In this document: positions 1-64,000 of the stretch, piece by piece
Numbering within the stretch: the first letter of the stretch is position 1
How the letters are laid out: each line of letters opens with the position of its first letter
IMG/VR virus record: IMGVR_UViG_3300017909_003066
Coordinates: 45,043 to 109,042 of that record
Direction: 5' to 3' (one strand)
DNA: 64,000 nucleotides
Source: a virus
Taxonomy: Duplodnaviria > Caudoviricetes
Position numbers and translations under genes: made by a program
The notes under the pieces: model-generated
Databases searched by the model: none
What the model saw: the letters and a program-made list of their open reading frames with translations, nothing else
Told to the model about the DNA's origin: nothing

Positions 1-99
1 TTCCTAATCTGCGACTAATTTTATATCTTTTAGTTACATTTAAAGGAATTTCTAATCCGCCATTGTTTGTTTGAATACGTGCTTTCATAATGTTATTTA

Positions 100-462
100 T
101 TAGGTTTCGTTTCTGCTTACGTACGGCTTCAATGAACGACCCATAACAAATATACATGCAACATCATCGCCGTTAGTAGGTGTTACTACAATAGAAAATG
201 AACCTGATTTAGGATTGTAATAAAAATGCATTGGTCCTTCAAGCATTTGTCCATTAGGAATACGCCATGCAACTATACCTTCCATAAAAGGTATTTCTTC
301 ATAGCGATCAGTAATTTCTGCAATAGAGTCTTTCTTACCACAATCAACTAAGATAGGTAGATTTACTATTGGTGTCTCGACTTCGTGTTCTTGAGCAAGT
401 GATTTTATTGGAATAAAACAGGCCCAGAAAACTAGTCCTAGTATAAGGGCCAATTTTGTCAT
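100..462 (-). CDS. Secreted hypothetical protein (likely start MTKLAL)
   Basis: ORF 100..570; hydrophobic signal-like N-terminus from the internal Met. Confidence 0.6.
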   Translation of the reverse strand: MTKLALILGLVFWACFIPIKSLAQEHEVETPIVNLPILVDCGKKDSIAEITDRYEEIPFMEGIVAWRIPNGQMLEGPMHFYYNPKSGSFSIVVTPTNGDDVACIFVMGRSLKPYVSRNET

Positions 463-481
463 ATTAATATTTATACCTAGA

Positions 482-718
482 TTACTTGGTAATATTTTTT
501 TCGTTAACAGATTTTTTGTAAACACTGAACGCCTCCGTATCTGAAACTTTACGAAGTATTCCGTATTCATTTACTCGAAAAATATCTCCGGGTTTGTACA
601 GAAAACTGTCTTTTTTGGTACCATCCTTGCTAATACCCATAACTTCACCAGGCCAATCTCCTTTGACAGAAAAACTGCCATCAGGAAAACTTTCGATTGT
701 ATAATCTATCCATAACAT
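482..718 (-). CDS. Hypothetical phage protein
   Basis: 78 aa ORF, co-oriented, purine-rich RBS upstream. Confidence 0.6.
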   Translation of the reverse strand: MLWIDYTIESFPDGSFSVKGDWPGEVMGISKDGTKKDSFLYKPGDIFRVNEYGILRKVSDTEAFSVYKKSVNEKNITK

Positions 719-730
719 TCATAGTACCCC

Positions 731-904
731 TTATAATCCTATCAAACGCCAACCGTGATTTGCTATTGCGTTTAAGATAATAGCAATGCAAGTAAGAATG
801 TGCAACACCACCCACCCAGAACGAATAATTGCCACTCTGTCAGAACGATTGTTATCTTCTTCATAGGCTTTGGCTCCGATTGCTTTGCACCAAATTTCCC
901 ACAC
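731..904 (-). CDS. Small membrane protein (MWEIWCKAIG...)
   Basis: 57 aa GTG-start ORF read by hand; fills the gap; C-terminal hydrophobic helix. Confidence 0.55.
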   Translation of the reverse strand: MWEIWCKAIGAKAYEEDNNRSDRVAIIRSGWVVLHILTCIAIILNAIANHGWRLIGL

Positions 905-906
905 AA

Positions 907-1071
907 TTATACCGTTTCATTTTTTACTTCATTAACCATACCGTATACTTCGATAAGGTTTTTAATTTGCTCTGCAAGATGTGGCCACTTATATGTAAGT
1001 GTTTCCGCAAAGTCATTACGTTGCTGAACATTCATTCTAGCAAATGTTTCTACTAGTTCGTTAATATCCAT
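907..1071 (-). CDS. Hypothetical protein (MDINELVETF...)
   Basis: 54 aa ORF read by hand, with AGGAG RBS. Confidence 0.6.
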   Translation of the reverse strand: MDINELVETFARMNVQQRNDFAETLTYKWPHLAEQIKNLIEVYGMVNEVKNETV

Positions 1072-1254
1072 TTTATTTCTCCTCTAAGAAACTTTTACTG
1101 CAATATAAATGCATAAGAAAAGAATTACTAACTTACCCCAATCTAAATCGAAGTCAGTACCTTCTCCAAACTTTCTTTTGAATTCACTTATCTTCATTTG
1201 ATTCTCCTTACTATAAAATTATACTATACACGGGTAATTGATATTTGTCAACCA

Positions 1255-1524
1255 CTAAATGCTTGAGGAATCTTTATTATACCCTAAAGTAAAAATTTGT
1301 TTCACAGTTTTTTCTTCAACACAACTAATCATACTTGGTCGATCTTTAGTGCCAAACTCCTGTATAATTTTACGTGAAATACTTGTCATGTTCTGTTTTG
1401 CAAATTGTTTGCACTCTGCCTGTGTATTAAAAGTATTATCAAACACAAAAAAGTCTCGTCCGCCATCTGCATGTATTAAAGTCATAATAGCAACTATAAA
1501 AAATTTCATTAGTTTGCCTTCCAC
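1255..1524 (-). CDS. Small secreted hypothetical protein
   Basis: Signal-like N-terminus, two Cys. Confidence 0.55.
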   Translation of the reverse strand: MEGKLMKFFIVAIMTLIHADGGRDFFVFDNTFNTQAECKQFAKQNMTSISRKIIQEFGTKDRPSMISCVEEKTVKQIFTLGYNKDSSSI

Positions 1525-1766
1525 CTATAAACCTCTTCAGTACAGAAGTTTCTTAAGAACATACAGGTATTTTCTTTTTTACATACTCTTTCGTGTTTAC
1601 TGTTTTCCCAACAATCACTAGAAAACCCTCTCATCGCTACATACTTCGACCAACCACTATCAATTGAAAGTATTGCTATAGAGGGCAAAACAAAAAATAT
1701 AAAAATTATCCATAAAAACGCAGGTGCAAAACCTTTGTTATGATATGGCTCGTTAAAATCACTCAT
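1509..1766 (-). CDS. Small membrane protein with Cys-rich C-terminus
   Basis: One TM helix, 4 Cys. Confidence 0.6.
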   Translation of the reverse strand: MSDFNEPYHNKGFAPAFLWIIFIFFVLPSIAILSIDSGWSKYVAMRGFSSDCWENSKHERVCKKENTCMFLRNFCTEEVYRWKAN

Positions 1767-2142
1767 TAAATTTATCTCCTTTCATAAAACCGCCTGCCCT
1801 AATTTCTTGTATATATCCTTCTAATTCTTTTGCATCTGGATGATCTGCATAGACGCCACCTAATTCAAAATCACGTTCGTCAAGTATAGGACCTCTACTG
1901 TCAATATCACGTAAAAACATAGTGTATTGATCAAGTAGAGAATCCTTAACAAAATCTTCTAGTTTAAACTCAGGTTTGACTTCTTCAATTTCAATATCAA
2001 ATGCATCAACTGCCGGCATATGAACATCACACCACATCATAGGTACTCCGTCATCGCCGTAGTAACATTCAACTATTTCGTACCAATAAGTATCAGGACT
2101 TTCTTTTTGATACCTACGCATAATTCTGAAATTCCAAGTCAT
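1759..2142 (-). CDS. Hypothetical phage protein
   Basis: MTWNFRIM...IVECYY motif typical of small phage proteins. Confidence 0.65.
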   Translation of the reverse strand: MTWNFRIMRRYQKESPDTYWYEIVECYYGDDGVPMMWCDVHMPAVDAFDIEIEEVKPEFKLEDFVKDSLLDQYTMFLRDIDSRGPILDERDFELGGVYADHPDAKELEGYIQEIRAGGFMKGDKFNE

Positions 2143-2151
2143 AATTTTTCC

Positions 2152-2391
2152 CTAATTAATAACTATAAAAGGCTCTAATGGCTTTTCATCTTGATCAGGA
2201 TGCCAGTGAGTAACATCGCCAGTTAACCATCCATAATCACAATAAAAGATACTCATACCAGGCCACTCATTGCCTTCATCATCAACATATAAGCCTCCAT
2301 AAAAGCCCCTATGGATACCTACCACATCAAAGTAATACCAACACGGTTCTCCTACAGTAGGAAGTTTTTCATTTACATTAATCCAACTCAT
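2152..2391 (-). CDS. DUF551-like protein
   Basis: MSWINVNEKLP...VTHWHP signature. Confidence 0.65.
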   Translation of the reverse strand: MSWINVNEKLPTVGEPCWYYFDVVGIHRGFYGGLYVDDEGNEWPGMSIFYCDYGWLTGDVTHWHPDQDEKPLEPFIVIN

Positions 2392-2412
2392 TTATTTTTC
2401 CTTTCAAAAGAT

Positions 2413-2496
2413 TGGTGCGACCACCCGGACTCGAACCGGGACGCCATAAGCGACAGATTTTAAGTCTGTTGTGTCTACCTATTCCACCATGGTCGC
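2413..2496 (-). tRNA. tRNA-Leu(UAA)
   Basis: Cloverleaf GCGACCA...TGGTCGC-A-CCA, anticodon arm ACAGA-CT-TAA-AA-TCTGT, long variable arm. Confidence 0.95.
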
Positions 2497-2544
2497 TAAT
2501 AATCTATTCCTTGTTCAAGTTTGTTGGATTGTACTAATTTTATT

Positions 2545-2638
2545 TGGTAGGGGAGGCGGGATTCGAACCCACATCGCTCTCTAATCTGGAGACTTTGCCG
2601 AGTATAAGCCGGGTGTTTTACCATTAAACTACTCCCCC
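2545..2638 (-). tRNA. tRNA with UAU anticodon (Ile-type) and a long (~24 nt) variable arm
   Basis: GGGGGAG...CTCCCCT-A-CCA acceptor, GTGGG-TTCGAAT-CCCGC T arm, CCCGG-CT-TAT-AC-TCGGC anticodon arm. Confidence 0.8.
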
Positions 2639-2768
2639 CTTATCTACTCTATCTCAGATATGTTTTCTATGTCTTTAAATTTTACAACAAAGGATTTGTT
2701 GCTCATTTCAATTATCCTCTTGTGGATGTCTAACTATGTGTTTAATATACTATAGGAAGGATAGTATG

Positions 2769-3470
2769 TCAAGCACTTTGTAGGTAAGAATATACCTTTT
2801 TGAGTAATTTTTTTATCACAGGATGTTTAGTATCAAAACCCCACATAGCCATATAACCTAAAAGATTAGGAGACAACAAATATCCTAGTTCGTCTTTAAG
2901 TCCTGCTGATGAACTAACATTCCTTAACAAGTCTATCGCTTTATCTTTTCCAACGGCTCTGTCTAATTCAGTAGAAATATTTTTTGCAAATGCTTCAATC
3001 TCATCATCGTTACCTAAGTATTTTTTTGCTCTTATCATATCAGGTTCTTTTGCTTTTGTCTTATAATCACGTTGACGAACAAAGTTACGTGAACGATACT
3101 GTTGCATGTGAATAATTTCATGTTCTAGTGCATCTACTATTCTGTTCTTAATGTTTTCAACACCTTCGGGAGAAAATACAATAGTTTTATCTTTTTTGCT
3201 AAAGATTAATTCCAAGTAAAAAGGTTCTAATCCTTCTTCGTCATCTACAGGATCATATGCCGCATTCATGTTCATATCTCCTGGTTCTACATTTTTACTT
3301 GTTTGTATACCTACTTCTGCTACACCAAATTGTGCTAAAGTATTTTGTAACATTTTAGCAATATCTTTTCTAGTTTTAGGATCACCACTATTAATAAAGT
3401 TAATAAAAGGGTCTAGTGCCGCTTCTATTTCCTTTCTATTAGCAGGTTGTGTGATTTCCTCTAAACGCAT
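2769..3470 (-). CDS. Zincin-like metallopeptidase-fold protein, probably late/virion
   Basis: HEIIH motif plus downstream EIEAFA; TAAATA at 3476-3481. Confidence 0.6.
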   Translation of the reverse strand: MRLEEITQPANRKEIEAALDPFINFINSGDPKTRKDIAKMLQNTLAQFGVAEVGIQTSKNVEPGDMNMNAAYDPVDDEEGLEPFYLELIFSKKDKTIVFSPEGVENIKNRIVDALEHEIIHMQQYRSRNFVRQRDYKTKAKEPDMIRAKKYLGNDDEIEAFAKNISTELDRAVGKDKAIDLLRNVSSSAGLKDELGYLLSPNLLGYMAMWGFDTKHPVIKKLLKKVYSYLQSA

Positions 3471-3478
3471 AATACTAT

Positions 3479-3967
3479 TTAATTGATTTTGTATTCAAAG
3501 TTTTGAGTGTCTTCGCTTACTTTAATCTGTTTAGCGCCGTTTTTGATATGAAAATGTGTTGCCATTGGAGTCAATGGTGATAGTGTAACTAATCTTTGGA
3601 AGTTATTTTGTTTTGCCCATTCGCCTAACTTTTGTATTATCTCTCTACCTGCACCACGTTTACGTGACCATACTGTATATGCAACTACTATTTCGCCACG
3701 TTGTCCATCTTGATTAGCCGCCTGTGACATATAGTCCATTTCTCTTACAGTGTAAGGAACTTCAGGGCATAGTGCAACACAAACGATTGCTTCTATTTCA
3801 TCGTTGTATTTTAATCCGAATATCTTTCGTCCGTGTGTTATTCTAAAACCTAATGTAAGTTCCGGTCTAACAGGATCCTCGCTTACATCAATATCATCTA
3901 GTTCAACAAGTTCTGTCCCTTTGACCCACTTGAAGAAATCATTTATATTGTCTTTAAATTTCTGCAT
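3479..3967 (-). CDS. GNAT-like hypothetical protein
   Basis: YTVWSRKRGAGREII acetyl-CoA-binding-like motif; FH..NGA. Confidence 0.5.
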   Translation of the reverse strand: MQKFKDNINDFFKWVKGTELVELDDIDVSEDPVRPELTLGFRITHGRKIFGLKYNDEIEAIVCVALCPEVPYTVREMDYMSQAANQDGQRGEIVVAYTVWSRKRGAGREIIQKLGEWAKQNNFQRLVTLSPLTPMATHFHIKNGAKQIKVSEDTQNFEYKIN

Positions 3968-4148
3968 CTTTTTTCTTTATACTCCATGCACCGTGATCTA
4001 ATTCTTCCCAAATAAGTGTGTCACCTTCGTCCCAACCAACTTGATCTAAACTGCCTTGTGGAAATTCAATATACAGTTCTTTAGTTTTACTGTTCTCTTT
4101 TACTTCCACTACCCAACTGTTCGGTCCGGTTTGCCGAGGATTCTTCAT
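3954..4148 (-). CDS. AbrB/MazE-like small protein
   Basis: IEFP...QVGWDEGDTLIW swapped-hairpin pattern. Confidence 0.55.
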   Translation of the reverse strand: MKNPRQTGPNSWVVEVKENSKTKELYIEFPQGSLDQVGWDEGDTLIWEELDHGAWSIKKKDAEI

Positions 4149-4159
4149 TTTAAAACTCC

Positions 4160-4723
4160 TTATAAAAGTTGATCAGCAATGCCCATGTCTATCATTTGTT
4201 TTGCTGTATAATATTGATCTGAAGGATTTTTGATAAACTTGTTTCTTACTTCCTGCATAGACATACCAGTTGCCTCCTTCAATATATTTAAGCAACGCAA
4301 TTCGCAGTTTTGATTTTCTTTCATTTGTGCCCTCATGTCATGCATTTTAGATTCCATGCTGTCACTATGTTGATGATTCATTATACCTGTGTTCTTACCA
4401 ATGTATCTGTAACCTTGAGAACCACTTGCAAAAATTAAAAAACCTGCACTCATAATAGCACCAACACCTACCGTGCTTATATGATGATAACTTGTTTTCA
4501 TTACATCAATTAGTGCAAACATCTCATACAAATCACCTCCTGGTGTGTTGAGATATAATTCTAAAACTCTTTTTGGTTTCTTTACTAGGTTTGCACTTAA
4601 TATCCATTTGATTGCTTCACTTACATTTTCATTTGTAAGTTCGCCATGAAGATAATGTATATCGGCATCTAATAATGCTCTATCTATTGCATCGCTGGCT
4701 GTCCAATTTTCGTATTTAGGCAT
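4160..4723 (-). CDS. clpP: ATP-dependent Clp protease proteolytic subunit
   Basis: LYLNTPGG, IMSAGFLI (Ser), MNHQ (His), DQYYTA..GIAD. Confidence 0.9.
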   Translation of the reverse strand: MPKYENWTASDAIDRALLDADIHYLHGELTNENVSEAIKWILSANLVKKPKRVLELYLNTPGGDLYEMFALIDVMKTSYHHISTVGVGAIMSAGFLIFASGSQGYRYIGKNTGIMNHQHSDSMESKMHDMRAQMKENQNCELRCLNILKEATGMSMQEVRNKFIKNPSDQYYTAKQMIDMGIADQLL

Positions 4724-4729
4724 AATTAT

Positions 4730-4758
4730 AATATACGTATATTTAGTGTAAATGTCAA
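4730..4758 (-). promoter_or_regulatory. Sigma70-like promoter for clpP
   Basis: TTGACA-N17-TATATT on the minus strand. Confidence 0.55.
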
Positions 4759-4765
4759 CCTTTTA

Positions 4766-4890
4766 ATACTCCAAGCACGGCCCCCATCCCGCCTGCTTGA
4801 TGAATCGCCTCATTGATCACGGAGTACCTACCTAACTACGCTCACGGAAATGCGATTCTTTCCTTTTTGCAGTACTTTTTAGCACTGCGA
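4766..4890 (-). ncRNA. Candidate structured RNA between tRNA-Arg and clpP
   Basis: GC-rich, ORF-free, multiple stems (TACTCC/GGAGTA, CAAGCA/TGCTTG, GCAGTGCT/AGTACTGC, GGAAA/TTTCC). Confidence 0.45.
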
Positions 4891-4893
4891 TTT

Positions 4894-4970
<77 letters not shown>

Positions 4971-5189
4971 TTAGTAATATCTTACTCTGCTCCCTGCACC
5001 TTCAACTTCGTCCAAACCTGTCTCATCTTTGGACAGATAGCGATAGCCGTTGTAATTCTCAGTTTCCATTAGCACTGCTTCAATTAAAGACATCATTGCT
5101 TCGCGACCATCAGCACTTGAATTGGGGTGTGCAAGATACGAATTAACGTACTTTTTCACTGTATCTACTGCGATTGTTTTGCGAGACAT
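4971..5189 (-). CDS. Hypothetical protein
   Basis: 72 aa, GAGGAG RBS, sigma70 promoter upstream. Confidence 0.7.
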   Translation of the reverse strand: MSRKTIAVDTVKKYVNSYLAHPNSSADGREAMMSLIEAVLMETENYNGYRYLSKDETGLDEVEGAGSRVRYY

Positions 5190-5295
5190 TTGTCTCTCCT
5201 CTTGCTGTGTCTAACTATGCTTATAATATAACACCTACTGTATATACTGTCAAGTATTAATTTGTTATTTTGGTAAATAATTACATAGCGAGGAT

Positions 5296-5583
5296 GTGTA
5301 CAGAATGGACTTTTTAACATTTGTGGGCGAGGTCGGTTTTCCGATAGCAGGAGCCGTGGCCGCAGGTGCGTTTGTTTTTATAACCTTGAAATTCATACTT
5401 GCATCAGTAACAGGATCAGTACAAGGATTGAAAGGTATTATTCAGGCACTTGATAATAGGGTACAAACGATGAACAACGATTTAGTAAAGATCGATGCTT
5501 TACTATCTTACGTCTTAAGTGTAAGGCCAAACGTTGATCGTATTGCCGCCAATGAAGGAAAAGAGGACGCAAGACGTGATTAA
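5296..5583 (+). CDS. Small membrane/coiled-coil protein (paralog A)
   Basis: VGFPIAGAV TM helix, then MNNDLVKIDALL coiled coil. Confidence 0.75.
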   Translation: MYRMDFLTFVGEVGFPIAGAVAAGAFVFITLKFILASVTGSVQGLKGIIQALDNRVQTMNNDLVKIDALLSYVLSVRPNVDRIAANEGKEDARRD

Positions 5584-5586
5584 AAA

Positions 5587-5925
5587 ATGACTACAGAATT
5601 AGCCAACGCAATAAAAGACTTCGGCTTTCCAATAGTTGCCGCAATGGGTCTTGGTTACTTCGTGTTCTATGTGTGGCGTTGGGTCACAATGGAAATCAAA
5701 CCTGTGCTAGGTGAAGCACAATCTACATTAATAAAATTAGTTGACAGAGTAAGAATGTTGGACAATGATATGATTAGATTAAACACTAAATTAAGTATGG
5801 TGTTAGAATATAAAAATGAGATAGAAGAGTCAACTGGTAAAAAATTTGATACAGACGAATTGAATGAAATTTTAGAAAAATATAAAACTAGTTCTGAAAC
5901 ATTTAATTCAACAGGAAAAAAATAA
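5587..5925 (+). CDS. Small membrane/coiled-coil protein (paralog B)
   Basis: FGFPIVAAM TM helix, then LDNDMIRLNTKL. Confidence 0.75.
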   Translation: MTTELANAIKDFGFPIVAAMGLGYFVFYVWRWVTMEIKPVLGEAQSTLIKLVDRVRMLDNDMIRLNTKLSMVLEYKNEIEESTGKKFDTDELNEILEKYKTSSETFNSTGKK

Positions 5926-6064
5926 TGACCGAAAGAGATATCTATGAACTTGAGGCTCAAAAACGTTTCCGTAAGTCAATAGGTGACCAGATTTGGACAC
6001 ATACTGATTTAGCAAAATACATGGTAGTTGGAATGTTACTAGGCGTTGTATTAGGAAATGTTGT

Positions 6065-6439
6065 GTGTCAGTTTATATCGTAATTAATTTACTATTCTTT
6101 TTAGTAATAAAACATTGTATTGCCGACCTAGCGATACAGAAACTATTCCCTAGTAACAAATTACAGTATCTTAACAAAGATGCTCATAAGCACTACTTAC
6201 ATCATGCAATAGGCAGTTTTACAGTAGGCATATTTTTTAACGTTTATTTTGCGACATTAATTTTTGTTTTAGACTATTTAATTCACTGGCACGTTGATTT
6301 TGTAAAGACTCATGTGAAAAAGTTTTTTGATCTTGACGAAAGTGATCGTATGTTTTGGGTTTTACAGTCTGTGGATCAAGCACTGCACTTTTCGACTTAC
6401 TACCTATTCGTAATTCTATTTCTGCAATTCTACTCTTAA
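6065..6439 (+). CDS. DUF3307-like membrane protein
   Basis: KH.IAD...Q, H..H, HWHVD..K, DQALH motifs. Confidence 0.75.
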   Translation: MSVYIVINLLFFLVIKHCIADLAIQKLFPSNKLQYLNKDAHKHYLHHAIGSFTVGIFFNVYFATLIFVLDYLIHWHVDFVKTHVKKFFDLDESDRMFWVLQSVDQALHFSTYYLFVILFLQFYS

Positions 6440-6471
6440 TTGAGCGAACTCTATTTTCAAGATCGAAATCA

Positions 6472-8511
6472 TTACTTACTGGTTGCGACGTAGACTCCGT
6501 TCCATGTTTCATTTGTAATATTTTGTAAAGCCATTTCATTACATCTTCCAATCATAGTCTCATAATATTTTTTATTTTGCTGTGGTCCATTTTTTGCTAG
6601 TTTTTCTGCTTTGTCTATTGCTTTAGTCCACTCTGCTTTTCTATAATATTCTAAAAACAATTCGTGTGCCCTGTAATAGTTTTCCTTTTGTTCTTCTAAC
6701 ATTATAGTGAAAATTCTTGCTGGTTCTGTTTTACCTTTTACTGCAATCAAATCTAATTCTACGTACTTGAATAAATCATCTTTACTTGACTCACCTATTA
6801 GTAATTGTTGCCCATACTCTTTGGACTGTCCTTCAAGTCTTGCGGCAAGATTGACAGCATCTCCAAGCACTGAATAATCAAAACGTTGATCTGATCCCAT
6901 ATTACCGACGACAACATCGCCAGTGTTAATACCAATACCAATATTAATAGGAAGTAGTCCCTCACTCTCCAACTCATTGTTTAACTCCTTTAGTCCTTTT
7001 AACATATCAATTGCTGTTTGTGTTGCTAGTTTCTTTTGCTCAGGAACATCTAAAGGTGCGTTCCAAAAGGCCATTAATGCATCTCCAATATATTTGTCTA
7101 TTGTTCCTTGATTAGTCATAACAATATTTGTCATAGGAGTCATATAGCGATTAATTAATTTTGTTAATCCTTGTGGATTAGTTTTATACTGTTCTGAAAT
7201 CGGAGTAAAACCTCTTATGTCCGAAAACAGTATAGTAAGTTCTTTAGTTTCGCCTCCCAATTTAAGTAAATCTGGATTCTTCTGTAATTTTTTAACCATT
7301 GCAGGTGCAAGGTAATGTTCAAACTGTTTTTTAATTTGTTGTTTTAATTGGAACTCTCTAACAAAGCGATTGAATACTGCATGGAATCCAACTATGGTAG
7401 ATACTACTACAATCCAACTCCAATCCCATAACTGTAAATGCCTTGTAAACGTAAAATAAGCGCCGTACACGGTGGTTGAATAAACTGCTAATATAACTGC
7501 TCCAACTACCCAGTAAGGTGCACGTACGGCGGTTACAATAAGCAATAAACCTATGATTATAGACGTTATATACTCTAAGAATGTAGCATAATCATAACGT
7601 ACTATATTATCTCCATTTACAATAGTTTGGATAGCAGTTGCTGGTAAAATATGCCGAGAAACTTCTCCATTTGGTGTTGCAATAATACTACCTAAACCTT
7701 CAGCAGTTGTTCCAATTATTACTATTTTTCCTGCAAGTGGAGAATAATCTTCCTCTGCCAAACTGATTGATTCAAATTGTTTATTCCACCTAATCCAAAT
7801 TCTTCCATTAGCATCAGTTTGAATAGTTTGATAAGCAGGTACTCGCATAGCAATAATACCGCCTTCTCCTGCTTTTACTTGATAACTTGGATCTCCTACT
7901 GCAACTCTAATGGTTTCTATAGCAATGCTAGGATATACTTCTTCACCTATTTTCATCAACAATGGTAGGCGTCTTGTTACACCATCTATTTCAGGTGCAG
8001 TGTTTATTACTCCAACTCCGTCAGCATTTTGTCCTAGGATTTCTATTGGCCCTAACATACCAGGCCACTCAAATAACCACGGCATTGGATCACCTATTTT
8101 AGCAACACCTCTTGGCACTGCATTTTTGTTTACTCCTTGTGAAGTTCCAACCTGTGCAATGATAATACCGTTGCCGGAAAGTTTTTGTGCTAGTTCTAAA
8201 TCACCACCTAGCCTATCTGGTTCAGAAAACAATACTGGAAGAACAATTACTCCAACGCCTGTTTCTCTTAATTTTTGTATAACATCTGCAAGTACATCAC
8301 GTTTCCAAGGCCATTGCCCATACTTTTCAATAGCACGTTCATCTATTTCTAATATTGCAATATCTTGTGATAATACTGGTGTGTCATACTGTTGTATAAC
8401 ATCAAAGGATTTAAGTCGTAGTAATTGCTTTACATAAGGGTCGGATAACCCTATAAAAGATATGACTGCAAGGGTCAGAATAGCAGATACCCAATGTGTT
8501 AACCATTTCAT
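6472..8511 (-). CDS. CHASE2-domain class III adenylate cyclase
   Basis: CHASE2 (IDERAIEKYGQWPWKR, DGVTRRLPL), 3 TM helices, cyclase motifs FSDIRGFT, DKYIGDA, FDYSVLGDAVNLAARLEG. Confidence 0.92.
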   Translation of the reverse strand: MKWLTHWVSAILTLAVISFIGLSDPYVKQLLRLKSFDVIQQYDTPVLSQDIAILEIDERAIEKYGQWPWKRDVLADVIQKLRETGVGVIVLPVLFSEPDRLGGDLELAQKLSGNGIIIAQVGTSQGVNKNAVPRGVAKIGDPMPWLFEWPGMLGPIEILGQNADGVGVINTAPEIDGVTRRLPLLMKIGEEVYPSIAIETIRVAVGDPSYQVKAGEGGIIAMRVPAYQTIQTDANGRIWIRWNKQFESISLAEEDYSPLAGKIVIIGTTAEGLGSIIATPNGEVSRHILPATAIQTIVNGDNIVRYDYATFLEYITSIIIGLLLIVTAVRAPYWVVGAVILAVYSTTVYGAYFTFTRHLQLWDWSWIVVVSTIVGFHAVFNRFVREFQLKQQIKKQFEHYLAPAMVKKLQKNPDLLKLGGETKELTILFSDIRGFTPISEQYKTNPQGLTKLINRYMTPMTNIVMTNQGTIDKYIGDALMAFWNAPLDVPEQKKLATQTAIDMLKGLKELNNELESEGLLPINIGIGINTGDVVVGNMGSDQRFDYSVLGDAVNLAARLEGQSKEYGQQLLIGESSKDDLFKYVELDLIAVKGKTEPARIFTIMLEEQKENYYRAHELFLEYYRKAEWTKAIDKAEKLAKNGPQQNKKYYETMIGRCNEMALQNITNETWNGVYVATSK

Positions 8512-8519
8512 ATGTGTAT

Positions 8520-8948
8520 TTAACTAATATTGCACCAATATTGTTCGGCGCCAGGTTGTAGAGAATCACAACCTCTGATTAGTAGTTCTAACATTTCAGG
8601 AAGATCTTGTGCAATACCTGTAATCATTGCAAGTAAAATAAACAGGAAAAATAATATGAAAGGACTTAATAGTATCAACCACCAATAGGTTCTAAATATC
8701 CCGTGACCGTGTGCTTTACGATATTCACGTTTACGTGCAAACCAATGTACTATTGCTCTTGCAATACGTTTAAGTCCGCCTACAAACCAATCACCTATAA
8801 AGTACCTAATGATTCTAACAACAATAAGGACAGGACTTGCAATAACTTCCCATATTAAAAGTAAGGCATCAACACAAAGATCAACAACATGATCTATTGT
8901 CCACCATTCTTTAAACCGTTGCCAACGGCTTTTTTGTTTTGTCTCCAT
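8520..8948 (-). CDS. Trp/Arg-rich membrane protein
   Basis: Two hydrophobic segments; lies between curlin and cyclase genes. Confidence 0.65.
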   Translation of the reverse strand: METKQKSRWQRFKEWWTIDHVVDLCVDALLLIWEVIASPVLIVVRIIRYFIGDWFVGGLKRIARAIVHWFARKREYRKAHGHGIFRTYWWLILLSPFILFFLFILLAMITGIAQDLPEMLELLIRGCDSLQPGAEQYWCNIS

Positions 8949-8955
8949 AACGTAT

Positions 8956-9999
8956 TTAGTTTTGGGTAACTGTCACGCCACAACCGTTAGCATTTGTACA
9001 TATACCTGTAATACTATATGTTTTATTTGAAGTTGCTGTTTGATCTAAGTCTAATGTATAACCACCGCCTGAATTTGTTAGATTAATATTTGCTGTATGT
9101 GAACCATAGCGTTGAAATACGTCAACTGTATGTCCGTCATCTAAAACTATGTCCGCAAACTGTTCATCACTATTTCCACGTTGTAATAATGTAACATTAT
9201 TATCGTCACCGTTTATTTCAATATATCCTTCATGATCGCCGCCGCCACGCTGTGTATGTTTTACAGTATTGCTATCACCTGTAACGTAATTTGCAATATG
9301 TTGTCCACCATTACCATTATCATCTGTTTGATAACTTTCCAAATTGTTGTTACTACCTGCTACAATCCAATACACATCATTGTCGCCAGTCTCATCTGTA
9401 TCCACTGTTCCATTTTCGTGTTTGCCTTGCCATGCTTTAATATTATTTGAACTACCGTTAACCGTAACTGTATTGATGTTATTGCTTTGATCGTGAATTT
9501 GTATGTCTATACTATTATTACTACCATCTATAACTTCTGTGTAAAGTGTGTTGCTATCGCCGTTATCAATCGTTACGCTAATTTGATTATTGATATCGTT
9601 ACCATTGCCTATTTCAGTATGAGTGACATTACTATCTCCATCGATACTAACAGACATGTTGTTATTGTTTCCGTGATTGTCCATGGCACTTACATTTGAA
9701 TTACCGTCCTGTGTAAGACTCATTTGATGATTACCTCCATGTGTCCAAAATCCTGCACGGTTGTTATTGCCTTGTTGTGTGATTGAAAGGGTTTTGTTAT
9801 TACCACCTATGTATGCATCACCACTTGTAGTGTTAAGACTACGGATAGAATTATCTTGACCGTCTTGTGTAATATCTAAATCTATTGAATCACCAACCTG
9901 AGTCATGTATATGTCATTTGCTAATCCTTTCATAGGAAAAACTAACAGCAAAAATAAAATACTACTGTACTTGAATAATGTCAATTTCATTCTGTCCAT
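8956..9999 (-). CDS. Curlin-like repeat protein (long, CsgA/CsgB-like)
   Basis: Signal peptide; NDIYMTQVGD; many ~22-24 aa x-Q-x-G-x-x-N repeats. Confidence 0.75.
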   Translation of the reverse strand: MDRMKLTLFKYSSILFLLLVFPMKGLANDIYMTQVGDSIDLDITQDGQDNSIRSLNTTSGDAYIGGNNKTLSITQQGNNNRAGFWTHGGNHQMSLTQDGNSNVSAMDNHGNNNNMSVSIDGDSNVTHTEIGNGNDINNQISVTIDNGDSNTLYTEVIDGSNNSIDIQIHDQSNNINTVTVNGSSNNIKAWQGKHENGTVDTDETGDNDVYWIVAGSNNNLESYQTDDNGNGGQHIANYVTGDSNTVKHTQRGGGDHEGYIEINGDDNNVTLLQRGNSDEQFADIVLDDGHTVDVFQRYGSHTANINLTNSGGGYTLDLDQTATSNKTYSITGICTNANGCGVTVTQN

Positions 10000-11065
10000 C
10001 TCCTAATTGATAGTCTCTATATTCAAAGTCGCCTTGTTGCATATTGATATTATATCCATTTGCTTGATTTAAACGTAATTCAAAAAAGTTACCCATACCA
10101 TCATCTCTACGTATTAACCAATCCGGTTTTTGATCATAAAGTTCAATACCGGTTTCAGGATCTTTTCCTAATTGTATTCCTTGATTTCTTTCATCAAGTG
10201 CACCTCGCATAAGTCTAGCAAGTGCTTCATTAATTAAATCTAAAACGTTCCGCAAAAAGTCCTGTCCTAAAAAATCAATATCTAGATCGGTCATCCATAA
10301 ACCCTCAGTCTGCACTGCTAGATAATCTTTATTCAGTTCATCAAATTCTAAAAAATCAAATCCCAAAAAGTCTGAAAGTTTTTTAATACGGTTTCTTTCT
10401 AATTCTTCTTCTATTTCTACTGGTTTTCTAATAACCAATAAGTTGTTAATCAAACTTTCGTCTATATCTAGTGTAATTGGATTCAATGGTTTAGATTTAG
10501 CAGTTTCTACAACCGTGGCTTGGAAAGCCTGATTTAGAATTACAGTGCCTACATCACTGGAAACTTCTATTTCTCCTACTACACAAATTTTACTTCCCAT
10601 CACTATGGTACAACTTGGTAGTAGGATAATAGTACTATTACCCGTTTCGTCAACAGTCATTGTAAAGTCTGTTCCTCTTACACCAATAACTGCTGTGGGT
10701 GTTGTTATTTTGACATTTTGTTTTGAGTTTTTTGCAATCTGACCACTTGCATATCGTACTGTTCCAAAAGACGCCTTGAGAGCGAGAGAACCAGTGGACG
10801 TATTAGGATCATATACAAACTCATCTATTACAAGTTTACTGTTTTCAGTTACATCGACTCTAGTGTCATCGACAAACTCAATTGATGTTCTTCCAACTTT
10901 TGTTTTTACAACATCATAACTTTCAATGCCAAAACCTTCATTGGAACGATATCCGTCACCATCCTTTCGGATAATATCTGCCTCACCGATCTGCTTGGTT
11001 ACTTCACCAATATTAGCATACGCGGTCGAGGTTAGAATGACCAATAACAGAACCAATATACGCAT
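9962..11065 (-). CDS. FecR-domain periplasmic protein
   Basis: Signal peptide; D.VKT..G...IEFVDDTRV.VTENSKL.ID; TPTAVIGVRGTDF. Confidence 0.85.
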   Translation of the reverse strand: MRILVLLLVILTSTAYANIGEVTKQIGEADIIRKDGDGYRSNEGFGIESYDVVKTKVGRTSIEFVDDTRVDVTENSKLVIDEFVYDPNTSTGSLALKASFGTVRYASGQIAKNSKQNVKITTPTAVIGVRGTDFTMTVDETGNSTIILLPSCTIVMGSKICVVGEIEVSSDVGTVILNQAFQATVVETAKSKPLNPITLDIDESLINNLLVIRKPVEIEEELERNRIKKLSDFLGFDFLEFDELNKDYLAVQTEGLWMTDLDIDFLGQDFLRNVLDLINEALARLMRGALDERNQGIQLGKDPETGIELYDQKPDWLIRRDDGMGNFFELRLNQANGYNINMQQGDFEYRDYQLGDGQNEIDIIQVQ

Positions 11066-11781
11066 TAGTCATCCTGCGTAATATCTATTTCAGCGTCATC
11101 TCCACTTGTAGTCAACTGTAACTTGTTATCATACAAACCACTTTGTGTGATATTGATTACTCCACCGTCACCTGTGTGACTGTGTGTTAGTGAATGTCCA
11201 TTTACATCACCGTTGTCATTTATATCATAAACGGCAGTGTTTCCAGTTAATCCACTTGAGTTTGAAATATCAATGTCAGCATCAGCATTTTGACCGTCTA
11301 CAGTTAGTGTTACTGTTTCAGCGGCCGCTGATGTAATATCCATTGTACCTACAAAGTTCACTGCATCTGCATTTTCACCTATGCTAACAACAACTGTTGC
11401 TGAACTTCCTGTTACATCAATACTCATACTAACAGTTTCACAATTTCCTGATCCTGCTGTACCTGTACTATCACAAAGTAATGCTACGTTGTTTGAGTTA
11501 CCTGTTAAATCAATGTTACCTGTATAAGTGTCACCATTGATTATTGCAGAAACAACGTTAGAGTTACCTACTTGGTCTATATTAAAGGTCATAGTATCAC
11601 CTGTCAATTGTATTGCTGTGCTACTAGTACCTGCTACGTTGTTTTGTCCGTCTTGCGTTATATCTAAGTCTAAGTCATCGCCTGATTGCGTAATGTAAAT
11701 ATCATTCGCCAATACAGGGGTAACAAGGCTTAACGAAGATAGTAAGAACAATCCGTACATGAATGTTTTAAATTTATTCAT
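11065..11781 (-). CDS. Curlin-like repeat protein (short)
   Basis: Signal peptide; NDIYITQSGDDLDLDITQDGQNN; Q-x-G-x-x-N repeats; one Cys pair. Confidence 0.75.
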   Translation of the reverse strand: MNKFKTFMYGLFLLSSLSLVTPVLANDIYITQSGDDLDLDITQDGQNNVAGTSSTAIQLTGDTMTFNIDQVGNSNVVSAIINGDTYTGNIDLTGNSNNVALLCDSTGTAGSGNCETVSMSIDVTGSSATVVVSIGENADAVNFVGTMDITSAAAETVTLTVDGQNADADIDISNSSGLTGNTAVYDINDNGDVNGHSLTHSHTGDGGVINITQSGLYDNKLQLTTSGDDAEIDITQDD

Positions 11782-11792
11782 TCTCGCTCCTT

Positions 11793-12623
11793 TTATTTGT
11801 TAGGACCTTTATGAAGTGTGATTTTATCATCTTTAAACTTCCAAAGGCCTTTTGTTTCCCCTTCTTTAACTAATTGCAATATAGCGGCCTCAATTGCGGC
11901 CCTAACTGCGTAATTGGTAGGTTCATTTACTGCGGCACCAGTCTCTATTTCTAAAGCCTTAGTACCTAAGTCCAAAAACCTGAACACATCTGCTCCAGAC
12001 TTGTAACTTGCTATCGTTTTTTCAGTTGCCACGCTCAACAAAACTTCTCCTGTTTGTACACTAACGATTCGCATTGCCACTGTTACCTGATCGGTTCTGT
12101 AGGTTTTATTTGCTCCAATACCAAAATATCTTGCTCCTACTCCCCCGCTAGTTGTATTAGAATCGTAGCCAACTACTCCACCCTCTAATAACAATCCAGC
12201 AAATAACATTGGTTTTAATTTTACTGGTTCTTTTTCATATACTTCCCTTGTCGACCTAATTAATTGCCTTTCCTTAACTAAATTATCTAGACCCACTCTT
12301 TCTACAACAGTGAACCATGTGCCTTTTCCTGCCTTTTGAAGTGCATTAATAACCCACACTTCAGAACCTTGAGTAACTGCACTGCTTAATTGAGAAAACT
12401 TATCATTTGGTTTTCTCTGGCCCGTTTTATCAAGAAAACTATAAACAGCAATAGTAATCTTTGGACCGTCTAGCACGGGTAATGATTCTAACTTATTCAC
12501 TAATGGAGTTGTTGCTTTAACTGGCTCGCTCCATTCTGTGTTAGACATCGTTGCCGCACAACCATTTAACAGTAATGCAAAAACAATCCCGGTGAATACT
12601 TTAACACAATTAGTTTTTCTCAT
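11793..12623 (-). CDS. csgG: Curli secretion channel lipoprotein CsgG
   Basis: Lipobox LLNGC; VYSFLDKTGQRKP, SSAVTQG, WFTVVERVGLDNLVKERQLIR, EGGVVGYDSN. Confidence 0.93.
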   Translation of the reverse strand: MRKTNCVKVFTGIVFALLLNGCAATMSNTEWSEPVKATTPLVNKLESLPVLDGPKITIAVYSFLDKTGQRKPNDKFSQLSSAVTQGSEVWVINALQKAGKGTWFTVVERVGLDNLVKERQLIRSTREVYEKEPVKLKPMLFAGLLLEGGVVGYDSNTTSGGVGARYFGIGANKTYRTDQVTVAMRIVSVQTGEVLLSVATEKTIASYKSGADVFRFLDLGTKALEIETGAAVNEPTNYAVRAAIEAAILQLVKEGETKGLWKFKDDKITLHKGPNK

Positions 12624-12626
12624 AAG

Positions 12627-13085
12627 TTAGAACCCAAATCCGCTCAATGGAACAATAATTTCTGTAAATGTTCCATCTTCTTCAGTAATTTGTACGGTTA
12701 TTGTATCAGTGGTGACATCTTTGATCCAATAAATGGTAGCACCTTCTATTTCTGCGGTACCTGTCAAAGCGCCAGTATCACTGAACATATTATCAACCAT
12801 TTGTTTACTGAGTTGAGCATAGATTCTAGATTCTACATTAGATAAAAACTTCGCTAAGGTTGTGCCTTCAGCCTCACGTTGTTTTCGCCTTGCTTCTGAT
12901 TCTGCTTTTTCCTCAGCGTCCTTTTTCCTAGTGAACTGAAGTTGCTCGATGCTCAGTACGTGGTTGCTATACCCCTGTCCACTAAAACTAGGATTTTTGA
13001 ATTCAAAAACTTCGTCTGCAAGAGTAACAGTAGACAAGAAGGCAGTCAAGACAAATGTCAGTAAAATACTATTAAATTTACACAA
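12627..13085 (-). CDS. csgF: Curli assembly protein CsgF
   Basis: Signal peptide; FEFKNPSFSG N-terminal motif; directly upstream of csgG. Confidence 0.8.
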   Translation of the reverse strand: MCKFNSILLTFVLTAFLSTVTLADEVFEFKNPSFSGQGYSNHVLSIEQLQFTRKKDAEEKAESEARRKQREAEGTTLAKFLSNVESRIYAQLSKQMVDNMFSDTGALTGTAEIEGATIYWIKDVTTDTITVQITEEDGTFTEIIVPLSGFGF

Positions 13086-13163
13086 GATCTCGCTCTCCCA
13101 CTAATACACTGTTATTTACCGTTCAATGAGTTTTCATTAAATACAATTACTCGTATCACAGTC

Positions 13164-13195
13164 TTTACAGTATTATTTACTGTAAAAATTTTTAC
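13164..13195. promoter_or_regulatory. Overlapping inverted repeats in the csgF/Fis-HTH divergent region (candidate operator)
   Basis: TTTACAGTA-N5-TACTGTAAA and palindrome GTAAAAATTTTTAC. Confidence 0.45.
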
Positions 13196-13237
13196 GGAAA
13201 AGTGCGTATATAATTATTGTTAATAAGGATATAACAA

Positions 13238-13510
13238 ATGGACATTATAGAGAAAGAAACACCCGAAGAAATGGAAAAAAGAATTGCGGAGCAAGATGCT
13301 TTGTGGAACCTATTTGACGAAGTGTGGCCTAAAAATGCACCACCGCAAGTGCGAAATCTAAATGATGAAATCAATAGTTTGCAGAAGGTGTTAGTGCAAC
13401 AGGCTATGTCAGATGCAAAACATAACAAAACAAAAGCCGCGGAACTTCTTCAGATCTCTAGAGAAAATCTTATTTACAAGTTAAAGAAAATCGAAGAAGA
13501 ATCAGTGTAA
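13238..13510 (+). CDS. Fis-family (HTH_8) DNA-binding protein
   Basis: LVQQAM...NKTKAAELLQISRENLIYKLKK. Confidence 0.85.
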   Translation: MDIIEKETPEEMEKRIAEQDALWNLFDEVWPKNAPPQVRNLNDEINSLQKVLVQQAMSDAKHNKTKAAELLQISRENLIYKLKKIEEESV

Positions 13511-13573
13511 ACTAGTTTGAGAAGAAAGGGCAATTACTGACTTCCTTTATAAAGAAGTGTTCTTTTGCCCTTT

Positions 13574-14101
13574 CTAAAAGTGATGCACACTTGTTGTAAG
13601 TATATCTGCTACTTCTTCAAACAAAATAGGAGTAGCATTGATCCTTTCAACACTTACATTGAAGTAAGACGGGTCATCAATAACGTTACTGTGCAAGTGT
13701 CCATGAATGTTGCCTTTGAATCTACCTATCTGTGTAGGGTGAACCGGAACATGTGTTAAGATAAACCCTTTGTATTCAAAAGCGCCTCTGATATCTTTGA
13801 AGTGTTTTGCGTAATCCTTCAAATCAAACAGATCATGGTTACCTTTTATAAGCACTTTTTTTCCGTTAAGTTTATCTAAAATAGACAAACTTTTTCTAGG
13901 AAATGCAACGTCTCCCAAATGGTAGACTTTATCTTCAGGTGCCACAATACTGTTCCATCTGTCAATCATTACTTGATCACCAGTCGCAGAATCAGTTGCC
14001 CATGGACGTATTCTATCACCGTTACTGTCAGTAAAGGTGTATACGGCATCATGACCAAAATGTGTGTCACTAATTAAAAACCTACGCATATCATTCCTCA
14101 A
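13574..14101 (-). CDS. Calcineurin-like metallophosphoesterase
   Basis: SDTHFGH, HLGD, GNHD, THVP, HGHLH. Confidence 0.9.
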   Translation of the reverse strand: MRNDMRRFLISDTHFGHDAVYTFTDSNGDRIRPWATDSATGDQVMIDRWNSIVAPEDKVYHLGDVAFPRKSLSILDKLNGKKVLIKGNHDLFDLKDYAKHFKDIRGAFEYKGFILTHVPVHPTQIGRFKGNIHGHLHSNVIDDPSYFNVSVERINATPILFEEVADILTTSVHHF

Positions 14102-14309
14102 TTATAAAATTGTTATCATCTTGTAAATGCACCCAACGACCATCAAAATCACCTTTATCTGTTTTGTGTTCGCTACGTAACAACATTGCAGGAGCACCGT
14201 TAAATAGTCCAAGATGCTTGACTACCCAACGTTCGCCATGTTGGTGAATGCGATTCTTCCCATGTCTAGTTTTACCTTTTAAAACTACTGTATCATTTAC
14301 CTCCGGCAT
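14091..14309 (-). CDS. Hypothetical phage protein (true start MPEVND)
   Basis: The longer ORF overlaps tRNA-Trp; KGKTRHGKNRIHQHG motif. Confidence 0.7.
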   Translation of the reverse strand: MPEVNDTVVLKGKTRHGKNRIHQHGERWVVKHLGLFNGAPAMLLRSEHKTDKGDFDGRWVHLQDDNNFIIEE

Positions 14310-14327
14310 TTGCCTACCTTTCAATTT

Positions 14328-14401
14328 TGGCAGAGGACCAAGGAATTGAACCCTGTCTTGCTGGGTTGGAGCCAGCCGTGCTACCGTAACACTTGTCCCC
14401 T
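14328..14401 (-). tRNA. tRNA-Trp(CCA)
   Basis: AGGGGAC...GTCCTCT-G-CCA, GCTGG-CT-CCA-AC-CCAGC. Confidence 0.9.
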
Positions 14402-14493
14402 GTAAATTCATTATAAAACCCTCTACAATCTTTATTGTCTATACAGTATAGTATATAACAATAAACTTGTCAACCGTTTTTTGGAAATTATTT

Positions 14494-15123
14494 TTAGATA
14501 TATTGCGGGCCTAATGCCCAAACTACAAGACTTTTACGTGTACCAGATGTAACAGGATGTACGCAATGTGGTATAATAGAACTGAAAATAACCATATCTC
14601 CAATTCCTCCTAGTTTTACAACTTCAGTTTTTCGTTCATTGTGTTCCATACCACCATCAAGTTCAAAATCACCGCCTTCATATTCACTAGGATCATTCAT
14701 TAGTATTGTAGCACTTAACTTTCTTAATTTGCCAGGAAATTGTGTATCATCGCCATACGGCCAAGGATGTGCATCATAGTGCCAATCATAGTGTCCATTT
14801 TCATGTCCGTGGTATATTGTGTATTGGCAAGGTTCAAATTGATCTATCCTTAGTTTCCATTGACATTCATCATTCGCAGTAATAAACATTTGTTGAAGTC
14901 TTTCGAATACCCAAGGCTCTTCAAAGAACCATAAATCACTTCTTCTTATGTCTGCGTTTGGAATTCCACTAAATGTTTCCTCTTGGGCAGGATCTTTTGT
15001 TTGAAACCCTGTCATGCCACGTTGATTGTAGCCTTTAGTTTGTGCTATTTTTTCTATTTCTTTACACTCTTCTGGTGTAAAAACTTTTAGATATGTTTGA
15101 AATAATATAGGTGAGTTAAGCAT
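14494..15123 (-). CDS. 2OG-Fe(II) oxygenase (PKHD/prolyl-hydroxylase-like)
   Basis: YDWHYD, RKLSAT, YEGGDF, HCVHPVTSGTRKSLVVW. Confidence 0.9.
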   Translation of the reverse strand: MLNSPILFQTYLKVFTPEECKEIEKIAQTKGYNQRGMTGFQTKDPAQEETFSGIPNADIRRSDLWFFEEPWVFERLQQMFITANDECQWKLRIDQFEPCQYTIYHGHENGHYDWHYDAHPWPYGDDTQFPGKLRKLSATILMNDPSEYEGGDFELDGGMEHNERKTEVVKLGGIGDMVIFSSIIPHCVHPVTSGTRKSLVVWALGPQYI

Positions 15124-15159
15124 GACAGTAGTTATCTTGCCATGCTTAACCCTTATAAG

Positions 15160-15441
15160 TTATTGAGTAAATGCTTGTTTAATTTTTGTAAACAAGTTAC
15201 CTATCTGAGTTTTGTTTCTTGCAAATTGATCTTTGCTGTTTTGCCAACTCTCTTTTTGATAGGCTTTGATATCTATCCATTCGTTCTGCAAATGTGTAGA
15301 AACCTTTGCAGGAATCTCACTAATTGTTTTTGCAGTTTGTTCTAATGTAACAGTCTTCTCTTCAGCACTAACTGGCTTAACCATATATGCTACGAACACA
15401 ATTACTAATATTAGTAATCCTCTTCCAAGATGTCTATTCAT
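15160..15441 (-). CDS. Secreted/membrane hypothetical protein
   Basis: Signal peptide, helical body, GAGG RBS. Confidence 0.65.
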   Translation of the reverse strand: MNRHLGRGLLILVIVFVAYMVKPVSAEEKTVTLEQTAKTISEIPAKVSTHLQNEWIDIKAYQKESWQNSKDQFARNKTQIGNLFTKIKQAFTQ

Positions 15442-15466
15442 TTTTTCCTCTCATTGTTTTTGTTTT

Positions 15467-15543
15467 TGGCCTGCCTGGGAGGATTCGAACCACCGACCTC
15501 AAGTTCCGCAAACTTGCGTTCTATCCAACTGAACTACAGGCAG
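15467..15543 (-). tRNA. tRNA-Arg(GCG)
   Basis: CTGCCTG...CAGGCAG-G-CCA, CAAGT-TT-GCG-GA-ACTTG. Confidence 0.9.
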
Positions 15544-15597
15544 ATAGTGTTAGTATATAACATTTTGGAAAATTGTCAACCGGTGGTTTTACCAATT

Positions 15598-15804
15598 CTA
15601 ATCGAAATATTTGTTTAGCATTTCCAATCTATCATGGGCCGTTGCCATTTTATCCAATTCTTTTTGGATAGTTTCAATAATATCCGAATGTTCTCCAATG
15701 CCTACAACCTGTTGCATATAAACTTCTATGTTTGCTTTATGCAACTCAATTTCTGCTTCAGCATGTTTTTTAGCGGCTAATATTAAAGTTTGTTTCAATG
15801 TCAT
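15598..15804 (-). CDS. Conserved small phage protein (true start MTLKQ)
   Basis: ANIEVYM..VVGIGEHSDI motif; the ORF extension overlaps tRNA-Thr. Confidence 0.75.
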   Translation of the reverse strand: MTLKQTLILAAKKHAEAEIELHKANIEVYMQQVVGIGEHSDIIETIQKELDKMATAHDRLEMLNKYFD

Positions 15805-15819
15805 AATCCTTCCTTTATG

Positions 15820-15894
15820 TGGTGCTGGCGGAGAGAATCGAACTCCCAACCTACTGATTACAAATCAGTTGCTCTACCGTTGAGCCACGCCAGC
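15820..15894 (-). tRNA. tRNA-Thr(UGU)
   Basis: GCTGGCG...CGCCAGC-A-CCA, ACTGA-TT-TGT-AA-TCAGT. Confidence 0.95.
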
Positions 15895-15951
15895 ACATTA
15901 ATAGTCTATTGTACTTATTTTAAATTAAAAAGTTAATCTTTTGTTTGGAGA

Positions 15952-17001
15952 TTATGCTTTACTTTTTAGCATACTGAGTTGTGCATATACTTCGGAAGGT
16001 CTTGCTTGACTTGGTATTGCACTGATTGAAAAGGATCCTAATTGTCCAGAATTTCTTAAATTTGCAAAATCAGTACCGTCTTTCATTACTGCATATTTTC
16101 CATGTGTAAAGTTAATGGCTAAACAAATATCCCAACCATATGCTCTTTTATACTCATTGAAATTTGCAACTGCATAATCTAATTCTGCTTTTTCTGGATT
16201 ATCTTGCATACAAGCATTTACCATTTCGGCAGGTTGTTTGAATATTCCACTATACCATTTTGTAAGTAAATCTTGTCTTTGTTTTTTCTTAGTTGCATCA
16301 TTAAGTGGTAAATCTACTGCAAGATATCTAACTAAATTTTTAACACTTAACGTTTTTGCTTTATTTTGAATATGATCAGCAACACTAGGTAATACACTCC
16401 AATACTTCACAGCATCTTCTCTTCTAGGGCCGCCATCACCTAATCTACCACCACCTGTACTCATTTCTGCTTTAACTTCAATACGTCCGGCACCTACTAC
16501 ATCTAAGTCACCTTCTTCTGTCCTTAGAGTAACACTTTTACTCATCATAGCCATACCATATTCGCCTGGACCTTTTTGAAGTTTTCCTGCTCCTACTTCA
16601 GCAAGTGCAGTGTAAACTTTTGTAGCAGTTTCGTCACCGTTAAAGAGTGCTGATAAAGGGCCTGCACCTACAGTTTTAAATGCTGATGGATTTACAACAT
16701 TTCCTTTTGCTAACTTATCTAAAAATGCATTTATTTTTTTATAGTCACTATCAACATGAAAAATTAGTTGTGTAATTTTTTGTATTAAAGGTTGAATGTT
16801 AAAATTATCGTCTGCTGTCGTAATATTAAATGTTTGAGCAATTTTATCTTTAATATCACCTTGATTAAGGATCTTGTAAATCTTATCAATTAACTGAGCG
16901 TCTTGTTCATTGTCAGCAGTCAACCCACTTACAACAGTAATAATGTTCTGTTGTGCAGTTTTTACGTCAGTGTATTCTCTTAAAAATTCTAAGGCTCTCA
17001 T
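15952..17001 (-). CDS. Late protein, possible PD-(D/E)XK-like nuclease (start MRALEF)
   Basis: GPGE...GDL......IEVK motif; TAAATA at 17010-17015. Confidence 0.55.
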   Translation of the reverse strand: MRALEFLREYTDVKTAQQNIITVVSGLTADNEQDAQLIDKIYKILNQGDIKDKIAQTFNITTADDNFNIQPLIQKITQLIFHVDSDYKKINAFLDKLAKGNVVNPSAFKTVGAGPLSALFNGDETATKVYTALAEVGAGKLQKGPGEYGMAMMSKSVTLRTEEGDLDVVGAGRIEVKAEMSTGGGRLGDGGPRREDAVKYWSVLPSVADHIQNKAKTLSVKNLVRYLAVDLPLNDATKKKQRQDLLTKWYSGIFKQPAEMVNACMQDNPEKAELDYAVANFNEYKRAYGWDICLAINFTHGKYAVMKDGTDFANLRNSGQLGSFSISAIPSQARPSEVYAQLSMLKSKA

Positions 17002-17012
17002 AACAAATATAT

Positions 17013-17705
17013 TTATTTTATCTTTGGAAATAAAGCATCTGTGCAAAATAGTTCAACATCTGCTTCAGCAAGTCCTAATGACTTCATTACACGTGGTGTA
17101 TGCGGGTTTTGTTGCTGATTATGACAGTAGTAGTTTTGTGCTCCAGTAATCATATCAATTGTGCTATTACCTGTATATTCTCCAACACTATCAAACCATA
17201 CATCTAAGTTTGATAATGCAAGATCGATAATAGTATCTGCTTCTTCGTCTGTGTTGACATTACTAGCCGCAATCATACTAGGTGTAAAAATGTTAGTTGC
17301 CCATTCTGGTAACTCACGTTTTTTACTAGGTACATAATCTGCTACTGCTTCTTCATACCATTTTACCATAGGATGATCAGAATCTGGACTAGGTGAAAAA
17401 TCATGAAATGCACCTGTCATTTTGTTTTTACCAGCAATTACGTCAAATCCATATATTGGAGCATCATTTGTAAGCACAGGAAAACAACATACATGCATCA
17501 TCCACAAACCCTTAGATTCACGTACATCAACAACATCGATGTGCATTCTACGAACATCTTTGTTTGCCCATACTCTATTCAACCAACCGTTTTCAGGTTG
17601 ATTAAACTGTGCCATTAATGGCTCGTTAATTTCTTCGCCTCTTTCATCAAAAATTTCTATAATTTTATCTTGACATTCAATTAACTTATTCCAAATTCTA
17701 CTCAT
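17013..17705 (-). CDS. pcyX: Ferredoxin-dependent bilin reductase, PcyX/PcyA-like
   Basis: RRMHIDVVD, LWMMHVCCFP, PIYGFDV, HDFSP, RELPEWA.IF, QNYYCHNQQQNPHT; coupled to heme oxygenase. Confidence 0.85.
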   Translation of the reverse strand: MSRIWNKLIECQDKIIEIFDERGEEINEPLMAQFNQPENGWLNRVWANKDVRRMHIDVVDVRESKGLWMMHVCCFPVLTNDAPIYGFDVIAGKNKMTGAFHDFSPSPDSDHPMVKWYEEAVADYVPSKKRELPEWATNIFTPSMIAASNVNTDEEADTIIDLALSNLDVWFDSVGEYTGNSTIDMITGAQNYYCHNQQQNPHTPRVMKSLGLAEADVELFCTDALFPKIK

Positions 17706-18240
17706 TACTTAATTCCTTGAATAATTCTGTTGCAAATTCAAAACACTTGATTGCTTCGCCAACAAATATTTCTTCTTTGCCTTCTAATCTACTTCTTACT
17801 TTTGCAATTAATTCTTTTTCTTTCCCATCAAATTTATAATAGTGTCCTTCTCCTGGTACACGTCGAGCAATCATTTGTCCACCATGAAGATCACCAAAGT
17901 GTCGGACATAGATATGAGCAAGTAATAAAATAGGTTTAAAATTGTAAAGATGATGTACCCAATTCGTATACTTAATTGCAGATTTCTTTATTATAAAACC
18001 ACCGTACATCAGTTGATCGATATCTTTTTTAATAGCATCTGCCCTACATATATCTTCAATGCCATCTAAAATTCCTGCCTTTTTTGCCCAGCGTTCTAGT
18101 GCTTCATAAATGATATATTGATTTGCAAGATACTCAGCATAACTCTCATCAGTAAGTTCACCTTTGAGTAACTTTCTAGCAAAGTTTTGACGTTCTGCGT
18201 TTTTGTGAAAATCCCATGTCAGTTCTTTAAGAGTAGCCAT
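17698..18240 (-). CDS. hemO: Heme oxygenase
   Basis: LKELT..FHKNAE (proximal His), AHIYVRHFGDLHGGQMI. Confidence 0.9.
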   Translation of the reverse strand: MATLKELTWDFHKNAERQNFARKLLKGELTDESYAEYLANQYIIYEALERWAKKAGILDGIEDICRADAIKKDIDQLMYGGFIIKKSAIKYTNWVHHLYNFKPILLLAHIYVRHFGDLHGGQMIARRVPGEGHYYKFDGKEKELIAKVRSRLEGKEEIFVGEAIKCFEFATELFKELSNE

Positions 18241-18256
18241 GCAGATATTTACCTAA

Positions 18257-18880
18257 CTAGGCTTGTTCCCAAAAATTTATGTTTCCACTTACTGATATTC
18301 TATAATCGTCGCTTGTGTAAAAAGGATATACTGCGTGAGGCATAGCACTAGGAAACATACAAATCTTTCCGTTGAATGTTTTATCTGCTGGTATTGGCAA
18401 TGTTGTATGTTCTCCTAAAATATTTGCATATGAAAATTCAAAGTGTCCTGCTAAATTGTTATTGCTTTTAGACCCAGGACCATATGCCATTTCATCTTCA
18501 ATACTATATGGAACATTTAACCATATTACAAAACTCCATAAACCTGTATGTTGATGCACTGGGTTGAATTCATATTTTTTTTGAAAGTTCATCCAAAATC
18601 CTTTCAACACTATTTTGCCATTTGAAATGAATCTTGGTTTATAATTAGGAAATTCGTTTTTGTAATGTTTAGCAACTTGTAGTAAGAAAGGTTCGCAGTC
18701 TTGTTTTAAATCGCTTATATCATATTCATGTCGTATATTGCCAGCAAGGTTTTTATTGTACTCTTGCCCTTGAGTAAAGTTACTTTTTAAAGCATCTGCC
18801 TTTGCTTGTAATTTGTTTATAATTTCTTGCGGAACGTCTGCAATAACATAACCTAAGTTGCTAGGAAGAAAACTGTTCAT
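18257..18880 (-). CDS. 2OG-Fe(II) oxygenase-like protein
   Basis: WMNFQKKYEFNPVHQH, FPS..PH.VYPF, RISVSGN. Confidence 0.8.
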   Translation of the reverse strand: MNSFLPSNLGYVIADVPQEIINKLQAKADALKSNFTQGQEYNKNLAGNIRHEYDISDLKQDCEPFLLQVAKHYKNEFPNYKPRFISNGKIVLKGFWMNFQKKYEFNPVHQHTGLWSFVIWLNVPYSIEDEMAYGPGSKSNNNLAGHFEFSYANILGEHTTLPIPADKTFNGKICMFPSAMPHAVYPFYTSDDYRISVSGNINFWEQA

Positions 18881-19185
18881 TACGCATTTTCTATCTTAAC
18901 TTGTAAAGGAAATCCGCTTTCACGTGCAAGTACACTTGTTTCAACTCCTTTTTGCTCTGCAACTTCGTATGTGTAAATTCCTGCAACACCTGTACCATTT
19001 TTATGAATGTCCATCATTATTGCTTCTGCTCTCTCTTTATTATGCTTAAAGATATCTATTAATACTTGAATAACAAAATCCATAGGAGTAATGTTATCAT
19101 TATAAAAAATAACCTTGTACATTCCAGGCTCTTTTAGAGCAACGGTTTGTGTTTCTTTAGTAATAGTTTCGGCTTGTGTTGTCAT
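18880..19185 (-). CDS. clpS: Clp protease adaptor ClpS
   Basis: PGMYKVIFYNDNITPMDFV, IHKNG.GVAGIY.YEVAE.K, FPL. Confidence 0.93.
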   Translation of the reverse strand: MTTQAETITKETQTVALKEPGMYKVIFYNDNITPMDFVIQVLIDIFKHNKERAEAIMMDIHKNGTGVAGIYTYEVAEQKGVETSVLARESGFPLQVKIENA

Positions 19186-19247
19186 TTAAATTATCACCCG
19201 TTAAGTATTTATTTGTATAATATACACTAGATTTATGAATAAAGCAA

Positions 19248-19278
19248 GTAGGGAAGATGCCAAAAGCACCTCCCCTAC
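19248..19278 (-). terminator. Hairpin terminator after hsp20
   Basis: GTAGGGGAGGTGC...GCATCTTCCCTAC stem followed by T-rich sequence. Confidence 0.6.
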
Positions 19279-19286
19279 AATCTAGT

Positions 19287-19739
19287 TTATTTTACTGTGA
19301 TAGTTCTTGCTTTTTTACTTTCTGGAATAATTCTTTCCAAAGAGATTTGAAGCAAACCATCTTTCAACTCAGCACCTTTGACTTCTACATCATCGGAAAT
19401 TGAAAAAGACTTTGTAAATTGTCTTTTGCTAATTCCTCTGTGTAAAACACCATCAGAATCTTTGTCTTCTGTTTTGGCTTCTTGAATTGATTTAACAGTT
19501 ACAATACCATCTTCGTATGTAACGTCAATATCTTTTTTGCCAAAACCAGCCAAAGCCAACTCAATATTATATGTATGTTGTCCAGTTTTTATAATATTGT
19601 ATGGTGGATAGTTACTGTTAAAAGTAGGTGCGTTGAAGAAATCATCTTCGAACATTCTTTCGAATCTATCAAAGATAGGGTCGAAACCTACTGTTACGGG
19701 TCTTAGTTGATTAAAGATTGATAGGGATTTGTTTGTCAT
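19287..19739 (-). CDS. ibpA: Small heat shock protein Hsp20 (IbpA-like; start MTNK)
   Basis: YPPYNI, IELALAGF, LHRGISKRQF, A.LKDGLL.I.LERIIPE. Confidence 0.9.
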   Translation of the reverse strand: MTNKSLSIFNQLRPVTVGFDPIFDRFERMFEDDFFNAPTFNSNYPPYNIIKTGQHTYNIELALAGFGKKDIDVTYEDGIVTVKSIQEAKTEDKDSDGVLHRGISKRQFTKSFSISDDVEVKGAELKDGLLQISLERIIPESKKARTITVK

Positions 19740-19748
19740 TTTCTTGTC

Positions 19749-19793
19749 CTCCTTATTAAGCAAGTTAATTGTAAGACCTATCAAGCATCTTAC
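19749..19793 (-). promoter_or_regulatory. ROSE-like RNA thermometer in the hsp20 5' UTR
   Basis: CTTGCTT-AAT-AAGGAG hairpin with bulged G opposite the SD; upstream hairpin GTAAGA...TCTTAC. Confidence 0.6.
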
Positions 19794-19936
19794 ACTTTTA
19801 TTTATACAACTTAATTGTTGTATACTATATTATATAAGCATTAATTACAAAAAGTCAAGTCATTTTGGATTATTTTTTTCCAAATGGTCTATGTGCTAAA
19901 TATAATATACGTATATAATGGAATATTGGATAAGAC

Positions 19937-20227
19937 ATGACACAAAAAGATAGACTAGATAAATTAGAAAAAAAGGTAGATTTAATTATGGACAAGTTAG
20001 GTCTAGAAATGGAATCACCAAAACCAGTGTTACAAGTTTTGCCTGGTAATGAAAAAGAAGTACAATTAGAACTACAAAAAGTTCTAAATGAAATTAAAGT
20101 ATTGAAGATCAAATTTAGGAAAGTACTTCCTTCAAGTCCTATGAAGCAACATACACTAGATCAAATAGATGCTTTGAATCTAAAGAAAGACAAATTACAG
20201 GCCGAACTAAATGCAGTATCTAGATAG
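19937..20227 (+). CDS. Coiled-coil hypothetical protein
   Basis: 96 aa ORF overlapping the hemA start. Confidence 0.6.
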
Positions 20228-21401
20228 ATTTGAAAAAGCAGTTGACGTTTTAAAAGAAGATGGTAGGTACCGTGTCTTTAATGACATATTGCGAGAGTGT
20301 GGAGATTTTCCAAAAGCAATTTGGTATTCCAAATACGCAATCAAAAAAATAGTCAATTGGTGTTCTAATGATTACTTAGGTATGGGCCAACATCAATTTG
20401 TTTTAGATGCAATGAAAACTGCACTTGAAACTGCAGGTGCTGGTAGCGGTGGAACAAGAAATATTTCTGGTACTACCCATTATCACGTTGCCTTAGAAGC
20501 AGAACTATCCAAATTACATAATAAAGAATCGGCATTACTATTCACTAGTGCCTTTAATGCTAATGAAACAACATTAGAAACAGTAGCAAAAATTATTCCT
20601 GATATTACTTTTATAAGTGATGCTAAAAATCATAGTTCAATTATACAAGGTATCAGACACAGCAAAGCAAATAAAGTTATTTGGCGACATAACGATTTAA
20701 AACATTTGGAAGAATTGTTACAAACAATAGATACTCCTGTAATGGTAGTATTTGAATCAGTTTACTCTATGGACGGAGATATTGCTCCGGTCAAAGAAAT
20801 AGTTGAACTATGCAAAAAGTATAAAGCAATAAGTTATATTGATGAAGTTCATGCTGTTGGCATGTATGGACCCAACGGCGGTGGCGTTTGCGAAGAGCAA
20901 GGTTTAGACGTAGACATCATCAATGGAACACTTGCAAAGGCTTTTGGAGTTCAAGGTGGCTACATTGCCGCTAGTAAAACTTTTATTGATGCTATACGTT
21001 CATACGCACCTGCTTTCATATTTACAACATCGCTTTCCCCGGTGTTATGTGCTGGTGCTTTAGCATCAATAAAATATGTTAAAGAACATGATAATTTAAG
21101 ATTGTTAATTCATAGCAAAGCAGACGAACTCAAACAAAAGTTTCGTGATGCAGATATACCTATATTAGAAAATAACAGTCATATAGTTCCAGTAATGATA
21201 AAAGATGCTGTGAAATGTAAAAAGATATCAGACGATTTACTTTATAAAGATGGTATCTACGTACAACCAATTAACTTTCCTACTGTTGATGTAGGAACAG
21301 AAAGACTACGTTTTTGTCCAGGACCTAATCACACATCAGGAATGATGGACGAGTTGGTGGATAAATTACTAATAGTGTTAGAAAGGCACAAAATACAATG
21401 A
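20211..21401 (+). CDS. hemA: 5-aminolevulinate synthase (Shemin/C4 pathway)
   Basis: [37 protein letters not shown] (PLP Lys), FIFTTSL. Confidence 0.95.
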
Positions 21402-21817
21402 ATAAAATAAAAAAATATATATGGATGGGATTAGGCTTTGCGTCCTTGGGTATGGCATACGTTGGTGTTGTTGTTCCTGGAATTCCTTTTTCTATCTTTT
21501 TAGTTTTTGCGGCATATTGTTTTGCAAAAAGTTCTAAGAGAATGCACGATTGGTTATACAATCACAAATACTTTGGCCCATTCTTAACCAATTGGGTACA
21601 AAAGAAAGTATTTCCTACTAAAGGAAAATACCTTATGATTGCAGTGATGGCTTCGTCACTTATCTTCCTTTGGTTCACAACTGAAAATATAAAAGCAGTA
21701 ATGTGGAGTGGAGGCTTTATGGCATTAGTAGCCATATGGGCATGGAGATTCCCTGGTTCAGTTGAAGAACACCAACGTAGAATTGATGCTGGAGAACGTG
21801 TTGCATGGCTCAAGTAA
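21398..21817 (+). CDS. ybaN: YbaN/DUF454 membrane protein
   Basis: [27 protein letters not shown]. Confidence 0.85.
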
Positions 21818-22365
21818 CTCTAACAAAGAAACCAATTCTACTAGATCCATTCATTCCAGAAGAATGGTTACATATTAGAATAAAGAAAGAAATAATTCAT
21901 CAAGGCTTTCCGTGGCACTATCCAGGTGTAGCAGTAATTGATGATCCGGATCCCTATAAGGCTTGTTTTGCAACACAATTTTTTGACAAGCCTACAGGTG
22001 ATGACAAATGGTATCTAGCACCGAGTCTTACTCATGCATTTGATAGTTTTGCATGGCGTAATCAAGATTGGTTTAAAATAGATCATGTGATGAGATGTAG
22101 AGCAAACATGTATGCTCCGGGTCAAGTTACAAGTCCGCATATAGATAACGAAAATGAAAACCGTTGGAGTCTACTATATTATTTGAATGATGCTGACGGT
22201 GGAACAGTTATAGATGGCAAAGAATATCAGCATAAAGAAAACACTGCGGTATTCTTTGATGCTAGATTAAATCACTATCCTATTGCTTCAACAACGCCCA
22301 GCCGTATCAGTGTAAACTGGATAATAGCCGGACGTTATAAAGAAGATACAGTAAAACTAGATTAA
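21805..22365 (+). CDS. 2OG-Fe(II) oxygenase
   Basis: PHID, LYYLNDADGGT, H......RISVN. Confidence 0.8.
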   Translation: MAQVTLTKKPILLDPFIPEEWLHIRIKKEIIHQGFPWHYPGVAVIDDPDPYKACFATQFFDKPTGDDKWYLAPSLTHAFDSFAWRNQDWFKIDHVMRCRANMYAPGQVTSPHIDNENENRWSLLYYLNDADGGTVIDGKEYQHKENTAVFFDARLNHYPIASTTPSRISVNWIIAGRYKEDTVKLD

Positions 22366-22958
22366 AGGTTTACTTTCAAGTCAATTCCAAAAAATGCCTT
22401 ATCATTTTTGAAATCATCGTCAAAATCTATTTCAATAAAAGGCGACACTGAAAATTGACCAAACTTGTATTTTGTACCTATAAACGTTTGTAAATGGCTG
22501 TAATCTAAATTACTACCTTTATACGTATATTGTACATGTGGTTCAAAGATTAAGAACGGTGAACCAAATAGGTAGTTAGGTTGTCCTTGTGCTTTTAAAC
22601 CAAACTGTGGGCGATAACGCATAACGTTTTCTTTACTTTCTCTTGATCTATGTTCAAATCTTGAGTTGAAAAAGAACGCTCCATTTTTAATCTGCTTGAC
22701 TTGAAAGCGAATCCAATCTTCACTTAAACCTGCACGATCAATACTTCTGTACTCTAAACGATATGGTGTTTCAGAGAAATCGTATCTTAAGATACGTTGA
22801 GAATAATTTTTGTTATCATACTCTCTTGCACCAAAAGTCCAATTGTTATAAGATACAAAAGCATTTACTTCTGTGTAATCAAAGTTTTTTGCACCTGCAT
22901 TACTTGTGCCGGCAAACATCAAAATGCTTGCCATAAATGCTATAATAATTAATTTCAT
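22362..22958 (-). CDS. Outer-membrane beta-barrel protein (DUF2490-like)
   Basis: Signal peptide, alternating aromatic strands, RFEHR..RYRP, C-terminal strand FGIDLKVNL. Confidence 0.6.
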   Translation of the reverse strand: MKLIIIAFMASILMFAGTSNAGAKNFDYTEVNAFVSYNNWTFGAREYDNKNYSQRILRYDFSETPYRLEYRSIDRAGLSEDWIRFQVKQIKNGAFFFNSRFEHRSRESKENVMRYRPQFGLKAQGQPNYLFGSPFLIFEPHVQYTYKGSNLDYSHLQTFIGTKYKFGQFSVSPFIEIDFDDDFKNDKAFFGIDLKVNL

Positions 22959-23037
22959 GTTTTTTCTCCCATAAAATAAAATTAGTCAAAATAATTGATG
23001 GAGAATCTACTCTACAAATATCAATAAACTGCAATTT

Positions 23038-24087
23038 TTATAAAATTAAGGTTAATCCACCTGCACCAACTAGTAATAATATCCATGTGCCTATAGCATT
23101 TAGATATTTTTTCCATGGTGTTCCAAAGTACATTTTGCCAATTGCCATACATTTATGCATAGGTGATATTAGATATCCTGCATAATCCAAAGCAAAGAAC
23201 CATACAAAGTATTCAATACCATACACTAAAGATAGTATTGTTGTAATAGCGGCAAATCTACTACTAGACCCAAACGCAAATGCTGAACCAAATGCCACAG
23301 AACTTATAGTAATAAATCCCTGCAACGTATCAATATCAAAAGCAGATCCTTCTAGCCATGCTTTAACATCGTTTGTGTGTTCTCTTGAGAAGTTAGCCAT
23401 TACAATAATGACTGCCACCCATGCAAGTAATTTAAAGTCTACAAAGCCTAATAGTTTTTTGTAGTTCCACGTCATAGTTAATACCATATAGTAGAACAGT
23501 AATATACCAAACACTAACCAAGGATCTAAACCTCCAACTGGTTTCAGTGCAAGTACAATAGCAAATAGAAATGGTAAAACATTTCTAATTACATTTGATA
23601 CTTTGAAATGTTGTTTCTGTATATTAAGTTCGATATCATCTTCTTTTACAAAGAAAATAATGTAAGCAAATACTAATCCTAAAGAAACAATTAAAAGTGG
23701 TGCCAGTTGATAAACAACTGCTCCGTAACCAATACTAAATGCGGCCATTGGTATTAGAATTGTTTTTTCTAATGGTGACCAAACATAATAATGGTGTGTT
23801 GATAGATAGTCGATAATGCCAAACTTTTCTCGTCCTTTTGATCCTTTCGGAGGAGCGATAGTGTCTAACATACCAGCCGAAACTGTTACTCGACCCGATA
23901 TGGGAAGTATACCCGTAAAAGCACTCATCAGTGCAACAATTACACGTTTTGATTTAAAAACTTTTTGAATGTAGGCATAAGCACCTGCAAACAAGTTATT
24001 CTCTTTAATTAAACCCGCAATCATCATGATAAACGCAATAAACAGTAGGTATTCTTGCCCCTTGTATAGCAAGTTAAAATTTTCCAA
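23038..24087 (-). CDS. Multi-pass transporter (ion transporter/CitMHS-like)
   Basis: About 9-10 TM helices; GILPI.GR and ISPMHKC motifs. Confidence 0.6.
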   Translation of the reverse strand: MENFNLLYKGQEYLLFIAFIMMIAGLIKENNLFAGAYAYIQKVFKSKRVIVALMSAFTGILPISGRVTVSAGMLDTIAPPKGSKGREKFGIIDYLSTHHYYVWSPLEKTILIPMAAFSIGYGAVVYQLAPLLIVSLGLVFAYIIFFVKEDDIELNIQKQHFKVSNVIRNVLPFLFAIVLALKPVGGLDPWLVFGILLFYYMVLTMTWNYKKLLGFVDFKLLAWVAVIIVMANFSREHTNDVKAWLEGSAFDIDTLQGFITISSVAFGSAFAFGSSSRFAAITTILSLVYGIEYFVWFFALDYAGYLISPMHKCMAIGKMYFGTPWKKYLNAIGTWILLLVGAGGLTLIL

Positions 24088-24141
24088 GGTAATTACTCCT
24101 GTTGTTTATTGCTAATATTCACATACTAGCGTTCATAAAAA

Positions 24142-24169
24142 AACTGCTGGGAAACTATTCCCAACAGTT
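24142..24169 (-). terminator. Hairpin terminator after peroxiredoxin
   Basis: AACTGTTGGGAA...TTCCCAGCAGTT followed by a T run. Confidence 0.6.
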
Positions 24170-24198
24170 ATATTTAATTTATTGAAAATTAGACTTGT

Positions 24199-24741
24199 TT
24201 AAATTTGACTAAGATAATCTAAACAATTCTCTGGTGTTGTTTCGATATAAGGATCGTCGTCCTTACCATCATTATTGATGCCAGGTTCCTGCCACCATTT
24301 TTCAACAACTCCGTCATTGATGATAGCCATATACCGCCAACTTCTGTTACCAAATCCTCTATGGTTTTTTCCAATAAGCATACCCATAAAACGTGTAAAG
24401 TTTCCTGAACCATCTGGAATAACTTTTACATTCTTAATACCTAGCACTTCTGCCCAAGCATTCATAACAAATGTATCATTTACTGAACAACAATAAATTT
24501 CATCGATGCCCATTTTCTTAATGTGTTCGTAGTTTTCTTCAAAACTTGGTAGTTGTGTCGATGTACAAGTAGGTGTAAATGCTCCTGGTAAACTAAACAA
24601 TACTACACGTTTACCTTTAAAGTAAGTATCTGTAGTTGTTTCAATCCATTCACCTTCGTCAAAACTACAACCTTGTTCTAATACGACATCACCTACACGT
24701 ACTTTGAAAGTAGTTAAAGGAATTTCAAACCCTTCTTTCAT
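24199..24741 (-). CDS. Peroxiredoxin (Prx5-like; start MKEGF)
   Basis: FSLPGAFTPTCTS, SVNDTFVMNAW, RSWRY. Confidence 0.92.
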   Translation of the reverse strand: MKEGFEIPLTTFKVRVGDVVLEQGCSFDEGEWIETTTDTYFKGKRVVLFSLPGAFTPTCTSTQLPSFEENYEHIKKMGIDEIYCCSVNDTFVMNAWAEVLGIKNVKVIPDGSGNFTRFMGMLIGKNHRGFGNRSWRYMAIINDGVVEKWWQEPGINNDGKDDDPYIETTPENCLDYLSQI

Positions 24742-24770
24742 GTGTGTCTCCTGTATTAAAATTTGATCTA

Positions 24771-25883
24771 CTATACATTGCCATACACTGTATTCACTTG
24801 TTGAGTACAACGTACAAATGTGGTACACTTAGGCATATCTTTAATCCTTTGTGCACCAATATAAGTAGCGGCAGATCTAACGCCACCTAATATTTCTGTA
24901 AGGGTGTCTTTAACTTCACCCTTGTATGGAATAGAAACTACTTTGCCTTCAGCACCTCTATAACCATCTTTTCTACTTCCATGTTTTGCCATGGCCGCAT
25001 TTGAACTCATTCCATAAAACTCAACAAAGTCTTGTGATTCAAAGTAAGGAACATAAGTTCCATCGTTAAGTTTATGAGCACCACCTTTTTGTGTATGCTT
25101 CTTTGTAATCTCTCCACCGCCTTCTTTATGGCCTGCTAACATTCCACCTAGCATAACAAAGTGTGCACCAGCGCCAAAGGCTTTTGCAACATCGCCCGGA
25201 TACACACAACCGCCGTCAGCAATGATATGACCTCCAACGCCGTTAGCCGCATCAGAACATTCAATGATTCCAGATAGTTGTGGTACACCAACACCTGTCA
25301 TTAATCGTGTAGTACATACTGATCCTGGACCAATACCGCATTTTACAATGTCAGCACCGCGTAGGATTAATTCTTCAGTCATTTCTCCTGTAATTACATT
25401 TCCTGCAATAATAATTTTGTCTGGATATTGATCACGCAACTTTGAAATAAAGTCTGCATAATTTTCAAAATATCCATTTGCAACATCAACTGTAATAAAA
25501 GGAATGTCTGGATACATTTCTAATACAGTTTTCATTGTAGCAAAGTCTTGTGCATCTTCGTCCCAAATCACTGCCGTGCCTGTACATGCAGATAGGTATT
25601 TCATTTTTACACCATCTCCGATCGCTTGTTTCCAGTCGTCAACAGAATAATGCTTACGCATTACAGTTATCATTTTCTTTTCTTGCAATACTTTTGCCAT
25701 TTCAAATGTTCCTACGCCATCCATGTTACTAGCCATAATAGGAATACCTGTCCACTCTTTGCCACTGTTTAAAAATTTAAAAGTTCTTTGCAAGTCAACA
25801 TCTTTGCGACTTGTTAGTTTAGAACGTTTTGGTTTGAAAAGAACGTCCTTAAAGTCTAGTTTTACATCTTGTTCAATTCTCAT
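24771..25883 (-). CDS. guaC: GMP reductase
   Basis: KLDFKDVL, DVANGY, GIGPGSVCTTR, ADGG, FYGMSS, RGAEGK. Confidence 0.95.
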   Translation of the reverse strand: MRIEQDVKLDFKDVLFKPKRSKLTSRKDVDLQRTFKFLNSGKEWTGIPIMASNMDGVGTFEMAKVLQEKKMITVMRKHYSVDDWKQAIGDGVKMKYLSACTGTAVIWDEDAQDFATMKTVLEMYPDIPFITVDVANGYFENYADFISKLRDQYPDKIIIAGNVITGEMTEELILRGADIVKCGIGPGSVCTTRLMTGVGVPQLSGIIECSDAANGVGGHIIADGGCVYPGDVAKAFGAGAHFVMLGGMLAGHKEGGGEITKKHTQKGGAHKLNDGTYVPYFESQDFVEFYGMSSNAAMAKHGSRKDGYRGAEGKVVSIPYKGEVKDTLTEILGGVRSAATYIGAQRIKDMPKCTTFVRCTQQVNTVYGNV

Positions 25884-26419
25884 TATGCAGTAACTCCTAA
25901 CTTGTTATATGCTTGTTGAACACAGATTGCTTGATAATAACAATCTGCTAAGGCATTGTGTGCTTGTTGCCTAATTGCTTTACGTGGATCTTCTGGAAGC
26001 AAACTAAACAATGTTCTGCTATCTCTAATTTGCCAAAAGTTCCATGGGATAGGTTTGCCTAGTTGTTGATATAAATTTTCTAATATAACAATATCAAAAG
26101 CAGGACCTTGTGCCCATATAGTATCTACCCCAACAAGGAATTTGTTGAGTTCAACTGTCATTTTTTCTAAACTTATTCTACCTTCGTCCGTAAATGCTTC
26201 GTCTTGAACTGATTGTGCTTGTTTGCCCCACCATTCTATTGTGGAGTCATCTTGTGTTCTACCTAGTTGGTCTTGTGAATTAATATCAATTTTTTGATAT
26301 ATACCATCATGTGGCTCTTGTGTATTAAAGGGATTAAATTTGATTGCACCAAGTGTTAATATAACACAGTCTGGTTTTGTGCCTAGAGTTTCTAGGTCTA
26401 TCATCGCATGTAGAGCCAT
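25883..26419 (-). CDS. DEDDh 3'-5' exonuclease (Rv2179c-like)
   Basis: MIDLETLG, WAQG..FD, RDSRT, HNALAD. Confidence 0.85.
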   Translation of the reverse strand: MALHAMIDLETLGTKPDCVILTLGAIKFNPFNTQEPHDGIYQKIDINSQDQLGRTQDDSTIEWWGKQAQSVQDEAFTDEGRISLEKMTVELNKFLVGVDTIWAQGPAFDIVILENLYQQLGKPIPWNFWQIRDSRTLFSLLPEDPRKAIRQQAHNALADCYYQAICVQQAYNKLGVTA

Positions 26420-26430
26420 TCATTTTGCCT

Positions 26431-26697
26431 TTAGTATTTGTTTTCTTGTTCTTTCATTTCACGTTGTTGTCTACGAATTGCCGCTTTTTTAGCCTTACGT
26501 TTCTTATCGCTAGGTTTTTCATAGTACTGACGATCTCTAAATTCTTGAACAATACCTGCCTCGTTAACTTTACGTTTGAACTTTCTTAAAGCCTTCATAA
26601 AGTCTTGTGGAGAGTTTCCTCTCACTACGACAGCACATCCTGCCTCATTAGGATCTCTTACTTGCGCCATTGTTCTTACCTTAACGTTTTTTGCCAT
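26431..26697 (-). CDS. rpsU: Ribosomal protein bS21
   Basis: ALRKFKRKV...GI..E.R.RQYYEKPS.KKR. Confidence 0.9.
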   Translation of the reverse strand: MAKNVKVRTMAQVRDPNEAGCAVVVRGNSPQDFMKALRKFKRKVNEAGIVQEFRDRQYYEKPSDKKRKAKKAAIRRQQREMKEQENKY

Positions 26698-27937
26698 TTG
26701 TCCTTGTATTCTTATATACTAACAATGGTTTTTCACCGTTAGTAATTGTTTCTTTTTGTACTGTTATAGTTTCTAATCCATTTTCAGCAAGTTCTTCTGC
26801 TTCGAACTGATACTCTAAAAGTACATCTTCAATTATGCTCTTAAGTCCTCTAGCACCTGTTTTAAGTTTCTTTGCCTTTTTTGCAATGGCCCTTAAACTT
26901 TCGTCTGTAAACTCAAGATTAACCTTGTCTAAGTCAAACAAATATTTGTATTGTTTAACTAAACTGTTCTTAGGCTCTTTTATAATACTACAAAGTTGCT
27001 CTTCTGTCAACTCTTTTACTGAAGTAATTAAACCAAATCGACCAATAAATTCTGGTATAAATCCATATTTTACTAGATCTTCTGGTAATACATTTGATAA
27101 GTCTGGTTCTTGATTTGGATCAGCAATACTTTGGCCAAAACCCATTCCGCCCGATTTGGTTCTTTCGCCTATTACTTTATCTAAACCAACAAATGCTCCC
27201 CCTACAACAAACAATATGTTTTGTGTATCAACATCTACCATTTCTGCACCTGGATGTTTTCTTTTAGAACCTTGAGCACTAACTCTAACTGTTGTACCTT
27301 CAATTATTTTAAGTAAACCTTGTTGTACTCCCTCTCCTGATACATCTCTTGTTATTGAAACATTTTGTGATTTCTTTGTGATTTTATCTATTTCGTCAAT
27401 AAAAATAATACCGCGTTCTGCTAATTTTACATCTCCGTTTGCATTAGTCAACAACCTGTTTATAATGCTTTCTACATCATCACCTACATAACCTGCTTCT
27501 GTTAATGTAGTAGCATCACAAATTGCAAATGGTACATTTAGATAATCTGAAACTGTTTGAGCAATTAAAGTTTTACCTGAACCAGTTGGACCCATAACCA
27601 TTACATTAGTTTTATCTAGTTTGATGTCTTCTGACGGATTGTTTAATTTTTTATAGTGTTGTGCAACTGCAACTGACATAGCAATTTTGGCTCTATCTTG
27701 TCCTATTACATGTTGGTCCAAAAACATTTTTATATCTTTTGGATTAAGTTTTTCTTTTCCTACGCCTGCTTCTTCTTTAAGTGTTTTTACTTTTTCGTTA
27801 ACTAAAATACCATTACATAATTCCACGCATTCATTACATATTGCACTATCATCACCTACAATAAGTTTTGCAACTTCTGATTTGTCCTTGCCACAAAAAT
27901 GACATTTGTAACCTTTGTCTTTAATATTATTGCTCAT
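26681..27937 (-). CDS. clpX: Clp protease ATP-binding subunit ClpX
   Basis: Zn finger CHFCGK...ICNECV, GPTGSGKT, IDEIDKI, RDVSGEGVQQGLLK, RKHP. Confidence 0.96.
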   Translation of the reverse strand: MSNNIKDKGYKCHFCGKDKSEVAKLIVGDDSAICNECVELCNGILVNEKVKTLKEEAGVGKEKLNPKDIKMFLDQHVIGQDRAKIAMSVAVAQHYKKLNNPSEDIKLDKTNVMVMGPTGSGKTLIAQTVSDYLNVPFAICDATTLTEAGYVGDDVESIINRLLTNANGDVKLAERGIIFIDEIDKITKKSQNVSITRDVSGEGVQQGLLKIIEGTTVRVSAQGSKRKHPGAEMVDVDTQNILFVVGGAFVGLDKVIGERTKSGGMGFGQSIADPNQEPDLSNVLPEDLVKYGFIPEFIGRFGLITSVKELTEEQLCSIIKEPKNSLVKQYKYLFDLDKVNLEFTDESLRAIAKKAKKLKTGARGLKSIIEDVLLEYQFEAEELAENGLETITVQKETITNGEKPLLVYKNTRTNGKKR

Positions 27938-28319
27938 CGTATACCTTTTCTAAAAATGTATCTATATTAGGCAAATGATTTGCACTAATTAGACTGTATA
28001 TTTCTTTCTGATTCACATCTGTAGTTGAGTAATAGACGTTGCTTAGACTTAAAATATAACTCTTATATTGTACACTAATATCACTAGTATTGTCAAGATT
28101 AATATAGGTAGGAATTTTGCCATCTAAGCGATTAAGTAACCAAGAAGGATTCGCTTCATTAGTATATGCAAAGATATTAATTTCTCTTTTATCTTTTTGT
28201 TTACCAAGATATACACTGAGCAATTCTTTTTCTTTGTCGGTGGTGTTAATAAGATTGATAGAAAAATTATGATTGTGTAGTGTATCGGGTGGTGTTACTA
28301 AATTAATCTTTAATGGCAC
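27927..28319 (-). CDS. Hypothetical protein
   Basis: 130 aa ORF in operon. Confidence 0.65.
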   Translation of the reverse strand: MPLKINLVTPPDTLHNHNFSINLINTTDKEKELLSVYLGKQKDKREINIFAYTNEANPSWLLNRLDGKIPTYINLDNTSDISVQYKSYILSLSNVYYSTTDVNQKEIYSLISANHLPNIDTFLEKVYDEQ

Positions 28320-28321
28320 AT

Positions 28322-30436
28322 TTACCTCTTATCCAAAAGTTTTGTTATTTTATCTGCTTCAGATTCAGTCAAGTCGTTAACATTAATTAGTCCTTTCTTC
28401 AACCTCCTAATTAAAGATATGATCTGTCTTTGACTTGCATCTCTATATTGTTCTTCTGTAATTTCTAACTCTTTAATTTTATTTGGATCAAAGTTTTGCC
28501 TTGCTTCATTAATTTTATTGAATACCGTTTCGTTTTTTTGTTCTTCGTTTTGAACAAAACCTTTTGGTTCAACCACTTCTGTAAACTGTGTCTTGCCTGT
28601 TGTTTCGGGATTTTTCTCTGCTTCTTCGTTTGCTTTGTCTACCCAATTATTCCATGCTTCTAAATCATCTATTTGTTCAAGTTGTTCGCTAACTCTTTCT
28701 TGCGAACTTTTAGATGCTTGATCAGGCCATTCGCCCTCTTGCTTCATTTCCTCTATAGTAGTGTTTACTTTATCCCAAGGAAGTTCATCTATTTGTCCTT
28801 CATCTTTTAATCTCTTCTGTTGATTAATTGTTTCACCAGGATGATCTTTTTTCCAAATTCTTTTGATGTAATCTTCTTCTGTTTCCCCTTCTAATCTTTC
28901 TTCTAAGTCAAATTCTAATTGATTAGGATCTACACTTTTCTGTAGATTAGTTTCTTGGTTTACAACACTTTTCTGCGGTTCAGGATCTATATCTTTCCAA
29001 ATTAAATATTGATTATCATTTTTTTTTGAAAGAAACGATTCTTCTTCTTCTAATTCACGTTGTTTTTGTTCTTCTTCAAAACCTTCCATTAACATTTCGT
29101 GAGTTGTTTTTTCTTTTTCTTCTTCAAAGTCTGGTGGAATGTTTTGACTAATCTTGTTGGCACGATCTATTTCATAGTTCATTCTATGTGCTTCGTTCCA
29201 TTCTTCTTCTGTGTATGGAGGAGTATTATCCGGCTCTGGGTCCGGATCTGACTTTGGGGGCAAACCACCTCCCTTAGAATCTCTGTTCCAACTAAATGTA
29301 TATTGAGATGCAATTAATAATAAAACTGCAAGAGGGTCAAACACAAATATTATAATAATTATAACCCAACGTACTGCCGCCTCTAGTAAATTTTGATCTG
29401 CTTGTTCACCATATATAAATTCTGCAATATATTTGATAGGTCCTACTTCTGCTTCTAGTTTACGATACTCTCCTTCTAAACTGTATTTTTGTTCTATGAG
29501 TGTATCAATCTTTGTATTTGCATTTTTAATCTTAACATATTGTTCATCAACCTGTTCATCAACATCAGCAAGTTTATCTTCATTGCCTAACTGTTTACGC
29601 AATCTATCTATTAGAGCATTTGATTGTTTAATTTGATCTTCAGCAGTTTTACGCAGACGTTTAATTTCCTCAGATGCCGCTTTTGCTTGAGGGTTATTTG
29701 TAGCCTGTTCTATTTTTGCAATTAATTCTATACGTTCTTTTTGCTTCTTTTCTTGCCAATCACCAATTTTATCTGCTGTCTTTTTACCAAATATACCATC
29801 TGCACTTGCACCGATCATTTGTTGTGCTTTAGCAGTTTCGCCATTGTCAATATATGTTTGTAATGTTTCTATTTCTTTGTCAATTTTTACTAATTCGTTT
29901 TTCCATAAAACAGATTGACTATCTATAATTTTTTGTTGTTCATCAATTGCAGGTTGAATACGTTTGTAGGCATTATCAATACGTTCTTGTTCTTTGTCAA
30001 TTTGTGCTTGTATATTAGCATCATTGCCTGTACCTGTTGTTTCTAACTTTTTGATTTGATTTTCTGCACGAACAATTATTTCTTCATTACGTTTAATTTC
30101 AGATTCAATACGTTCTACTTGTGCTATACTTTCTTCGCCAGCACTTGTTTGCTCAATGTGTGCTTTAGATAGATAACCAAAGATACCCATCGAAGTAATA
30201 AACATTAACACTACAACTGCAACAGATAGATAGGTTTTTAACCACCATGTTGCTTGTTTCCAATGCCTATGTAACCAAACTGCGGTTACAAGTTTACCTA
30301 CTTCTAAAGATACACCCATTATTATAATGGGAATCACTGCGGCCGCAAATATGGCCGCTAGTCCGGCAACACTGTAATATATCGCTACCGCTGATATTGT
30401 TAGTGCTGATAAAAATGTTAGTATGCCTAATATCAT
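28322..30436 (-). CDS. Membrane-anchored coiled-coil phage protein
   Basis: N-terminal TMs (YYSVAGL, LEVGKLV, TSMGIFGYLSKAH), EVGPIKYIA, FVFDPLAV, acidic tail. Confidence 0.75.
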   Translation of the reverse strand: MILGILTFLSALTISAVAIYYSVAGLAAIFAAAVIPIIIMGVSLEVGKLVTAVWLHRHWKQATWWLKTYLSVAVVVLMFITSMGIFGYLSKAHIEQTSAGEESIAQVERIESEIKRNEEIIVRAENQIKKLETTGTGNDANIQAQIDKEQERIDNAYKRIQPAIDEQQKIIDSQSVLWKNELVKIDKEIETLQTYIDNGETAKAQQMIGASADGIFGKKTADKIGDWQEKKQKERIELIAKIEQATNNPQAKAASEEIKRLRKTAEDQIKQSNALIDRLRKQLGNEDKLADVDEQVDEQYVKIKNANTKIDTLIEQKYSLEGEYRKLEAEVGPIKYIAEFIYGEQADQNLLEAAVRWVIIIIIFVFDPLAVLLLIASQYTFSWNRDSKGGGLPPKSDPDPEPDNTPPYTEEEWNEAHRMNYEIDRANKISQNIPPDFEEEKEKTTHEMLMEGFEEEQKQRELEEEESFLSKKNDNQYLIWKDIDPEPQKSVVNQETNLQKSVDPNQLEFDLEERLEGETEEDYIKRIWKKDHPGETINQQKRLKDEGQIDELPWDKVNTTIEEMKQEGEWPDQASKSSQERVSEQLEQIDDLEAWNNWVDKANEEAEKNPETTGKTQFTEVVEPKGFVQNEEQKNETVFNKINEARQNFDPNKIKELEITEEQYRDASQRQIISLIRRLKKGLINVNDLTESEADKITKLLDKR

Positions 30437-30483
30437 AAGTGTATTTACTCTATATTCTTAGGTTGATAAAAGCAATGGTTTTC

Positions 30484-30930
30484 TCAACCATTAGTTGGTC
30501 TAAATGTCCAGTCTGTACCACCATTATTAGTACAGGCAAATTCATTTAACGATCGTGTTTTATGTCCATAATTTACATAACTGTTAACAAGTCTGCAATA
30601 TGATCCACCATATTGATTTGTCATTAATATAACAATACTGCCATCAGTTCCACTTTCGTTATCAACCCATTGCATTTTTTCACCATCTGCTAAATTGTTA
30701 ATTGCGAAATAAACTGATTGTGAATGTTTACTCGCGGCCTTGTGTGGTAGACGCCAATAAGTGTTTTCAATTGCTTTAGCAAGATTACCACTTACTGTTT
30801 TGCTACCCCATGTTGCTTTTTGATTGACTGACATATTTGCACTAATAGGTTCACCATAGTGACTAGCACAGGCTCCTAATACCAACATACTACTGACCAA
30901 GATAATTCGGAACATAGGTCCAACTCCCAT
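30484..30930 (-). CDS. Lipoprotein, RT0821/17-kDa surface-antigen-like
   Basis: Lipobox LGAC; W...ESG..G, YCR, AC....G.W. Confidence 0.7.
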   Translation of the reverse strand: MGVGPMFRIILVSSMLVLGACASHYGEPISANMSVNQKATWGSKTVSGNLAKAIENTYWRLPHKAASKHSQSVYFAINNLADGEKMQWVDNESGTDGSIVILMTNQYGGSYCRLVNSYVNYGHKTRSLNEFACTNNGGTDWTFRPTNG

Positions 30931-31210
30931 CTTGTAACATACAAGCCATTGTATGTGAAGTGTGTCTTTGCCCTTTTAGTGTGTAACTTTGTCTTGCCCA
31001 TCCACAACGACTTCCGTCTTTGCCTGTAACAAATTCTACACCAGGTTTATCTGTACATTCTACTAAAACTTCACTTGAAGATGTTGTACCATCTTTAAGT
31101 TTGGTTGTGCTTGTAGTATAACAGTATTGGCCTTTGTCAACAACCAACTGCGAAGTACTAGAGCAACCTACCAAGGCTAGTGCGCCTAATATAAGTGCCA
31201 AGTACTTCAT
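30890..31210 (-). CDS. Lipoprotein
   Basis: Lipobox LVGC, 4 further Cys. Confidence 0.7.
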   Translation of the reverse strand: MKYLALILGALALVGCSSTSQLVVDKGQYCYTTSTTKLKDGTTSSSEVLVECTDKPGVEFVTGKDGSRCGWARQSYTLKGQRHTSHTMACMLQDGSWTYVPNYLGQ

Positions 31211-31701
31211 TAGTTTACTCTTTTTGCTTTAGTTTCAGAAACTAGTGCATCAAAGATCTCTTTAGGCATTCTTAGTTTAACAAAAGTATATTGTTTACCA
31301 TTGTAAACATAAGTTGCTCTTTCTTCTTCAATGTGCTGAGTAATTGGAGTATCTTTTACAGTGTAAGAGATAAACGTATTAGTTACTTTAGAACTATCCT
31401 TAAACTCTAATGTAGTTTTAGAATTCACTCGTCCGTTAATACGTTTCGCAAAATTATTCATTGCGATAGCATACATTTGCTCTTCTGCCGCCTGTTGATA
31501 AATCGATTCACCGGCACCACAAGCATAAGCATACTCTTTTTCCCACCAGAACCAACCTTCAGTTCCTTCTTGAGCACACTTGGCATACCATTTTGGTTGT
31601 GCATAAGTGTCTCTTTCTGCAATAGTTGTCATGGTTGAACATGCACCAAGCATGGAACCAAGTATTCCAATCATTGCAATCTTTTTAATTACGCCTTTCA
31701 T
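31210..31701 (-). CDS. Lipoprotein (LPP20-like)
   Basis: Lipobox LGAC, P.WY, ACGAGES. Confidence 0.7.
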   Translation of the reverse strand: MKGVIKKIAMIGILGSMLGACSTMTTIAERDTYAQPKWYAKCAQEGTEGWFWWEKEYAYACGAGESIYQQAAEEQMYAIAMNNFAKRINGRVNSKTTLEFKDSSKVTNTFISYTVKDTPITQHIEEERATYVYNGKQYTFVKLRMPKEIFDALVSETKAKRVN

Positions 31702-31780
31702 TCTTAGCCTCCTTTTTTAGCCTATATGTATATAATAGCATCGTTACCGGTTTTGTCAAATAAATTGTTTGCCAATTTGA

Positions 31781-32392
31781 CTACCTTTGACGATAAAATA
31801 TGTGTAATCCAATCCGACCAATCAAAATGAATTTTTTGCTCCATTCAGGACTTACATAGGTAGCATGATAATGAGTAGCACCTTCTGACAATCCAATCCA
31901 TTTTTTCTGTTTGAGCATGTAGTATGCAACTTCTTGTGATTTCCTCCAAGCATCATTATTATAGATAATATCAGGTTGTCCATCACAATACCAACTAAAT
32001 TGACATTTGTGTCTAATTGGATAAAATTCTCTTTGTTCTACAGGTAAGTTTGGGTCGTTTTTCGTTTTCCAACTTTCACGGACAGGACCTTGTTGTATTA
32101 CTTCACAAATAGTATTTGGATATCTTGCATCACTTACTCTATTCAATACTACGTCTGCTACTGCGGCCATACCTGCTAAATTATCTGGCCTTGATTCATG
32201 ATAAATGTTTTCTGCTAAACAGTACATTTGTGGAAACTGTTCTTTGCTGAATAACTCTTTATCAAATTTGCTGTCTTTTACATTACTCACAGGCATTAAC
32301 GTTTTAGCATCAATTGATGTAGATGCAATACTAACACTAATACAAGTTAAAACTAAAACACTAGCAAAGTAAATTTTTTTTAGTATTTGCAT
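31781..32392 (-). CDS. Cell wall hydrolase, SleB/Hydrolase_2 family
   Basis: CLAENIYHESR, VVLNRV, YPNTICEVI, CQFSWYCDG, GATHYHA, IG.HIFY. Confidence 0.92.
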   Translation of the reverse strand: MQILKKIYFASVLVLTCISVSIASTSIDAKTLMPVSNVKDSKFDKELFSKEQFPQMYCLAENIYHESRPDNLAGMAAVADVVLNRVSDARYPNTICEVIQQGPVRESWKTKNDPNLPVEQREFYPIRHKCQFSWYCDGQPDIIYNNDAWRKSQEVAYYMLKQKKWIGLSEGATHYHATYVSPEWSKKFILIGRIGLHIFYRQR

Positions 32393-32397
32393 GGGAA

Positions 32398-32634
32398 TTA
32401 CCCATTGCCGCCGCCGTTGCCGACAAGTTTCATTTCCATACCTGCCTGCATAACAACAACTTCATTATTTGGAAATAATGATTGAAATTGTGATTGTACT
32501 TTTATTCTATCACCTGTTGCTAGTGGTAGTTTGTGTTCAATTACAATCACGTCACCTGCCTTAGGTGATATTCTTTTTACATCTCCTAAAATTTGGTAAG
32601 CAAGTTTAGATGTTTTTAGTGCTGGGTCTGCCAT
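32398..32634 (-). CDS. Hypothetical protein
   Basis: 78 aa ORF in operon. Confidence 0.55.
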   Translation of the reverse strand: MADPALKTSKLAYQILGDVKRISPKAGDVIVIEHKLPLATGDRIKVQSQFQSLFPNNEVVVMQAGMEMKLVGNGGGNG

Positions 32635-33092
32635 TAGTTTCTCCTCATTGTTGCAATTTCAGTTGCTTGTTTAGAACCTGTTTTGTCATCGTCGTCTGCA
32701 AATACAGGAACCATATTCGATTTGTGCATTGTAGCAATACCTATAAGTTTTCTTTTACCTGTATACTGCAATGGTTCTTTCCTAGTACATGGAGCGAAAC
32801 TTTTTTCACTAATCATGCTTGGATAATTTTGTTGTGGCCTTTCAAAAGAATTCCCTGATTGATGCCAAGGTTCTTTCACAACACTTGGTTCGGATTTTGG
32901 TTTATACTGCCCATGGACATAATCAATATATTCATCCAACGTCATAATGTTGCCATGACAACCAAGTTTTTTCATGTGTTTATTATGTTTTCTATGTTCT
33001 TCTGTCCATCTAGCCATCTTCGCTTTAGTTATCTTGCGTTTTTTCTTTTTAGTGTTAAGTGTGGTCATGCCACGAACAAGATGCATAGTCAT
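32634..33092 (-). CDS. Conserved T4-like phage hypothetical protein
   Basis: YTG..LIGIATMHKSNMVPVF...IATMRR motif. Confidence 0.75.
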   Translation of the reverse strand: MTMHLVRGMTTLNTKKKKRKITKAKMARWTEEHRKHNKHMKKLGCHGNIMTLDEYIDYVHGQYKPKSEPSVVKEPWHQSGNSFERPQQNYPSMISEKSFAPCTRKEPLQYTGKRKLIGIATMHKSNMVPVFADDDDKTGSKQATEIATMRRN

Positions 33093-33126
33093 AATATTCT
33101 CCTATTTCTTATTATAGTAACATCAT

Positions 33127-33786
33127 TTATGGAAGTTGTCTAGTGACGATTGTGTCAATAATGATTTTAGCATATTTTGGATTAGTGCTCCAAGCATCTA
33201 GTTTAGTTACTAATGCAGAATAGTTCCAATCATTATTCATATACTGTTTTTCTCGTTCAATCCTAAAATCTTTATAAGCAGGATGTCTATTGATTATGTC
33301 AATCATATCTTGAACACATGAACATTTAGTCAAATATTTCTTTACTCCAAATCTTGCATTTGGAAGATCTAAAGGTTTCAATTGTGGTTCTTCTTTATTC
33401 CAAGTTCTTATACCAAATAGATTGTTGCCATCTACTGCAAATCTACTTGTACCCCAACCTGATTCAATTCCTGCCATTGCAATAATAATTGCACTAGGTA
33501 TCCTTTTGCTAGGGGCAGTTTTGAAGTTAATGTAATCGATACAGTTTTTTACTGCTCCGATAAATGTTTCGTCGTTGTTGTAAACAAACTCTGGTTCATG
33601 CAATCCAAAACTATGTGCAGTTTCAACAATTTGTGATTCTGTTCTTTTTATAATATTGGATTCACTATACGAGTTTGGTTGAAAAGTTCCGTATACGAAT
33701 GCTATAATAATTGTTAGTATTATTGCAAACCATTTATATATCGTTGGAAGTGCCTTTTTAATTCTCTGTTTTACTTTCAATAACAT
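33127..33786 (-). CDS. Glucosaminidase (GH73/Bax-like)
   Basis: AMAGIESGWGTSRFA..GNNLFGI, WSTNP.Y; N-terminal anchor. Confidence 0.85.
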   Translation of the reverse strand: MLLKVKQRIKKALPTIYKWFAIILTIIIAFVYGTFQPNSYSESNIIKRTESQIVETAHSFGLHEPEFVYNNDETFIGAVKNCIDYINFKTAPSKRIPSAIIIAMAGIESGWGTSRFAVDGNNLFGIRTWNKEEPQLKPLDLPNARFGVKKYLTKCSCVQDMIDIINRHPAYKDFRIEREKQYMNNDWNYSALVTKLDAWSTNPKYAKIIIDTIVTRQLP

Positions 33787-33961
33787 TTGCGCCTATCAAG
33801 TTTAATTGTTGAACAAGTTGACGTCTTACTGAATTCCAGTAATTTAATGACCAACCTGTTTTAGATTGATCTATTGCACGATCAACTGACTCTAATTTTT
33901 TCATCCACATATCCATGGCCTCTGCTTTAGATAAACGGACTATCGCTTCTTGGAAAAGCAT
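33758..33961 (-). CDS. Hypothetical protein
   Basis: 67 aa ORF in operon. Confidence 0.55.
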   Translation of the reverse strand: MLFQEAIVRLSKAEAMDMWMKKLESVDRAIDQSKTGWSLNYWNSVRRQLVQQLNLIGANVIESKTEN

Positions 33962-33963
33962 TT

Positions 33964-34281
33964 TTAATCTCCGTTTGTGTGTCCGTTTACGCCTTTAGCA
34001 AGTTCTGTTGCTTCTTTTTGAAATCTTCGTGGCAGACCTGTCCATCTCGCAACTTCTCCGTCAGGATTAATTTTGAAAGAACCAGCCACTGTGTATATTT
34101 CGTTGCCTTCTTTGTCTTCAGCAACAAATTTACGTACTACACCATTAATGATGCCTGAGCCTGTATCTCTGCCTACTTCCCATTTATATTTGCCTGATGG
34201 TCCTTCATAAACATCTTCCATGCCCCACGTATTGCGACATATGGACTTGATATTTTCAAGAACCTCTATACTTTTATTCAT
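33964..34281 (-). CDS. Hypothetical protein (start MNKSIE)
   Basis: AGGAGG RBS and sigma70 promoter upstream. Confidence 0.7.
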   Translation of the reverse strand: MNKSIEVLENIKSICRNTWGMEDVYEGPSGKYKWEVGRDTGSGIINGVVRKFVAEDKEGNEIYTVAGSFKINPDGEVARWTGLPRRFQKEATELAKGVNGHTNGD

Positions 34282-34390
34282 CTGAGCCTCCTTTAGCCAT
34301 AATAGGTTATTACCAGTATTACCTATAGTATATACGGCAGGAGACGTTTTGTCAACGTTAGATTTTACCAATTTTACCGGATTTATATTT

Positions 34391-34816
34391 TTATTGAATT
34401 TCGCCACGTTCTTTTAGAACCTTGGCATTTTGGATATGTTGTTCCTGGATTGACTCTTTGGATTGCCCATGATAAGCAACCGCATAGTTATTTTCAATCA
34501 AATATTGATTTATGTTTACGTCATCCATTGTTAATAGTGTGCCTAATATACGTCCAAATTTGCCTCGTTCATCTCCTATCATAGTTTGTAATTTTATAGT
34601 TTTTCCTACTGGTGCCATTTCTTTTAGTTTTGCCTTTGATAATAAGCCTCTTTTCTTTTCTTCTTTATCACGTGTTCGTGATTCTGGAGTATCGATACCA
34701 TACAAACGAACTCTTTGTTTTTTCATCCAAACACTAAAACCTAAATCTAAATCTACGTCTATAGTATCGCCGTCTACAATTCTTGTTACTTTTGCTTGAT
34801 ATACGAATGTTTCCAT
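34391..34816 (-). CDS. Thermonuclease (SNase-like)
   Basis: RIVDGDTIDV, RVRLYGIDTPESR, GKFGRILG. Confidence 0.9.
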   Translation of the reverse strand: METFVYQAKVTRIVDGDTIDVDLDLGFSVWMKKQRVRLYGIDTPESRTRDKEEKKRGLLSKAKLKEMAPVGKTIKLQTMIGDERGKFGRILGTLLTMDDVNINQYLIENNYAVAYHGQSKESIQEQHIQNAKVLKERGEIQ

Positions 34817-34830
34817 AGTAATATTTATGC

Positions 34831-37800
34831 CTAAGCACCTCCTCCTGATGCTATCTGTCTCCATGCTCCTAAATAAACTACCATCTGTTTAGTTCCAGCA
34901 GTAAGACCTCCAGGATTCCATTCTCCAGTTTCTCCTGAGGCAATACATACCATACCGTTTGTTGGATTAGATGGTTCTGTGGAAAGTATTGCAAGATTCA
35001 TTAGTTGTCCAATGTTTGCAACTGGTGTTGTTATGTTGCCGGTACTACCTTCTATTACTAATGAACTATCGTCTGCAAATACACTTCCAGTCAAGTCACC
35101 ATCTACCTGACCAACTAGTGTTCCGTTTAATTTTCCAGCGGCACCATCTACTAAAATACTTGAATCATCTGCAAACACACTACCTTTGAAGTTACCCACC
35201 ATAGAGTCACCTGCTTTGTAGTAACCAGAATCATTAGCAAAGTTACTAATATTGCCTCCTGTTTGAACAAAGTTAGCACCACTGATTTGTACTTTAGGCA
35301 TTGTTGCATCAGTATTAGCAACGGTAGTAATACCATTTGTTCCTTCAAACTGGAATGTACCCTGATTTGCCATGTTAAAGCCAGTAGAGTCATCACCAAC
35401 AATGTTAAAGTTAATTGCTTGTTCGTTTGTTAGGTAACCTGCATCATTAGTCAATCTACTTACATTACTTCCGTCTACCAAGTAATCAACAAGTGTTCCG
35501 CTTTGAGCAATACCTTTTGTGTCAAACGTAATTCTATTGTATGTGCCTGGTGCTATAGGACTATCTGCTAGATTAACATTAATAGATGTTGTTCCAGATC
35601 CTGTAACATCACCAAACAGTGTGATAGTTTGGTTACCTGAAATAAATCCAGGACCATTTGTAAAATCATTTAAGTTATCGCTTACATTAATTACAAATCT
35701 ACCATTTGCATCTGTTGAAGATGTAACTGCACCTGTACCATCGATTTGTAAAATATTATCTTTAGTGATTGTTTTTACAGTGCTATCATTACCTGCAACT
35801 AAAATTCTATCTAAGTAACCAGCATCGTTAGTAAGTTGACTTACATTATCTCCAACTTCTAAACCTGACGTTATATAACCAGGATTTACAAAGTTTACAG
35901 TAATATTTCCTTCAGCATCACTTGAAGTTGTTAAGTTTGTTCCTCCAAGTATTTTTATGTTTTCACTTTGTTTAACAACACGCATTGTTGAATCATCTGC
36001 TCCAATACTAAACAGATTGTTTTCAATAGTTGTAAATCTATTTGTAATTGTTGTTGCAAAATTTCCGTCGTTGTTAAGTGCCGCGGATAATTCATTTAGT
36101 GTGTTTAATTGTTCTGGTGCACTGTTAACAACATTGGCTACTGCTGAGTCAACATAACTTGTTGTAGAATAATTTTGTGTAGAATGATCTCCCCAACTGT
36201 ATGCTGTGTTCCAATTTGTTGCTTCAGTGCCTGAAATGTTTGCACTAGGAATAATACCCCCTACAGCATCAACAAGTAATGTGCTGTCATCAGCAAATAC
36301 TGAACCAGTTAGGTCACCATCAATACCTTGATATGCAGTTAACACACCTTTAACATCTAGTCCTTGTTCGATTCTTGTTGTCGGACTTGAACCGTCAACT
36401 TTACCTATAACAACAGCACTTGATTGACCTTGTCCGATAGTAATAGTGGCATTGTTTGTTTGAATATCAACATTTGCTCCAAGTCTACCGCCATAAATTT
36501 CTATGTCATCATAAGTCACTTTAACTTTGTTCAATCCTGATGCATCAATCATCTGTACAAAATTATTTCCGCCTGAACCAGTTTGCAAAGATTGTATATC
36601 AATTCTTCCGTTGTTTTTAAAAGTTGTAACAGGTGCACTACCAACAAACGAATCTGCTGTTATTGTAGTAGAAGTTGTATTTGTATTGTTTACATCAGCA
36701 GTAATAGTTCCACTTACTACACTTGCAGGAATCGTTCCACTAACACCGTCTACAAGTAGTGTGCTATCATCTGCAAACACTGATCCTTTTAGATCTGTGT
36801 TAATTAAATTTTCTAAACTTATGGATAAAGCAAATGCCGCCGCATCAACTTTAATTTGCCCTGTTGTTCCTAATACTTGTAAAGTTTCACTAGTTAATGC
36901 TACACTGCCTGTCCCTGTGTTACCTGCTGTGTTTAGAGTTTGTCCGTAGTTAGACAAGTTTGGACCTGTTATTGTGATGTTACCTTCTGCATCACTTGAA
37001 GTAGTAATACCTGTTGCACCAATAAAATTAATTTGTTCACCTAATCCTACATTTCTTGCAGTTGAATCATCTGCACCAACTTTAAAATTAAAACTATCAG
37101 GTATGTCGTTTATTGTTATATATTGTGCGTCATTTGTAAATTCACTTACTCTTAAATCGTTGTTTAAATCTGAAAGTTTTGCCGGGCCTGTAATTGTTAC
37201 GATTCCGTCTGTCAAACTAGTAGTAATATTAGTACCACCTTTAATTTGTAAAGTTTCACTAGAGTTGATTACTTCAAGTGTAGAATCGTCGGCGGTAACA
37301 TTAAAATTGTAGGTACTTGATAAGTCTGGAATGTTTGCTAGGTCGTTAAAGTCACCTGATGTCGCAACAGTGGCGAATGTAGTTTGTGTTGCACCTGTAA
37401 CTAAACCTTTTGCATTTACAGTTACATTATTGAAAGTTCCAACATTAGAATTTACTGTGTCAAGTGTAAGTGTAAGAGTACTTGCACCACCGGCCAATAC
37501 TCCGCCAGTACTACCTGACATATCACCGTCAATGGTTAAATTTGGTCTGTTAGATAAATCATTGTATGATCCTGACGTAGATACTGCGGCAAATCCTGCG
37601 GCAGTAATTGTTCTTGTAACAAATCTTCCTGTGCCACTATCATATTGCAATAGGTGATTGTTTGCAACTCCTGTGGTTGTAACATCTACTAAATCATCTA
37701 TTGATTCATTTTGTATGTTTGCCAAAAAAGCAGAAGTTGAATTATCATAGTTACTTAGGTCTCTATCAACACTAATTGTAATATCACCTTCAGCATTACT

Positions 37801-38100
37801 GGCAGTTGTTACTACACTAGTACCACCAAGTATACCAAAGTTTTCACCACCTTGAATAGTTCTTACAGTTGAATCGTCTGCACGTATTTCTACTTTACCT
37901 AATGCACTAGCAACTACTTCATCAGCGCCTTGAGTACTAATAGTAATGGAATCACTTATTTCATCTACACCTAAGTTAATACCTGCTCCTGCAAGGACTG
38001 TAAGTGTGTCGTTATCTGCATCTGCGACTACTTGTCCTATGTTAGAAGCACCTTTTTGTGCTACTATTCTACGAAATGAATCAATTACTTTTACTGACAT
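34831..38100 (-). CDS. Long tail-fibre-like structural protein with ADDST repeats
   Basis: G/T/S/D-rich; ~10 ADDST-type repeats; AP..LNTL.EL..AL.ND..FATT fibre motif; TAAATA upstream. Confidence 0.75.
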   Translation of the reverse strand: MSVKVIDSFRRIVAQKGASNIGQVVADADNDTLTVLAGAGINLGVDEISDSITISTQGADEVVASALGKVEIRADDSTVRTIQGGENFGILGGTSVVTTASNAEGDITISVDRDLSNYDNSTSAFLANIQNESIDDLVDVTTTGVANNHLLQYDSGTGRFVTRTITAAGFAAVSTSGSYNDLSNRPNLTIDGDMSGSTGGVLAGGASTLTLTLDTVNSNVGTFNNVTVNAKGLVTGATQTTFATVATSGDFNDLANIPDLSSTYNFNVTADDSTLEVINSSETLQIKGGTNITTSLTDGIVTITGPAKLSDLNNDLRVSEFTNDAQYITINDIPDSFNFKVGADDSTARNVGLGEQINFIGATGITTSSDAEGNITITGPNLSNYGQTLNTAGNTGTGSVALTSETLQVLGTTGQIKVDAAAFALSISLENLINTDLKGSVFADDSTLLVDGVSGTIPASVVSGTITADVNNTNTTSTTITADSFVGSAPVTTFKNNGRIDIQSLQTGSGGNNFVQMIDASGLNKVKVTYDDIEIYGGRLGANVDIQTNNATITIGQGQSSAVVIGKVDGSSPTTRIEQGLDVKGVLTAYQGIDGDLTGSVFADDSTLLVDAVGGIIPSANISGTEATNWNTAYSWGDHSTQNYSTTSYVDSAVANVVNSAPEQLNTLNELSAALNNDGNFATTITNRFTTIENNLFSIGADDSTMRVVKQSENIKILGGTNLTTSSDAEGNITVNFVNPGYITSGLEVGDNVSQLTNDAGYLDRILVAGNDSTVKTITKDNILQIDGTGAVTSSTDANGRFVINVSDNLNDFTNGPGFISGNQTITLFGDVTGSGTTSINVNLADSPIAPGTYNRITFDTKGIAQSGTLVDYLVDGSNVSRLTNDAGYLTNEQAINFNIVGDDSTGFNMANQGTFQFEGTNGITTVANTDATMPKVQISGANFVQTGGNISNFANDSGYYKAGDSMVGNFKGSVFADDSSILVDGAAGKLNGTLVGQVDGDLTGSVFADDSSLVIEGSTGNITTPVANIGQLMNLAILSTEPSNPTNGMVCIASGETGEWNPGGLTAGTKQMVVYLGAWRQIASGGGA

Positions 38101-38137
38101 TTAATGGATCTCCTACGTGTATTTACCGTAGATAAAA

Positions 38138-38168
38138 GATTAGGGGCACCGTTATTGTACCCCTAATC
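38138..38168 (-). terminator. Hairpin terminator downstream of tmRNA
   Basis: GATTAGGGGT...GCCCCTAATC followed by TTTT. Confidence 0.6.
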
Positions 38169-38270
38169 GACTCCTTTTGTATTGTATATTCCTTTATCCT
38201 GACTATGTCAGTAGAAGAAGGTCTCCTTGTGTATAATTGGTTCTTTTTGTTATTATTATTACTTGTTATA

Positions 38271-38439
38271 AAAAGTGCAACTTTTCTGTTGCCAGGTAAG
38301 TTGCCAACCCCGTTAGCCTAAACTAGGCCGCAAGTGCTAGATTTTCATCTGCATTTGTAGTTTTCTTCGCGGTAACGGCGCTTAGATCCCGGTAACTCCA
38401 CTCTCCTACTAATCTATCAGTCGATCCTGCTTCAGGCCC
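38271..38439 (-). ncRNA. ssrA: tmRNA coding piece (two-piece, alphaproteobacterial type); tag (A)ADENLALAA
   Basis: 5' GGGCCTG acceptor strand, GGATCGAC, tag ORF 38323-38352, ACCTGGCAACAGAA motif; 3' end approximate. Confidence 0.88.
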
Positions 38440-38440
38440 A

Positions 38441-38629
38441 TCATAAAGACATTGATCCAACAGGCTTACAAATATATTCTACTGTGTCCCAATCACCATC
38501 TGATGGTATTGTTTCATACACTTTTAACATATCTGTACATTCTACTTTGGATTCAAACCATTGTACGTCTTGTTCAAGGCAGGTCGAGCCTAAACAAACT
38601 GTAAGTAAAATGTGCCAAATAACTTCCAT
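38441..38629 (-). CDS. 62 aa Cys-containing protein inside the tmRNA intervening segment
   Basis: AAGGA RBS right after the tmRNA CCA; stop codon ends 1 nt before G1; 4 Cys. Confidence 0.7.
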   Translation of the reverse strand: MEVIWHILLTVCLGSTCLEQDVQWFESKVECTDMLKVYETIPSDGDWDTVEYICKPVGSMSL

Positions 38630-38642
38630 TTCAATGTCCTTA

Positions 38643-38707
38643 TGGTGGACCTGCCCGGTACTGCCCCGGGGTCCTGTCTAGTGTTTGAATTGCTTCAACG
38701 TTACAAC
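38643..38707 (-). ncRNA. ssrA: tmRNA acceptor piece
   Basis: T arm CCCGG-GGCAGTA-CCGGG, then CAGGTCC-A-CCA pairing with GGGCCTG (G3.U70); 5' end approximate. Confidence 0.85.
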
Positions 38708-38709
38708 TA

Positions 38710-38740
38710 TATTTATATACTCACTTTTTGCTTTTGTCAA
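38710..38740 (-). promoter_or_regulatory. Composite sigma70/late promoter for tmRNA
   Basis: TTGACA-N17-TATAAA, with a full TATAAATA. Confidence 0.65.
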
Positions 38741-38784
38741 GAGAAAAATGCTAACTAATGTCCAAACATTTAACCAGGAGTTTT

Positions 38785-38979
38785 ATGACCGATGATAGAT
38801 CAGTTGATGCAACTTATGAAAATGAAGGTAGTACTGTAACTATTTCTTTAAAGGAATATGACAAACTACGCGATAAACAAAAATATATCACAGATAAAAG
38901 TCTTATATCAGTAATAGATAAAATAGAAGAACTAGTAAGAGCCTTACGAAAACATATTGTAAGAACAGATATTGAATAA
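38785..38979 (+). CDS. Hypothetical protein (start MTDD)
   Basis: AGGAG RBS. Confidence 0.6.
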   Translation: MTDDRSVDATYENEGSTVTISLKEYDKLRDKQKYITDKSLISVIDKIEELVRALRKHIVRTDIE

Positions 38980-38987
38980 GGAGAATT

Positions 38988-39191
38988 ATGACACGTATGA
39001 GAACTTTCACCTTTTATGATGGTGACCAAGTCGAAACAAAAGAAGCAACAAGTTACAAAAAAGCAGTACGATCCTATCAAAGTAGTGCAAAGAACAAGAT
39101 AGTTAGGGTAGAATGGGAAGCCAAAAAAGGCGGAACATATGAAATACAACAAAAACTACCTATGGGTAGAAGTAAAAAAATAGGAAAATAA
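38988..39191 (+). CDS. Small basic hypothetical protein
   Basis: AAGGAG RBS. Confidence 0.65.
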   Translation: MTRMRTFTFYDGDQVETKEATSYKKAVRSYQSSAKNKIVRVEWEAKKGGTYEIQQKLPMGRSKKIGK

Positions 39192-39192
39192 T

Positions 39193-39339
39193 ATGGCAAA
39201 GATACATCAATCATATACTGCTCACGTGTCAAAACCTAAAAAGACTAGTCAGTCAAGTAAAAAGAAATCTTGCAAGTTTAGTTCTATGAACAAACACAAA
39301 AAAAGATCACATAAGTTTTATAATAGTCAGGGGAGATAA
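39193..39339 (+). CDS. Small very basic protein (KKTSQ...MNKHKKRS..FY..QGR)
   Basis: 48 aa ORF read by hand, coupled to its neighbours. Confidence 0.65.
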   Translation: MAKIHQSYTAHVSKPKKTSQSSKKKSCKFSSMNKHKKRSHKFYNSQGR

Positions 39340-39521
39340 TGGCAGGAAAAAAATCAAAAGGTCCTAAATCAGTACAAAATAAAAGAATGTACAATGGCGA
39401 AGAAGTACGCCCTTGTAGATACTATTCTGAGAAAGTAAAAGGACTTATGGTTGGTTTAGATGGTAATGGTGAAATAATCCGAGATAAAAACGGAAATCCA
39501 AAACCTTTTCAGAGTATCTAA
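39339..39521 (+). CDS. Small basic hypothetical protein
   Basis: TAATG overlap. Confidence 0.6.
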   Translation: MAGKKSKGPKSVQNKRMYNGEEVRPCRYYSEKVKGLMVGLDGNGEIIRDKNGNPKPFQSI

Positions 39522-39805
39522 CCAGCGAAACAGTTTTCACTACCAGCGGCTACACTTGTACATCCGCTGATGCTATCGCCTATTCTTCCACAACCTTTTC
39601 CATTGATAAACACAGTTGTCGATCCTACTGCTATTGATGCCGCATGTGACGGACACGGTGCCGGCGGTAACTTGTGAGTTGTATTAACATCACCCTGTCT
39701 TGAAATCCCAATACCGTTGGCAAATACATTACCACTTCCTACTGCCCTAGTCATTCCTGAACAGTGTGGAACATCTGCATCGCCTATTCTAGTGATTGCC
39801 GGCAT
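39518..39805 (-). CDS. PAAR-repeat spike-tip protein (gp5.4-like)
   Basis: MPAITRIGD, GS.NVFANG, RIGD, H/C zinc ligands. Confidence 0.9.
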   Translation of the reverse strand: MPAITRIGDADVPHCSGMTRAVGSGNVFANGIGISRQGDVNTTHKLPPAPCPSHAASIAVGSTTVFINGKGCGRIGDSISGCTSVAAGSENCFAG

Positions 39806-39992
39806 TTTCTTTCTCCATCAATTGTTGTAGCCTACCTGGCCACTTTTCTATTTCATCATGTTGTTCTTCTGTGTGAGGTTCTGGCGGAATCTCTGGTAGA
39901 AACTTTATCACATGATCAAATACAGTAGGAACATCTTCCCACTGATTAACAGTGACTTTTTTTCCGTTGACTAGAAAAACAAATTCATGCAT
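39789..39992 (-). CDS. Conserved phage protein adjacent to PAAR
   Basis: FDHVIKFLPEIPPEPHTEEQH. Confidence 0.7.
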   Translation of the reverse strand: MHEFVFLVNGKKVTVNQWEDVPTVFDHVIKFLPEIPPEPHTEEQHDEIEKWPGRLQQLMEKENAGNH

Positions 39993-40000
39993 ACAAGTAT

Positions 40001-40312
40001 TTATTTTACTTGTAGATTTGGTGGAGCAGTTACTATGCTAGATGTTTGTGATTGATATACTTCAGCAAACTGTTTAATAGTTTTAGTAACCATTATAATG
40101 TTTGATTGTTTAAATGTAAAAGTTTTATCAGGATCTGCTGTAAACAAGAACTGTTGTAATCCTAATCCCTTTGGACCCATTACAAGAGTCAAAGGAGTTT
40201 TTACCTTTATTACATTTTCGTTTTCTTCTTTAAGTTTTGCAACTAGTTCTTCACCAGTTGATAGTTTGATTGTGATTGTATCACCTTCTTTGTATTGTGC
40301 TTCTATTAACAT
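40001..40312 (-). CDS. Sm-like-fold hypothetical protein (start MLIEA)
   Basis: TIKLSTGEELVAK beta-rich pattern. Confidence 0.6.
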   Translation of the reverse strand: MLIEAQYKEGDTITIKLSTGEELVAKLKEENENVIKVKTPLTLVMGPKGLGLQQFLFTADPDKTFTFKQSNIIMVTKTIKQFAEVYQSQTSSIVTAPPNLQVK

Positions 40313-40313
40313 A

Positions 40314-40568
40314 TTATCCCATCGAGTGTCCAGTACCATTGAACCCTGTATCATCAATGTACTTTTCAAATTCTTGGTATCCGCCTACAGGTTTTCCATA
40401 AATTTTTATTTGTGGAAAAGTTCTTGCAGTTGGAAATTCTTCCATTACTGCTTCACGGTCAAAGTCTACACCAAGTTGTTTATACGTAAAATCCCAACCT
40501 CTAGTTTCGCATAGCCTTTTTGCTTTATCGCAAAATGGACACATTGGTTTTCCCCATATTTCTATCAT
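40314..40568 (-). CDS. Glutaredoxin
   Basis: CPFC, RTFPQI, GGY. Confidence 0.92.
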   Translation of the reverse strand: MIEIWGKPMCPFCDKAKRLCETRGWDFTYKQLGVDFDREAVMEEFPTARTFPQIKIYGKPVGGYQEFEKYIDDTGFNGTGHSMG

Positions 40569-41710
40569 AATTTAAAGTCCTTAAAAGTATCTTTACTTAT
40601 ATCTTGTTTTACTCCACCAATTAGATATGATTCCACTTCTGTTTCTTGTGGAGCAACTTGTAGTCCAGCACTTGATAACCAATGTTGCGTCCATGGTAGA
40701 GGATTAGTAGAAAGTGGTCGATCATAAATTGTATTCAACCCAAGTGCTTTTAGTCTTTTGTTTGCTATAAATTCAACATAAGCATGAAGTAGATTTGAGT
40801 TAAGTCCAATCATACTACCATCTTTAAAAAGGTAATCTGCCCAACGTTTCTCTTCGTCAACACATTCTTTCCAAAGTTCATAAACTTCTGCTTCACAATC
40901 TTTTGCAACTTTGGCCATTTCAGGATCATCATTGCCTCTTGCCCAATGTTTAAGGATATGTGTAGATAAGTTTAAGTGTGTTGCTTCATCTCGAGCAATA
41001 AGTGAAATAATTTTTGCTGAACCTTCCATAAGTTTTAGTTCACCAAATGCAAACGTACATGCAAATGAAACATAAAAACGTAAACCTTCAAGAATGTTTA
41101 CAGTCATCATTGCTTTGTATAATGCTTTTTTCACATCATACATAGTGCCTTTTTTATGTTGGAAATAATTATTTGCAACTTCATTAAATTCATCATAGTG
41201 TTTTGTAACACTAATTGCACGTTCAATAATTTTGTCGTCATCTAAGATAGTATCAAATACTTCACTAGGATTTGCATATACATTTTTAACAATATGTGTA
41301 TAAGAACGTGAGTGAATAGTTTCAAAGAAATCCCAAGCAATAATACATCCTTCTAATTCTGGATTAGAACAATACGGAAGGAAACTTAAACATGGACCGC
41401 GACCTTGTACACTATCTAACAGTGTTTGATATTTCAAGTTTGATGTAAAAATATGTTTTTGTTCATCTCTAAGTTCTTGATAATCACCTCTGTCTTTTTG
41501 TAGTGATACTTCTTCAGGACGCCAAAAGTATCCAAGCATAGTTTGATTTAGTTTATCAAACTCTGGATATCTAAATACGTCATAACGTTGTGTGTTTTGA
41601 TCTGCTCCAAAGAACATGTGTTCTTTAGTGAAATCGATCTTGTCTCTGTTGAATACAGTTTTGCTTGCCATTTTATTTTTTGTTTCCTTCTTCCTAGTAC
41701 TTTTGCTCAT
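40565..41710 (-). CDS. nrdB: Ribonucleotide reductase class Ia beta subunit
   Basis: FWRPEEV, QTLLDSVQGR, ETIHSRSY, EGLRFYVSF, DEATH. Confidence 0.97.
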   Translation of the reverse strand: MSKSTRKKETKNKMASKTVFNRDKIDFTKEHMFFGADQNTQRYDVFRYPEFDKLNQTMLGYFWRPEEVSLQKDRGDYQELRDEQKHIFTSNLKYQTLLDSVQGRGPCLSFLPYCSNPELEGCIIAWDFFETIHSRSYTHIVKNVYANPSEVFDTILDDDKIIERAISVTKHYDEFNEVANNYFQHKKGTMYDVKKALYKAMMTVNILEGLRFYVSFACTFAFGELKLMEGSAKIISLIARDEATHLNLSTHILKHWARGNDDPEMAKVAKDCEAEVYELWKECVDEEKRWADYLFKDGSMIGLNSNLLHAYVEFIANKRLKALGLNTIYDRPLSTNPLPWTQHWLSSAGLQVAPQETEVESYLIGGVKQDISKDTFKDFKL

Positions 41711-41716
41711 AAACTC

Positions 41717-44113
41717 CTATATCGCACAGGCATCACAGTGTTCATCATCTTCAGTTTCTGTTACTGTGTCCCCGTTTGTATGACCGTTCACTCCATTAAC
41801 GTGTCCGTTAACTGTATCTGCAACAGTAACATCTTGTGCTACTTTGTCAACAGTATTATTCTCCAAAGCAGGTTCTTTATCCTCATCTCCTTTGAAGTCA
41901 TACGTGTTTTGATAGTAACTTGTTTTCCAACCTAATTTATAAGTTGTAAGCATGTCCTTCATCATAACACTTAAAGGTACTTCGTTGTTTTCGTATTGCA
42001 ACGGGTTGTAACTCCAGTTACCACTAATTGCTTGATCAAAAAACTTTTGCATTACAGCGACGATATTTATATATCCTTCGTTGCCTTGCATGTCCCATAA
42101 AAGGGTATAAAAATTCTTTAAACGCGAATACTCTGGAACAATCTGCTTAAGAGGCCCTTTTTTGCTTTTCTTAACGGACAAGTATCCTCTAGGTGGCTCA
42201 ATACCGTTTGTGGCATTCGACACAACGGAACTGCTCTCTGAAGGCATCTGTGCGGACAATGTGCTGTGCCGTAAACCGTGTACTTTGATGTCCTTGCGAA
42301 GAGTAGTCCAATCATGGTTTAATTTCTTTCCTGCTATTTCATCAACATCATGCTTGTAAGTGTCGATAGGTAAAATGCCGTCTGAATATTTAGTGCGATT
42401 AAAGTAATCACACGCACCCTTTTCTTTAGCAATATTATTACTTGCTTTCAATAAAAAGTATTGAAAACTTTCAGTTAAGTCATGTACAAGTTTCCATGCT
42501 TCTTTGTCGGCATACTTGACTTTGTGTTTTGCTAGATAATGTGCTAGGCCAATATAGCCAATACCTAATGAGCGTCGAGCCTTGGTAGATATTTCTGCCG
42601 CTTTTACAGGATAACCTTGATACTCAATTATTTCCTCTAATGCTCGAACTGACAAATCACACAGTTCTTCAAGTTCTAAATTTTCTTTGTTAAGTGTTAA
42701 TGCACCAACGTTAATTGCAGAAAGAATACATAGTGCAATTTCACCATTTTCATCATCAATGTGTTGAATTGGTTTAGTTGGCAGTGTAATCTCTTGGCAA
42801 AGGTTACTCATATATACAGGATCCTTAAATGAACTATGACTATTTGCGTGGTCAACGTTCATGATATAGATACGTCCTGTTTCAGCACGTTCTTTTAATA
42901 ATGCTGAAAATAATTCTTGTGCATCAATTTTCTTTTTTCTAATTGATGTTTTGCGTTCATATGTTTCGTACAATTCTTTAAATTTTTCGTTGTTACCTGA
43001 ATAGAATGCTTCATATAATCCTGGTACATCATGTGGCGAGAAAAGAGTTATTTCTCTACCAGACAATAACCTTTCATACATCAATTTGTTTAACTGAATA
43101 GAGTAATCTAATTTACGTACTCTATTATCATCTGTACCTTTGTTATTTTTTAATACTAGAATATCTTCTATTTCAAAATGCCATAAAGGAAAATGCGTTG
43201 TAGCACTACCACCTCTTACACCATTTTGTGTACATGATCTAACAGTTGCTTCATAAACTTTTAGGAACGGGACAACTCCTGTGTGTGCAACTTCACCGCC
43301 TCTAATTTTTGAATTGATTGCTCTAACACGACCAGCATTTATTCCGATGCCGGCTCTCTGAGCGATGTAATAGCCGATAGCACTATTGCTACTGAATATA
43401 CTAGGAAGAGTATCGTCAACATCAACAAGAACGCAACTAGCGAACTGACGTATTGGAGTACGGACACCGGCCATAACTGGTGTTGGGATATTGATTTTAA
43501 AAAGTGAGGTCGCATCATAATATTTTTTCACGTATTGTAATCGTGTTTCCTTTGGATAGTTTGCAAATAAAGTTGCCGCAATCATCATATACATAAACTG
43601 TGGTGTTTCATATATTTGGCCTGAACTTCTATCTTGACAAAGATATTTGTCAACAACTTGTCTTAGTCCTGCGTATGTAAAATCTTCATTTCTATCATGT
43701 TTGATATAAGTGTTTAATTTTTTTAATTCTGTATCATTGTATTTTTCTTTTATCGCAGGATCATACACACCTTTTTTAATATTAAGATCAATAATTTCAT
43801 TTAACGACAAGTGATTGTAAGTTCCATAAACTTGTTTATGAAGACCATAAAGCAATAGCCTTGCCGCCGCATATTGATAATTTGGATTTTCCAACGAGAT
43901 AAGATCATTCGCACTACGGATTAAAATATTTTGTATTTCATCTGTTGTCATACCATCGTAAAATTGTAAGTCTGCATTCATCTCTATTTGTGATGCTGAT
44001 ACTCCTGAAAGTTCTTCACAGGCTTCTTCTACGACAAAATGAATCTTATCTAAATTGAGTTTTTCTTTTCTTCCGTCCCTTTTGGTAATAAGAATCTCTT
44101 TAGATGTGTTCAT
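41717..44113 (-). CDS. nrdA: Ribonucleotide reductase class Ia alpha subunit with ATP cone
   Basis: ITKRDG ATP cone, QFASCVL, SNLCQEI, C-terminal CDAC. Confidence 0.97.
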   Translation of the reverse strand: MNTSKEILITKRDGRKEKLNLDKIHFVVEEACEELSGVSASQIEMNADLQFYDGMTTDEIQNILIRSANDLISLENPNYQYAAARLLLYGLHKQVYGTYNHLSLNEIIDLNIKKGVYDPAIKEKYNDTELKKLNTYIKHDRNEDFTYAGLRQVVDKYLCQDRSSGQIYETPQFMYMMIAATLFANYPKETRLQYVKKYYDATSLFKINIPTPVMAGVRTPIRQFASCVLVDVDDTLPSIFSSNSAIGYYIAQRAGIGINAGRVRAINSKIRGGEVAHTGVVPFLKVYEATVRSCTQNGVRGGSATTHFPLWHFEIEDILVLKNNKGTDDNRVRKLDYSIQLNKLMYERLLSGREITLFSPHDVPGLYEAFYSGNNEKFKELYETYERKTSIRKKKIDAQELFSALLKERAETGRIYIMNVDHANSHSSFKDPVYMSNLCQEITLPTKPIQHIDDENGEIALCILSAINVGALTLNKENLELEELCDLSVRALEEIIEYQGYPVKAAEISTKARRSLGIGYIGLAHYLAKHKVKYADKEAWKLVHDLTESFQYFLLKASNNIAKEKGACDYFNRTKYSDGILPIDTYKHDVDEIAGKKLNHDWTTLRKDIKVHGLRHSTLSAQMPSESSSVVSNATNGIEPPRGYLSVKKSKKGPLKQIVPEYSRLKNFYTLLWDMQGNEGYINIVAVMQKFFDQAISGNWSYNPLQYENNEVPLSVMMKDMLTTYKLGWKTSYYQNTYDFKGDEDKEPALENNTVDKVAQDVTVADTVNGHVNGVNGHTNGDTVTETEDDEHCDACAI

Positions 44114-44171
44114 AACGTCCTTCTTCCTAATATATTATTTCTTTTCGTGTGTAGTTGAGTATTTAACTAAA

Positions 44172-44591
44172 CTATGATAATTCAACTACTTCTTGGCAAA
44201 TTATCGGGTCCAATAACTCGCCGACTAGCACCACAGCATTGTCTCTATAGTTAATAATTCTATCTTCAACTTCTACTAAATTATAGTATCTTTTCGCCGA
44301 TTGGTCTATACATATTTTTATCAAAACAGGTGTTTTGGTAAACCTTGTAGTTAACTTCAGGCTCCAACCTATCATAAGGGGTATAGCGATTGGACAATAC
44401 CGGTTTTTCTTAATTAGTTCCCAAGGCGTTGGCCATGCTTGAGAATTCCATGTAGGTAAATCACGCTCTATAGTTGTAGCATTATTCCAGAAGTCAAGTG
44501 TACGTTGAAATGGATCGTCACAATTTTCTAAAGAGTCTCTGTGTTGTCTCCATAAACTTATTCGGTCATCAACCGTAGTTTCTAAAAACAT
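44172..44591 (-). CDS. Hypothetical protein
   Basis: WPTPWELI motif; operon with upstream structural gene. Confidence 0.65.
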   Translation of the reverse strand: MFLETTVDDRISLWRQHRDSLENCDDPFQRTLDFWNNATTIERDLPTWNSQAWPTPWELIKKNRYCPIAIPLMIGWSLKLTTRFTKTPVLIKICIDQSAKRYYNLVEVEDRIINYRDNAVVLVGELLDPIICQEVVELS

Positions 44592-46243
44592 TACGCAAAG
44601 TAACTAAGACTATATGTGAGGGTTCCTACGCCGTTGCCGATTGGATTGCGATATTTGACTGCAACTGTTTCACTACCAGTAGTTGAGTCTAAATCATCTA
44701 ATGTGCATGACCATTCAATTGCTCCGTCACTGTTTCCTGTATGACTGTGACTGTCGGTTAAATTAACACTAGAATTGTTAAGTGTGATAGTTAATCTGCC
44801 TTGTCTTGTTGTGTCTGAACTTGTACCTGATTTGACAATTAGATAATCAACATAAGCAAATTTATCTTTAGTGAATGGAATCTTTAAAATTTGAGTTGGT
44901 GCATCAACTTCTGATAAAGTTTCTTTTTTAACTCTTGATCTTGTATAATGAAAACCGTCTACGTTAGGTTTAAATGGAGTACTTATTAAACCTGATTCAT
45001 TTATAAATGCATCTCTTTCAAAAAAGTCTCCTATGCTTTCACATAAAGGAGTATCAAATTTAATAACACTAGTTTGCGGAGCATTTTGACCATTACTGTT
45101 ATTAGCAACATCTAAGAAATTATTTCCTGTTGATGTATGTCCCCATGGTGTTGTGTTGTTTGGTGCGTGAACGGCAATGCCAAAATCATCTATTTTATCA
45201 AAGTTATTGTTTTTTATAATATAGTGTCTTGGTCCTTGTGATTGACTACCGCTACCTGAACTTGTTCTTGCTAGGTCAATACCAACATGTCCAAATGTAA
45301 ACACTGATTCAGATATTGTTACACCATGTGTATCGTAAATGCTGTAAATGTGTACACTGTTTTTTGTAAAATGACATTTACTAATTACAATATTTTCACT
45401 TGTTAATGCACCTAAGCCTCTAATATCAATACCTACTTGATTAACATCTAAACCTTGTAGTGATACCCACTTACCTTCAAATTTACAATCATTAATTACA
45501 CTTTCAGTTGTGTTGTCTAAATATAGTTGTGGTGCATATACTCCTACTGAACTATTTGTTTTGAAACTTAATCCTGATAGTAATATATGTTTTGGCCTTG
45601 CAATACTTCCCATGTTTGCAAATTTAATATAATTACCCGGTGTGCTATCTCCACCAACAGTTTGGAAAATTGCTTTTGCAGTTGGAGTATTCTCTTGTGG
45701 GTCAGGAAACATTTCAATCACAGTACTATCTGGACCGTCGCCGACTAAATTTGCATATGGCGGAATGTAAATTGTTTTAATTACTTTGTAAGTTCCTGCT
45801 TCAATTTTTAAAGTTCTTCTTGATTTTGCATCAAACTTATCACTTGAATTAAGAAATATTTGATCTATTGCTCTTTGAAGTGCATCAGAATCATCTGTAA
45901 CACCATCACCAACTGCTCCAAATGATTTAATAGAAACAATATCATCTAATCTTTTTTGTATTGTTCTTTTAATAGGATCATTTGCAAACTCTCCAGTCTG
46001 TACAGTTGCACCAGTATTACCTTTAAATTCATATTGATCTAAAAGATCAAATATATTTGTTTTTGTAGTAAGAATTTCTGTGTTACCCACAGCAGGTGCA
46101 CCTTCATTTACACTTCCATTACCTATATATAATTTCTGTGTATCTACTGCCCACCCTAATTCAGCACTCGCTAGTTGTGGAATACCTGTAGTAGTTTCTT
46201 TACCTCTACGATGCTGTATTTTAGATATTTGTACGACTGCCAC
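44591..46243 (-). CDS. Virion protein with pectate-lyase-like beta-helix (tail/baseplate)
   Basis: MAVVQISKIQHRRG..LPQL...ELGW, FGAVGDGVTDD..A.Q.AI; TAAATA upstream. Confidence 0.75.
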   Translation of the reverse strand: MAVVQISKIQHRRGKETTTGIPQLASAELGWAVDTQKLYIGNGSVNEGAPAVGNTEILTTKTNIFDLLDQYEFKGNTGATVQTGEFANDPIKRTIQKRLDDIVSIKSFGAVGDGVTDDSDALQRAIDQIFLNSSDKFDAKSRRTLKIEAGTYKVIKTIYIPPYANLVGDGPDSTVIEMFPDPQENTPTAKAIFQTVGGDSTPGNYIKFANMGSIARPKHILLSGLSFKTNSSVGVYAPQLYLDNTTESVINDCKFEGKWVSLQGLDVNQVGIDIRGLGALTSENIVISKCHFTKNSVHIYSIYDTHGVTISESVFTFGHVGIDLARTSSGSGSQSQGPRHYIIKNNNFDKIDDFGIAVHAPNNTTPWGHTSTGNNFLDVANNSNGQNAPQTSVIKFDTPLCESIGDFFERDAFINESGLISTPFKPNVDGFHYTRSRVKKETLSEVDAPTQILKIPFTKDKFAYVDYLIVKSGTSSDTTRQGRLTITLNNSSVNLTDSHSHTGNSDGAIEWSCTLDDLDSTTGSETVAVKYRNPIGNGVGTLTYSLSYFA

Positions 46244-46276
46244 GTTTATCTCCTAATCATTAACAGTATTTATTAT

Positions 46277-46969
46277 TTAGAAGTGATGTTTGTCGTAGTA
46301 AGTTTCAACCCTTTTCATCCATTCACTGCACCAATGCTCAAATTCGCTTGGTTGTAGGTCAAATTGTTGGTATTGTAAGTCTCTAGAACACATGAATACA
46401 TGTCCTTCGTTGATATTAGTGCCATATACTTCGTTGTGTGCCATTGCATACGCGGCCAACTGCAAATAATAATCTTCAACCCACTCTTTTTTCTTAGGTT
46501 TGTTAGTCTGTTTGAAGTCCATTATAGCAGGTTTACCTTTGTATTGTCCTACTAGATCAGTGGTACCACTGTATAAACCAGGATAATAAAGTGCTTGTTC
46601 TATTCCCCATATTTCATCTACATCTGTTAGTGCATTTGTAATAATTTGTTCTGCCATTTTATTTGCTTGAACATGTACTAAATTTTTACCTGGCATTCTT
46701 TCTTCGCCAATTAAAAATCTTTCTAGATTGTTGTGCATAGCAGTTCCTACACCTGCCGCTTCGGTTGTAATGCGTTTAGCATTTTCTTCTCCAACACGTT
46801 TCTTCCAAGCAATTAAATGTGTCATGTCTTTTGTCTTGCTTAAAATTGTAGTTACACTTGGAGTTTTAGAACCGTCGGGTGCTTCGTATAATCTTTTGCC
46901 GTCTAAATTTATTTGTTTAATTTTAACGTAATTTATTTTTTCCACATAAGGTGGTGGTGCATTTGTCAT
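46277..46969 (-). CDS. PD-(D/E)XK exonuclease (Cas4/RecB-like)
   Basis: PSVTTIL, GT.MH, E..L, GTTD, DFKQ, QLAAYA. Confidence 0.85.
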   Translation of the reverse strand: MTNAPPPYVEKINYVKIKQINLDGKRLYEAPDGSKTPSVTTILSKTKDMTHLIAWKKRVGEENAKRITTEAAGVGTAMHNNLERFLIGEERMPGKNLVHVQANKMAEQIITNALTDVDEIWGIEQALYYPGLYSGTTDLVGQYKGKPAIMDFKQTNKPKKKEWVEDYYLQLAAYAMAHNEVYGTNINEGHVFMCSRDLQYQQFDLQPSEFEHWCSEWMKRVETYYDKHHF

Positions 46970-47027
46970 TACTCTATTTCCTATAGGCTAACTGTAATTA
47001 TATAATAGTTGAGGGGTGAATGTCAAG

Positions 47028-47378
47028 TTATGAACGTTTCTTTGTTGCTCGTTTTGCCATCTTTTCTACATTATCTGTAGGAGATGAATCAACATTGTCC
47101 AAAGTTCCGTCAGTATCTTTTTGAATTTCTGTGTTTAAAACAACACCATCTTGGTCAAAGTTCTTTACAGTTGCTTGTAAATCTGGACTTTGATCAAACA
47201 CACTTTTGAATATTCCGTAATCAAAAGAACCATGTCCTGATGCTTTCATCAAGTTTGTAATTGCATTGTAAGAAAGTTCTGCAGGACTATTAGATTGATT
47301 AGCACGTTGTATTTGGTTTCTAAAAAGTAATACCAAATCTTGTTCTAGTTCATTTCCTGCTAATTCAAACAGTCTCAT
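47028..47378 (-). CDS. Late hypothetical protein
   Basis: MRLFEL N-terminus; operon with 47388. Confidence 0.7.
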   Translation of the reverse strand: MRLFELAGNELEQDLVLLFRNQIQRANQSNSPAELSYNAITNLMKASGHGSFDYGIFKSVFDQSPDLQATVKNFDQDGVVLNTEIQKDTDGTLDNVDSSPTDNVEKMAKRATKKRS

Positions 47379-47387
47379 GTCGACTCC

Positions 47388-48533
47388 TTAAGAAGCCAGT
47401 GTCTTTAAAATATTGTTTGACTCTGTAACTGTTTTTTGCTTGGGTTGATAACTTTCACGCTTTTCTCTACCTTCTTCTTCTTCTCCTCCGGTAGCAGGTT
47501 CTGATGCACCAAACTCATCTGTTGGCTCTTCTGCAGGATCAATTGGGTCCACAGGTTCTGAAATATCACCTTCTGGGTCATCACCAATAGTATCTACTGG
47601 TCCACCTTCTCCTGTAATTATGCCAACACCTTGTGTTAATGCTTCACGTGATGTTGTTAAAACTTCTTGTGTTTGTTCTAATGCTGGTTTAATAGTTGCA
47701 ACAAATGCCTCTGACTTTTCAATTCCCATTTCGTCTCTAATAGAATCTGCAAGTTCTAACATTCCTTCTGCACCCATTTCAGCAACGTCTTCTAAAAATG
47801 CAGTAAATCTATCTACCATATCTTTAGCCGCCATAACTAATTCAGCACTTTCTTCTGCACCTTCATTAACAACTTTGCTTTCGCCTACTGCTTCTGGCAT
47901 TCCACGTTTAAGTGCTTTTAATCTTTGTACGCCTTGCATGTTTAAGAATGGTTCCATCATTGCCTGCATAGCATCTCTGAATCCTTCTATTTGTTGTTTG
48001 TTTAAAGGTTTGCCTTGTAGAATTTTTTCAATAGCCATTCTTGCCATATTTGCTTGACTTGGATCATCCATTACTGCTCTTAAGGCTGTCATCACTTTTG
48101 AATCTGTTTTAACATTTTTGTCTGCGTTAGGATCTACATCTGTTTCAGGTCCTGGATTATCATCTGTATTATCATTTGGATTTGCTTCTGCAAAATCTCT
48201 TTGTACATCAGCATCATCATCACCAACTTCAATAACGTCTTCGCCTAAGTCTTCATCGTCTGCTACTTCTAGGGGATTATCAATGTATTGATTAATAGCA
48301 GATTCAACTATTTTGCTTATTAGTAATGTTTTTTGATATTCATCATTACCTAATGATTCATTAAAGTTGTTTTTTACTTCGAATTCTTTTAATTTATTTT
48401 GTATTTTTGTACTATACGATTCTAACTGTTCTTTGCTGTATTTTGCAATATCAACAGTTACACCGTATTTGTTACGTAGATCCTTCTGAAGTGTTTCTAC
48501 TGTAACTTCTTTCATAAAATCAGATGTTTTCAT
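47388..48533 (-). CDS. Acidic late protein (scaffold/head-internal-like)
   Basis: MKTSDFMKE, acidic linkers, TAAATA at 48563-48568. Confidence 0.6.
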   Translation of the reverse strand: MKTSDFMKEVTVETLQKDLRNKYGVTVDIAKYSKEQLESYSTKIQNKLKEFEVKNNFNESLGNDEYQKTLLISKIVESAINQYIDNPLEVADDEDLGEDVIEVGDDDADVQRDFAEANPNDNTDDNPGPETDVDPNADKNVKTDSKVMTALRAVMDDPSQANMARMAIEKILQGKPLNKQQIEGFRDAMQAMMEPFLNMQGVQRLKALKRGMPEAVGESKVVNEGAEESAELVMAAKDMVDRFTAFLEDVAEMGAEGMLELADSIRDEMGIEKSEAFVATIKPALEQTQEVLTTSREALTQGVGIITGEGGPVDTIGDDPEGDISEPVDPIDPAEEPTDEFGASEPATGGEEEEGREKRESYQPKQKTVTESNNILKTLAS

Positions 48534-48561
48534 TTGTTATATCCCCTAACGTTATATAGTG

Positions 48562-49050
48562 TTATTTAGTGTCGAACAGCAAAGTTTCTGCCTGATCTAG
48601 AAGTTCATCTACTTGCTGTTTTGCACTGTTATATCTAGGTGTATATTGATCTATACGTGCTTCAAACATATCTATACGCATTTCATTACCTTGTTGTTCA
48701 GCAATTTTGAGTTGATATTTGAATATCCGTATTTCATTATACCATCTAAGATAGTCATTGTCTGCATTAAGCAACTCTTTTTCATCAAAGTCAACTTTAT
48801 TACCTAAATATATTGCTATTGCTACTGCTATTTTGAAGTTACCAATATCTTTATAGTAAACTCTCTTAGGATTATGTAAATTTCTAATGTCATAATACCC
48901 GTCCCTATTTTTTTTAATATAGGTGTGTAAGTATTTTACACCGCCGTCATGACTGACAGGCAAAACAAAGCCACTTGTTTTCAGTCTTGTTTTGACTGCC
49001 TGTGCCGTTTCCGCAAAGGTGTTTACTAGTTTTTTAACTTCAGGTTTCAT
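48562..49050 (-). CDS. Hypothetical protein
   Basis: 162 aa ORF. Confidence 0.65.
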   Translation of the reverse strand: MKPEVKKLVNTFAETAQAVKTRLKTSGFVLPVSHDGGVKYLHTYIKKNRDGYYDIRNLHNPKRVYYKDIGNFKIAVAIAIYLGNKVDFDEKELLNADNDYLRWYNEIRIFKYQLKIAEQQGNEMRIDMFEARIDQYTPRYNSAKQQVDELLDQAETLLFDTK

Positions 49051-49075
49051 GAATTAAATTGTAACAATAAACTTA

Positions 49076-49681
49076 CTAAAATGCAAGATCTTTTTTATCA
49101 AATTTAATAGTTTTTGGAGATCCAGGTGCTTTCTTCTTTGGTGTAAATTCTACTTCACTACCAGTAACGTTTTTTACTTTCATAGGCATTGGTTTTGTTT
49201 TCTTTGGATCTTTTGGATCTGTCATAGGCACACTTACTTCTTGTCCTCTTTGTAATTGAGTTTGTTGTGTTCCTTGACTACCTGTACTTCCTATTGTTCC
49301 TTGCGTACTTTTATTTTGGTTTGCTAATTTATTTGCTGTGTCTGTTGCAAAACTCTGTGCTTTATCTCGAGCCATGTTTTGTGCACCTTGTTTAATTCTA
49401 TTACCTGTGCTTCTTGCAAGATTACTTGCTCCTTGACCTACACTTCTGCCAACCTTACTTGCAACGTTGCCAGCACCTCTTGCCAATGCGCCTGCACCTC
49501 TTGCCAATGCGCCTGCACCTCTAACGGCCGCCATTGCACCTGCTCTTGCTACCCCACCGGCTACTGCACCTAGAGCCCCTATGACTGGTAACACTTCATC
49601 AAGTTGTTCTTCTGTTAAGTCTTGATTAAGAATAACTTGTTTAAATTCTTTGTGCTTAGAATCTATTTCATCAATACGCAT
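49076..49681 (-). CDS. Gly/Ala-rich late protein
   Basis: MRIDEI; QLDE followed by a hydrophobic G/A helix; RGAGALA repeats. Confidence 0.7.
   Translation of the reverse strand: MRIDEIDSKHKEFKQVILNQDLTEEQLDEVLPVIGALGAVAGGVARAGAMAAVRGAGALARGAGALARGAGNVASKVGRSVGQGASNLARSTGNRIKQGAQNMARDKAQSFATDTANKLANQNKSTQGTIGSTGSQGTQQTQLQRGQEVSVPMTDPKDPKKTKPMPMKVKNVTGSEVEFTPKKKAPGSPKTIKFDKKDLAF
49473..49522. repeat. 21-bp tandem repeat (~2.4 copies) encoding RGAGALA
   Basis: GCACCTCTTGCCAATGCGCCT x2 plus GCACCTCT. Confidence 0.9.
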
Positions 49682-50016
49682 CAGTTTTTAAACCTTCTTC
49701 TAGGTACTTTTGGTGTTCTTGCTACATTTTTCTGTGCGATCGCTCTACTTACTCCACTACCTTTTTTAGTAAATTTAGCCTTCATTGCAGTCATGCTTGG
49801 TTTCTTTGTTCTTGTAATTTTCATAGTTCTTTTCTTTTGTGTATCAATTGGTGCATGACAGGTTGACATTTTAGCAACAATACGTCCTTTACGTGGGCCA
49901 CTTACACACCTAAACTTACGTGTAATTTTTCCTTTACCTTTACCACCAGTTGCACCAGATCTACCAAAAGTAAATCTACCACCTGCTTTTTCTGATATGA
50001 ATTCTACTGCTCTCAT
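49681..50016 (-). CDS. Highly basic small protein (paralog of 50013)
   Basis: RKFRCVSGPRKGRIVA...CHAP. Confidence 0.75.
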   Translation of the reverse strand: MRAVEFISEKAGGRFTFGRSGATGGKGKGKITRKFRCVSGPRKGRIVAKMSTCHAPIDTQKKRTMKITRTKKPSMTAMKAKFTKKGSGVSRAIAQKNVARTPKVPRRRFKN

Positions 50017-50288
50017 CTTCTATTCATAAACTTTAATGCTCTTGAAGCCGGATTTGTTCTCTTAGTTCTTTTAGAACGCATAGCCATCCTTCTAGCAAGT
50101 TTTTTCCTTGTGATACGCATTTTCATTCTTGCTTTAATATTAGGTGGAGCAAAGCACTGTTGAGGATTAGCAACGATGCGTCCATGGCGTTTGCCTCCAA
50201 CACAACGATACTTACGCACTAGGCTTTTACCTTTGCGTCCCCAAATTTGTTTCTCCGTGAGATTATTAAAAAGTTCTACTAGTAGCAT
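50013..50288 (-). CDS. Highly basic small protein
   Basis: RKYRCVGGKRHGRIVA...CFAP; TAAATA upstream. Confidence 0.75.
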   Translation of the reverse strand: MLLVELFNNLTEKQIWGRKGKSLVRKYRCVGGKRHGRIVANPQQCFAPPNIKARMKMRITRKKLARRMAMRSKRTKRTNPASRALKFMNRR

Positions 50289-50302
50289 AGCAGTATTTAG
50301 TT

Positions 50303-50542
50303 TTATTGTGCGTTGATAAGGATTACTACGATTGTAGATAATAGACCTGCAATGATTGTTCCTGCTGATCCTATAATAACTTTAACTAGTGATGAGTGTG
50401 ATTTACCTAAGTCATCATGTATATGTGCAACTTTCGTTTCTACGTTGCCTAGTCTTCTTTCTAGGTTATCGTAACGATGTTGACATAGTTCAACATGTGC
50501 TTCAAGATTTTCTTTTTCAATGTCTGCGGCACCTTTTGCCAT
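50303..50542 (-). CDS. Coiled-coil protein with C-terminal TM helix
   Basis: LEAHVELC..RY..LE.RL, then TM. Confidence 0.7.
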   Translation of the reverse strand: MAKGAADIEKENLEAHVELCQHRYDNLERRLGNVETKVAHIHDDLGKSHSSLVKVIIGSAGTIIAGLLSTIVVILINAQ

Positions 50543-50626
50543 TGTTTTTATTCTCCGTAAACGCTGAAATCAGCATTAAAGTCAATGAGCCTAGTTGTGC
50601 CTGAGTAATTGCTATAACAAATGTAT

Positions 50627-51034
50627 TTATACAACTTGAATGGAAATATTGGTTTTGCCTTTGTCTTTAACTACAAACATTTTAGGATTAGGAATAGTTT
50701 CTTCTAACCCACCTATAATAGGTATAAATGTAAAATCTTCTTTTAATAACCCTACATTATCATCGGTTGTTTTGTAAGCATCTGCATGATCTACAACGAA
50801 TTCATAAGTCCAAACTTTGTGTTCACCTTTGTAGTCTGACCCAAATCCTAAACCGTTTACATCTACAGTTTGTACATAAGGATCATTATTAGATTCAATT
50901 AAGTTACGTAGATTGATGGTTTGAATAAGTGTTTGAAAGTTCTGTTGTTGATGTACTTTCTTTTCTTCACCTTGTCCTTTTCGGCGAATGTCAGTTCTTG
51001 TTATATCTACCAATGTTTGTATCTTTATACGCAT
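50627..51034 (-). CDS. Late hypothetical protein
   Basis: TLVDIT, QQQNFQT..Q...LR, P.I.GL.ET. Confidence 0.7.
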   Translation of the reverse strand: MRIKIQTLVDITRTDIRRKGQGEEKKVHQQQNFQTLIQTINLRNLIESNNDPYVQTVDVNGLGFGSDYKGEHKVWTYEFVVDHADAYKTTDDNVGLLKEDFTFIPIIGGLEETIPNPKMFVVKDKGKTNISIQVV

Positions 51035-51053
51035 ATACGTATTTATTGGCCAT

Positions 51054-51083
51054 AAAAAAAGGGTGCCGTAAAAACGACACCCT
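51054..51083 (-). terminator. Rho-independent terminator
   Basis: GGGTGTCG...CGGCACCC followed by TTTTTTT. Confidence 0.8.
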
Positions 51084-51109
51084 CTAGTATTACTATTCCA
51101 AATTAACTA

Positions 51110-51451
51110 TTAGCCAATTGGATTGTCTGAAAAGTCAGCAAGTAAACTTGAAGTTATACCTGTTGTACCTATTCCAAAGTTTGAAGCGGCTGTAAAAGCA
51201 CCTGTACCTTGGATTGCTACTTGTACGTTGTCAGTTGTTCCACTTGTGAAAACACCTGATTCTGTAAGTACTGACACACCTGCGATTCCGTGAGCATCGT
51301 TTGTACCTGCTACATCGCCTGCTTCTAGATAACGTAATGCCGCATCTAATTCTGCTTGTGTCATGTTTGTTTTTGCAAGATTGATGATTCTAGTTCTTGA
51401 ACCAACACCGTTTCCTGCTTTTACTACTGCGTTATTTGTTAATGTTGCCAT
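51110..51451 (-). CDS. Small putative structural protein
   Basis: Strong RBS AAGGAGAAATAAA, own late promoter and terminator, A/G/T-rich. Confidence 0.65.
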   Translation of the reverse strand: MATLTNNAVVKAGNGVGSRTRIINLAKTNMTQAELDAALRYLEAGDVAGTNDAHGIAGVSVLTESGVFTSGTTDNVQVAIQGTGAFTAASNFGIGTTGITSSLLADFSDNPIG

Positions 51452-51530
51452 TTTATTTCTCCTTTAAAGTTTCTCTTATGACTATTACCACTCTCAATGG
51501 TATATGTAATAGTATTTATAAAGCAATCAT

Positions 51531-51562
51531 AAAAAAAAAGGGCGACAAAAAGCCGCCCTTTT
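51531..51562 (-). terminator. Rho-independent terminator
   Basis: AAAAGGGCGGC...GTCGCCC followed by T9. Confidence 0.85.
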
Positions 51563-51589
51563 AATACTTTTTAAAAGTAACCTAATTAA

Positions 51590-51955
51590 TTAGATTGCTT
51601 CTATATCTGTTGGTTTAGTTACAGTTACAGTTTGTGAATCAGATAAAGTCTGAACACCACCTGTTAATGTACCAAGTGTACCTGTGTCAAGTACTTGACC
51701 AACCATTCTAGCGATAACATCAATGTCAACACCGTGATTGTCAGCAACCATGTAGATTTCATTACCGTCTGATTTAAACTGAATGATATGAGCCATTCCG
51801 CCTAATGCGTCTGAAATCTTAGCCGCCGCCGCATCAGATGCCGCAACTGCTAATCCTGAACCAGATAGTACGATTTTAAAAACAGAAGTTGCAGTAAGTT
51901 CTTGGATAGTTCCTCTAGCAACTGCTGTTGGGTTAGTTCTTGTTAATACAGCCAT
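51590..51955 (-). CDS. Small putative structural protein
   Basis: Same RBS as the 51110 gene, own late promoter and terminator. Confidence 0.65.
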   Translation of the reverse strand: MAVLTRTNPTAVARGTIQELTATSVFKIVLSGSGLAVAASDAAAAKISDALGGMAHIIQFKSDGNEIYMVADNHGVDIDVIARMVGQVLDTGTLGTLTGGVQTLSDSQTVTVTKPTDIEAI

Positions 51956-52055
51956 TTTATTTCTCCTTAATGTTTATAATTAACTCTTAATGGCGACTCC
52001 ACGCTCAGTGGATATCACAATATTATTTAGCCGTTTTGGATAAAAATTAAGGAAA

Positions 52056-52931
52056 CTACCTTCTTTTAGAAACTTTTGCTCTATTATGTACTTGTTTTAA
52101 TAGATTAACATACCCAGGACCTGCTTTCACTATGTCATCTATAATACGCATAATAGGTGCGTATGCTTGTGCAAATCTAGGTGGAATACCCATGCCTCTT
52201 GTAGTCATACTTAAAACTTTGTAGGCAAAAGGTAAGTCTCTGTTAGGTACGCCTAACAGTTTTAACATCTGTACATCTTTAGTATCTGGTTGTACTGGAT
52301 CTGGTACACTAATATTAGGTTCTGTATCTTTAACAGATCTACTTTCTAAATCATAATCTTTAACAAACAAAATATAGTAGTCAACAATATCACTGTTTCT
52401 GCCTCTTGCCTTCAAAGCGATTTCTAATTCAGTAACTGCTATACGTCTTTCGTTTGGATTTAATCTTGAATAGTTTGCAATTTTCCTACGTAAAGTACTG
52501 TACTTACTGTTAGATAATCCGTTGTCTATTTTTGTTAAGTCTTGTGAATCACTTAATTTAGGTGCTGAATCTACAAATGCTCTTAATAATCGTTTTGCCG
52601 CTAGTCTAGGAAACGTTTTGCGTTCTCGCATCACTTTACCTGCTCTAGGGTCACGTAATTTGTCTAGTATTTTCTTATCACCGTCTACTATGTTTAACAG
52701 GTTATATAAATCGTTTCCACTACTTCTAAAAAAGTCCCACATTCCCCATTTCAAAACTTCTTGCGAATATGCTCTGGTATATTTCCTACTAATTGGATAG
52801 TGCCTCATTACGTGCAGTGCTAGGAAATACAGTAACACAAGGTCCGATGCGTCAGTATAACTTAACCTACTGACGCCATCAGTATTACGTATCATTTTGC
52901 CTTCTGTAATATAATCTAAAAATTTATACAT
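52056..52931 (-). CDS. Late hypothetical protein
   Basis: FLDYITE N-terminus; operon. Confidence 0.7.
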   Translation of the reverse strand: MYKFLDYITEGKMIRNTDGVSRLSYTDASDLVLLYFLALHVMRHYPISRKYTRAYSQEVLKWGMWDFFRSSGNDLYNLLNIVDGDKKILDKLRDPRAGKVMRERKTFPRLAAKRLLRAFVDSAPKLSDSQDLTKIDNGLSNSKYSTLRRKIANYSRLNPNERRIAVTELEIALKARGRNSDIVDYYILFVKDYDLESRSVKDTEPNISVPDPVQPDTKDVQMLKLLGVPNRDLPFAYKVLSMTTRGMGIPPRFAQAYAPIMRIIDDIVKAGPGYVNLLKQVHNRAKVSKRR

Positions 52932-54166
52932 TAACCAAAGTCCTTAGGAGTTGTAAAATTACGTCTGCTAAATTCTAATCTGTCGACTATTTTGACTGCT
53001 CCTCCTACATGATCAATGGCTACATAGCCTTCTGGTGAACCTGCTTCATAACCATCTGCTGTTTTATAAAAATGTGCAATGCTTTCAATATTGTTTAATT
53101 TGTTTATGAATAATTTTTTAAGGTTAGTAATTTCTTTCATGAATTCTATTATACCAGATAAACCTTTTCTATTTGAATTTATAAAGTTCATGTTGTTTTG
53201 TATTTTAGCAAGTCTATTTTTGACTGCTGGTTTTTCAGGATCTTGATTTTTAAGTTTAGCAATTTCGCCTTCTATTCTTTGTTTGTACCAATCAATAAAA
53301 CCGTTTAGAAACTCTCCAGGATCTCCTGCAAGTTTACCTTGTTTTATATTAGTATTAATCCATATTTTAAAGTTTGCTATAAAATCTTCATTAGACTTCA
53401 TTGCCTCCCATACCGCATTTGGAACAGCCTTATAGGCTCCCATTGCGTCAGCCAAATCTTGTTTCGCTTGTGCTGTTTCTTCTTTAGTCATCAACACACT
53501 TCCTGATACATCTTTGAAAAATGCATCATCAAACCAAACATCACTTGAACGTTTTAGTTTGCTTAAATCTACTTCATAGTTTGCTTTTGCATCTGCTAAA
53601 GTTGTGCCTACATAATTTGTATGGAATATTATTCCAAATTTTGCTTGTCCTATTCTTTTGCCGATATCACTGTCCACTGGCACTGCGTAGGTGATAAGTT
53701 GTGGCTTGAAAGTATACATTGCCTCGCCGTCAATAGTTTCTTCACGCCTTGAACTTTCGTCAAACATAAAGTCGCCTTGTAGTACGCCTGTGATGCCTAG
53801 TTTACTGAGATAATCAAATGCTAAATGAAGTTTAGGTAATGCACCTGATTCTCCATAATGTCTATCAATGTCTTCGTGACTAAAACCTAGTTTAGGTGTT
53901 TTTGCAAATACTCCTTTAGCACCTACAAAAAACTTTTTGCTTTCAGGATCAATGCCACATACTATTGCAGGAGCACCGTCCCATTTTACTGAAACTCTTA
54001 ATTTTTTATTTGTACGACCTTTTAGCATATCAGCAAAAAGCATCATTTGGTTAAGGGCATATTCGGCACCTTCTTTACCACGGTTGAGTGCTTCTTCCTC
54101 AACATGTTCCATGTGAGTGTTTTTGCCTGCTGATTCTTGTAGTTTAATTACTTCTTCAATTAACAT
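52931..54166 (-). CDS. DUF6267-like protein with RNA-ligase-like KxDG motif
   Basis: KNTHMEH.E, VKWDGAPA, QGDFMF, PEGYV, KIVDRLEFSR.NF. Confidence 0.7.
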   Translation of the reverse strand: MLIEEVIKLQESAGKNTHMEHVEEEALNRGKEGAEYALNQMMLFADMLKGRTNKKLRVSVKWDGAPAIVCGIDPESKKFFVGAKGVFAKTPKLGFSHEDIDRHYGESGALPKLHLAFDYLSKLGITGVLQGDFMFDESSRREETIDGEAMYTFKPQLITYAVPVDSDIGKRIGQAKFGIIFHTNYVGTTLADAKANYEVDLSKLKRSSDVWFDDAFFKDVSGSVLMTKEETAQAKQDLADAMGAYKAVPNAVWEAMKSNEDFIANFKIWINTNIKQGKLAGDPGEFLNGFIDWYKQRIEGEIAKLKNQDPEKPAVKNRLAKIQNNMNFINSNRKGLSGIIEFMKEITNLKKLFINKLNNIESIAHFYKTADGYEAGSPEGYVAIDHVGGAVKIVDRLEFSRRNFTTPKDFG

Positions 54167-54428
54167 CGTCTAATTCGCTTTTGTCGTTTGATTTAATTTT
54201 CTTAATACCACGCATAAATTTGGCAGGATCTCCTGAGCGAATTGAATTGTAAAAACGTTTTTCTAGATCCTGTGCTGTATCATTTTCGAAGTTGCGTCTA
54301 ATCATCTCTACCACATTAATAGCACTTTCTATAACGTGACTTGCTCTACTTTCCACAAGGTTTTCGGCCTTTTTAGTAACAGAAAGATCGTTAAGTTCTT
54401 CCAATAGACTTCTAGTTTTGCGTTTCAT
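54156..54428 (-). CDS. Hypothetical late protein
   Basis: MKRKTRSLLEEL...KFMRGI; TAAATA upstream. Confidence 0.7.
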   Translation of the reverse strand: MKRKTRSLLEELNDLSVTKKAENLVESRASHVIESAINVVEMIRRNFENDTAQDLEKRFYNSIRSGDPAKFMRGIKKIKSNDKSELDDVN

Positions 54429-54500
54429 TGTAACAACTCCTTAACGTTATTTAGTGGTTCTGTTTGGTAAATAACGATAGTAAGGAAAGCGATATACATT

Positions 54501-55307
54501 ATGGATCTCTATAGTTCTAAGTTAACTGATAAAATTATAACACATAATTTTAAAAACCGCAGTCTTTTATTTGCCGAATTATCCCAAATTGCTTATTTTG
54601 ATCAAGAATCAGTAAAAAAATTAGCAAGAAAACTTGGATTTACAACTGTTGAATTCTACGATCTACGTGGTGCTCAAGCATATAGACTAATGAATAAACA
54701 TGATATCGTAATTGCATGTAGAGGCACACAACCAAAAGAATTTAATGATATAAAAGCAGACGCTAGTGCATGGCCGATTATATCTGAAACTGTAGGCAGA
54801 GTGCATAGCGGATTTAAAAATGAAGTTGATAAACTATGGCCTAAAATAGAAGAAGATTTATCACGCGAATCTAAAAGCAGAGACGTTTGGTTTTGTGGAC
54901 ATAGTTTAGGTGCCGCAATGGCAACTATTGTAAGTTCGCGTTGTAGAGGCAGTGAAATATGTCCTAACCCACAAGAACTTTACACATTTGGTTCACCTAG
55001 AGTGGGTTGGGGAAACTATATTAATCACCACTCATTTAATCATCATCGTTGGGTAAACAACAACGATATTGTTTGCAGGGTGCCTTTATGGTTAATGGGA
55101 TACCAGCATCATGGCACAGAACATTATCTTAACACTTGGGGAAATTATAGACAGCCTACAGGTTGGCAAAGAATCAAAGACAGACTACGCGGAATGTGGC
55201 GTGGCATTAAAAAATTTGAAATAGATAATTTCTCTGATCATTCAATTGGTTTATACGTTGAATATATAAACAATTACAAAAACGATTTAGAAACACCACA
55301 AATTTAA
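54501..55307 (+). CDS. Lipase class 3
   Basis: CRGT, VHSGF, GHSLG nucleophile, TFGSPRVG, DIV.RVP, DH. Confidence 0.9.
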   Translation: MDLYSSKLTDKIITHNFKNRSLLFAELSQIAYFDQESVKKLARKLGFTTVEFYDLRGAQAYRLMNKHDIVIACRGTQPKEFNDIKADASAWPIISETVGRVHSGFKNEVDKLWPKIEEDLSRESKSRDVWFCGHSLGAAMATIVSSRCRGSEICPNPQELYTFGSPRVGWGNYINHHSFNHHRWVNNNDIVCRVPLWLMGYQHHGTEHYLNTWGNYRQPTGWQRIKDRLRGMWRGIKKFEIDNFSDHSIGLYVEYINNYKNDLETPQI

Positions 55308-56263
55308 ATAAACAACGAAGAAACAGATTCTTCGTTTGTTACTCTTCTAATTGCTTCACCAAATAATTGTGCAACACTTACTTGTCTAGTTTTTTTACAA
55401 TTTTTAGGACACTTATTTGCAATACTATCTGTAATTACTAATTCATCTAGTACACTTTTTTCAATTTTTTGACAGGCATCATCTGAAAGTACTCCGTGTG
55501 TTATGTAAGCACGAACACTTAAAGCACCTTGTTCCATTATTGCTTTTGCGGCGTTACAAAGTGTACCACCCGAATCAACAATGTCATCTACAAGTATAGC
55601 ATGTTTACCTTTAACACTACCAATAATATTCATTACTTCTGACTTACCTGCTTCTGGTCTCATCTTATCTACTATTGCAATATCACCATGAAACATATCA
55701 GCAAATTTTCTAGCACGAACTACACCACCTGCATCTGGAGAAACAAAAACAGTTTTTGCTTGTTCTACATCTGGATCATCAATAATTCCAATAGTGCGTT
55801 TAATATCTTTTGCAAATATTACACGACTTGTTAAATCATCTACAGGAATATCAAAGAACCCCTGTATCTGTCCTGCATGTAAATCCATAGTTAAGATTCT
55901 ATCAGCACCAGATGTTGTTAATAGGTTAGCAACCAATTTAGCAGTGATAGGTGTACGCGATGCACTTTTACGATCTTGTCTAGCATAACCATAATATGGT
56001 ATGACTGCTGTGATACGGGATGCCGAACTACGTCTTGCCGCATCTATCATGACCATCAGTTCCATTAAACTATCATTAACCGGTGAACTTGTGGGTTGGA
56101 TAATAAAAATATCTTCGCCTCTAACGTTTTCTAAAAATTCTACACTTGTTTCGCCATCTGCAAACGTACTAATTTTTGCAGGTACAAGTGTTGCAAAACA
56201 ATGTTCTGCAATTTGTTGTGCTAATTTGATATTAGCATTTCCTGTAATGATTTTCATCTTCAA
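55304..56263 (-). CDS. prs: Ribose-phosphate pyrophosphokinase
   Basis: FADGE, PYYGYARQDRK, DLHAGQIQGFF, VSPDAGG, DDIVDSGGT. Confidence 0.97.
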   Translation of the reverse strand: MKMKIITGNANIKLAQQIAEHCFATLVPAKISTFADGETSVEFLENVRGEDIFIIQPTSSPVNDSLMELMVMIDAARRSSASRITAVIPYYGYARQDRKSASRTPITAKLVANLLTTSGADRILTMDLHAGQIQGFFDIPVDDLTSRVIFAKDIKRTIGIIDDPDVEQAKTVFVSPDAGGVVRARKFADMFHGDIAIVDKMRPEAGKSEVMNIIGSVKGKHAILVDDIVDSGGTLCNAAKAIMEQGALSVRAYITHGVLSDDACQKIEKSVLDELVITDSIANKCPKNCKKTRQVSVAQLFGEAIRRVTNEESVSSLFI

Positions 56264-56350
56264 GACCGTGCCTTTCTTGGTGTGATGTTAAAAATTTAGT
56301 TAATTGTAATATAACTTATTTACAAAGTCAAGTGAAAAGTATATCAGAAA

Positions 56351-56372
56351 GGAAGGGCCTTTCGACCCTTCC
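56351..56372 (-). terminator. Terminator after alkB
   Basis: GGAAGGGTC-GAAA-GGCCCTTCC followed by TTT. Confidence 0.75.
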
Positions 56373-56384
56373 CGGATTGGACTA

Positions 56385-57449
56385 TTAAGCCAATTTTGCC
56401 GCTATTTCTCTTTCTGCTTCTGTAGCCATCTCTTCGTCCCATTTGTCTAAATGCTTTTTCATAAATGCATTAAACACTGGAGGTATTAGTGCTAACGCAA
56501 AGAGTGTAAAATAGCCTACACCTGTGTTTGGTGCACCTACTTCATCTAATTCCCAGAAGTGTGTTTCACCTCTGTCATGATGATCAGCCTGACGACCTAT
56601 CTCAATAAAGAACCATGAAGTGAATAGTGTTGAGTTATCCCAAGAATGTCTATAGTCTATTGGTTCGCTCTTAACACGTACCAAACCATAGTGTTCTAGA
56701 TAGTTAAGTGCTTCTAACTCAAAGTTTGATATTACCCAAACCAGAGCCAAACACGCAACTCCTAACCAACCACCTGCAAAGAAGAACAATGCAAGTGAAG
56801 GAACACTCATCATATAACCTCTTATCCATCTGTTACTAATAGATATAAAAGGTTTCTGTAAACGTTTCAATCTGTTCTTTTCCATTTCAAACAAGAACTT
56901 GGATTGACCCAAGTGTGATTTAACATAGTGTGAATAGATATCACGTCCTCTAGGTGCGGTTGCAGGATCATCTTCACTTGCTAATTCCAAATGATGATTG
57001 TACACATGAGCATAACAGAAATGTGCAGAACCTGATAACGCCATCATCCAACGACTGATTACAAATGCAACGCCTTTGGTGTGCGATAGTTCATGCCCAT
57101 AGATTATACCTATGCCTGCAAATATACCTGTTGATAATACTGCACCTAACAGTTCAACACCTGCCATACCATTATAGATCTGATATGCTAGTGCAATCTG
57201 AAGTGCAACAAAGACTGGCAACATCAAATACATTACTGTATTCTGCAACCAGGGGATGCCTAAGGTTTCACCATTCTCATCAACTGCTCCACGTGTTTGA
57301 ACATTGATAAGGGTGTCAAGTATAATGCCTATTCCCAATAAGCCTACACCTGTCCATGCCCATATTCCACCTGCTAACACTCCAGCGAGTGTAACAAGTA
57401 TCAATAACGGTGCAATGAAGTACCTTATATTTACGAGAAGTTTTTTCAT
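56385..57449 (-). CDS. alkB: Alkane 1-monooxygenase (membrane diiron)
   Basis: HELSH, HVYNHH, DPATA.RG, NYLEHYGL, DHH His boxes; TM helices. Confidence 0.88.
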   Translation of the reverse strand: MKKLLVNIRYFIAPLLILVTLAGVLAGGIWAWTGVGLLGIGIILDTLINVQTRGAVDENGETLGIPWLQNTVMYLMLPVFVALQIALAYQIYNGMAGVELLGAVLSTGIFAGIGIIYGHELSHTKGVAFVISRWMMALSGSAHFCYAHVYNHHLELASEDDPATAPRGRDIYSHYVKSHLGQSKFLFEMEKNRLKRLQKPFISISNRWIRGYMMSVPSLALFFFAGGWLGVACLALVWVISNFELEALNYLEHYGLVRVKSEPIDYRHSWDNSTLFTSWFFIEIGRQADHHDRGETHFWELDEVGAPNTGVGYFTLFALALIPPVFNAFMKKHLDKWDEEMATEAEREIAAKLA

Positions 57450-57496
57450 TGTGTTTCTCCCGGCTTTCGCCTAAAATTAAACAACAATGTGTATAT

Positions 57497-57525
57497 ACTA
57501 TAACACTAATTTAGAGTAGTGTCAA
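57497..57525 (-). promoter_or_regulatory. Sigma70-like promoter of alkB
   Basis: TTGACA-N17-TATAGT. Confidence 0.6.
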
Positions 57526-57610
57526 GTTATATAACAATATTTAATGTGTTCAAAACAAAAAGGCCGAGTTATAGAATATAGGTAGATACTAATATACCAT
57601 TGTCAACATT

Positions 57611-57688
57611 TTTGCATGGGTGAAATGCAAATTTAACAACGGAAAATACTTGACTTTTTGTTAGAGATATATTACTATATTATAAATA
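57611..57688 (+). promoter_or_regulatory. LysR-type inverted repeat plus sigma70 and late promoter of the microprotein operon
   Basis: TTTGCAT-N7-ATGCAAA; TTGACT-N17-TACTAT; TATAAATA. Confidence 0.55.
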
Positions 57689-57689
57689 A

Positions 57690-57862
57690 GGTTGTTGCAG
57701 TGCAAAGTGCCTATGTTCCAGTAGGACCTGCCAACTACAACACACATACAGACACTGGGAGAGACCAGGGCATAACTACATGCCTTACAAGCAGTTGACG
57801 GTCACCAAAGGTGATTGCACCGCCGGGGAAGTTCCGGGGTATTGCTTTCCTTAAGCATCCAA
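57690..57862 (+). ncRNA. Candidate structured leader or sRNA
   Basis: GC-rich, ORF-free, at least 6 hairpins. Confidence 0.55.
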
Positions 57863-57878
57863 AACATAGGAGAAAATA

Positions 57879-58097
57879 ATGACACACTTTTTAAGTGGCC
57901 TTATGTCTTGGATGAATCGCGACGCTGAATCTGGTCGCGAGGAACTCTTGACTTGGGCCAAAACCGAGTATAAAAATGATTGGCGTTATGCTTATCATTA
58001 TATGCTTAACAATCACGGTAAGGCACCATCTTACTCAACTATGAATAGAGTAACACGTTACTCTTTTTCACCTTCAAATACAAAGGAGGTGGCATAA
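57879..58097 (+). CDS. Small hypothetical protein
   Basis: AGGAG RBS; WAKTEYKNDWRYAY. Confidence 0.7.
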   Translation: MTHFLSGLMSWMNRDAESGREELLTWAKTEYKNDWRYAYHYMLNNHGKAPSYSTMNRVTRYSFSPSNTKEVA

Positions 58098-58271
58098 ATG
58101 GAACGTCTATTCGCATTCATTAAAAAACTTTTCACATATAGATCTCCTGAAGAGATTTATCTGTCTAACGCTATTGACCATTTTGATTTGGAACAACGCA
58201 TCAGGAAACTTGATCGCGGCCAGGTCCACACTGGTCCATTTGGCTACAAAGAGAAGTATTATCGATATTAA
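58098..58271 (+). CDS. DUF3563-like small protein
   Basis: Read by hand; EEIYLSNAIDHFDLEQRIRKLDR; GGAGG RBS. Confidence 0.65.
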   Translation: MERLFAFIKKLFTYRSPEEIYLSNAIDHFDLEQRIRKLDRGQVHTGPFGYKEKYYRY

Positions 58272-58298
58272 CACACACATGATCAGAGGAGAAAAAAC

Positions 58299-58550
58299 AT
58301 GTTAGTATGGCAAAGAATAAAAAACTTTTGTTTAATGGCTGGTTATGCTCGAGCGGCATCCGAACTCGCTAGGGAAGGGTATATCGATGAAGCCAAAAAG
58401 TTAATGTTAGAAAAGGTCGCTTTATCTACAAAAAAGGGTAAAGCAATTCATAGACTAGAACATATCAAAAACGCCAAATCATCTTATGAGCCTGGCGATC
58501 ATTATATGAAAGGTAAGTCTGTAGCATTTTGGAAAGGAAAAGCGGCATGA
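58299..58550 (+). CDS. Small hypothetical protein
   Basis: GAGGAG RBS; GYARAASELAREGY..EAKKLM. Confidence 0.7.
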   Translation: MLVWQRIKNFCLMAGYARAASELAREGYIDEAKKLMLEKVALSTKKGKAIHRLEHIKNAKSSYEPGDHYMKGKSVAFWKGKAA

Positions 58551-58648
58551 TGAAATTTGTTGTTCCGTTTTTGTTTATCACAGGAATGTTAGGATTACTT
58601 TTTGGAGTAATGATGCTATCAATGATGAGATATGGAGGGATATTTTAA
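58547..58648 (+). CDS. 33 aa single-TM microprotein
   Basis: ATGA overlap; hydrophobic. Confidence 0.5.
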   Translation: MMKFVVPFLFITGMLGLLFGVMMLSMMRYGGIF

Positions 58649-58704
58649 TGTGGCCTTACACTGATGAAGAGAACGATTTTATAAGTTCAAAACCTAAGAA
58701 GTAA
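58648..58704 (+). CDS. 18 aa microprotein MWPYTDEENDF...
   Basis: TAATG overlap with GGAGG RBS. Confidence 0.4.
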   Translation: MWPYTDEENDFISSKPKK

Positions 58705-58716
58705 AAAATTTGTTAG

Positions 58717-58750
58717 TGGCGTAGCCGCCCGCCAAGATGACTACGCCACA
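58717..58750. terminator. GC-rich hairpin between convergent units
   Basis: GTGGCGTAG...CTACGCCAC. Confidence 0.6.
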
Positions 58751-58783
58751 ACTTTATTAAAGTTGTCCTATGTCTATTTCAGA

Positions 58784-59017
58784 TTATTTTTTTGTGAAAA
58801 TATGATATAGAACCCATATAGCAACTAATCCAACAAGTCCTTGTGCAGAGAATCCTGCAATAATTCCTTGTATGTTGCCTATGATATTAATGTTTGGCCA
58901 AAACGGAATGTTTTGCCCATTAAAAAGAACTTCTAGTACTACACCTAAAGCAATTAAACTTATACCTGCTTCAGTTAGAGCACTTGCCCATCCTTTTACC
59001 TTATTAAGAATGTCCAT
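58784..59017 (-). CDS. Small two-TM membrane protein
   Basis: GGAGG RBS; two hydrophobic helices. Confidence 0.75.
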   Translation of the reverse strand: MDILNKVKGWASALTEAGISLIALGVVLEVLFNGQNIPFWPNINIIGNIQGIIAGFSAQGLVGLVAIWVLYHIFTKK

Positions 59018-59206
59018 AATAGACCTCCTTTCTTTTACTAAACTGTCTTATTGACAGTAAGTTTATTTAGGTAGCAATTTACCAAAGATAAACTACCATA
59101 ATTGCTATTTGGTTATCAAACATTGAATTTTATATAGTTGACAATACTAAATAAGAATGTTATAGTAATATAACGTAAACACACATACACACAAAGGAGA
59201 AAAAGT

Positions 59207-59518
59207 ATGAACAAGACGTTTAAAGAAGGTATCGAAAAAGGTGCCGAACAACTAGCACAATCAGTGCGTGAAACACTTCCAAAAGTACAATTCAACAAGA
59301 ATGGCTATGAAATACGTACTCAAGTATTAGACATGGCTAAACATTTCACAGAGTTTGAATATTCAAGCAAATGGAATGGCTGGGAAATCACATCTAAACG
59401 TGATCCAGAGTCTGGAGAAATTGTAAACAAAGTTGGTATGCCAGAGATTCCTGGCGTAGATGATGTTTTAGAAACTGCTGAAAAGTTTTATAACTTCATC
59501 AACAATACAAAGAAATAA
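59207..59518 (+). CDS. Conserved phage hypothetical protein
   Basis: KNGYEIR..VL.MAK...P..DDVL..AEKFYNFI; sigma70 promoter and terminator. Confidence 0.75.
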   Translation: MNKTFKEGIEKGAEQLAQSVRETLPKVQFNKNGYEIRTQVLDMAKHFTEFEYSSKWNGWEITSKRDPESGEIVNKVGMPEIPGVDDVLETAEKFYNFINNTKK

Positions 59519-59531
59519 TTTTAAATGAAAG

Positions 59532-59560
59532 TAGGGCAGTAGAAATATTGCCCTATTTTT
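59532..59560. terminator. Probably bidirectional terminator
   Basis: TAGGGCAGTA...TATTGCCCTA followed by a T run. Confidence 0.7.
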
Positions 59561-60032
59561 ATGTCCAAGGTCTACCTGTAACTAATCCACCCGAGTTGGC
59601 ATTGTCAACCAAATTGCTGTTGTCGCCAGCGGCGTATAGTGTAGGTAAGTTTGTTTTTGTTTTCGTGTTCAATGCTCTGTAGTAGACAGCATTGGTATCA
59701 CCAGCCGCCAGACCTTTTCTTTTTGTGGTAGCAATTCTTAATTTTTCTTCCTGTCTCTGTCTTTTGAAACCGTTTGAGCCTGAGTATCTAGGAATGCAAT
59801 AAACAGAATCACCGTCAACCAAACCTGCGGCTGTTAGTGTGTCACTGCCATTGTTAGTTTGATTTATTGAAGGATCTTTTGTTGCGTGAATTTCTGCATA
59901 CATGGCAGTCACAATCTCTTGACCTTCCACAGCCTGAGCCAACGCAGTCAAACCATTCATAGTGGTTGAACCCATTGTGACCGTTAGATCAAATTGTACA
60001 CCTGTTAAACCTTTACACTTAATTGTCGCCAT
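59559..60032 (-). CDS. Late protein with N-terminal ubiquitin-like (beta-grasp) domain
   Basis: IKCKGLTGVQFDLTV...QAVEG...TL...GL.DGD aligns by eye with ubiquitin; TAAATA at 60051-60056. Confidence 0.55.
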   Translation of the reverse strand: MATIKCKGLTGVQFDLTVTMGSTTMNGLTALAQAVEGQEIVTAMYAEIHATKDPSINQTNNGSDTLTAAGLVDGDSVYCIPRYSGSNGFKRQRQEEKLRIATTKRKGLAAGDTNAVYYRALNTKTKTNLPTLYAAGDNSNLVDNANSGGLVTGRPWT

Positions 60033-60088
60033 TATATATTCTCCTAACAATATTTATGTTAAATAGTAGTGTCGCAAGGGAGGAAAGC

Positions 60089-60604
60089 ATGGCCGACACG
60101 TTAGTTCTTAACGCAGATGCAAAACCGTATAGTATATTACCTCTAAGTACAATAACATGGCAAGAATCAATTAAACACCTAGTAATGAACAGGGTCACTG
60201 TTCTTGAATGGTATGATGATTGGGTAGTAAGTTCACCTAGTTGGGAAACAAAAGTTCCTGCTGTTGTAATGGTAAAAGACTATATTAAAAAGAATAGCAG
60301 TGTAAGACTATCAAAATACAATGTATTTTTACGTGATCAGTTTGTGTGTCAATACTGTAACTTACAACTATCACACAAAAAACAGTGTACAATTGACCAT
60401 GTAATGCCTATCAGTCGGGGTGGTCGTAATACTTGGACAAATTGTGTTACTGCATGTGGCCCGTGTAATGTTGCCAAAGGCAATAAACTATATCCAAAAC
60501 CCAAACGCATACCAGTAAAACCAACCTATTACGATTTAGTAAAAAACAAAGAACTTCTAAATTTAAAACTCAAACATCAATCCTGGACTAATTACATCGT
60601 GTAA
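60089..60604 (+). CDS. HNH endonuclease (start MADTL)
   Basis: RDQFVCQYC, TIDHVMPISRGG, W.N.VTAC..CN..K. Confidence 0.9.
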   Translation: MADTLVLNADAKPYSILPLSTITWQESIKHLVMNRVTVLEWYDDWVVSSPSWETKVPAVVMVKDYIKKNSSVRLSKYNVFLRDQFVCQYCNLQLSHKKQCTIDHVMPISRGGRNTWTNCVTACGPCNVAKGNKLYPKPKRIPVKPTYYDLVKNKELLNLKLKHQSWTNYIV

Positions 60605-60626
60605 ATAGTATTAAGGAGTAATATAA

Positions 60627-60941
60627 ATGACATTAAGAATACAAGATTTACCTAGATTTAAAGATGACTGTGCTGATTATCAACGCAGAATTGAATCTAT
60701 TGTTAAAGAAGATCATAAAAGACAGGCAACAACGATGTATGAATCATTTTTGAATGCAGTTGCAACTATTGACAGAAGTGTTGAGAATCTTGCTAATAGT
60801 GGTCCAGTATTTGGAAACGAACATCAACTGTTGAGAGAAAACTTACAAACAACAAGATTAGATCTCGTAAGATGGTTGAAGAAACATTCTCCGTTAGAAA
60901 ACGAAAATCCTCTTCCATTAAACGAAAAAGAAAGCGCCTAG
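60627..60941 (+). CDS. Hypothetical helical protein
   Basis: AAGGAG RBS, TAAATA upstream. Confidence 0.7.
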   Translation: MTLRIQDLPRFKDDCADYQRRIESIVKEDHKRQATTMYESFLNAVATIDRSVENLANSGPVFGNEHQLLRENLQTTRLDLVRWLKKHSPLENENPLPLNEKESA

Positions 60942-60943
60942 TT

Positions 60944-61162
60944 CTATCTATATCTAAAGGTAATTCTACCTTTGCTTAGATCGTAAGGTGTCATTTCAAC
61001 CTTAACTTTATCACCCATCAAAACTCTAATTTTGTTTTGTTTCATTTTGCCATTAGCATAGGCAATGATCTCATGGCCACTTTCTAATTTGACCTTGTAC
61101 ATCTGATTGGGTAGGATATCTAAGCAGGTACCTTCAAACTCCATTAAGTCTGCTTTACTCAA
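60944..61162 (-). CDS. infA: Translation initiation factor IF-1
   Basis: EG...[36 protein letters not shown]. Confidence 0.95.
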
Positions 61163-61923
61163 AAAAGTTTTGTCTCCACTTTATTCCAAAATTCAATACG
61201 AGCATTCATTGCCTCGATAGCAACTGCTTCTGCTTCAACATACGCAAGAGGGTCATTGCCACATAAGTTTTCAACTAATTTTGTAGCCATTGGTCCGTGT
61301 TCATCTCCGTCTAATTCTATATGCCTTTGTAGGTAATAGTGAAACTTCTTTGCTTCGTATGAATTAATATTAAGTTGTTGTAAAATTCCTGTGAACATTC
61401 CAGGAATCACCGCTTCTCTACCGAAGGTAAAAGCACTTGCAATAACATGTTTTTTACCTGTTTCGATAAATGAAAATGTTTTTTTCATAAAGTCAATACA
61501 GCATTCAGGCACATTAGGTGAATTGTCTAAAGCAAATTCAAGGCCTCTTGACTTTACTGTTTCTAAAAATTTTAATACAGGAGTAGTGTTTGCTCCAACT
61601 TCCATCATTGCTTGTAGGTATAAATCAAAATGAGAAATAGAGCCTCCGCCTAAATCTTTATCAGATTCTTCCCCCCAAATGATTTCATTAATGAGTCTTG
61701 CACTTTCATCTCGTGTATGTTCTTCTGGTAACCATAAGTCGCCACTAGGACAAACTCTATGTTGTAGTGCTTTTGCTAAACTCATAAAGTCCCATACAGG
61801 AAAAACATGATGTTCCATAAACACCCTAAGGTCTTCAATAGTTTGAATCATATTAGTAGACAGTAATGGGTGTGTGGTTAATTCTAATTGTTTAACTTCT
61901 ATATTCTTTAATGGTAGTTTCAT
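61159..61923 (-). CDS. DUF3050 heme-oxygenase-like diiron enzyme
   Basis: [42 protein letters not shown]. Confidence 0.85.
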
Positions 61924-63367
61924 TTAATCCACTTCTTTCTAACTCTATGTCGCTTCCAAACAATACTTTTAGTGTTCCTCTTTGTATTGCTTTGTTCCAT
62001 ACTTTTTCGATTGCACAATTAGTTAAGAACACATAGTCTGGCACTGTGATAGGACAATTTGACTTGCATAATCTATAAACAGGACATACTTTACAGTGTT
62101 TATCATACCGTGTGTAATCTACCTTCTTAATAGTTACCTCTTCTATTGCAGATATCTTGCCACTAATAAAACTATCATCAACATGCGGACAAGTTCTTAC
62201 GTTACCTGCAACATCAACACTTAATACTTGATCATCATCTGCTCCGCACACTGTTGATATTGTTGGCAGTATTTGTTTTTTAAGTGTGTCTCCGTACCCT
62301 AGCACACTTCTTGGACCCGTATGAAAAAGATTATTGATCATTATACCATGATCTTTCAAACCATTTGTTTGTTCTATATTACATTCTATAAACTGATCCA
62401 TTATGTCTCTAAATGTTTTAAGGTTCGTGCCTTGTATTACATGTTCCATACTAACACTACCTTCGTGGTCTTCGTCAGCGTGAGCACGACCTAATGTATA
62501 ACTTATACTTACAAGATCAGGATTTAATCCTACTTCTATCATATAGTTTCTAAAGAAATTGTTTATGTCAAAAAGATTACAATTAGTTGCACTTACAACA
62601 GGATTAAAACTAAAACGAATTTTATCTCTATTTTTTTGCATGTTCTTAAGTACATCAACAGTAATTTTATCCCACAAAAATTCCTTACCACGTAAAGCAA
62701 CATGTCCTGGGCCATCATGACTGATACCAAACAATGCCATGCCTTGTATTTTTTCTAAATAATCAATATGTTTTTGTCTAAGTGGTGTACCGTTTGTAGC
62801 AAAGTAATATTCTAATCCAGGTCTATCAAGTGCTTCTATTATTGGCGTAATAGATTTCCAATAAAGTAAAGTTTCACCTCCCCAAAAATCAACTCTTTCT
62901 AGTTCACTAAAATCTAATTCTGTACCAATAGTTTCTAAGAAATAATCAAGTGTCCATATTTTTGCACGTTCATCTGGATTACCAATATCTTTTTGTAAAC
63001 AGTATGAACAACTGTAATTACAAGCATGACCTAAAAGTATTCTTAACCACTTTGGTTTCCTACTTTTAGTTTTCTTTTTGACATGTCCTGTTGCTTCTTC
63101 CCAAACAGCATCTGGCTCTGTTACATCACTTAAAGGATCAAGTTTATCTGAATAAAGTCCGTTGGTGTAATTACTATACACAACTTTTTGTCCTGTATTT
63201 TTTATATTGAATACAGTGTATGGACCGTCGTCTATTACTCTTTGCGTACCATCTACTATACTTGATACTTCTCTAGTTATATCTCCATCATCTATAAGAT
63301 GCACAACATCCTGAGCAGAATTTTTTAGTTGTACTAAAGGAATAATCTTGTCATCAATCTTATCCAT
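61892..63367 (-). CDS. Radical SAM protein with SPASM-type C-terminal domain
   Basis: CNYSCSYC, FWGGE, TNG; CGA...CP...CKVC.....C...CP...C. Confidence 0.9.
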   Translation of the reverse strand: MDKIDDKIIPLVQLKNSAQDVVHLIDDGDITREVSSIVDGTQRVIDDGPYTVFNIKNTGQKVVYSNYTNGLYSDKLDPLSDVTEPDAVWEEATGHVKKKTKSRKPKWLRILLGHACNYSCSYCLQKDIGNPDERAKIWTLDYFLETIGTELDFSELERVDFWGGETLLYWKSITPIIEALDRPGLEYYFATNGTPLRQKHIDYLEKIQGMALFGISHDGPGHVALRGKEFLWDKITVDVLKNMQKNRDKIRFSFNPVVSATNCNLFDINNFFRNYMIEVGLNPDLVSISYTLGRAHADEDHEGSVSMEHVIQGTNLKTFRDIMDQFIECNIEQTNGLKDHGIMINNLFHTGPRSVLGYGDTLKKQILPTISTVCGADDDQVLSVDVAGNVRTCPHVDDSFISGKISAIEEVTIKKVDYTRYDKHCKVCPVYRLCKSNCPITVPDYVFLTNCAIEKVWNKAIQRGTLKVLFGSDIELERSGLNETTIKEYRS

Positions 63368-63995
63368 TGTTTACCTCTATTAATGGTATAACACCTTTAG
63401 AACTATTTTTCAATAATCCATAATCAGTCGTTGTCCAACCTGCTTGTATTAGTTTATGATAATATCTGTGTTTAGCATTTAGCATATCAATTGGTATAAA
63501 AGTATACTCCTCATTTACTTTAACATTGTTGGCAACAAATCTATAGTAATCAAAATAGTTTTTGCCTGCACCGTCATCAGGTATTAATCCATTTTCATAT
63601 TTGGTTGCCCAATTATTATATAATTCAACTTTACCTTTTATCATACTACTTAAATGTTTTTCAGTATCAAAGTTTGTAAACTGGTAGTACGGTTCATTAA
63701 CTGTATCGATTGAATTTATCAAAGTCAAAAAGAATCCATCGTTCATTAGATAGTTACTTTCTCTACACACAGGGTAGACATCACTATCAAAACTTGCTAT
63801 ATGCTTTGCTTGTGGTATCTCGCTTTCAAGTTCCGTTGTGTTTTGTTTAAAATTATGATGTGAACAGTTATAGACAATATCAGTATTCTTTTGCCATTCT
63901 ATTAGAGAATTAACTGCCATGCTTTCAGGTTTAGTTAATATAAACTTCAGTTTATTAATACCGTTCCTGTTGTTTAATTCTTCTAACTTGTACAT
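63360..63995 (-). CDS. Hypothetical protein coupled to the radical SAM gene
   Basis: 211 aa ORF overlapping the rSAM start; at the window edge. Confidence 0.6.
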   Translation of the reverse strand: MYKLEELNNRNGINKLKFILTKPESMAVNSLIEWQKNTDIVYNCSHHNFKQNTTELESEIPQAKHIASFDSDVYPVCRESNYLMNDGFFLTLINSIDTVNEPYYQFTNFDTEKHLSSMIKGKVELYNNWATKYENGLIPDDGAGKNYFDYYRFVANNVKVNEEYTFIPIDMLNAKHRYYHKLIQAGWTTTDYGLLKNSSKGVIPLIEVNNG

Positions 63996-64000
63996 AACAT

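Follow-up and report, generated by a model that had tools for sequence, protein, structure and literature searches.

A family of phage tRNAs with anticodon UAU displays GAU on a fifth, anticodon-sized arm that may serve isoleucine charging

The window analysed here, a stretch of 64,000 nucleotides of phage DNA, carries a tRNA gene that combines the anticodon UAU with an additional hairpin at the variable-arm site. This hairpin has the dimensions of the anticodon arm itself (a non-pairing base, 4 bp and a 7-nt loop), and the central positions of its loop show GAU, which is the anticodon of the major tRNA-Ile. The gene belongs to a five-armed tRNA(UAU) family found almost exclusively in phages. 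That an arm of anticodon size should carry an invariant GAU and be tied to a UAU anticodon would be explained most economically if the arm fed IleRS, and we therefore favour, with a probability of about 0.4, the reading that the tRNA would be an Ile-charged AUA decoder whose extra arm may give the host IleRS the GAU determinants absent from the UAU anticodon. Worded more boldly, and so somewhat more tentatively, the two jobs of an anticodon may have been split between a UAU arm for the ribosome and a GAU arm for IleRS, which might yield a lysidine-independent AUA decoder chargeable whatever the host, possibly through swapping of the arms.

The segment 2545-2638 of the window is a genuine tRNA gene. 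ARAGORN called it as tRNA-Ile(tat) of 94 nt on the minus strand, one of seven RNA genes in the window, and Rfam RF00005 scored it at 58.0 bits against a gathering score of 29. From the 5′-end, a 7-bp acceptor stem is followed by U8 and A9, a 4-bp D stem, A26, the anticodon arm, a 24-nt variable region with the hairpin, a 5-bp T stem, A73 and the encoded CCA; in the Rfam alignment, the variable region contains a 21-nt insertion and the 27-43 pair is flagged as non-canonical. The features of the locus are as follows.

2545..2638, minus strand: whole tRNA gene, 94 nt, with encoded CCA at 2545-2547 and discriminator A73 at 2548 (ARAGORN, Rfam, sequence)
2615..2629, minus strand: D arm, 4-bp stem GUUU/AAAC and 7-nt loop AAUGGUA, class-I type
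2597..2613, minus strand: decoding (anticodon) arm, C27.C43 mismatch, 4 bp and loop CUUAUAC, with anticodon UAU at 2604-2606
2577..2593, minus strand: extra arm, G.G mismatch at the base, 4 bp UCUC/GAGA and 7-nt loop CAGAUUA, with GAU at 2584-2586
2573..2576, minus strand: CGAU, the 4 nt separating extra arm and T stem, of which the last pairs with position 15 (Levitt pair)
2556..2572, minus strand: T arm, 5-bp stem and loop UUCGAAU
2413..2496, minus strand: tRNA-Leu(UAA), an ordinary class II tRNA on the same strand, 48 nt downstream of tRNA-Ile
2744..2772, minus strand: promoter-like, sigma-70-like site TTGACA-17-TATATT, 11/12 consensus, ~105 nt upstream of the tRNA-Ile 5′-end

The initial annotation had described a 94-nt gene with encoded CCA and anticodon TAT, a C-C mismatch at the top of the anticodon stem and a variable region of ~24 nt with a TCTC/GAGA hairpin. 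All of these elements were confirmed at the coordinates given, the mismatch being C27.C43, and the hairpin recurs in relatives with compensatory changes; the invariant GAU in its loop had gone unremarked. The TTGACA-17-TATATT site is a possible promoter of the tRNA-Ile/tRNA-Leu pair, in a scan that scores consensus match only and returned 4 sites against 3.4 expected in shuffles. Folding the window tRNA as a single sequence gave no cloverleaf at minimum free energy (z = 0.34, with 119/200 shuffles folding as well), so that the five-arm structure rests on covariation, not thermodynamics.

Relatives were sought by BLAST and by pattern scans. BLAST of the window tRNA against 50,697 phage records matched 322 of them, nearly all at the generic 3′-end alone; broader matches were obtained only for the Lactobacillus Herelleviridae phages LpeD, Lpa804, 3-521 and ENFP1, and those in LpeD and Lpa804 extend through the variable region. 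The Lactobacillus phage genes are tRNA(UAU) genes of 91-93 nt with the same layout as the window tRNA. That of phage 3-521 is annotated as tRNA-Ile, and the five-arm tRNAs of LpeD (L001, 1495-1586) and Lpa804 (L002, 1478-1568) are unannotated in their records, an example of how annotation misses or mislabels genes of this kind. ARAGORN found 9 and 6 tRNAs at these two loci, for which the GenBank stretches shown hold no tRNA features. The LpeD cluster also holds, at 2773-2844 of L001, an ARAGORN 'tRNA-???' with the four-base anticodon tttg, possibly a tRNA with an 8-nt loop or a miscall.

Three scans of IMG/VR enlarged the family. An 18-mer pattern of the anticodon arm matched 89 stretches, which together with the window and three isolate loci made 93 candidates; ARAGORN called 89 of these as tRNA-Ile(tat), 88 being of 91-96 nt and one of 75 nt, and among the four uncalled three are non-tRNA and one (L044) is member-like. 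L044 has a changed T loop, and L185 has the family arms with poor pairing in its acceptor stem; either could be a copy in decay. The second scan, with the extra-arm sequence alone, matched at least 119 stretches, and among the matches listed 116 were called as tRNA, all of them (116/116) with anticodon UAU. The third, a gapped pattern that left the extra arm and the D arm unconstrained, gave at least 119 stretches and at least 83 unique matches, about five of those listed being non-tRNA. With membership decided by a cloverleaf filter and a context defined as the tRNA plus 30 nt, the scans together yielded at least 306 loci, at least 128 distinct contexts and at least 107 unique sequences.

The same 18-mer was scanned over one prokaryote genome per species (185,579 species, 596 Gb). 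Only 6 of the 71 stretches matched were tRNAs, all six of the family type and all on MAG contigs; for an 18-mer that is two-fold degenerate at two positions, about 71 matches would be expected by chance in a search space of this size, and the remaining matches look like chance 18-mers. Family tRNAs on MAG contigs binned as bacteria or archaea are L138/L489, L117, L120, L131, L135 and L141. On the contig inspected (L138/L489, G001 contig C57, 335 kb), the tRNA ends a six-tRNA cluster among phage-like genes for DNA ligase, tail fibre and QueD, surroundings which suggest a prophage or a mis-binned phage.

The record from which the window comes is a 109-kb linear fragment of 35% G+C. A block at 8956-12851 (minus strand) has 75% DNA identity to curli-like and FecR-domain genes of the Methylophilales phage Melnitz, and the tRNA-Leu(UAA) of the window shares 87% identity with that of Pelagibacter phage Mosig; the block match places the phage in the Melnitz/Mosig group, and its relatives are phages of the pelagimyophage type. 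Ribonucleotide reductase, tail fibre, endolysin, ribosomal protein S21 and Hsp20 are among the PHROGs families matched. Among sequencing runs searched for the phage, no RNA run containing it was found. The tRNAs of the record are Gly-UCC, Leu-UAA, Ile-UAU, Arg-UCU, Trp-CCA, Arg-GCG and Thr-UGU, those besides the tRNA-Ile being mostly readers of A-ending codons. Two further translation-related elements lie beside these seven tRNAs: a permuted two-piece tmRNA gene at 38232-38744 (minus strand; Rfam alpha_tmRNA 97 bits, ARAGORN tag peptide ADENLALAA), and an ORF at 26434-26697 (minus strand) matching 'ribosomal protein S21' (phrog_21469, E 1.5e-17), the third such element. A two-piece tmRNA is a known feature of Melnitz-like marine phages, and the text available on Melnitz lists four tRNAs for that phage and does not mention a tRNA-Ile (PMC9004378). 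No match to TilS (PF01171) or to a class I synthetase (PF00133) was found in the record, which is weak evidence because the record is a fragment, and no tRNA-related PHROG was found near the tRNA-Ile gene among 89 ORFs scanned.

Two alignments were used to examine the fold. A1 comprised 93 sequences, with L080 (the 75-nt form) and L185 (poor acceptor pairing) left out. A2 comprised 100 unique sequences drawn, among the matches listed, solely from searches without extra-arm constraint, and omits loci that failed the cloverleaf filter, including about five non-tRNA matches (L289/L368, L348, L357, L383). In A2, 92.3% of cells were in standard pairs, compared with 71.8% in column shuffles, and 0/500 shuffles reached the observed value; the covariation score was 0.585, against at most 0.102 when the partners were slid by 1-3 columns. 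Changes on both sides occurred in 22/27 pairs, with compensatory changes in all five helices, and RNAalifold on A1 returned the same five-arm cloverleaf. As the sequences are related by descent, counts over the family are not independent events.

The A2 data give a 7-bp acceptor stem (99.7% of cells paired), a 5-bp T stem (99.6%) and a 4-bp D stem (99.3%) with a 7-nt D loop. The 15-48 pair was intact in 100% (A-U 74, G-C 26), and such unbroken switching is what is expected of an L-shaped tRNA. In the decoding arm, position 27 fails to pair with 43 in 100/100 (C.C 91, C.U 9), 28-42 is C-G in 100/100, and the three other stem pairs show compensatory changes. In the extra arm, 23, 2, 30 and 8 sequences were changed on both sides of the four successive pairs. 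These results support a cloverleaf of five arms, in which the acceptor/T branch is 7/5 and the D arm is of class-I type, a combination that places the family in neither class II nor the allo-tRNAs. The arm had at first been described as class II-sized: its length of 24 nt in the window tRNA (18-27 nt for the variable region across the family) agrees with that, and the class label does not hold, the body being class-I-like and the arm loop having 7 nt with the invariant GAU. Two other arrangements were tried and rejected, namely pairing of GAU with the T loop, where the T-loop positions vary, and joining of the two hairpins as one long stem, for which there is no complementarity.

The same alignment bears on whether the extra 20-24 nt might be an intron or a degenerate insertion, making the gene a spliced gene or a pseudogene. 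Beyond the unusual length nothing speaks for this, and it is scarcely credible, since covariation is seen in the hairpin and its loop stays conserved while the stem takes 19 forms, the insert lies outside the anticodon loop and lacks a bulge-helix-bulge motif, and Rfam finds a tRNA alone with no intron match. In bacteria, tRNA introns are group I ribozymes that span hundreds of nt and lie within the anticodon loop. Excision of the extra segment as an intron, which the initial annotation had named among the findings that would overturn its view, is thus rejected on the features of the insert.

Charging with an amino acid other than Ile, by a LeuRS, SerRS or TyrRS that recognises long variable arms and so recodes AUA, had been offered from the start as one of three options, and finds little in the family to sustain it. 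A73 would also fit Leu and Tyr. Against it, the D arm is of class-I type (4 bp, 7-nt loop), the 2-71 pair is unconserved (G-C 58, C-G 41), the 11-24 pair is U-A and not C-G, position 35 is A, and the acceptor/T branch is 7/5, not 8/4; the identity-element lists for Ser, Leu and Tyr used in this comparison are partly general knowledge. ATA moreover makes up 696/1967 Ile codons of the record (35%), or 25 per 1000 codons, so that recoding would rewrite the entire phage proteome. Precedents for long-arm UAU tRNAs charged with, or predicted for, Leu or Ser have been described in the sources available in part (PMC3333845, PMC4300185, PMC5389517), and we consider this explanation very improbable for the phage family.

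The extra arm was then compared position by position with an anticodon arm. Its basal nucleotides almost never pair in A2 (G.G 80, G.A 14, A.G 3), it is followed by exactly 4 nt and preceded by a linker of about 0 to 5 nt, and 19 different stems carry its loop, which has 7 nt in 97/100 sequences. The composition of the 97 seven-nt loops is as follows.

Extra loop position 1: pyrimidine in 96/97
Extra loop position 2: A 90, U 4, G 2, C 1
Extra loop position 3: G 97
Extra loop position 4: A 97
Extra loop position 5: U 95
Extra loop position 6: U 88, G 5, A 4
Extra loop position 7: A 91, G 6

The loop G and A are invariant columns in both A1 and A2. Counting the 8- and 9-nt loops, GAU is found in 98/100 sequences, the other two (L003 from phage 3-521, and L327) having GAC. 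The pair equivalent to 29-41 is C-G in 97/100 extra arms, compared with 78/100 for the true 29-41 pair. Having mostly A at position 2 and U at position 6, most extra loops lack the t6A37 determinant and are not faithful anticodon loops. Three lineages with unrelated stems (L316, L361, L026) have U at position 2 and A at positions 6 and 7, and their loops are complete GAU anticodon-type loops.

The body and the decoding loop point to a translating tRNA-Ile. The decoding loop has U33, UAU and A37 in 100/100 sequences of A2. The set of Ile identity elements described for bacteria, in the part of the source available, comprises A73, C4-G69, U12-A23, C29-G41, G or modified C34, A35, U36, t6A37 and A38 (PMC9976931). 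Within the family, A73 is present in 100/100, C4-G69 in 84/100 (the window copy has G4-C69 in its place), U12-A23 in 90/100 and C29-G41 in 78/100, and A35, U36 and A37 in 100/100. What the decoding loop does not provide is G34 or lysidine-34 together with A38, position 34 being U in 100/100 and A38 occurring in 14/100. The extra arm has G at the 34-equivalent position in 97/97 and A at the 38-equivalent position in 91/97; it thus supplies the G34 and A38 equivalents that are scarce in the decoding arm, plus a second C-G at the 29-41-equivalent pair. On these features the gene is very likely to encode a working AUA-reading tRNA, and the tRNA probably accepts Ile.

AUA is the one sense codon that in most bacteria depends on an essential anticodon modification, lysidine, since with a plain UAU anticodon charging by IleRS is poor and AUG can be misread. 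According to the available part of the work on this point, the E. coli IleRS charges a UAU tRNA inefficiently, a defect that one Trp-to-Arg change fixes, such a tRNA misreads AUG on E. coli ribosomes, and the L. plantarum IleRS has an Arg that may already accept UAU (PMC3575796). Poor charging and AUG misreading together mean that a UAU decoder in a TilS-using host faces a charging problem. As IleRS reads G34/L34, A35, U36, A38 and C29-G41 and charges UAU poorly, we propose that the second arm presents these elements. In the proposed mechanism, a class-I-type tRNA-Ile body would carry two like hairpins and lysidine (TilS) would not be needed for AUA: the 5′ hairpin with UAU would do the decoding, and the 3′ hairpin at the variable-arm site would show G-A-U above a C-G pair and usually before a 38-equivalent A. 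By presenting IleRS determinants, the second arm might allow charging in hosts whose enzyme is unadapted to UAU, whether it acts from a place next to the decoding arm or exchanges places with it below the D stem. The data show the gene, its fold, the family and its restriction to phages, the invariant GAU and the tie to UAU; that the tRNA is charged with Ile, decodes AUA and has its extra arm recognised by IleRS is what we infer. A TilS-independent AUA decoder for an AT-rich phage, another of the three options first raised, is the one favoured by the canonical decoding loop, the Ile determinants and the ATA usage.

Several observations weigh on IleRS recognition of the arm. Class I synthetases leave the variable region of a tRNA solvent-facing, so that recognition would need a flexible or swapped extra arm. 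LpeD and Lpa804 keep GAU although the L. plantarum IleRS has the Arg, which argues against the IleRS reading; the loss of GAU in phage 3-521 could fit relaxed selection and is a single case. Reportedly, studies by Tomikawa in 2018 and Uesugi in 2022 dealt with the tRNA-Ile(UAU) of L. plantarum and L. casei, and these may bear on IleRS recognition in lactobacilli. A fourth scan of IMG/VR, for the same CACC...GY frame with a short variable loop, found normal-length phage tRNA(UAU) in 87 stretches (L402-L488), 85 of them called as tRNA(tat) with 73-77 nt, the C27.Y43 mismatch in these 87 being imposed by the search pattern. Their decoding arms had been expected to retain the Ile determinants, and A38 was found in 6/50 and C29-G41 in 10/50. 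Normal-length phage tRNA(UAU) thus exist and are also mostly devoid of A38 and C29-G41, which means that the extra arm is not indispensable.

It is possible, if somewhat less probable than the favoured reading, that the tRNA is an Ile-charged AUA decoder whose extra arm has a role other than IleRS recognition. The arm might make a tertiary contact that stabilises a tRNA with a small D loop, offer a handle for a host or phage enzyme modifying U34, keep the ribosome from misreading AUG too often, or protect the tRNA against host defences that cleave tRNAs. Such a role would draw on the same tRNA features and Ile determinants as the favoured reading, and it accommodates the universal C27.C43/U43 mismatch (100/100), the bases at positions 2 and 6 of the extra loop, which are not those of a true anticodon loop, and the persistence of the arm in phages that infect lactobacilli with an IleRS possibly able to accept UAU; a fidelity device in particular would be useful, as the available text reports misreading of AUG by a UAU tRNA on E. 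coli ribosomes (PMC3575796). It leaves unexplained, however, why a central G-A-U stays fixed on an anticodon-length stem while 19 stems and the flanking bases change, and neither the surroundings of the gene nor the rest of the record showed a candidate partner enzyme.

The common design of the two arms also raises the thought of a tRNA in which both decode, alternating under the D stem so that AUA is read through UAU and AUU/AUC through GAU. The second arm is followed by 4 nt, as many as make up a normal class-I variable loop, the inter-arm linker is about 0 to 5 nt, and the GAU loops of L316, L361 and L026, with their U33-, A37- and A38-type positions, would be decoding-competent. U33 and a purine at 37 are, however, near-universal needs for decoding, and about 90/97 extra loops lack the U33 equivalent and 93/97 a purine-37 equivalent of type A. 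Searches of the full-text literature gave no precedent, and we regard two-way decoding as quite improbable.

A displayed GAU loop could, in principle, titrate a factor that reads the GAU anticodon, and phage tRNAs are known counter-defence tools; the RNA might then draw off, as a decoy or sponge, a host nuclease or toxin directed at tRNA-Ile(GAU), or have another non-translational function. Yet a decoy needs no conserved decoding loop, Ile acceptor determinants, encoded CCA or intact tertiary pairs, all of which are kept, and the strict link to UAU (116/116 among the matches listed) points to translation. The third option of the initial annotation, escape from or decoy of an anticodon nuclease, accordingly finds no support, and a role outside translation seems highly improbable.

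In the full-text literature, where subscription journals are thinly covered, no description of a five-arm or GAU-displaying tRNA-Ile(UAU) was found. If the proposal of a GAU arm offered to IleRS is true, it would constitute a new principle of tRNA identity, in which determinants are moved off the decoding loop, and the family would represent a natural portable, host-independent AUA decoder and a scaffold for engineering orthogonal or sense-codon-reassigning tRNAs.

Among known systems, the class II tRNAs (Leu, Ser, Tyr, Sec) resemble the family in having a stem-loop between the anticodon and T arms and in length (91-96 nt in the family). A class II core has a 3-bp D stem, an enlarged D loop and a short arm loop of 3-5 nt. 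The phage tRNAs share the long variable arm (> about 10 nt) and lack this core and a Leu/Ser/Tyr anticodon; unlike class II tRNAs, they have a 4-bp D stem, a 7-nt D loop, a 7-nt GAU arm loop, 4 nt after the arm and a variable linker before it, and neither their anticodon nor their identity elements are those of Leu, Ser or Tyr. The normal-length phage tRNA(UAU) share with the family the CACC...GY frame of the anticodon arm, whereas they have no extra arm and larger, ordinary D loops. The allo-tRNAs(UAU) of Mukai et al. likewise carry a long variable arm, with UAU predominant and some members in phages, but in the part of that work available they are described with an 8/4 or 9/3 acceptor/T branch and Ser-type features, in contrast to the 7/5 branch here (PMC5389517). 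Nematode nev-tRNA-Ile(UAU) also combines a V-arm with the anticodon UAU, on a eukaryotic tRNA-Leu-type body that is charged with leucine and, in the accounts available, displays no GAU (PMC3333845, PMC4300185). The TilS-independent bacterial tRNA-Ile2(UAU), as in Mycoplasma mobile, in the available text has UAU with A37, reads AUA without lysidine and has A73; that tRNA is of normal length and it is the cell's IleRS that has changed (Arg for Trp), whereas the phage family has added a GAU arm and travels among hosts (PMC3575796).

Follow-up and report, generated by a model that had tools for sequence, protein, structure and literature searches.

A T8SS encoded together with FecR and an adenylate cyclase has been described in pelagiphages by Wittmers et al. 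2022 (PMC9599517), and viral curli genes are also treated by Zaragoza-Solas et al. 2020 (PMC7029224) and Buchholz et al. 2022 (PMC9004378). In infections with the phage Melnitz neither fibres nor clumping were observed (PMC9004378). The CHASE2 domain of the cyclase in the viral module is not named in the searched literature on phage curli regions. The gene block analysed here is one further copy of this already published phage T8SS-FecR-cyclase module; its genes and their order are as in HTVC008M (gp014-019) and Melnitz (genes 99-104). In tblastn comparisons, identity across the best aligned segments is 42-67% to the Melnitz counterparts for six of the proteins, and 33-63% to those of HTVC008M, where the value of 33% belongs to curlin 2 and to a partial alignment. 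The block differs from both in that curlin 2 and the cyclase are separated by an extra membrane ORF (142 aa), for which neither phage has a counterpart.

Other known systems resemble the block in part. In common with enterobacterial curli (csgBAC-csgDEFG) it has the CsgG channel, CsgF and secreted subunits made of curlin repeats of about 22 residues; it differs in lacking CsgE and in the addition of a FecR-fold protein and a membrane cyclase, and none of its genes came up as CsgC, CsgD or a distinct nucleator. In S. meliloti the outer-membrane protein NsrA feeds the CHASE2 cyclases CyaD1, CyaD2 and CyaK, and through them Clr (PMC13001267). The likeness there lies in CHASE2 cyclases that receive their signal by way of an outer-membrane protein, and in smc02177, a periplasmic FecR-domain gene that adjoins cyaD1; the differences are that NsrA is a β-barrel and not CsgG, that there are no curlins, that smc02177 is dispensable for signal perception, and that S. 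meliloti has a CRP-family reader in Clr whereas none is evident for the phage module. The FecA-FecR-FecI and PupB-PupR systems share the periplasmic FecR/PupR signalling-domain fold with the N-terminal domain of the phage protein; unlike those regulators, the phage protein is predicted to be soluble and secreted and has neither an anti-sigma domain nor a transmembrane helix. Finally, in bacterial FecR-CHASE2 pairs an exported FecR-domain protein adjoins a CHASE2 membrane sensor, as in the phage; a Burkholderia operon, for instance, encodes an exported LysM-FecR protein and a CHASE2 histidine kinase (PMC5192318). The FecR partners in these pairs are minimal or bear other tails and have no csgG linkage, and the output is a kinase, HD_5 or cyclase domain.

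The gene block and its phage setting

The window, a stretch of 64,000 nucleotides, is part of a 109 kb IMG/VR virus record. It encodes tail-fibre and ribonucleotide-reductase genes, and its gene order is syntenic with Melnitz and HTVC008M. The phage context of the block is genuine, and the source is a marine T4-like phage with an intact copy of the viral curli gene block. The seven co-oriented genes of the preliminary description were all recovered as ORFs on the minus strand, at the positions given there. They are separated by 3 nt (csgF/csgG), 11 nt (csgG/curlin 1), 7 nt (curlin 2/membrane ORF) and 8 nt (membrane ORF/cyclase), or overlap by 1 nt (curlin 1/FecR) and 38 nt (FecR/curlin 2).

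The csgF gene (12627-13085) matches Pfam CsgF over profile positions 3-132 of 132 (E 3e-13) and PHROG 35372 (E 3e-50); its sequence reads as that of a secreted T8SS accessory protein, translated from a TTG codon, with a signal peptide and the motif FKNPSFSG near the N-terminus. A phmmer search of solved CsgF structures with the phage protein gave 0 matches. The neighbouring csgG gene (11793-12623; Pfam CsgG, E 2e-52) encodes a predicted outer-membrane lipoprotein channel (lipobox LLNGC), residues 13-264 of which match the E. coli CsgG structures 3x2r/6l7a (E 5e-50). The absence of csgE, claimed earlier for the window, holds across the 109 kb record, in which PF10627 was not found at E 0.1; CsgE is reported to be missing from alphaproteobacterial T8SS too (PMC9599517).

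Curlin 1 (11065-11781, 238 aa) carries a signal peptide, and its Pfam Curlin_rpt match (E 9e-4) falls slightly short of the curated cut-off. Despite this score it can be assigned as a curlin, because self-comparison reveals internal repeats at a 22-residue offset and because it matches the curlin 2 family profile (hhalign probability 98.9%, E 1.4e-17). It has the C-terminal motif hydrophobic-x-hydrophobic-x-Gln, and a homologue was found in every viral locus surveyed. Curlin 2 (8956-9999, 347 aa; Curlin_rpt E 3e-6) has a signal peptide, 22-residue repeats and a pair of Cys residues at its C-terminus, and matches the solved curlin 8c50 (E 8e-4). Two curlin genes occur in 66 of the 120 complete viral loci, and the family can do without curlin 2. 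None of these complete loci lacks a curlin with the canonical 22-residue repeats, and the earlier reading of the block as a sensor instead of an amyloid operon is not supported. The small membrane ORF (8520-8948, 142 aa) contains two hydrophobic segments and belongs to no Pfam, PHROG or NCBIfam family. Homologues turned up in just 4 of the 187 viral loci, all of them close relatives (L125, L126, L127 and L146), and the ORF is a lineage-specific insertion.

The last gene encodes the CHASE2 adenylate cyclase (6472-8511; Pfam CHASE2 E 4e-43, Guanylate_cyc E 4e-20), in which one transmembrane segment is followed by a periplasmic CHASE2 domain (residues 16-321 by Pfam), three further transmembrane segments and a cytoplasmic catalytic domain. 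This order, with CHASE2 in the periplasm and the cyclase domain in the cytoplasm, implies an inward signal. Catalytic residues were assigned by alignment to CyaB 3r5g (E 5e-34) and CyaC 1wc0. Of the residues named in the preliminary description, the metal-binding Asp pair (FSDIRGF, IGD) and the Lys (DKY) stand, but the Asp of FDY is not the specificity partner of that Lys; the actual partner is the Ser of DYSVLGD, which aligns with the specificity Thr of CyaB/CyaC, and the pair is therefore Lys/Ser, of class IIIb. The transition-state Asn/Arg are also present (VNLAARLE). The protein is thus predicted to be a class IIIb adenylate cyclase with a full set of catalytic residues. It shares 57% identity with Melnitz gene 104 and 54% with HTVC008M gp019, and the cyclases linked to a T8SS group together as one clade (SH-aLRT 99).

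Linkage in viral and bacterial loci

The viral survey comprised 187 loci, of which 120 are complete, in three divergent FecR lineages. The co-occurrence of csgFG, FecR and the cyclase in related genomes, on which the earlier proposal depended, proved to be strong: 164 of 164 viral loci have csgG upstream of the T8SS-type FecR gene, and 145 of the 146 that could be assessed have a CHASE2 gene close to it. What is conserved at a minimum is a set of csgF, csgG, a single curlin gene, FecR and the cyclase gene. The position of FecR between two curlins, which had been offered in support of a sensor, does not support it; FecR immediately precedes the cyclase in 53 of the 120 complete viral loci, and likewise in the bacterial copies, and its placement between curlins is a derived arrangement. 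In some loci (L127, L166 and L216 among them) the cyclase is inverted or has moved to the opposite side of the block.

FecR and the cyclase have been said to lie outside bacterial T8SS operons (PMC9599517). Contrary to this, three alphaproteobacterial chromosomes hold the whole block including both, and in these bacterial copies the FecR gene overlaps the cyclase gene. The copy in a Caulobacteraceae chromosome is adjoined by a SpdA/CpdA-like phosphodiesterase gene, a further likeness to the S. meliloti system.

Of the bacterial FecR-domain loci without csgG, 19/71 have an adjacent CHASE2 gene. In these pairs the FecR partner is minimal, at about 150 aa, there are no curli genes, and the CHASE2 output is a cyclase, HisKA/HATPase or HD_5 domain. 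Because the outputs vary while FecR and CHASE2 persist, it is these two that form the constant pair, in agreement with the published S. meliloti cyaD1-smc02177 and Burkholderia LysM-FecR cases. The gene partnership suggested by the single phage locus is therefore a recurrent one, seen in bacteria with three distinct output domains, and the gene neighbourhoods suggest that FecR and CHASE2 signal together; a literature search found no interaction experiments for any FecR-CHASE2 pair.

The FecR-fold protein

The FecR-fold protein (9962-11065, 367 aa; Pfam FecR, E 6.5e-10) consists of a signal peptide, an N-terminal FecR-type β-domain (20-215), a helical linker and a C-terminal six-stranded β-domain (300-365), its structure being an AF2 model (pLDDT 87.8). 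The N-terminal domain resembles in fold the cell-surface signalling domain of PupR (6ovk; Z 15.5, rmsd 3.0, 137 residues) and also 4m0n (Z 14.4). Neither an anti-sigma domain nor a transmembrane segment was found in the protein, the β-domain coming directly after the cleavable signal peptide, and neither an ECF sigma factor (PF04542) nor a TonB-dependent transducer (PF07715) was found in the 109 kb record, itself a fragment of the phage genome; therefore the protein shows no tie to iron signalling.

The C-terminal domain is restricted, among the FecR proteins compared, to those linked to csgG. In the model it is a compact β-domain, and it has no match to 8c50 or to other structures (best Z 3.8). 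A curlin-type terminal strand motif is present in 178/178 T8SS-type FecR proteins and 212/274 curlins, as against 38/2634 other ORFs; the FecR and curlin families both have Gly at position -9. The FecR C-terminus aligns end-to-end with the last curlin repeat (hhalign P 3e-4, compared to 0.04 for the N-domain control), at a probability of just 39%. Within loci the FecR and curlin tails covary to a degree that 0 of 5000 shuffles reach, but the signal fades after dereplication, when 1072 of 5000 reach the observed value. A search for fused FecR-CHASE2 or FecR-curlin proteins found none.

Residues 16-112 also align with the N-terminal domain of an RTX adhesin, 5ix9 (Z 7.7, rmsd 2.1, 74 residues, 24% identity), and the FecR family profile finds matches in the N-terminal part of alphaproteobacterial proteins 1000-6900 aa long. 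In giant RTX adhesins the 5ix9-type retention domain stands at the head of an adhesin exported by type I secretion, whereas the phage version heads a 367 aa protein of a T8SS operon; a retention role for the N-terminal region of the phage FecR is a lead, not a result.

A possible route from envelope to cytoplasm

It is plausible that the module signals from the envelope to the cytoplasm. The full proposal, which we hold tentatively and at slightly less than even confidence, is that FecR couples the state of curli secretion or assembly to the CHASE2 cyclase and so to cytoplasmic cAMP. The CsgG/CsgF pore would export curlins to form surface fibres on the infected cell, while the FecR-fold protein would be retained in the periplasm; its N-terminal domain would pair as a cognate with the CHASE2 sensor domain, on the model of the many bacterial FecR-CHASE2 gene pairs, and its C-terminal domain would engage curlin subunits or the secretion apparatus. 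If both contacts are made, the cyclase would report the state of curli secretion or assembly as cAMP, and information would pass from the envelope to the cytoplasm. The near-strict linkage, the T8SS-only C-terminal domain of FecR, the shared tail motif and the single cyclase clade all count for such coupling, as do the bacterial FecR-CHASE2 pairs, the gene overlap of FecR and cyclase in the bacterial copies, the end-to-end hhalign alignment and the NsrA precedent. Against it count the compact fold of the C-terminal domain with its want of structural matches, the 39% hhalign probability, the covariation that fades after dereplication, the failure to find fused proteins, the lack of an evident cNMP reader, and the fibres not observed with Melnitz.

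The published interpretation of Wittmers et al. (PMC9599517) places the regulator first: an iron-related or other cue would set cAMP, which would control expression or activity of the T8SS, and fibres would be the real output, serving aggregation, defence against superinfection or 'sibling capture'. Curlins are indeed invariably present, and the same paper states that cAMP-CRP feeds curli regulation in E. coli. However, a CRP-type receptor is missing from the phages and from most sampled SAR11-family genomes: searches for a cNMP-binding domain were negative for the 109 kb record, Melnitz, HTVC008M and three other large contigs, and such a domain is present in only 3 of the 61 SAR11-family genomes, none being found in the other 58. 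The cAMP output is therefore without a known reader. Further, the FecR-fold protein lacks the expected tie to iron signalling and, since the genes form one tightly packed block, any transcriptional feedback must act on itself. We regard this interpretation as quite unlikely.

It is likewise quite improbable that the module senses an external ligand, with the CsgG/CsgF pore, open for want of CsgE, admitting a solute or peptide to the periplasm for detection by FecR and CHASE2 while the curlins are accessory. CsgE was not found in the record, an outer-membrane protein acts upstream of CHASE2 cyclases in S. meliloti, and the minimal bacterial FecR-CHASE2 pairs do without curli genes; but the retention of a curlin in every complete locus would be left unexplained, as would a curlin-type FecR tail gained only with csgG linkage.

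A curli cassette and a host-takeover cyclase with its FecR might also simply travel together, inherited as a block from an alphaproteobacterial donor. The occurrence of the entire block in bacterial chromosomes would fit, as would the FecR-CHASE2 pair that stands alone elsewhere and the mobility of the cyclase in the loci named above. Near-perfect linkage over highly divergent lineages, a single clade of T8SS-linked cyclases and a FecR with a T8SS-specific C-terminal domain and tail argue otherwise and make two unrelated functions very unlikely. The proposal of Buchholz et al., made for Melnitz from structure modelling and synteny (PMC9004378), that CsgG/CsgF is repurposed as a gated secretin/pinholin-like pore timing progeny release is extremely unlikely, as CsgG is an outer-membrane lipoprotein channel and not an inner-membrane holin, and the paper has 0 mentions of curlins, FecR or cyclase, which are yet always co-encoded.

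The coupling of curli state to cAMP by FecR, which we prefer, can be drawn in a more specific and, in that form, unlikely version. FecR would here be a physical coupler, with its N-terminal domain on CHASE2 and its curlin-type C-terminal strand docked on a curlin subunit, the fibre base or the CsgG/CsgF pore, making an envelope-spanning sensor of load or contact; the coupler may even be a stalled T8SS substrate, in the manner of the RTX adhesin retention domain. The cAMP would then be read, in hosts that have no cNMP-binding proteins, by a new kind of receptor.

Composition of the gene block and its published relatives

Seven closely packed ORFs lie on the minus strand at window positions 6472-13085, with gaps of 3, 11, 7 and 8 nt and overlaps of 1 and 38 nt between them; the ORF coordinates, Pfam matches and translations bear out the seven genes listed in the preliminary description. 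They encode CsgF (Pfam CsgF, E 3e-13), CsgG (Pfam CsgG, E 2e-52), a curlin of 238 aa (curlin 1; Curlin_rpt, E 9e-4, a sub-threshold match), a FecR-domain protein (Pfam FecR, E 6.5e-10), a second curlin of 347 aa (curlin 2; Curlin_rpt, E 3e-6), a small membrane protein of 142 aa (8520-8948, minus strand) that falls in no Pfam, PHROGs or NCBIfam family, and a cyclase of 679 aa that combines CHASE2 (E 4e-43) with a class III cyclase domain (E 4e-20). In the translations, CsgF, the two curlins and the FecR protein each have a signal peptide, CsgG has a lipobox, and the cyclase shows the transmembrane arrangement expected for CHASE2 sensors. In both curlins the sequence repeats internally at the canonical 22-residue period, and their families match each other in profile comparison (E 1.4e-17); curlin 2 also weakly matches the solved curlin 8c50.

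The cyclase had previously been credited with a Lys/Asp adenine-specificity pair. Alignment to CyaB (3r5g) and CyaC (1wc0) shows that the Ser of DYSVLGD occupies the specificity Thr position and that the pair is Lys/Ser, whilst the remaining catalytic residues are all there; on this alignment the protein is classed as a class IIIb Lys/Ser adenylate cyclase with its predicted catalytic residues intact.

The parent of the window is a 109 kb IMG/VR virus record with tail-fibre and ribonucleotide-reductase genes. A csgFG operon has been described in pelagimyophages by Zaragoza-Solas et al. 2020 (PMC7029224), and Buchholz et al. 2022 (PMC9004378) refer to csgGF only, leaving FecR and the cyclase unmentioned. 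The full region, consisting of CsgF, CsgG, CsgA/B, FecR, a second CsgA/B and an adenylate cyclase, was reported in both podo- and myo-pelagiphages by Wittmers et al. 2022 (PMC9599517). The Methylophilales phage Melnitz (genes 99-104) and the Pelagibacter phage HTVC008M (gp014-019) carry the same set of six genes, from which the small membrane ORF is missing. The block in the window is real and intact, and is one further member of this published module; nowhere in the literature searched is CHASE2 named as a domain of the phage enzyme.

Several other genes lie close to the block. A stand-alone Fis-family HTH protein of 90 aa (13238-13510, plus strand; Pfam HTH_8, E 2.7e-10) reads away from csgF, with 152 nt of intergenic DNA between the two genes, and might regulate the block; a scan for promoters and terminators gave signal at or under chance level. 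An ORF at 13574-14101 (minus strand) has a weak metallophosphoesterase match, and is unconvincing as a cAMP phosphodiesterase: its top match, PdeM (E 2e-6), falls far short of the cut-off. A ClpP-like protease gene (4160-4723, minus strand, E 2e-26) and a 2OG-Fe(II) oxygenase gene (14494-15123, minus strand, E 3e-12) are also nearby, and an oxygenase gene of the latter type is found upstream of the block in HTVC008M too.

Linkage of the genes in viruses and bacteria

CsgG and three FecR proteins divergent from one another served as queries to collect 187 viral loci, which were annotated with purpose-built profiles. The co-occurrence of csgG, FecR and CHASE2 holds almost throughout: csgG is present in 164/164 FecR loci having at least 3 kb of upstream sequence, and a CHASE2 gene in 145 of the 146 assessable loci. 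The number of curlins per complete locus varies (one in 53, two in 66 and three in 1), and the small membrane ORF is confined to four of the 187 loci, all close relatives (L125, L126, L127 and L146). These counts therefore define the conserved unit as csgF-csgG-curlin-FecR-cyclase, and a FecR gene lying between two curlin genes is a derived arrangement. A histidine kinase gene upstream of csgF has been reported for podophages, but no recurrent one was found in 162 loci, which are probably all of myophage type. Five Brevundimonas jumbo phages of about 350 kb (among ON529851-ON529860) also have a CsgG-like gene; it is distant, with 27-29% identity and E about 1e-6, and carries a hypothetical-protein annotation in most of them.

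The arrangement csgF-csgG-curlin(s)-FecR-cyclase is also found in a Henriciella MAG (locus L023, on a 397 kb contig) and in Caulobacteraceae MAGs (loci L019/L020), flanked by ordinary chromosomal genes such as those for TonB receptors, alanine racemase and methylmalonyl-CoA mutase. In view of these copies of the whole block, the published view that bacterial T8SS operons do not include FecR and the cyclase (PMC9599517) needs qualifying. The full-length FecR gene and block are nevertheless rare in bacteria, the centre genome standing alone among 401 class-level and 301 order-level genomes. In a cyclase tree, in which eight rows tagged bac_noT8 (L001-L013) are viral sequences, the T8SS-linked cyclases form one clade (SH-aLRT 99) when set against 11 cyclases that in bacteria are linked to FecR but not to csgG. 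The cyclases of the bacterial blocks do not branch basally but group as the sister of a single viral subclade (SH-aLRT 95), so that transfer may have run in either direction. Directly upstream of csgF in L019 is a calcineurin-like phosphoesterase gene (5785-6642, plus strand) with best matches to the cyclic-nucleotide phosphodiesterases SpdA (E 2e-33) and CpdA (E 4e-24), so that at this locus the curli genes have a cyclase gene on one side and a phosphodiesterase gene on the other, an arrangement reminiscent of the S. meliloti cyaD1 locus. Six further MAG contigs with the whole block (L015, L016, L017, L018, L021 and L022) had been assigned to Luteolibacter, Bacteroidetes, Pelagibacter, Polynucleobacter and an unclassified bacterium; small ORFs are densely packed in them, as in L017, which suggests that phage contigs ended up in the MAG bins.

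The pairing of FecR with CHASE2 extends beyond the curli genes. Scanning 185,579 species genomes with a FecR profile built from a 12-row alignment yielded 80 loci, nine of which contain the whole curli-cyclase block; a CHASE2 gene adjoins the FecR-domain gene in 19 of the other 71. The outputs of these bacterial CHASE2 partners are a cyclase, a histidine kinase or an HD_5 phosphodiesterase, and the FecR partner either is reduced to a minimal form of about 150 aa or bears unrelated tails. This agrees with the published cases in S. meliloti and Burkholderia (PMC5192318). The constant element is the FecR domain with CHASE2, which argues for a putative two-protein periplasmic sensor.

Fold and C-terminal tail of the FecR-domain protein

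The FecR protein belongs to a very large family: clustering at 90% identity gives more than 7,500 clusters, and 13,739 representatives match at E <=0.001. Its AF2 model (pLDDT 87.8) comprises an N-terminal beta domain, a helical linker of lower confidence and a confidently predicted C-terminal domain of six strands. The N-terminal domain resembles the signalling domain that PupR has in the periplasm (6ovk; Z 15.5, rmsd 3.0 over 137 residues) as well as 4m0n, an anti-sigma factor from Bacteroidales (Z 14.4), and its first half resembles an RTX adhesin anchoring domain (5ix9, Z 7.7); since the latter alignment spans residues 16-112 (VIA-align), 5ix9 was ruled out as a match to the C-terminal domain. 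The N-domain of the T8SS-type family also matches giant proteins of 1000-6900 aa (E down to 1e-45) at the alphaproteobacterial loci L098, L101, L102, L107, L110, L114, L118 and L120, beginning about 100-130 residues past their N-termini, which agrees with the 5ix9 anchoring-domain match. An anti-sigma domain and a membrane helix are absent from the FecR protein, and no ECF sigma factor or TonB-dependent transducer was found in the 109 kb record. The protein has a domain in common with FecR but is no FecR-type regulator.

The C-terminal domain is restricted to csgG-linked FecR proteins. Modelled alone (pLDDT 89) it gave a best Z of 3.8 against 48,161 chains, and Foldseek returned no match at E <=0.001; a curlin-like beta-solenoid fold thus finds no structural match, and the claim is limited to the terminal strand motif. 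A hydrophobic-x-hydrophobic-x-Gln motif lies no more than 4 residues from the C-terminus in 178/178 full-length viral FecR proteins, and is found at the end of 212 of 274 curlins compared to 38 of 2,634 other ORFs. Furthermore, Gly at position -9 is common to both families, and the last 41 FecR residues align from end to end with the final curlin 1 repeat in profile comparison (P 3e-4, probability 39%), where the N-domain control gave P 0.04. Covariation of the two tails within loci showed a small excess that was gone after dereplication, and a Rosetta-stone search for longer fusions gave two matches, RTX-like or FecR only. As judged by these comparisons the likeness is real at the level of the motif, and may or may not reflect homology or docking.

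A possible link between curli secretion and cAMP

It is established what the parts are and which export signals they bear, that the cyclase is intact, that the genes are linked and that the FecR-CHASE2 pair recurs independently. CsgG and CsgF would export the curlins, while the FecR protein would remain in the periplasm; the Cys pair conserved in most family members agrees with folding there. If its N-domain partners CHASE2, and its C-domain and tail contact a curlin or the pore, then cAMP synthesis would report the state of secretion or assembly. A route from the outer membrane to a CHASE2 cyclase is known in S. meliloti (PMC13001267). The trans-envelope signalling proposed in the preliminary description is reasonable, and is now better backed by comparative data, but its further suggestion that the block is a sensor instead of an amyloid operon is unsupported, and a role in sensing contact is speculation.

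Searches of the 109 kb record, of the complete genomes of Melnitz and HTVC008M and of three further large contigs gave no cNMP-binding domain. PF00027 is missing from 58 of 61 sampled genomes (G405-G463) of the Pelagibacter MAG's family, which may not include the host of this phage, and is present in 10 of the 14 genomes used as controls; the two bacterial carriers of the block each encode several cNMP-binding domains. In hosts lacking PF00027 a phage adenylate cyclase has no obvious receptor, and the reader of cAMP is the main gap.

Phages carrying the block are abundant in the ocean. Viral curli proteins were recorded at 65/65 GOV2.0 stations (Wittmers et al., PMC9599517), and SAR11 and OM43, the cultured hosts of such phages, are without curli genes of their own (PMC9004378, PMC9599517). 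The comparative results narrow the question to a testable one, namely whether a periplasmic FecR-fold adaptor couples curli secretion to a CHASE2 cyclase, and what reads cAMP in a cell without a CRP-type receptor. An answer would give the bacterial FecR-CHASE2 sensor pairs, which are widespread and uncharacterised, their first function.

What the first reader, a model, noticed from the sequence alone, without database searches (positions are those of the whole stretch)
57611..58750. LysR-type box, ~170-nt multi-hairpin leader and five microproteins, divergent from alkB
Seen: TTTGCAT-N7-ATGCAAA about 20 nt upstream of a -35 box; both sigma70 and late promoters; a leader with hairpins (GTTGCAG/CTGCCAAC enclosing CCTA/TAGG, CTGG/CCAG, GGCAT/ATGCC, TCACC/GGTGA, CCGG/CCGG, TGCTT/AAGCA); then ORFs of 72, 57, 83, 33 and 18 aa, mostly translationally coupled, and a closing GC hairpin. 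Recalled, needs checking: alphaproteobacterial LsrB/VtlR LysR regulators control sRNAs and small proteins through GCAT-containing boxes. Inference: a host-regulator-responsive sRNA/microprotein module, or an unknown riboswitch.
Basis: partly seen in the sequence, partly recalled or inferred. Interest (0 to 1): 0.7.

Follow-up and report, generated by a model that had tools for sequence, protein, structure and literature searches.

The report
Phage microprotein operon with folded leader
An uncultured giant marine phage carries a compact gene unit in which a LysR-type regulator site and two promoters drive a conserved, many-hairpin leader RNA absent from RNA catalogues, followed by five genuine tiny protein genes; the unit recurs in hundreds of ocean viral contigs and resembles the LsrB/VtlR small-protein circuits of the likely alphaproteobacterial hosts.

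Summary

**Leader RNA.** Window 57739-57863 belongs to a structured RNA family with no Rfam 15 match. In 97 distinct sequences, 96.8% of predicted pairs hold, against 31-44% in slid controls, and 17 pairs carry compensatory changes. All 80 viral loci fetched by the ORF1 protein alone carry this RNA 16-32 nt upstream of that gene.

**ORFs.** All five belong to conserved peptide families, ORF4 only weakly. ORF2 is Pfam DUF3563. Related operons often add DUF1127 genes.

**Palindrome.** On its own it is not beyond chance. Relatives, however, carry a phased array, TGC-N7-GCA-N9-TGC, in 54-90 of 114 upstream regions, against about 0-1 in controls. Its register matches the LsrB/VtlR box of PabcR1. 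The window matches GCAT-N3-TG-N3-T exactly, one helical turn further upstream.

**Reading.** This is a dual-promoter (host LysR-type regulator plus phage late) microprotein cassette with a cis-acting hairpin-array leader that probably binds protein. Regulator binding and leader function are untested.

This scan has already found the same RNA-plus-microprotein module on other genomes. I found no published description.

The parts
57611..57631 (.). Palindrome TTTGCAT-N7-ATGCAAA. It holds two half-sites (GCAT, ATGC) of the conserved upstream operator. GCATGGGTGAAAT (57614-57626, + strand) matches the LsrB/VtlR box GCAT-N3-TG-N3-T.
   Evidence: Sequence. Unique in the contig. The half-site array is conserved and phased in relatives. 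Box taken from PMC7486931 and PMC8844928.
57650..57678 (+). Sigma70-like promoter TTGACT-17-TACTAT
   Evidence: Consensus scan, 9 of 12 positions. Many relatives have comparable -35/-10 elements 13 nt downstream of the box.
57681..57688 (+). T4-type late promoter TATAAATA
   Evidence: Sequence. An xxTAAATA motif lies 75-177 nt upstream of the 3' core of the RNA motif (most at 133-165 nt) in 96 of 102 distinct instances.
57694..57735 (+). P0, the first leader hairpin. It is clade-specific and variable among relatives.
   Evidence: Present in part in the MFE fold. Not aligned outside close relatives. L137 keeps it with compensating changes.
57739..57863 (+). Conserved structured leader RNA: CA-rich 5' tract, P1 57755-57768 (GAGAGA hexaloop), P2 57769-57784, P3 57799-57817, P4 57819-57840, P5 57843-57857 (UGCUU-UCCUU-AAGCA).
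   Evidence: CM R1 scores 133 bits, E 1e-31. Covariation. No Rfam match. Nucleotide identity to relatives is 81-92%, against about 65% for the ORFs.
57868..57872 (+). Shine-Dalgarno AGGAG of ORF1, in an A/C-rich tract that is unpaired in the fold
   Evidence: The start codon lies 20-32 nt after the P5 core in nearly all instances.
57879..58097 (+). ORF1, 72 aa, of the 'WAKTEY' small-protein family (motif WAKTEYxxDWxYAY). It is the constant partner of the leader.
   Evidence: Alignment A2. 179 clusters at 50% identity. First gene in 90 of 100 operons. Predicted helical, pLDDT 71.
58098..58271 (+). ORF2, 57 aa, Pfam DUF3563. Its start codon directly follows the ORF1 stop.
   Evidence: PF12086, 32.2 bits against a cut-off of 26.9, E 1e-7. 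Present in 49 of 100 operons.
58299..58550 (+). ORF3, 83 aa. An Arg/Ala-rich N-terminal module (GYARAASELAREGY..EAKKLML) is joined to a C-terminal module (EPGDHYMKGKSVAFWKGKAA).
   Evidence: tblastn hits in 229 loci. The two modules occur separately, and the C-terminal one is also found fused to DUF1127, in relatives. The nearest Atlas clusters (scores 0.77-0.81, below the tool's 0.9 reliability line) are viral only.
58547..58648 (+). ORF4, 33 aa, a predicted single-pass membrane peptide with an ATGA overlap onto ORF3
   Evidence: Only weak homologues, in 3 loci, sharing the C-terminal M(R/K)YGG(I/M)F.
58648..58704 (+). ORF5, 18 aa, MWPYTDEENDFISSKPKK, with a TAATG overlap onto ORF4
   Evidence: The peptide motif MWPYT[DE]EE.D[FWY] is found in 153 loci as 55 distinct sequences.
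58716..58749 (.). 9-bp GC hairpin between the cassette and the convergent 77-aa gene; a likely bidirectional terminator
   Evidence: Sequence. Partly conserved in relatives. The T-run lies on the minus-strand side.

Best explanation
This is one self-contained expression module of an uncultured large marine T4-type phage that probably infects an alphaproteobacterium.

(1) Promoter region. A sigma70-type promoter sits next to an upstream array of GCAT/ATGC half-sites. I infer that a host LysR-type activator of the LsrB/VtlR kind binds there. A TATAAATA late promoter overlaps it, so the unit can be transcribed both early, under host control, and late.

(2) Leader. Both transcripts begin with a leader of about 185 nt. 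Its conserved 125-nt part folds into five tandem hairpins. Several of these display a repeated NAWAGA hexaloop. The last hairpin, which is nearly invariant, ends about 10 nt before the ORF1 ribosome-binding site.

(3) Proposed function. I propose that the leader acts in cis as a protein-binding platform. The most likely binder is a small protein of the cassette itself, with ORF1 the best candidate because it is the constant partner; a host RNA-binding factor is the alternative. Binding would set the processing, stability or translation of the operon mRNA. This parallels DUF1127 protein CcaF1, which binds the hairpin RNAs co-transcribed with its own gene.

(4) Products. The operon encodes five microproteins: WAKTEY family, DUF3563, an Arg-rich ORF3, a membrane peptide and an 18-aa peptide. 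They probably interfere with host RNA metabolism or stress physiology.

Shown: the conserved structure, the strict linkage to ORF1, the conserved operator array and the coding status of the ORFs (weak for ORF4). Inferred: who binds the DNA and the RNA, and what the proteins do.
For: **RNA structure**
- P1-P3 covary in 38 sequences.
- In 97 distinct sequences, 96.8% of pair cells are standard pairs, against 31-44% when partners are slid. 17 pairs show changes on both sides. The covariation score is 0.365, against 0.02-0.05 for slid controls, and 0 of 500 shuffles reach it.
- Nucleotide identity of the leader to relatives (81-92%) exceeds that of the ORFs (about 65%).

**Cis linkage**
- 80 of 80 loci fetched by the ORF1 protein alone carry the RNA directly upstream.
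- The start codon lies 20-32 nt after the P5 core in nearly all instances.
- There is one copy in this contig.

**Repeated loops**
- 95 of 97 leaders have at least one hairpin closing a NAWAGA hexaloop, and 38 have 2-4.
- A[AUG]AGAC is 11-fold over shuffles.
- The number of hairpins varies among members.

**Operator**
- TGC-N7-GCA occurs in 90 of 114 upstream regions, GCA-N9-TGC in 69 of 114 and the tripartite form in 54 of 114. Shuffles and coding controls give about 0-2.
- The central GCA sits at -59, -69, -80 or -49 from TAAATA, a 10-nt phasing.
- The strict VtlR box occurs on either strand in 26 of 114 regions, against 1.2 expected.
- The window matches the box exactly.
- In the -59 class the box lies about -62 to -50 from the inferred sigma70 start. 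PabcR1 has it at -61 to -49 (PMC8844928).
- Relatives contain GCATGGCTG, identical to the reverse complement of the first nine bases of the Brucella VtlR motif (CAATGCAGCCATGCA, PMC12595884).

**Proteins**
- DUF3563.
- DUF1127, E 1e-9 to 4e-12, in partner operons.

**Precedent**
- VtlR mainly activates DUF1127 genes and an sRNA.
- CcaF1 binds its co-transcribed RNA; in S. meliloti the CcsR RNAs lie in the 5' UTR of the DUF1127 gene (PMC8034643).
Against: - No binding data exist for either the DNA site or the RNA.
- In the window the box lies one helical turn further upstream (-71 to -59) than in PabcR1. The window also lacks the first half-site that relatives have.
- Most relatives carry GCAT-N3-AG-N3-T rather than TG on the forward strand.
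- The host is unidentified, so an LsrB orthologue is assumed.
- The window's own operon has no DUF1127 gene.
- P5 never varies within its stem, so its pairing rests on sequence conservation alone.
- The ORF1 ribosome-binding site is predicted to be open. There is therefore no obvious on/off switch.
- The loop motif could serve RNA-RNA contacts or a small ligand instead of a protein.
Confidence: 0.55

Rival explanations
1. The leader is a precursor of one or more trans-acting small RNAs. These would be cut from the 5' UTR, as CcsR/NfeR RNAs are from DUF1127 transcripts, and the hexaloops would be seeds for host or phage mRNAs.
For: The hairpins are arranged like beads on a string, with a repeated loop motif and a variable number of units. 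There is a CIN1 precedent, including the 5'-UTR arrangement in S. meliloti. An A/U-rich single-stranded tract lies between P5 and the SD and could be an RNase E site.
Against: There is no terminator or conserved processing signal after P5. The RNA was not found without a downstream small-protein gene, apart from copies cut by a contig end and one doubtful pattern hit, L128. Its spacing to the start codon is fixed. No target complementarity was found. The cuckoo CCUCCUCCC motif is absent, and no ar14 match appeared in the Rfam scan at E up to 10.
Confidence: 0.18
2. The leader is a riboswitch. It would work either through a small P4-P5 aptamer or through loop-loop dimerisation of like hairpins, as in guanidine-II. 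It would sense a metabolite and control ORF1 translation, or act by attenuation at the P4 hairpin with its U-rich tail.
For: Conserved loops and linkers sit among covarying stems. The position directly upstream of an SD fits. P4 followed by UAUUGCUUUCCUU is flagged as terminator-like. The P5 loop region CUUUCCU could pair with AGGAGA.
Against: P1 and P3 are missing or duplicated in members, and there is no multi-helix junction. A P5-loop variant, AACCAYA, loses complementarity to the SD without any compensating change. The downstream genes are not metabolic. The P4 stem is short and its U-tract is poor.
Confidence: 0.12
3. The leader is only a passive stabiliser or translation enhancer, giving 5' structure against RNases plus an open A/C-rich standby site. 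It would have no specific binding partner.
For: The RBS is predicted to be open. The operon is a late, presumably highly expressed one. A CA-rich unstructured tract is present.
Against: Near-invariance of about 25 nt (GGGGUAUUGCUUUCCUYAAGCAUCC) and of loop sequences across lineages whose proteins are only 40-60% identical is far more than stability needs. The 5'-most hairpin, P0, which would do the protecting, is the least conserved part.
Confidence: 0.12
4. The upstream half-site array is bound by some other regulator, not by a host LsrB/VtlR-type protein. It could be phage-encoded, another host LysR-type regulator, or a PhaR-like factor as suggested for related cassettes elsewhere in this scan.
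For: Most relatives deviate from the strict VtlR box, with AG in place of TG. The window's register is shifted by 10 nt. The host is unknown. 69% of the phage genome is unseen. Earlier notes proposed PhaR-type sites at DUF3563 cassettes.
Against: The dyad geometry (4-bp arms, N7 spacer, T-N11-A) and the -65 position are LysR-type hallmarks. PhaR sites use TGC-N3-GCA spacing (from my own knowledge), which is not seen here. The 9-nt identity with the Brucella VtlR motif and the DUF1127 content of the regulon fit LsrB/VtlR. No LysR HTH is encoded on the contig.
Confidence: 0.3

Closest known systems
LsrB/VtlR-activated promoters of Alphaproteobacteria (PabcR1; Brucella and Agrobacterium DUF1127 genes such as BAB1_0914 and atu1667)
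   Same: The box GCAT-N3-TG-N3-T lies upstream of a sigma70-type promoter. The window matches it exactly, and relatives carry it in the PabcR1 register, about -62 to -50. The regulon content also fits: small proteins (DUF1127 in relatives) plus a structured RNA.
   Different: The module is in a phage and overlaps a T4-type late promoter. In the window the box is one helical turn further upstream. Most relatives have AG instead of TG on the forward strand, and a three-half-site array. The window's operon has DUF3563 and phage-specific families but no DUF1127. Binding is untested.
CIN1 loci: cuckoo/CcsR/NfeR RNAs (Rfam ar14) co-transcribed with the DUF1127 RNA-binding protein CcaF1 (PMC8034643)
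   Same: An array of similar hairpins with a repeated loop motif is co-transcribed with small Arg-rich proteins. In S. meliloti the RNAs sit in the 5' UTR. The encoded protein binds its own transcript.
   Different: The loops here are NAWAGA, not CCUCCUCCC anti-SD motifs. There is no ar14 match. The constant protein partner is the WAKTEY family, not DUF1127. Processing into sRNAs has not been shown.
Hairpin-plus-small-basic-protein leader systems of phages (lambda nut boxB with N protein)
   Same: Short GC stems with purine-rich, A-rich loops lie just downstream of a phage promoter, and small Arg-rich proteins are encoded nearby.
   Different: This is an analogy from my own knowledge only. There is no boxA, the loops are hexaloops rather than GNRA-like pentaloops, no N homologue is present, and there is no downstream terminator to read through apart from the operon's own end.
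Pfam DUF3563 (PF12086)
   Same: ORF2 scores above the curated cut-off. It has the same length class and the same YL..(A/S).D..DLE.R motif.
   Different: The family has no known function. A full-text search found no paper that mentions it.

Membership tests
LsrB/VtlR-dependent promoter (PabcR1 type) | Box GCAT-N3-TG-N3-T | tested here: met
   GCATGGGTGAAAT at 57614-57626. The strict box occurs on either strand in 26 of 114 related upstream regions, against 1.2 in shuffles.
LsrB/VtlR-dependent promoter (PabcR1 type) | Box at about -61 to -49 from the transcription start, upstream of a sigma70 -35/-10 | tested here: inconclusive
   The window has the box at about -71 to -59 from the inferred sigma70 start, 10 nt further out. 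The commonest class of relatives has it at about -62 to -50. All starts are inferred, not mapped.
LsrB/VtlR-dependent promoter (PabcR1 type) | Bound and activated by LsrB/VtlR; the host encodes the regulator | not testable with these tools
   The host is unknown. No LysR HTH is found on the contig.
Generic LysR-type regulator site | 15-bp interrupted dyad containing T-N11-A, centred near -65 | tested here: inconclusive
   Relatives have ATGC-N7-GCAT (which contains T-N11-A) in 90 of 114 regions, at the right position. The window keeps only the adjoining dyad GCAT-N7-ATGC (C-N11-G).
Cuckoo/CcsR (Rfam ar14) RNAs of CIN1 loci | Hairpin loops carrying CCUCCUCCC; match to the Rfam model | tested here: not met
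   The motif is absent from the leader. No ar14 hit appears even at E up to 10.
Cuckoo/CcsR (Rfam ar14) RNAs of CIN1 loci | Adjacent to, and co-transcribed with, a DUF1127 gene | tested here: inconclusive
   DUF1127 ORFs occur in 29 of 100 related operons. There is none in this window or contig.
Riboswitch | Invariant aptamer architecture shared by all members, plus an expression platform with alternative pairing | tested here: not met
   P1 and P3 are lost or duplicated among members, and only P4-P5 are universal. No covarying alternative pairing with the SD was found. Ligand binding cannot be tested here.
Any Rfam 15 family | Score at or above the gathering threshold | tested here: not met
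   Nothing is found in 57400-58900, even at E up to 10, apart from chance hits to snoRNA and ROSE_3 models below threshold.
T4-type late promoter | TATAAATA at -10 with no -35 requirement | tested here: met
   Present at 57681-57688. It is conserved in 96 of 102 instances at a narrow range of distances. Dependence on a gp55-type sigma factor was not tested.
Pfam DUF3563 (ORF2) | Score above the curated cut-off | tested here: met
   32.2 bits against 26.9, E 1.1e-7.
PhaR/PhbF operator | TGC-N3-GCA type dyad (from my own knowledge) | tested here: not met
   The half-sites here are spaced N7 and N9. No N3 dyad lies in 57560-57650.

The most novel reading that the evidence does not exclude
The leader and the WAKTEY protein form a new phage ribonucleoprotein switch. 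The hexaloop hairpins would be the binding sites of a previously unknown small RNA-binding protein family. The whole cassette would be wired to the host's LsrB/VtlR redox- and carbon-sensing regulator. Giant marine phages would thereby read host physiology and use microproteins to reprogram host RNA turnover.
Probability: 0.25. Interest if true: 0.8.

Novelty: new variant of a known kind. Interest (0 to 1): 0.66.

Why it matters
**New, widespread RNA family.** The family is tied to a cassette of microproteins that standard annotation often misses.

**Link to a bacterial circuit.** The module connects phage biology to the LsrB/VtlR-DUF1127-sRNA circuit, which is important but poorly understood and has so far been studied in Rhizobiales pathogens and symbionts. 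Phages of marine Alphaproteobacteria may therefore borrow a host redox or carbon regulator to time a special gene set.

**Clues to protein function.** The cassette could help assign functions to DUF3563, DUF1127 and two phage-only small-protein families.

**A defined experimental target.** A 125-nt RNA with repeated loops, a fixed protein partner and a clear operator is well suited to binding studies.

Tried and rejected
- **Rfam 15.** No family matched at gathering thresholds across the whole window, or at E up to 10 on 57400-58900.
- **Isolated phages (INPHARED).** blastn of 57400-59100 and tblastn of ORF1 found no match. The module is known only from uncultured contigs.
- **Bacterial genomes.** The motif pattern hit only 5 contigs, all in metagenome-assembled genomes from unrelated phyla (Neomarinimicrobiota twice, Flavobacteriales, Peptococcaceae, Actinomycetes). 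These are probably mis-binned viral DNA.
- **My first reading that the palindrome is not conserved** (from BLAST). I dropped it after aligning upstream regions on the late promoter.
- **Remote homology among WAKTEY, DUF3563 and DUF1127.** hhalign probabilities are 0.2-9%, with only a similar N-terminal amphipathic stretch. I rejected it.
- **SD sequestration by the P5 loop, and a P1-loop/P5-loop kissing contact.** P5-loop variants carry no compensating changes elsewhere. Neither is supported.
- **A link between leader type and operon content.** None is clear.
- **A coding reading of the leader.** The 24-aa ORF at 57780-57854 starts inside the covarying P2 stem and is not conserved.
- **CA-rich tracts as a general pre-SD signal.** Only 7 of 47 sites precede an SD plus a start codon.
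- **ESM Atlas.** Nothing usable for ORF1. For ORF3 the nearest clusters are viral only, at scores of 0.77-0.81, below the tool's 0.9 reliability line.
- **ORF1 structure model.** A helical hairpin of moderate confidence. I did not take it to a fold search because small helical models give meaningless matches.
- **Literature.** No paper mentions DUF3563.
Full report
**Context.**
- The window is the 3' 64 kb of a 109-kb IMG/VR viral contig that CheckV rates 31% complete. GC content is 35%.
- It encodes six tRNAs and a permuted alpha-type tmRNA.
- It carries class I ribonucleotide reductase, a ClpX-like ATPase and a CHASE2-cyclase.
- Genes are preceded by T4-type TATAAATA late promoters.
- This is a large, uncultured marine T4-type phage, most likely of an alphaproteobacterial host. 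The host assignment is an inference from the tmRNA type.

**Observation.**
- Palindrome TTTGCAT-N7-ATGCAAA at 57611-57631.
- Sigma70-like promoter TTGACT-17-TACTAT at 57650-57678.
- Late promoter TATAAATA at 57681-57688.
- Six hairpins between 57694 and 57857.
- ORFs of 72, 57, 83, 33 and 18 aa at 57879-58097, 58098-58271, 58299-58550, 58547-58648 and 58648-58704. Their junctions are TAA|ATG, a 27-nt gap with its own SD, ATGA and TAATG.
- A 9-bp GC hairpin at 58716-58749.
- The divergent gene is an AlkB-like FA_desaturase with its own near-consensus promoter at 57525-57497.

None of this is remarkable in a single sequence.
- The leader's fold energy has z = -1.15.
- Perfect 7+7 palindromes are frequent in the contig: 99, against about 52 in shuffles.
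- The VtlR pattern is not enriched in the window: 8 matches, 10.9 expected.

The case therefore rests on comparison with relatives.

**The leader is a conserved structured RNA.**
- Loci fetched through the AlkB-like protein and through ORF3 showed that window 57742-57876 is 81-92% identical at the nucleotide level in relatives. The ORFs are only about 65% identical, and the promoter region barely aligns. The alignment showed compensatory changes by eye.
- RNAalifold on 38 sequences with the window's architecture predicts five hairpins, with double changes in P1, P2 and P3.
- A covariance model, R1, was built from that alignment. It finds one copy in the window's contig, at 133 bits.
- R1 also finds a copy directly upstream of the gene in 80 of 80 loci fetched by the ORF1 protein family alone. 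That set was not chosen by RNA sequence.
- On the model-based alignment of 97 distinct sequences:
  - 96.8% of pair cells are standard pairs, against 31-44% when partners are slid.
  - 17 of 30 pairs have changes on both sides.
  - The covariation score is 0.365, against 0.02-0.05 for slid controls, and 0 of 500 shuffles reach it.
  - This alignment is fitted to the model and so leans towards its structure. The MAFFT-based result agrees.
- P4 covaries in the wider set (CCGAG/CUCGG, CCCUG/CAGGG, CCUAG/CUAGG).
- The P5 stem never varies. Its loop is UCCUY, or AACCAYA in one clade.
- Rfam 15 has no matching family. Isolated phages lack the module. Bacterial genomes gave only five hits, in metagenome-assembled genomes of unrelated phyla.

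**Anatomy of the family.** The usual order is:
1. Late promoter.
2. A variable first hairpin, P0.
3. A CA-rich tract ending in AGACAC.
4. P1, with loop GGA(A/U/G)AGA.
5. P2, with a variable loop.
6. The linker UUACAAGNGAUUGAC.
7. Zero to three P3-type hairpins, with loop CCAAAGG or (C/A)AAAGA.
8. P4.
9. GGGGUAUUGCUUUCCUYAAGCAUCC, which contains P5.
10. An A/C-rich linker of 10-20 nt, then the SD and the start codon.

- Some members lack P1 or P3, some duplicate P3, and a few keep only P4-P5.
- 95 of 97 leaders have at least one hairpin of 4 bp or more closing a NAWAGA hexaloop, and 38 have two to four. A[AUG]AGAC is 11-fold over shuffles.
- This modular layout with a repeated loop points to an array of binding sites rather than a single folded pocket.

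**The ORFs are genes.**
- ORF1 defines a family with the motif WAKTEYxxDWxYAY. It comprises 179 clusters at 50% identity among 1.8 billion representatives. It is the first gene in 90 of 100 distinct operons.
- ORF2 is DUF3563 and is present in 49 of 100 operons.
- The N-terminal module of ORF3 (…A(G/R)xARAA…EAKxLM) is in 60 of 100 operons, often in several copies. Its C-terminal module (DHYMKGKSVAxWKGKA) occurs separately or fused to DUF1127 in relatives.
- The ORF5 peptide MWPYT[DE]EE.D[FWY] is found in 153 loci.
- ORF4 has only weak membrane-peptide relatives.
- 29 of 100 related operons contain DUF1127 genes, confirmed by Pfam at E 1e-9 to 4e-12. In a few loci the RNA directly precedes a DUF1127 or DUF3563 gene instead of ORF1.
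- Profile comparisons show no homology among the WAKTEY, DUF3563 and DUF1127 families.
- The ORF1 model is a helical hairpin of moderate confidence.

**The palindrome belongs to a conserved operator.**
- BLAST had suggested no conservation. I then aligned 114 distinct upstream regions on the late promoter.
- That alignment shows a recurrent element of the form ATGC-N7-GCAT-N7-(A/T)TGC. A typical example is atgcaaaaataGCATGACAGCCTTtac.

| Pattern | Upstream regions (of 114) | Shuffles / coding controls |
|---|---|---|
| TGC-N7-GCA | 90 | about 0-2 |
| GCA-N9-TGC | 69 | about 0-2 |
| Tripartite form | 54 | about 0 |

- The central GCA lies at -59 (37 cases), -69 (16, including the window), -80 or -49 from TAAATA. 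These steps equal one helical turn.
- ATGC-N7-GCAT is a 15-bp dyad containing T-N11-A. Counted from the inferred sigma70 start, its centre lies near -65. That is the classical layout of a LysR-type regulator site, as I know it from BenM/CatM and OxyR.
- The published LsrB/VtlR box is GCAT-N3-TG-N3-T (PMC7486931). In S. meliloti PabcR1 it lies between -61 and -49 (PMC8844928).
- The window matches the box exactly (GCATGGGTGAAAT, 57614-57626), at about -71 to -59.
- The -59 class of relatives has GCAT at about -62 to -50. Most of them carry AG instead of TG on the forward strand.
- 26 of 114 regions match the strict box on one strand, against 1.2 expected.
- Many contain GCATGGCTG, the reverse complement of the first nine bases of the Brucella VtlR motif CAATGCAGCCATGCA (PMC12595884).
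- In Brucella, VtlR chiefly activates three DUF1127 genes and one sRNA.
- The contig encodes no LysR HTH, so a host factor is the simpler reading. However, 69% of the phage genome is unseen.

**Mechanism.**

*Shown:*
- A conserved operator array.
- Two overlapping promoter types.
- A conserved folded leader that was always followed by a small-protein gene wherever its downstream sequence was present and it was recognised by the covariance model, at fixed spacing.
- A conserved microprotein operon.

*Inferred:*
- A host LsrB/VtlR-type activator drives the sigma70 promoter, and the phage late machinery drives TATAAATA.
- The leader acts in cis.
- Its repeated hexaloop hairpins bind a protein. 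ORF1 is the best candidate because it is the only constant partner.
- The closest working model is the CIN1 locus. There, the DUF1127 protein CcaF1 binds the hairpin RNAs co-transcribed with its own gene and promotes their RNase E processing. In S. meliloti those RNAs lie in the 5' UTR (PMC8034643).
- Membership of that RNA family is excluded. The cuckoo motif is absent and there is no ar14 match.

*Rivals:* the sRNA-precursor, riboswitch or attenuator, and passive-stabiliser readings remain possible. They are weighed in the rival explanations.

**Earlier notes of this scan.**
- Other windows of other genomes were already reported to hold the same leader-plus-microprotein module.
- Phage promoters with LsrB/VtlR boxes were also reported.
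- I treated these as leads. The structure, linkage, operator statistics and family assignments above were all computed here.
- The pointer to CIN1 came from those notes, and I checked it in the paper.

**Verdict.**
- The RNA family and its wiring are uncatalogued. In kind, they are a phage variant of known alphaproteobacterial regulator-RNA-small-protein circuits.
- What binds the operator and the leader is the open question.

Noticed in passing
window 58784-59017 (-): A 77-aa predicted membrane protein, convergent on the cassette, is syntenic and about 80-86% identical in 104 related loci. It is more conserved than the cassette proteins and shares the GC hairpin as its terminator.
   Followed up: partly
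window 59138-59518 (+): A near-consensus sigma70 promoter, TTGACA-17-TATAGT with TG, plus a CA-rich leader, drives a 103-aa ORF. The C-terminus of that ORF hits Pfam G1RFP (gene 1 ring-forming protein) just at the cut-off (E 8e-5). Homologues follow the cassette in about a dozen relatives.
   Followed up: no
related loci, e.g. L157, L124 (before TATAAATA) and L033, L142 (after it): An inverted repeat, TAGGGCAG-N5-CTGTACTAT, recurs in two positions. In some loci it overlaps the -10 region just upstream of the late promoter. In others it forms the first leader hairpin just downstream. The window lacks it.
   Followed up: no
related loci, e.g. L181, L183, L141, L316, L159: Some leaders replace the CA-rich 5' tract with another module, GAGCGACCUCAGCUCAGAAAAAAUGAGUGGCAC. 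Its stem covaries (CCUCA/UGAGG, CACCG/UGGGUG, CUUCA/UGAAG) and its A-rich loop is conserved.
   Followed up: no
window 57497-57525 (-): The AlkB-like gene has its own strong sigma70 promoter, TTGACA-17-TATAGT (11 of 12, with TG). It lies back to back with the cassette promoter, about 90 nt from the palindrome. AlkB and the cassette are adjacent only in relatives whose AlkB is at least 84% identical.
   Followed up: partly
window 6472-8511 (-), 26681-27937 (-), 60944-61162 (-): The phage encodes a CHASE2-adenylate/guanylate cyclase, a ClpX-like ATPase and a translation initiation factor IF-1 homologue. It also encodes the permuted tmRNA and six tRNAs.
   Followed up: no
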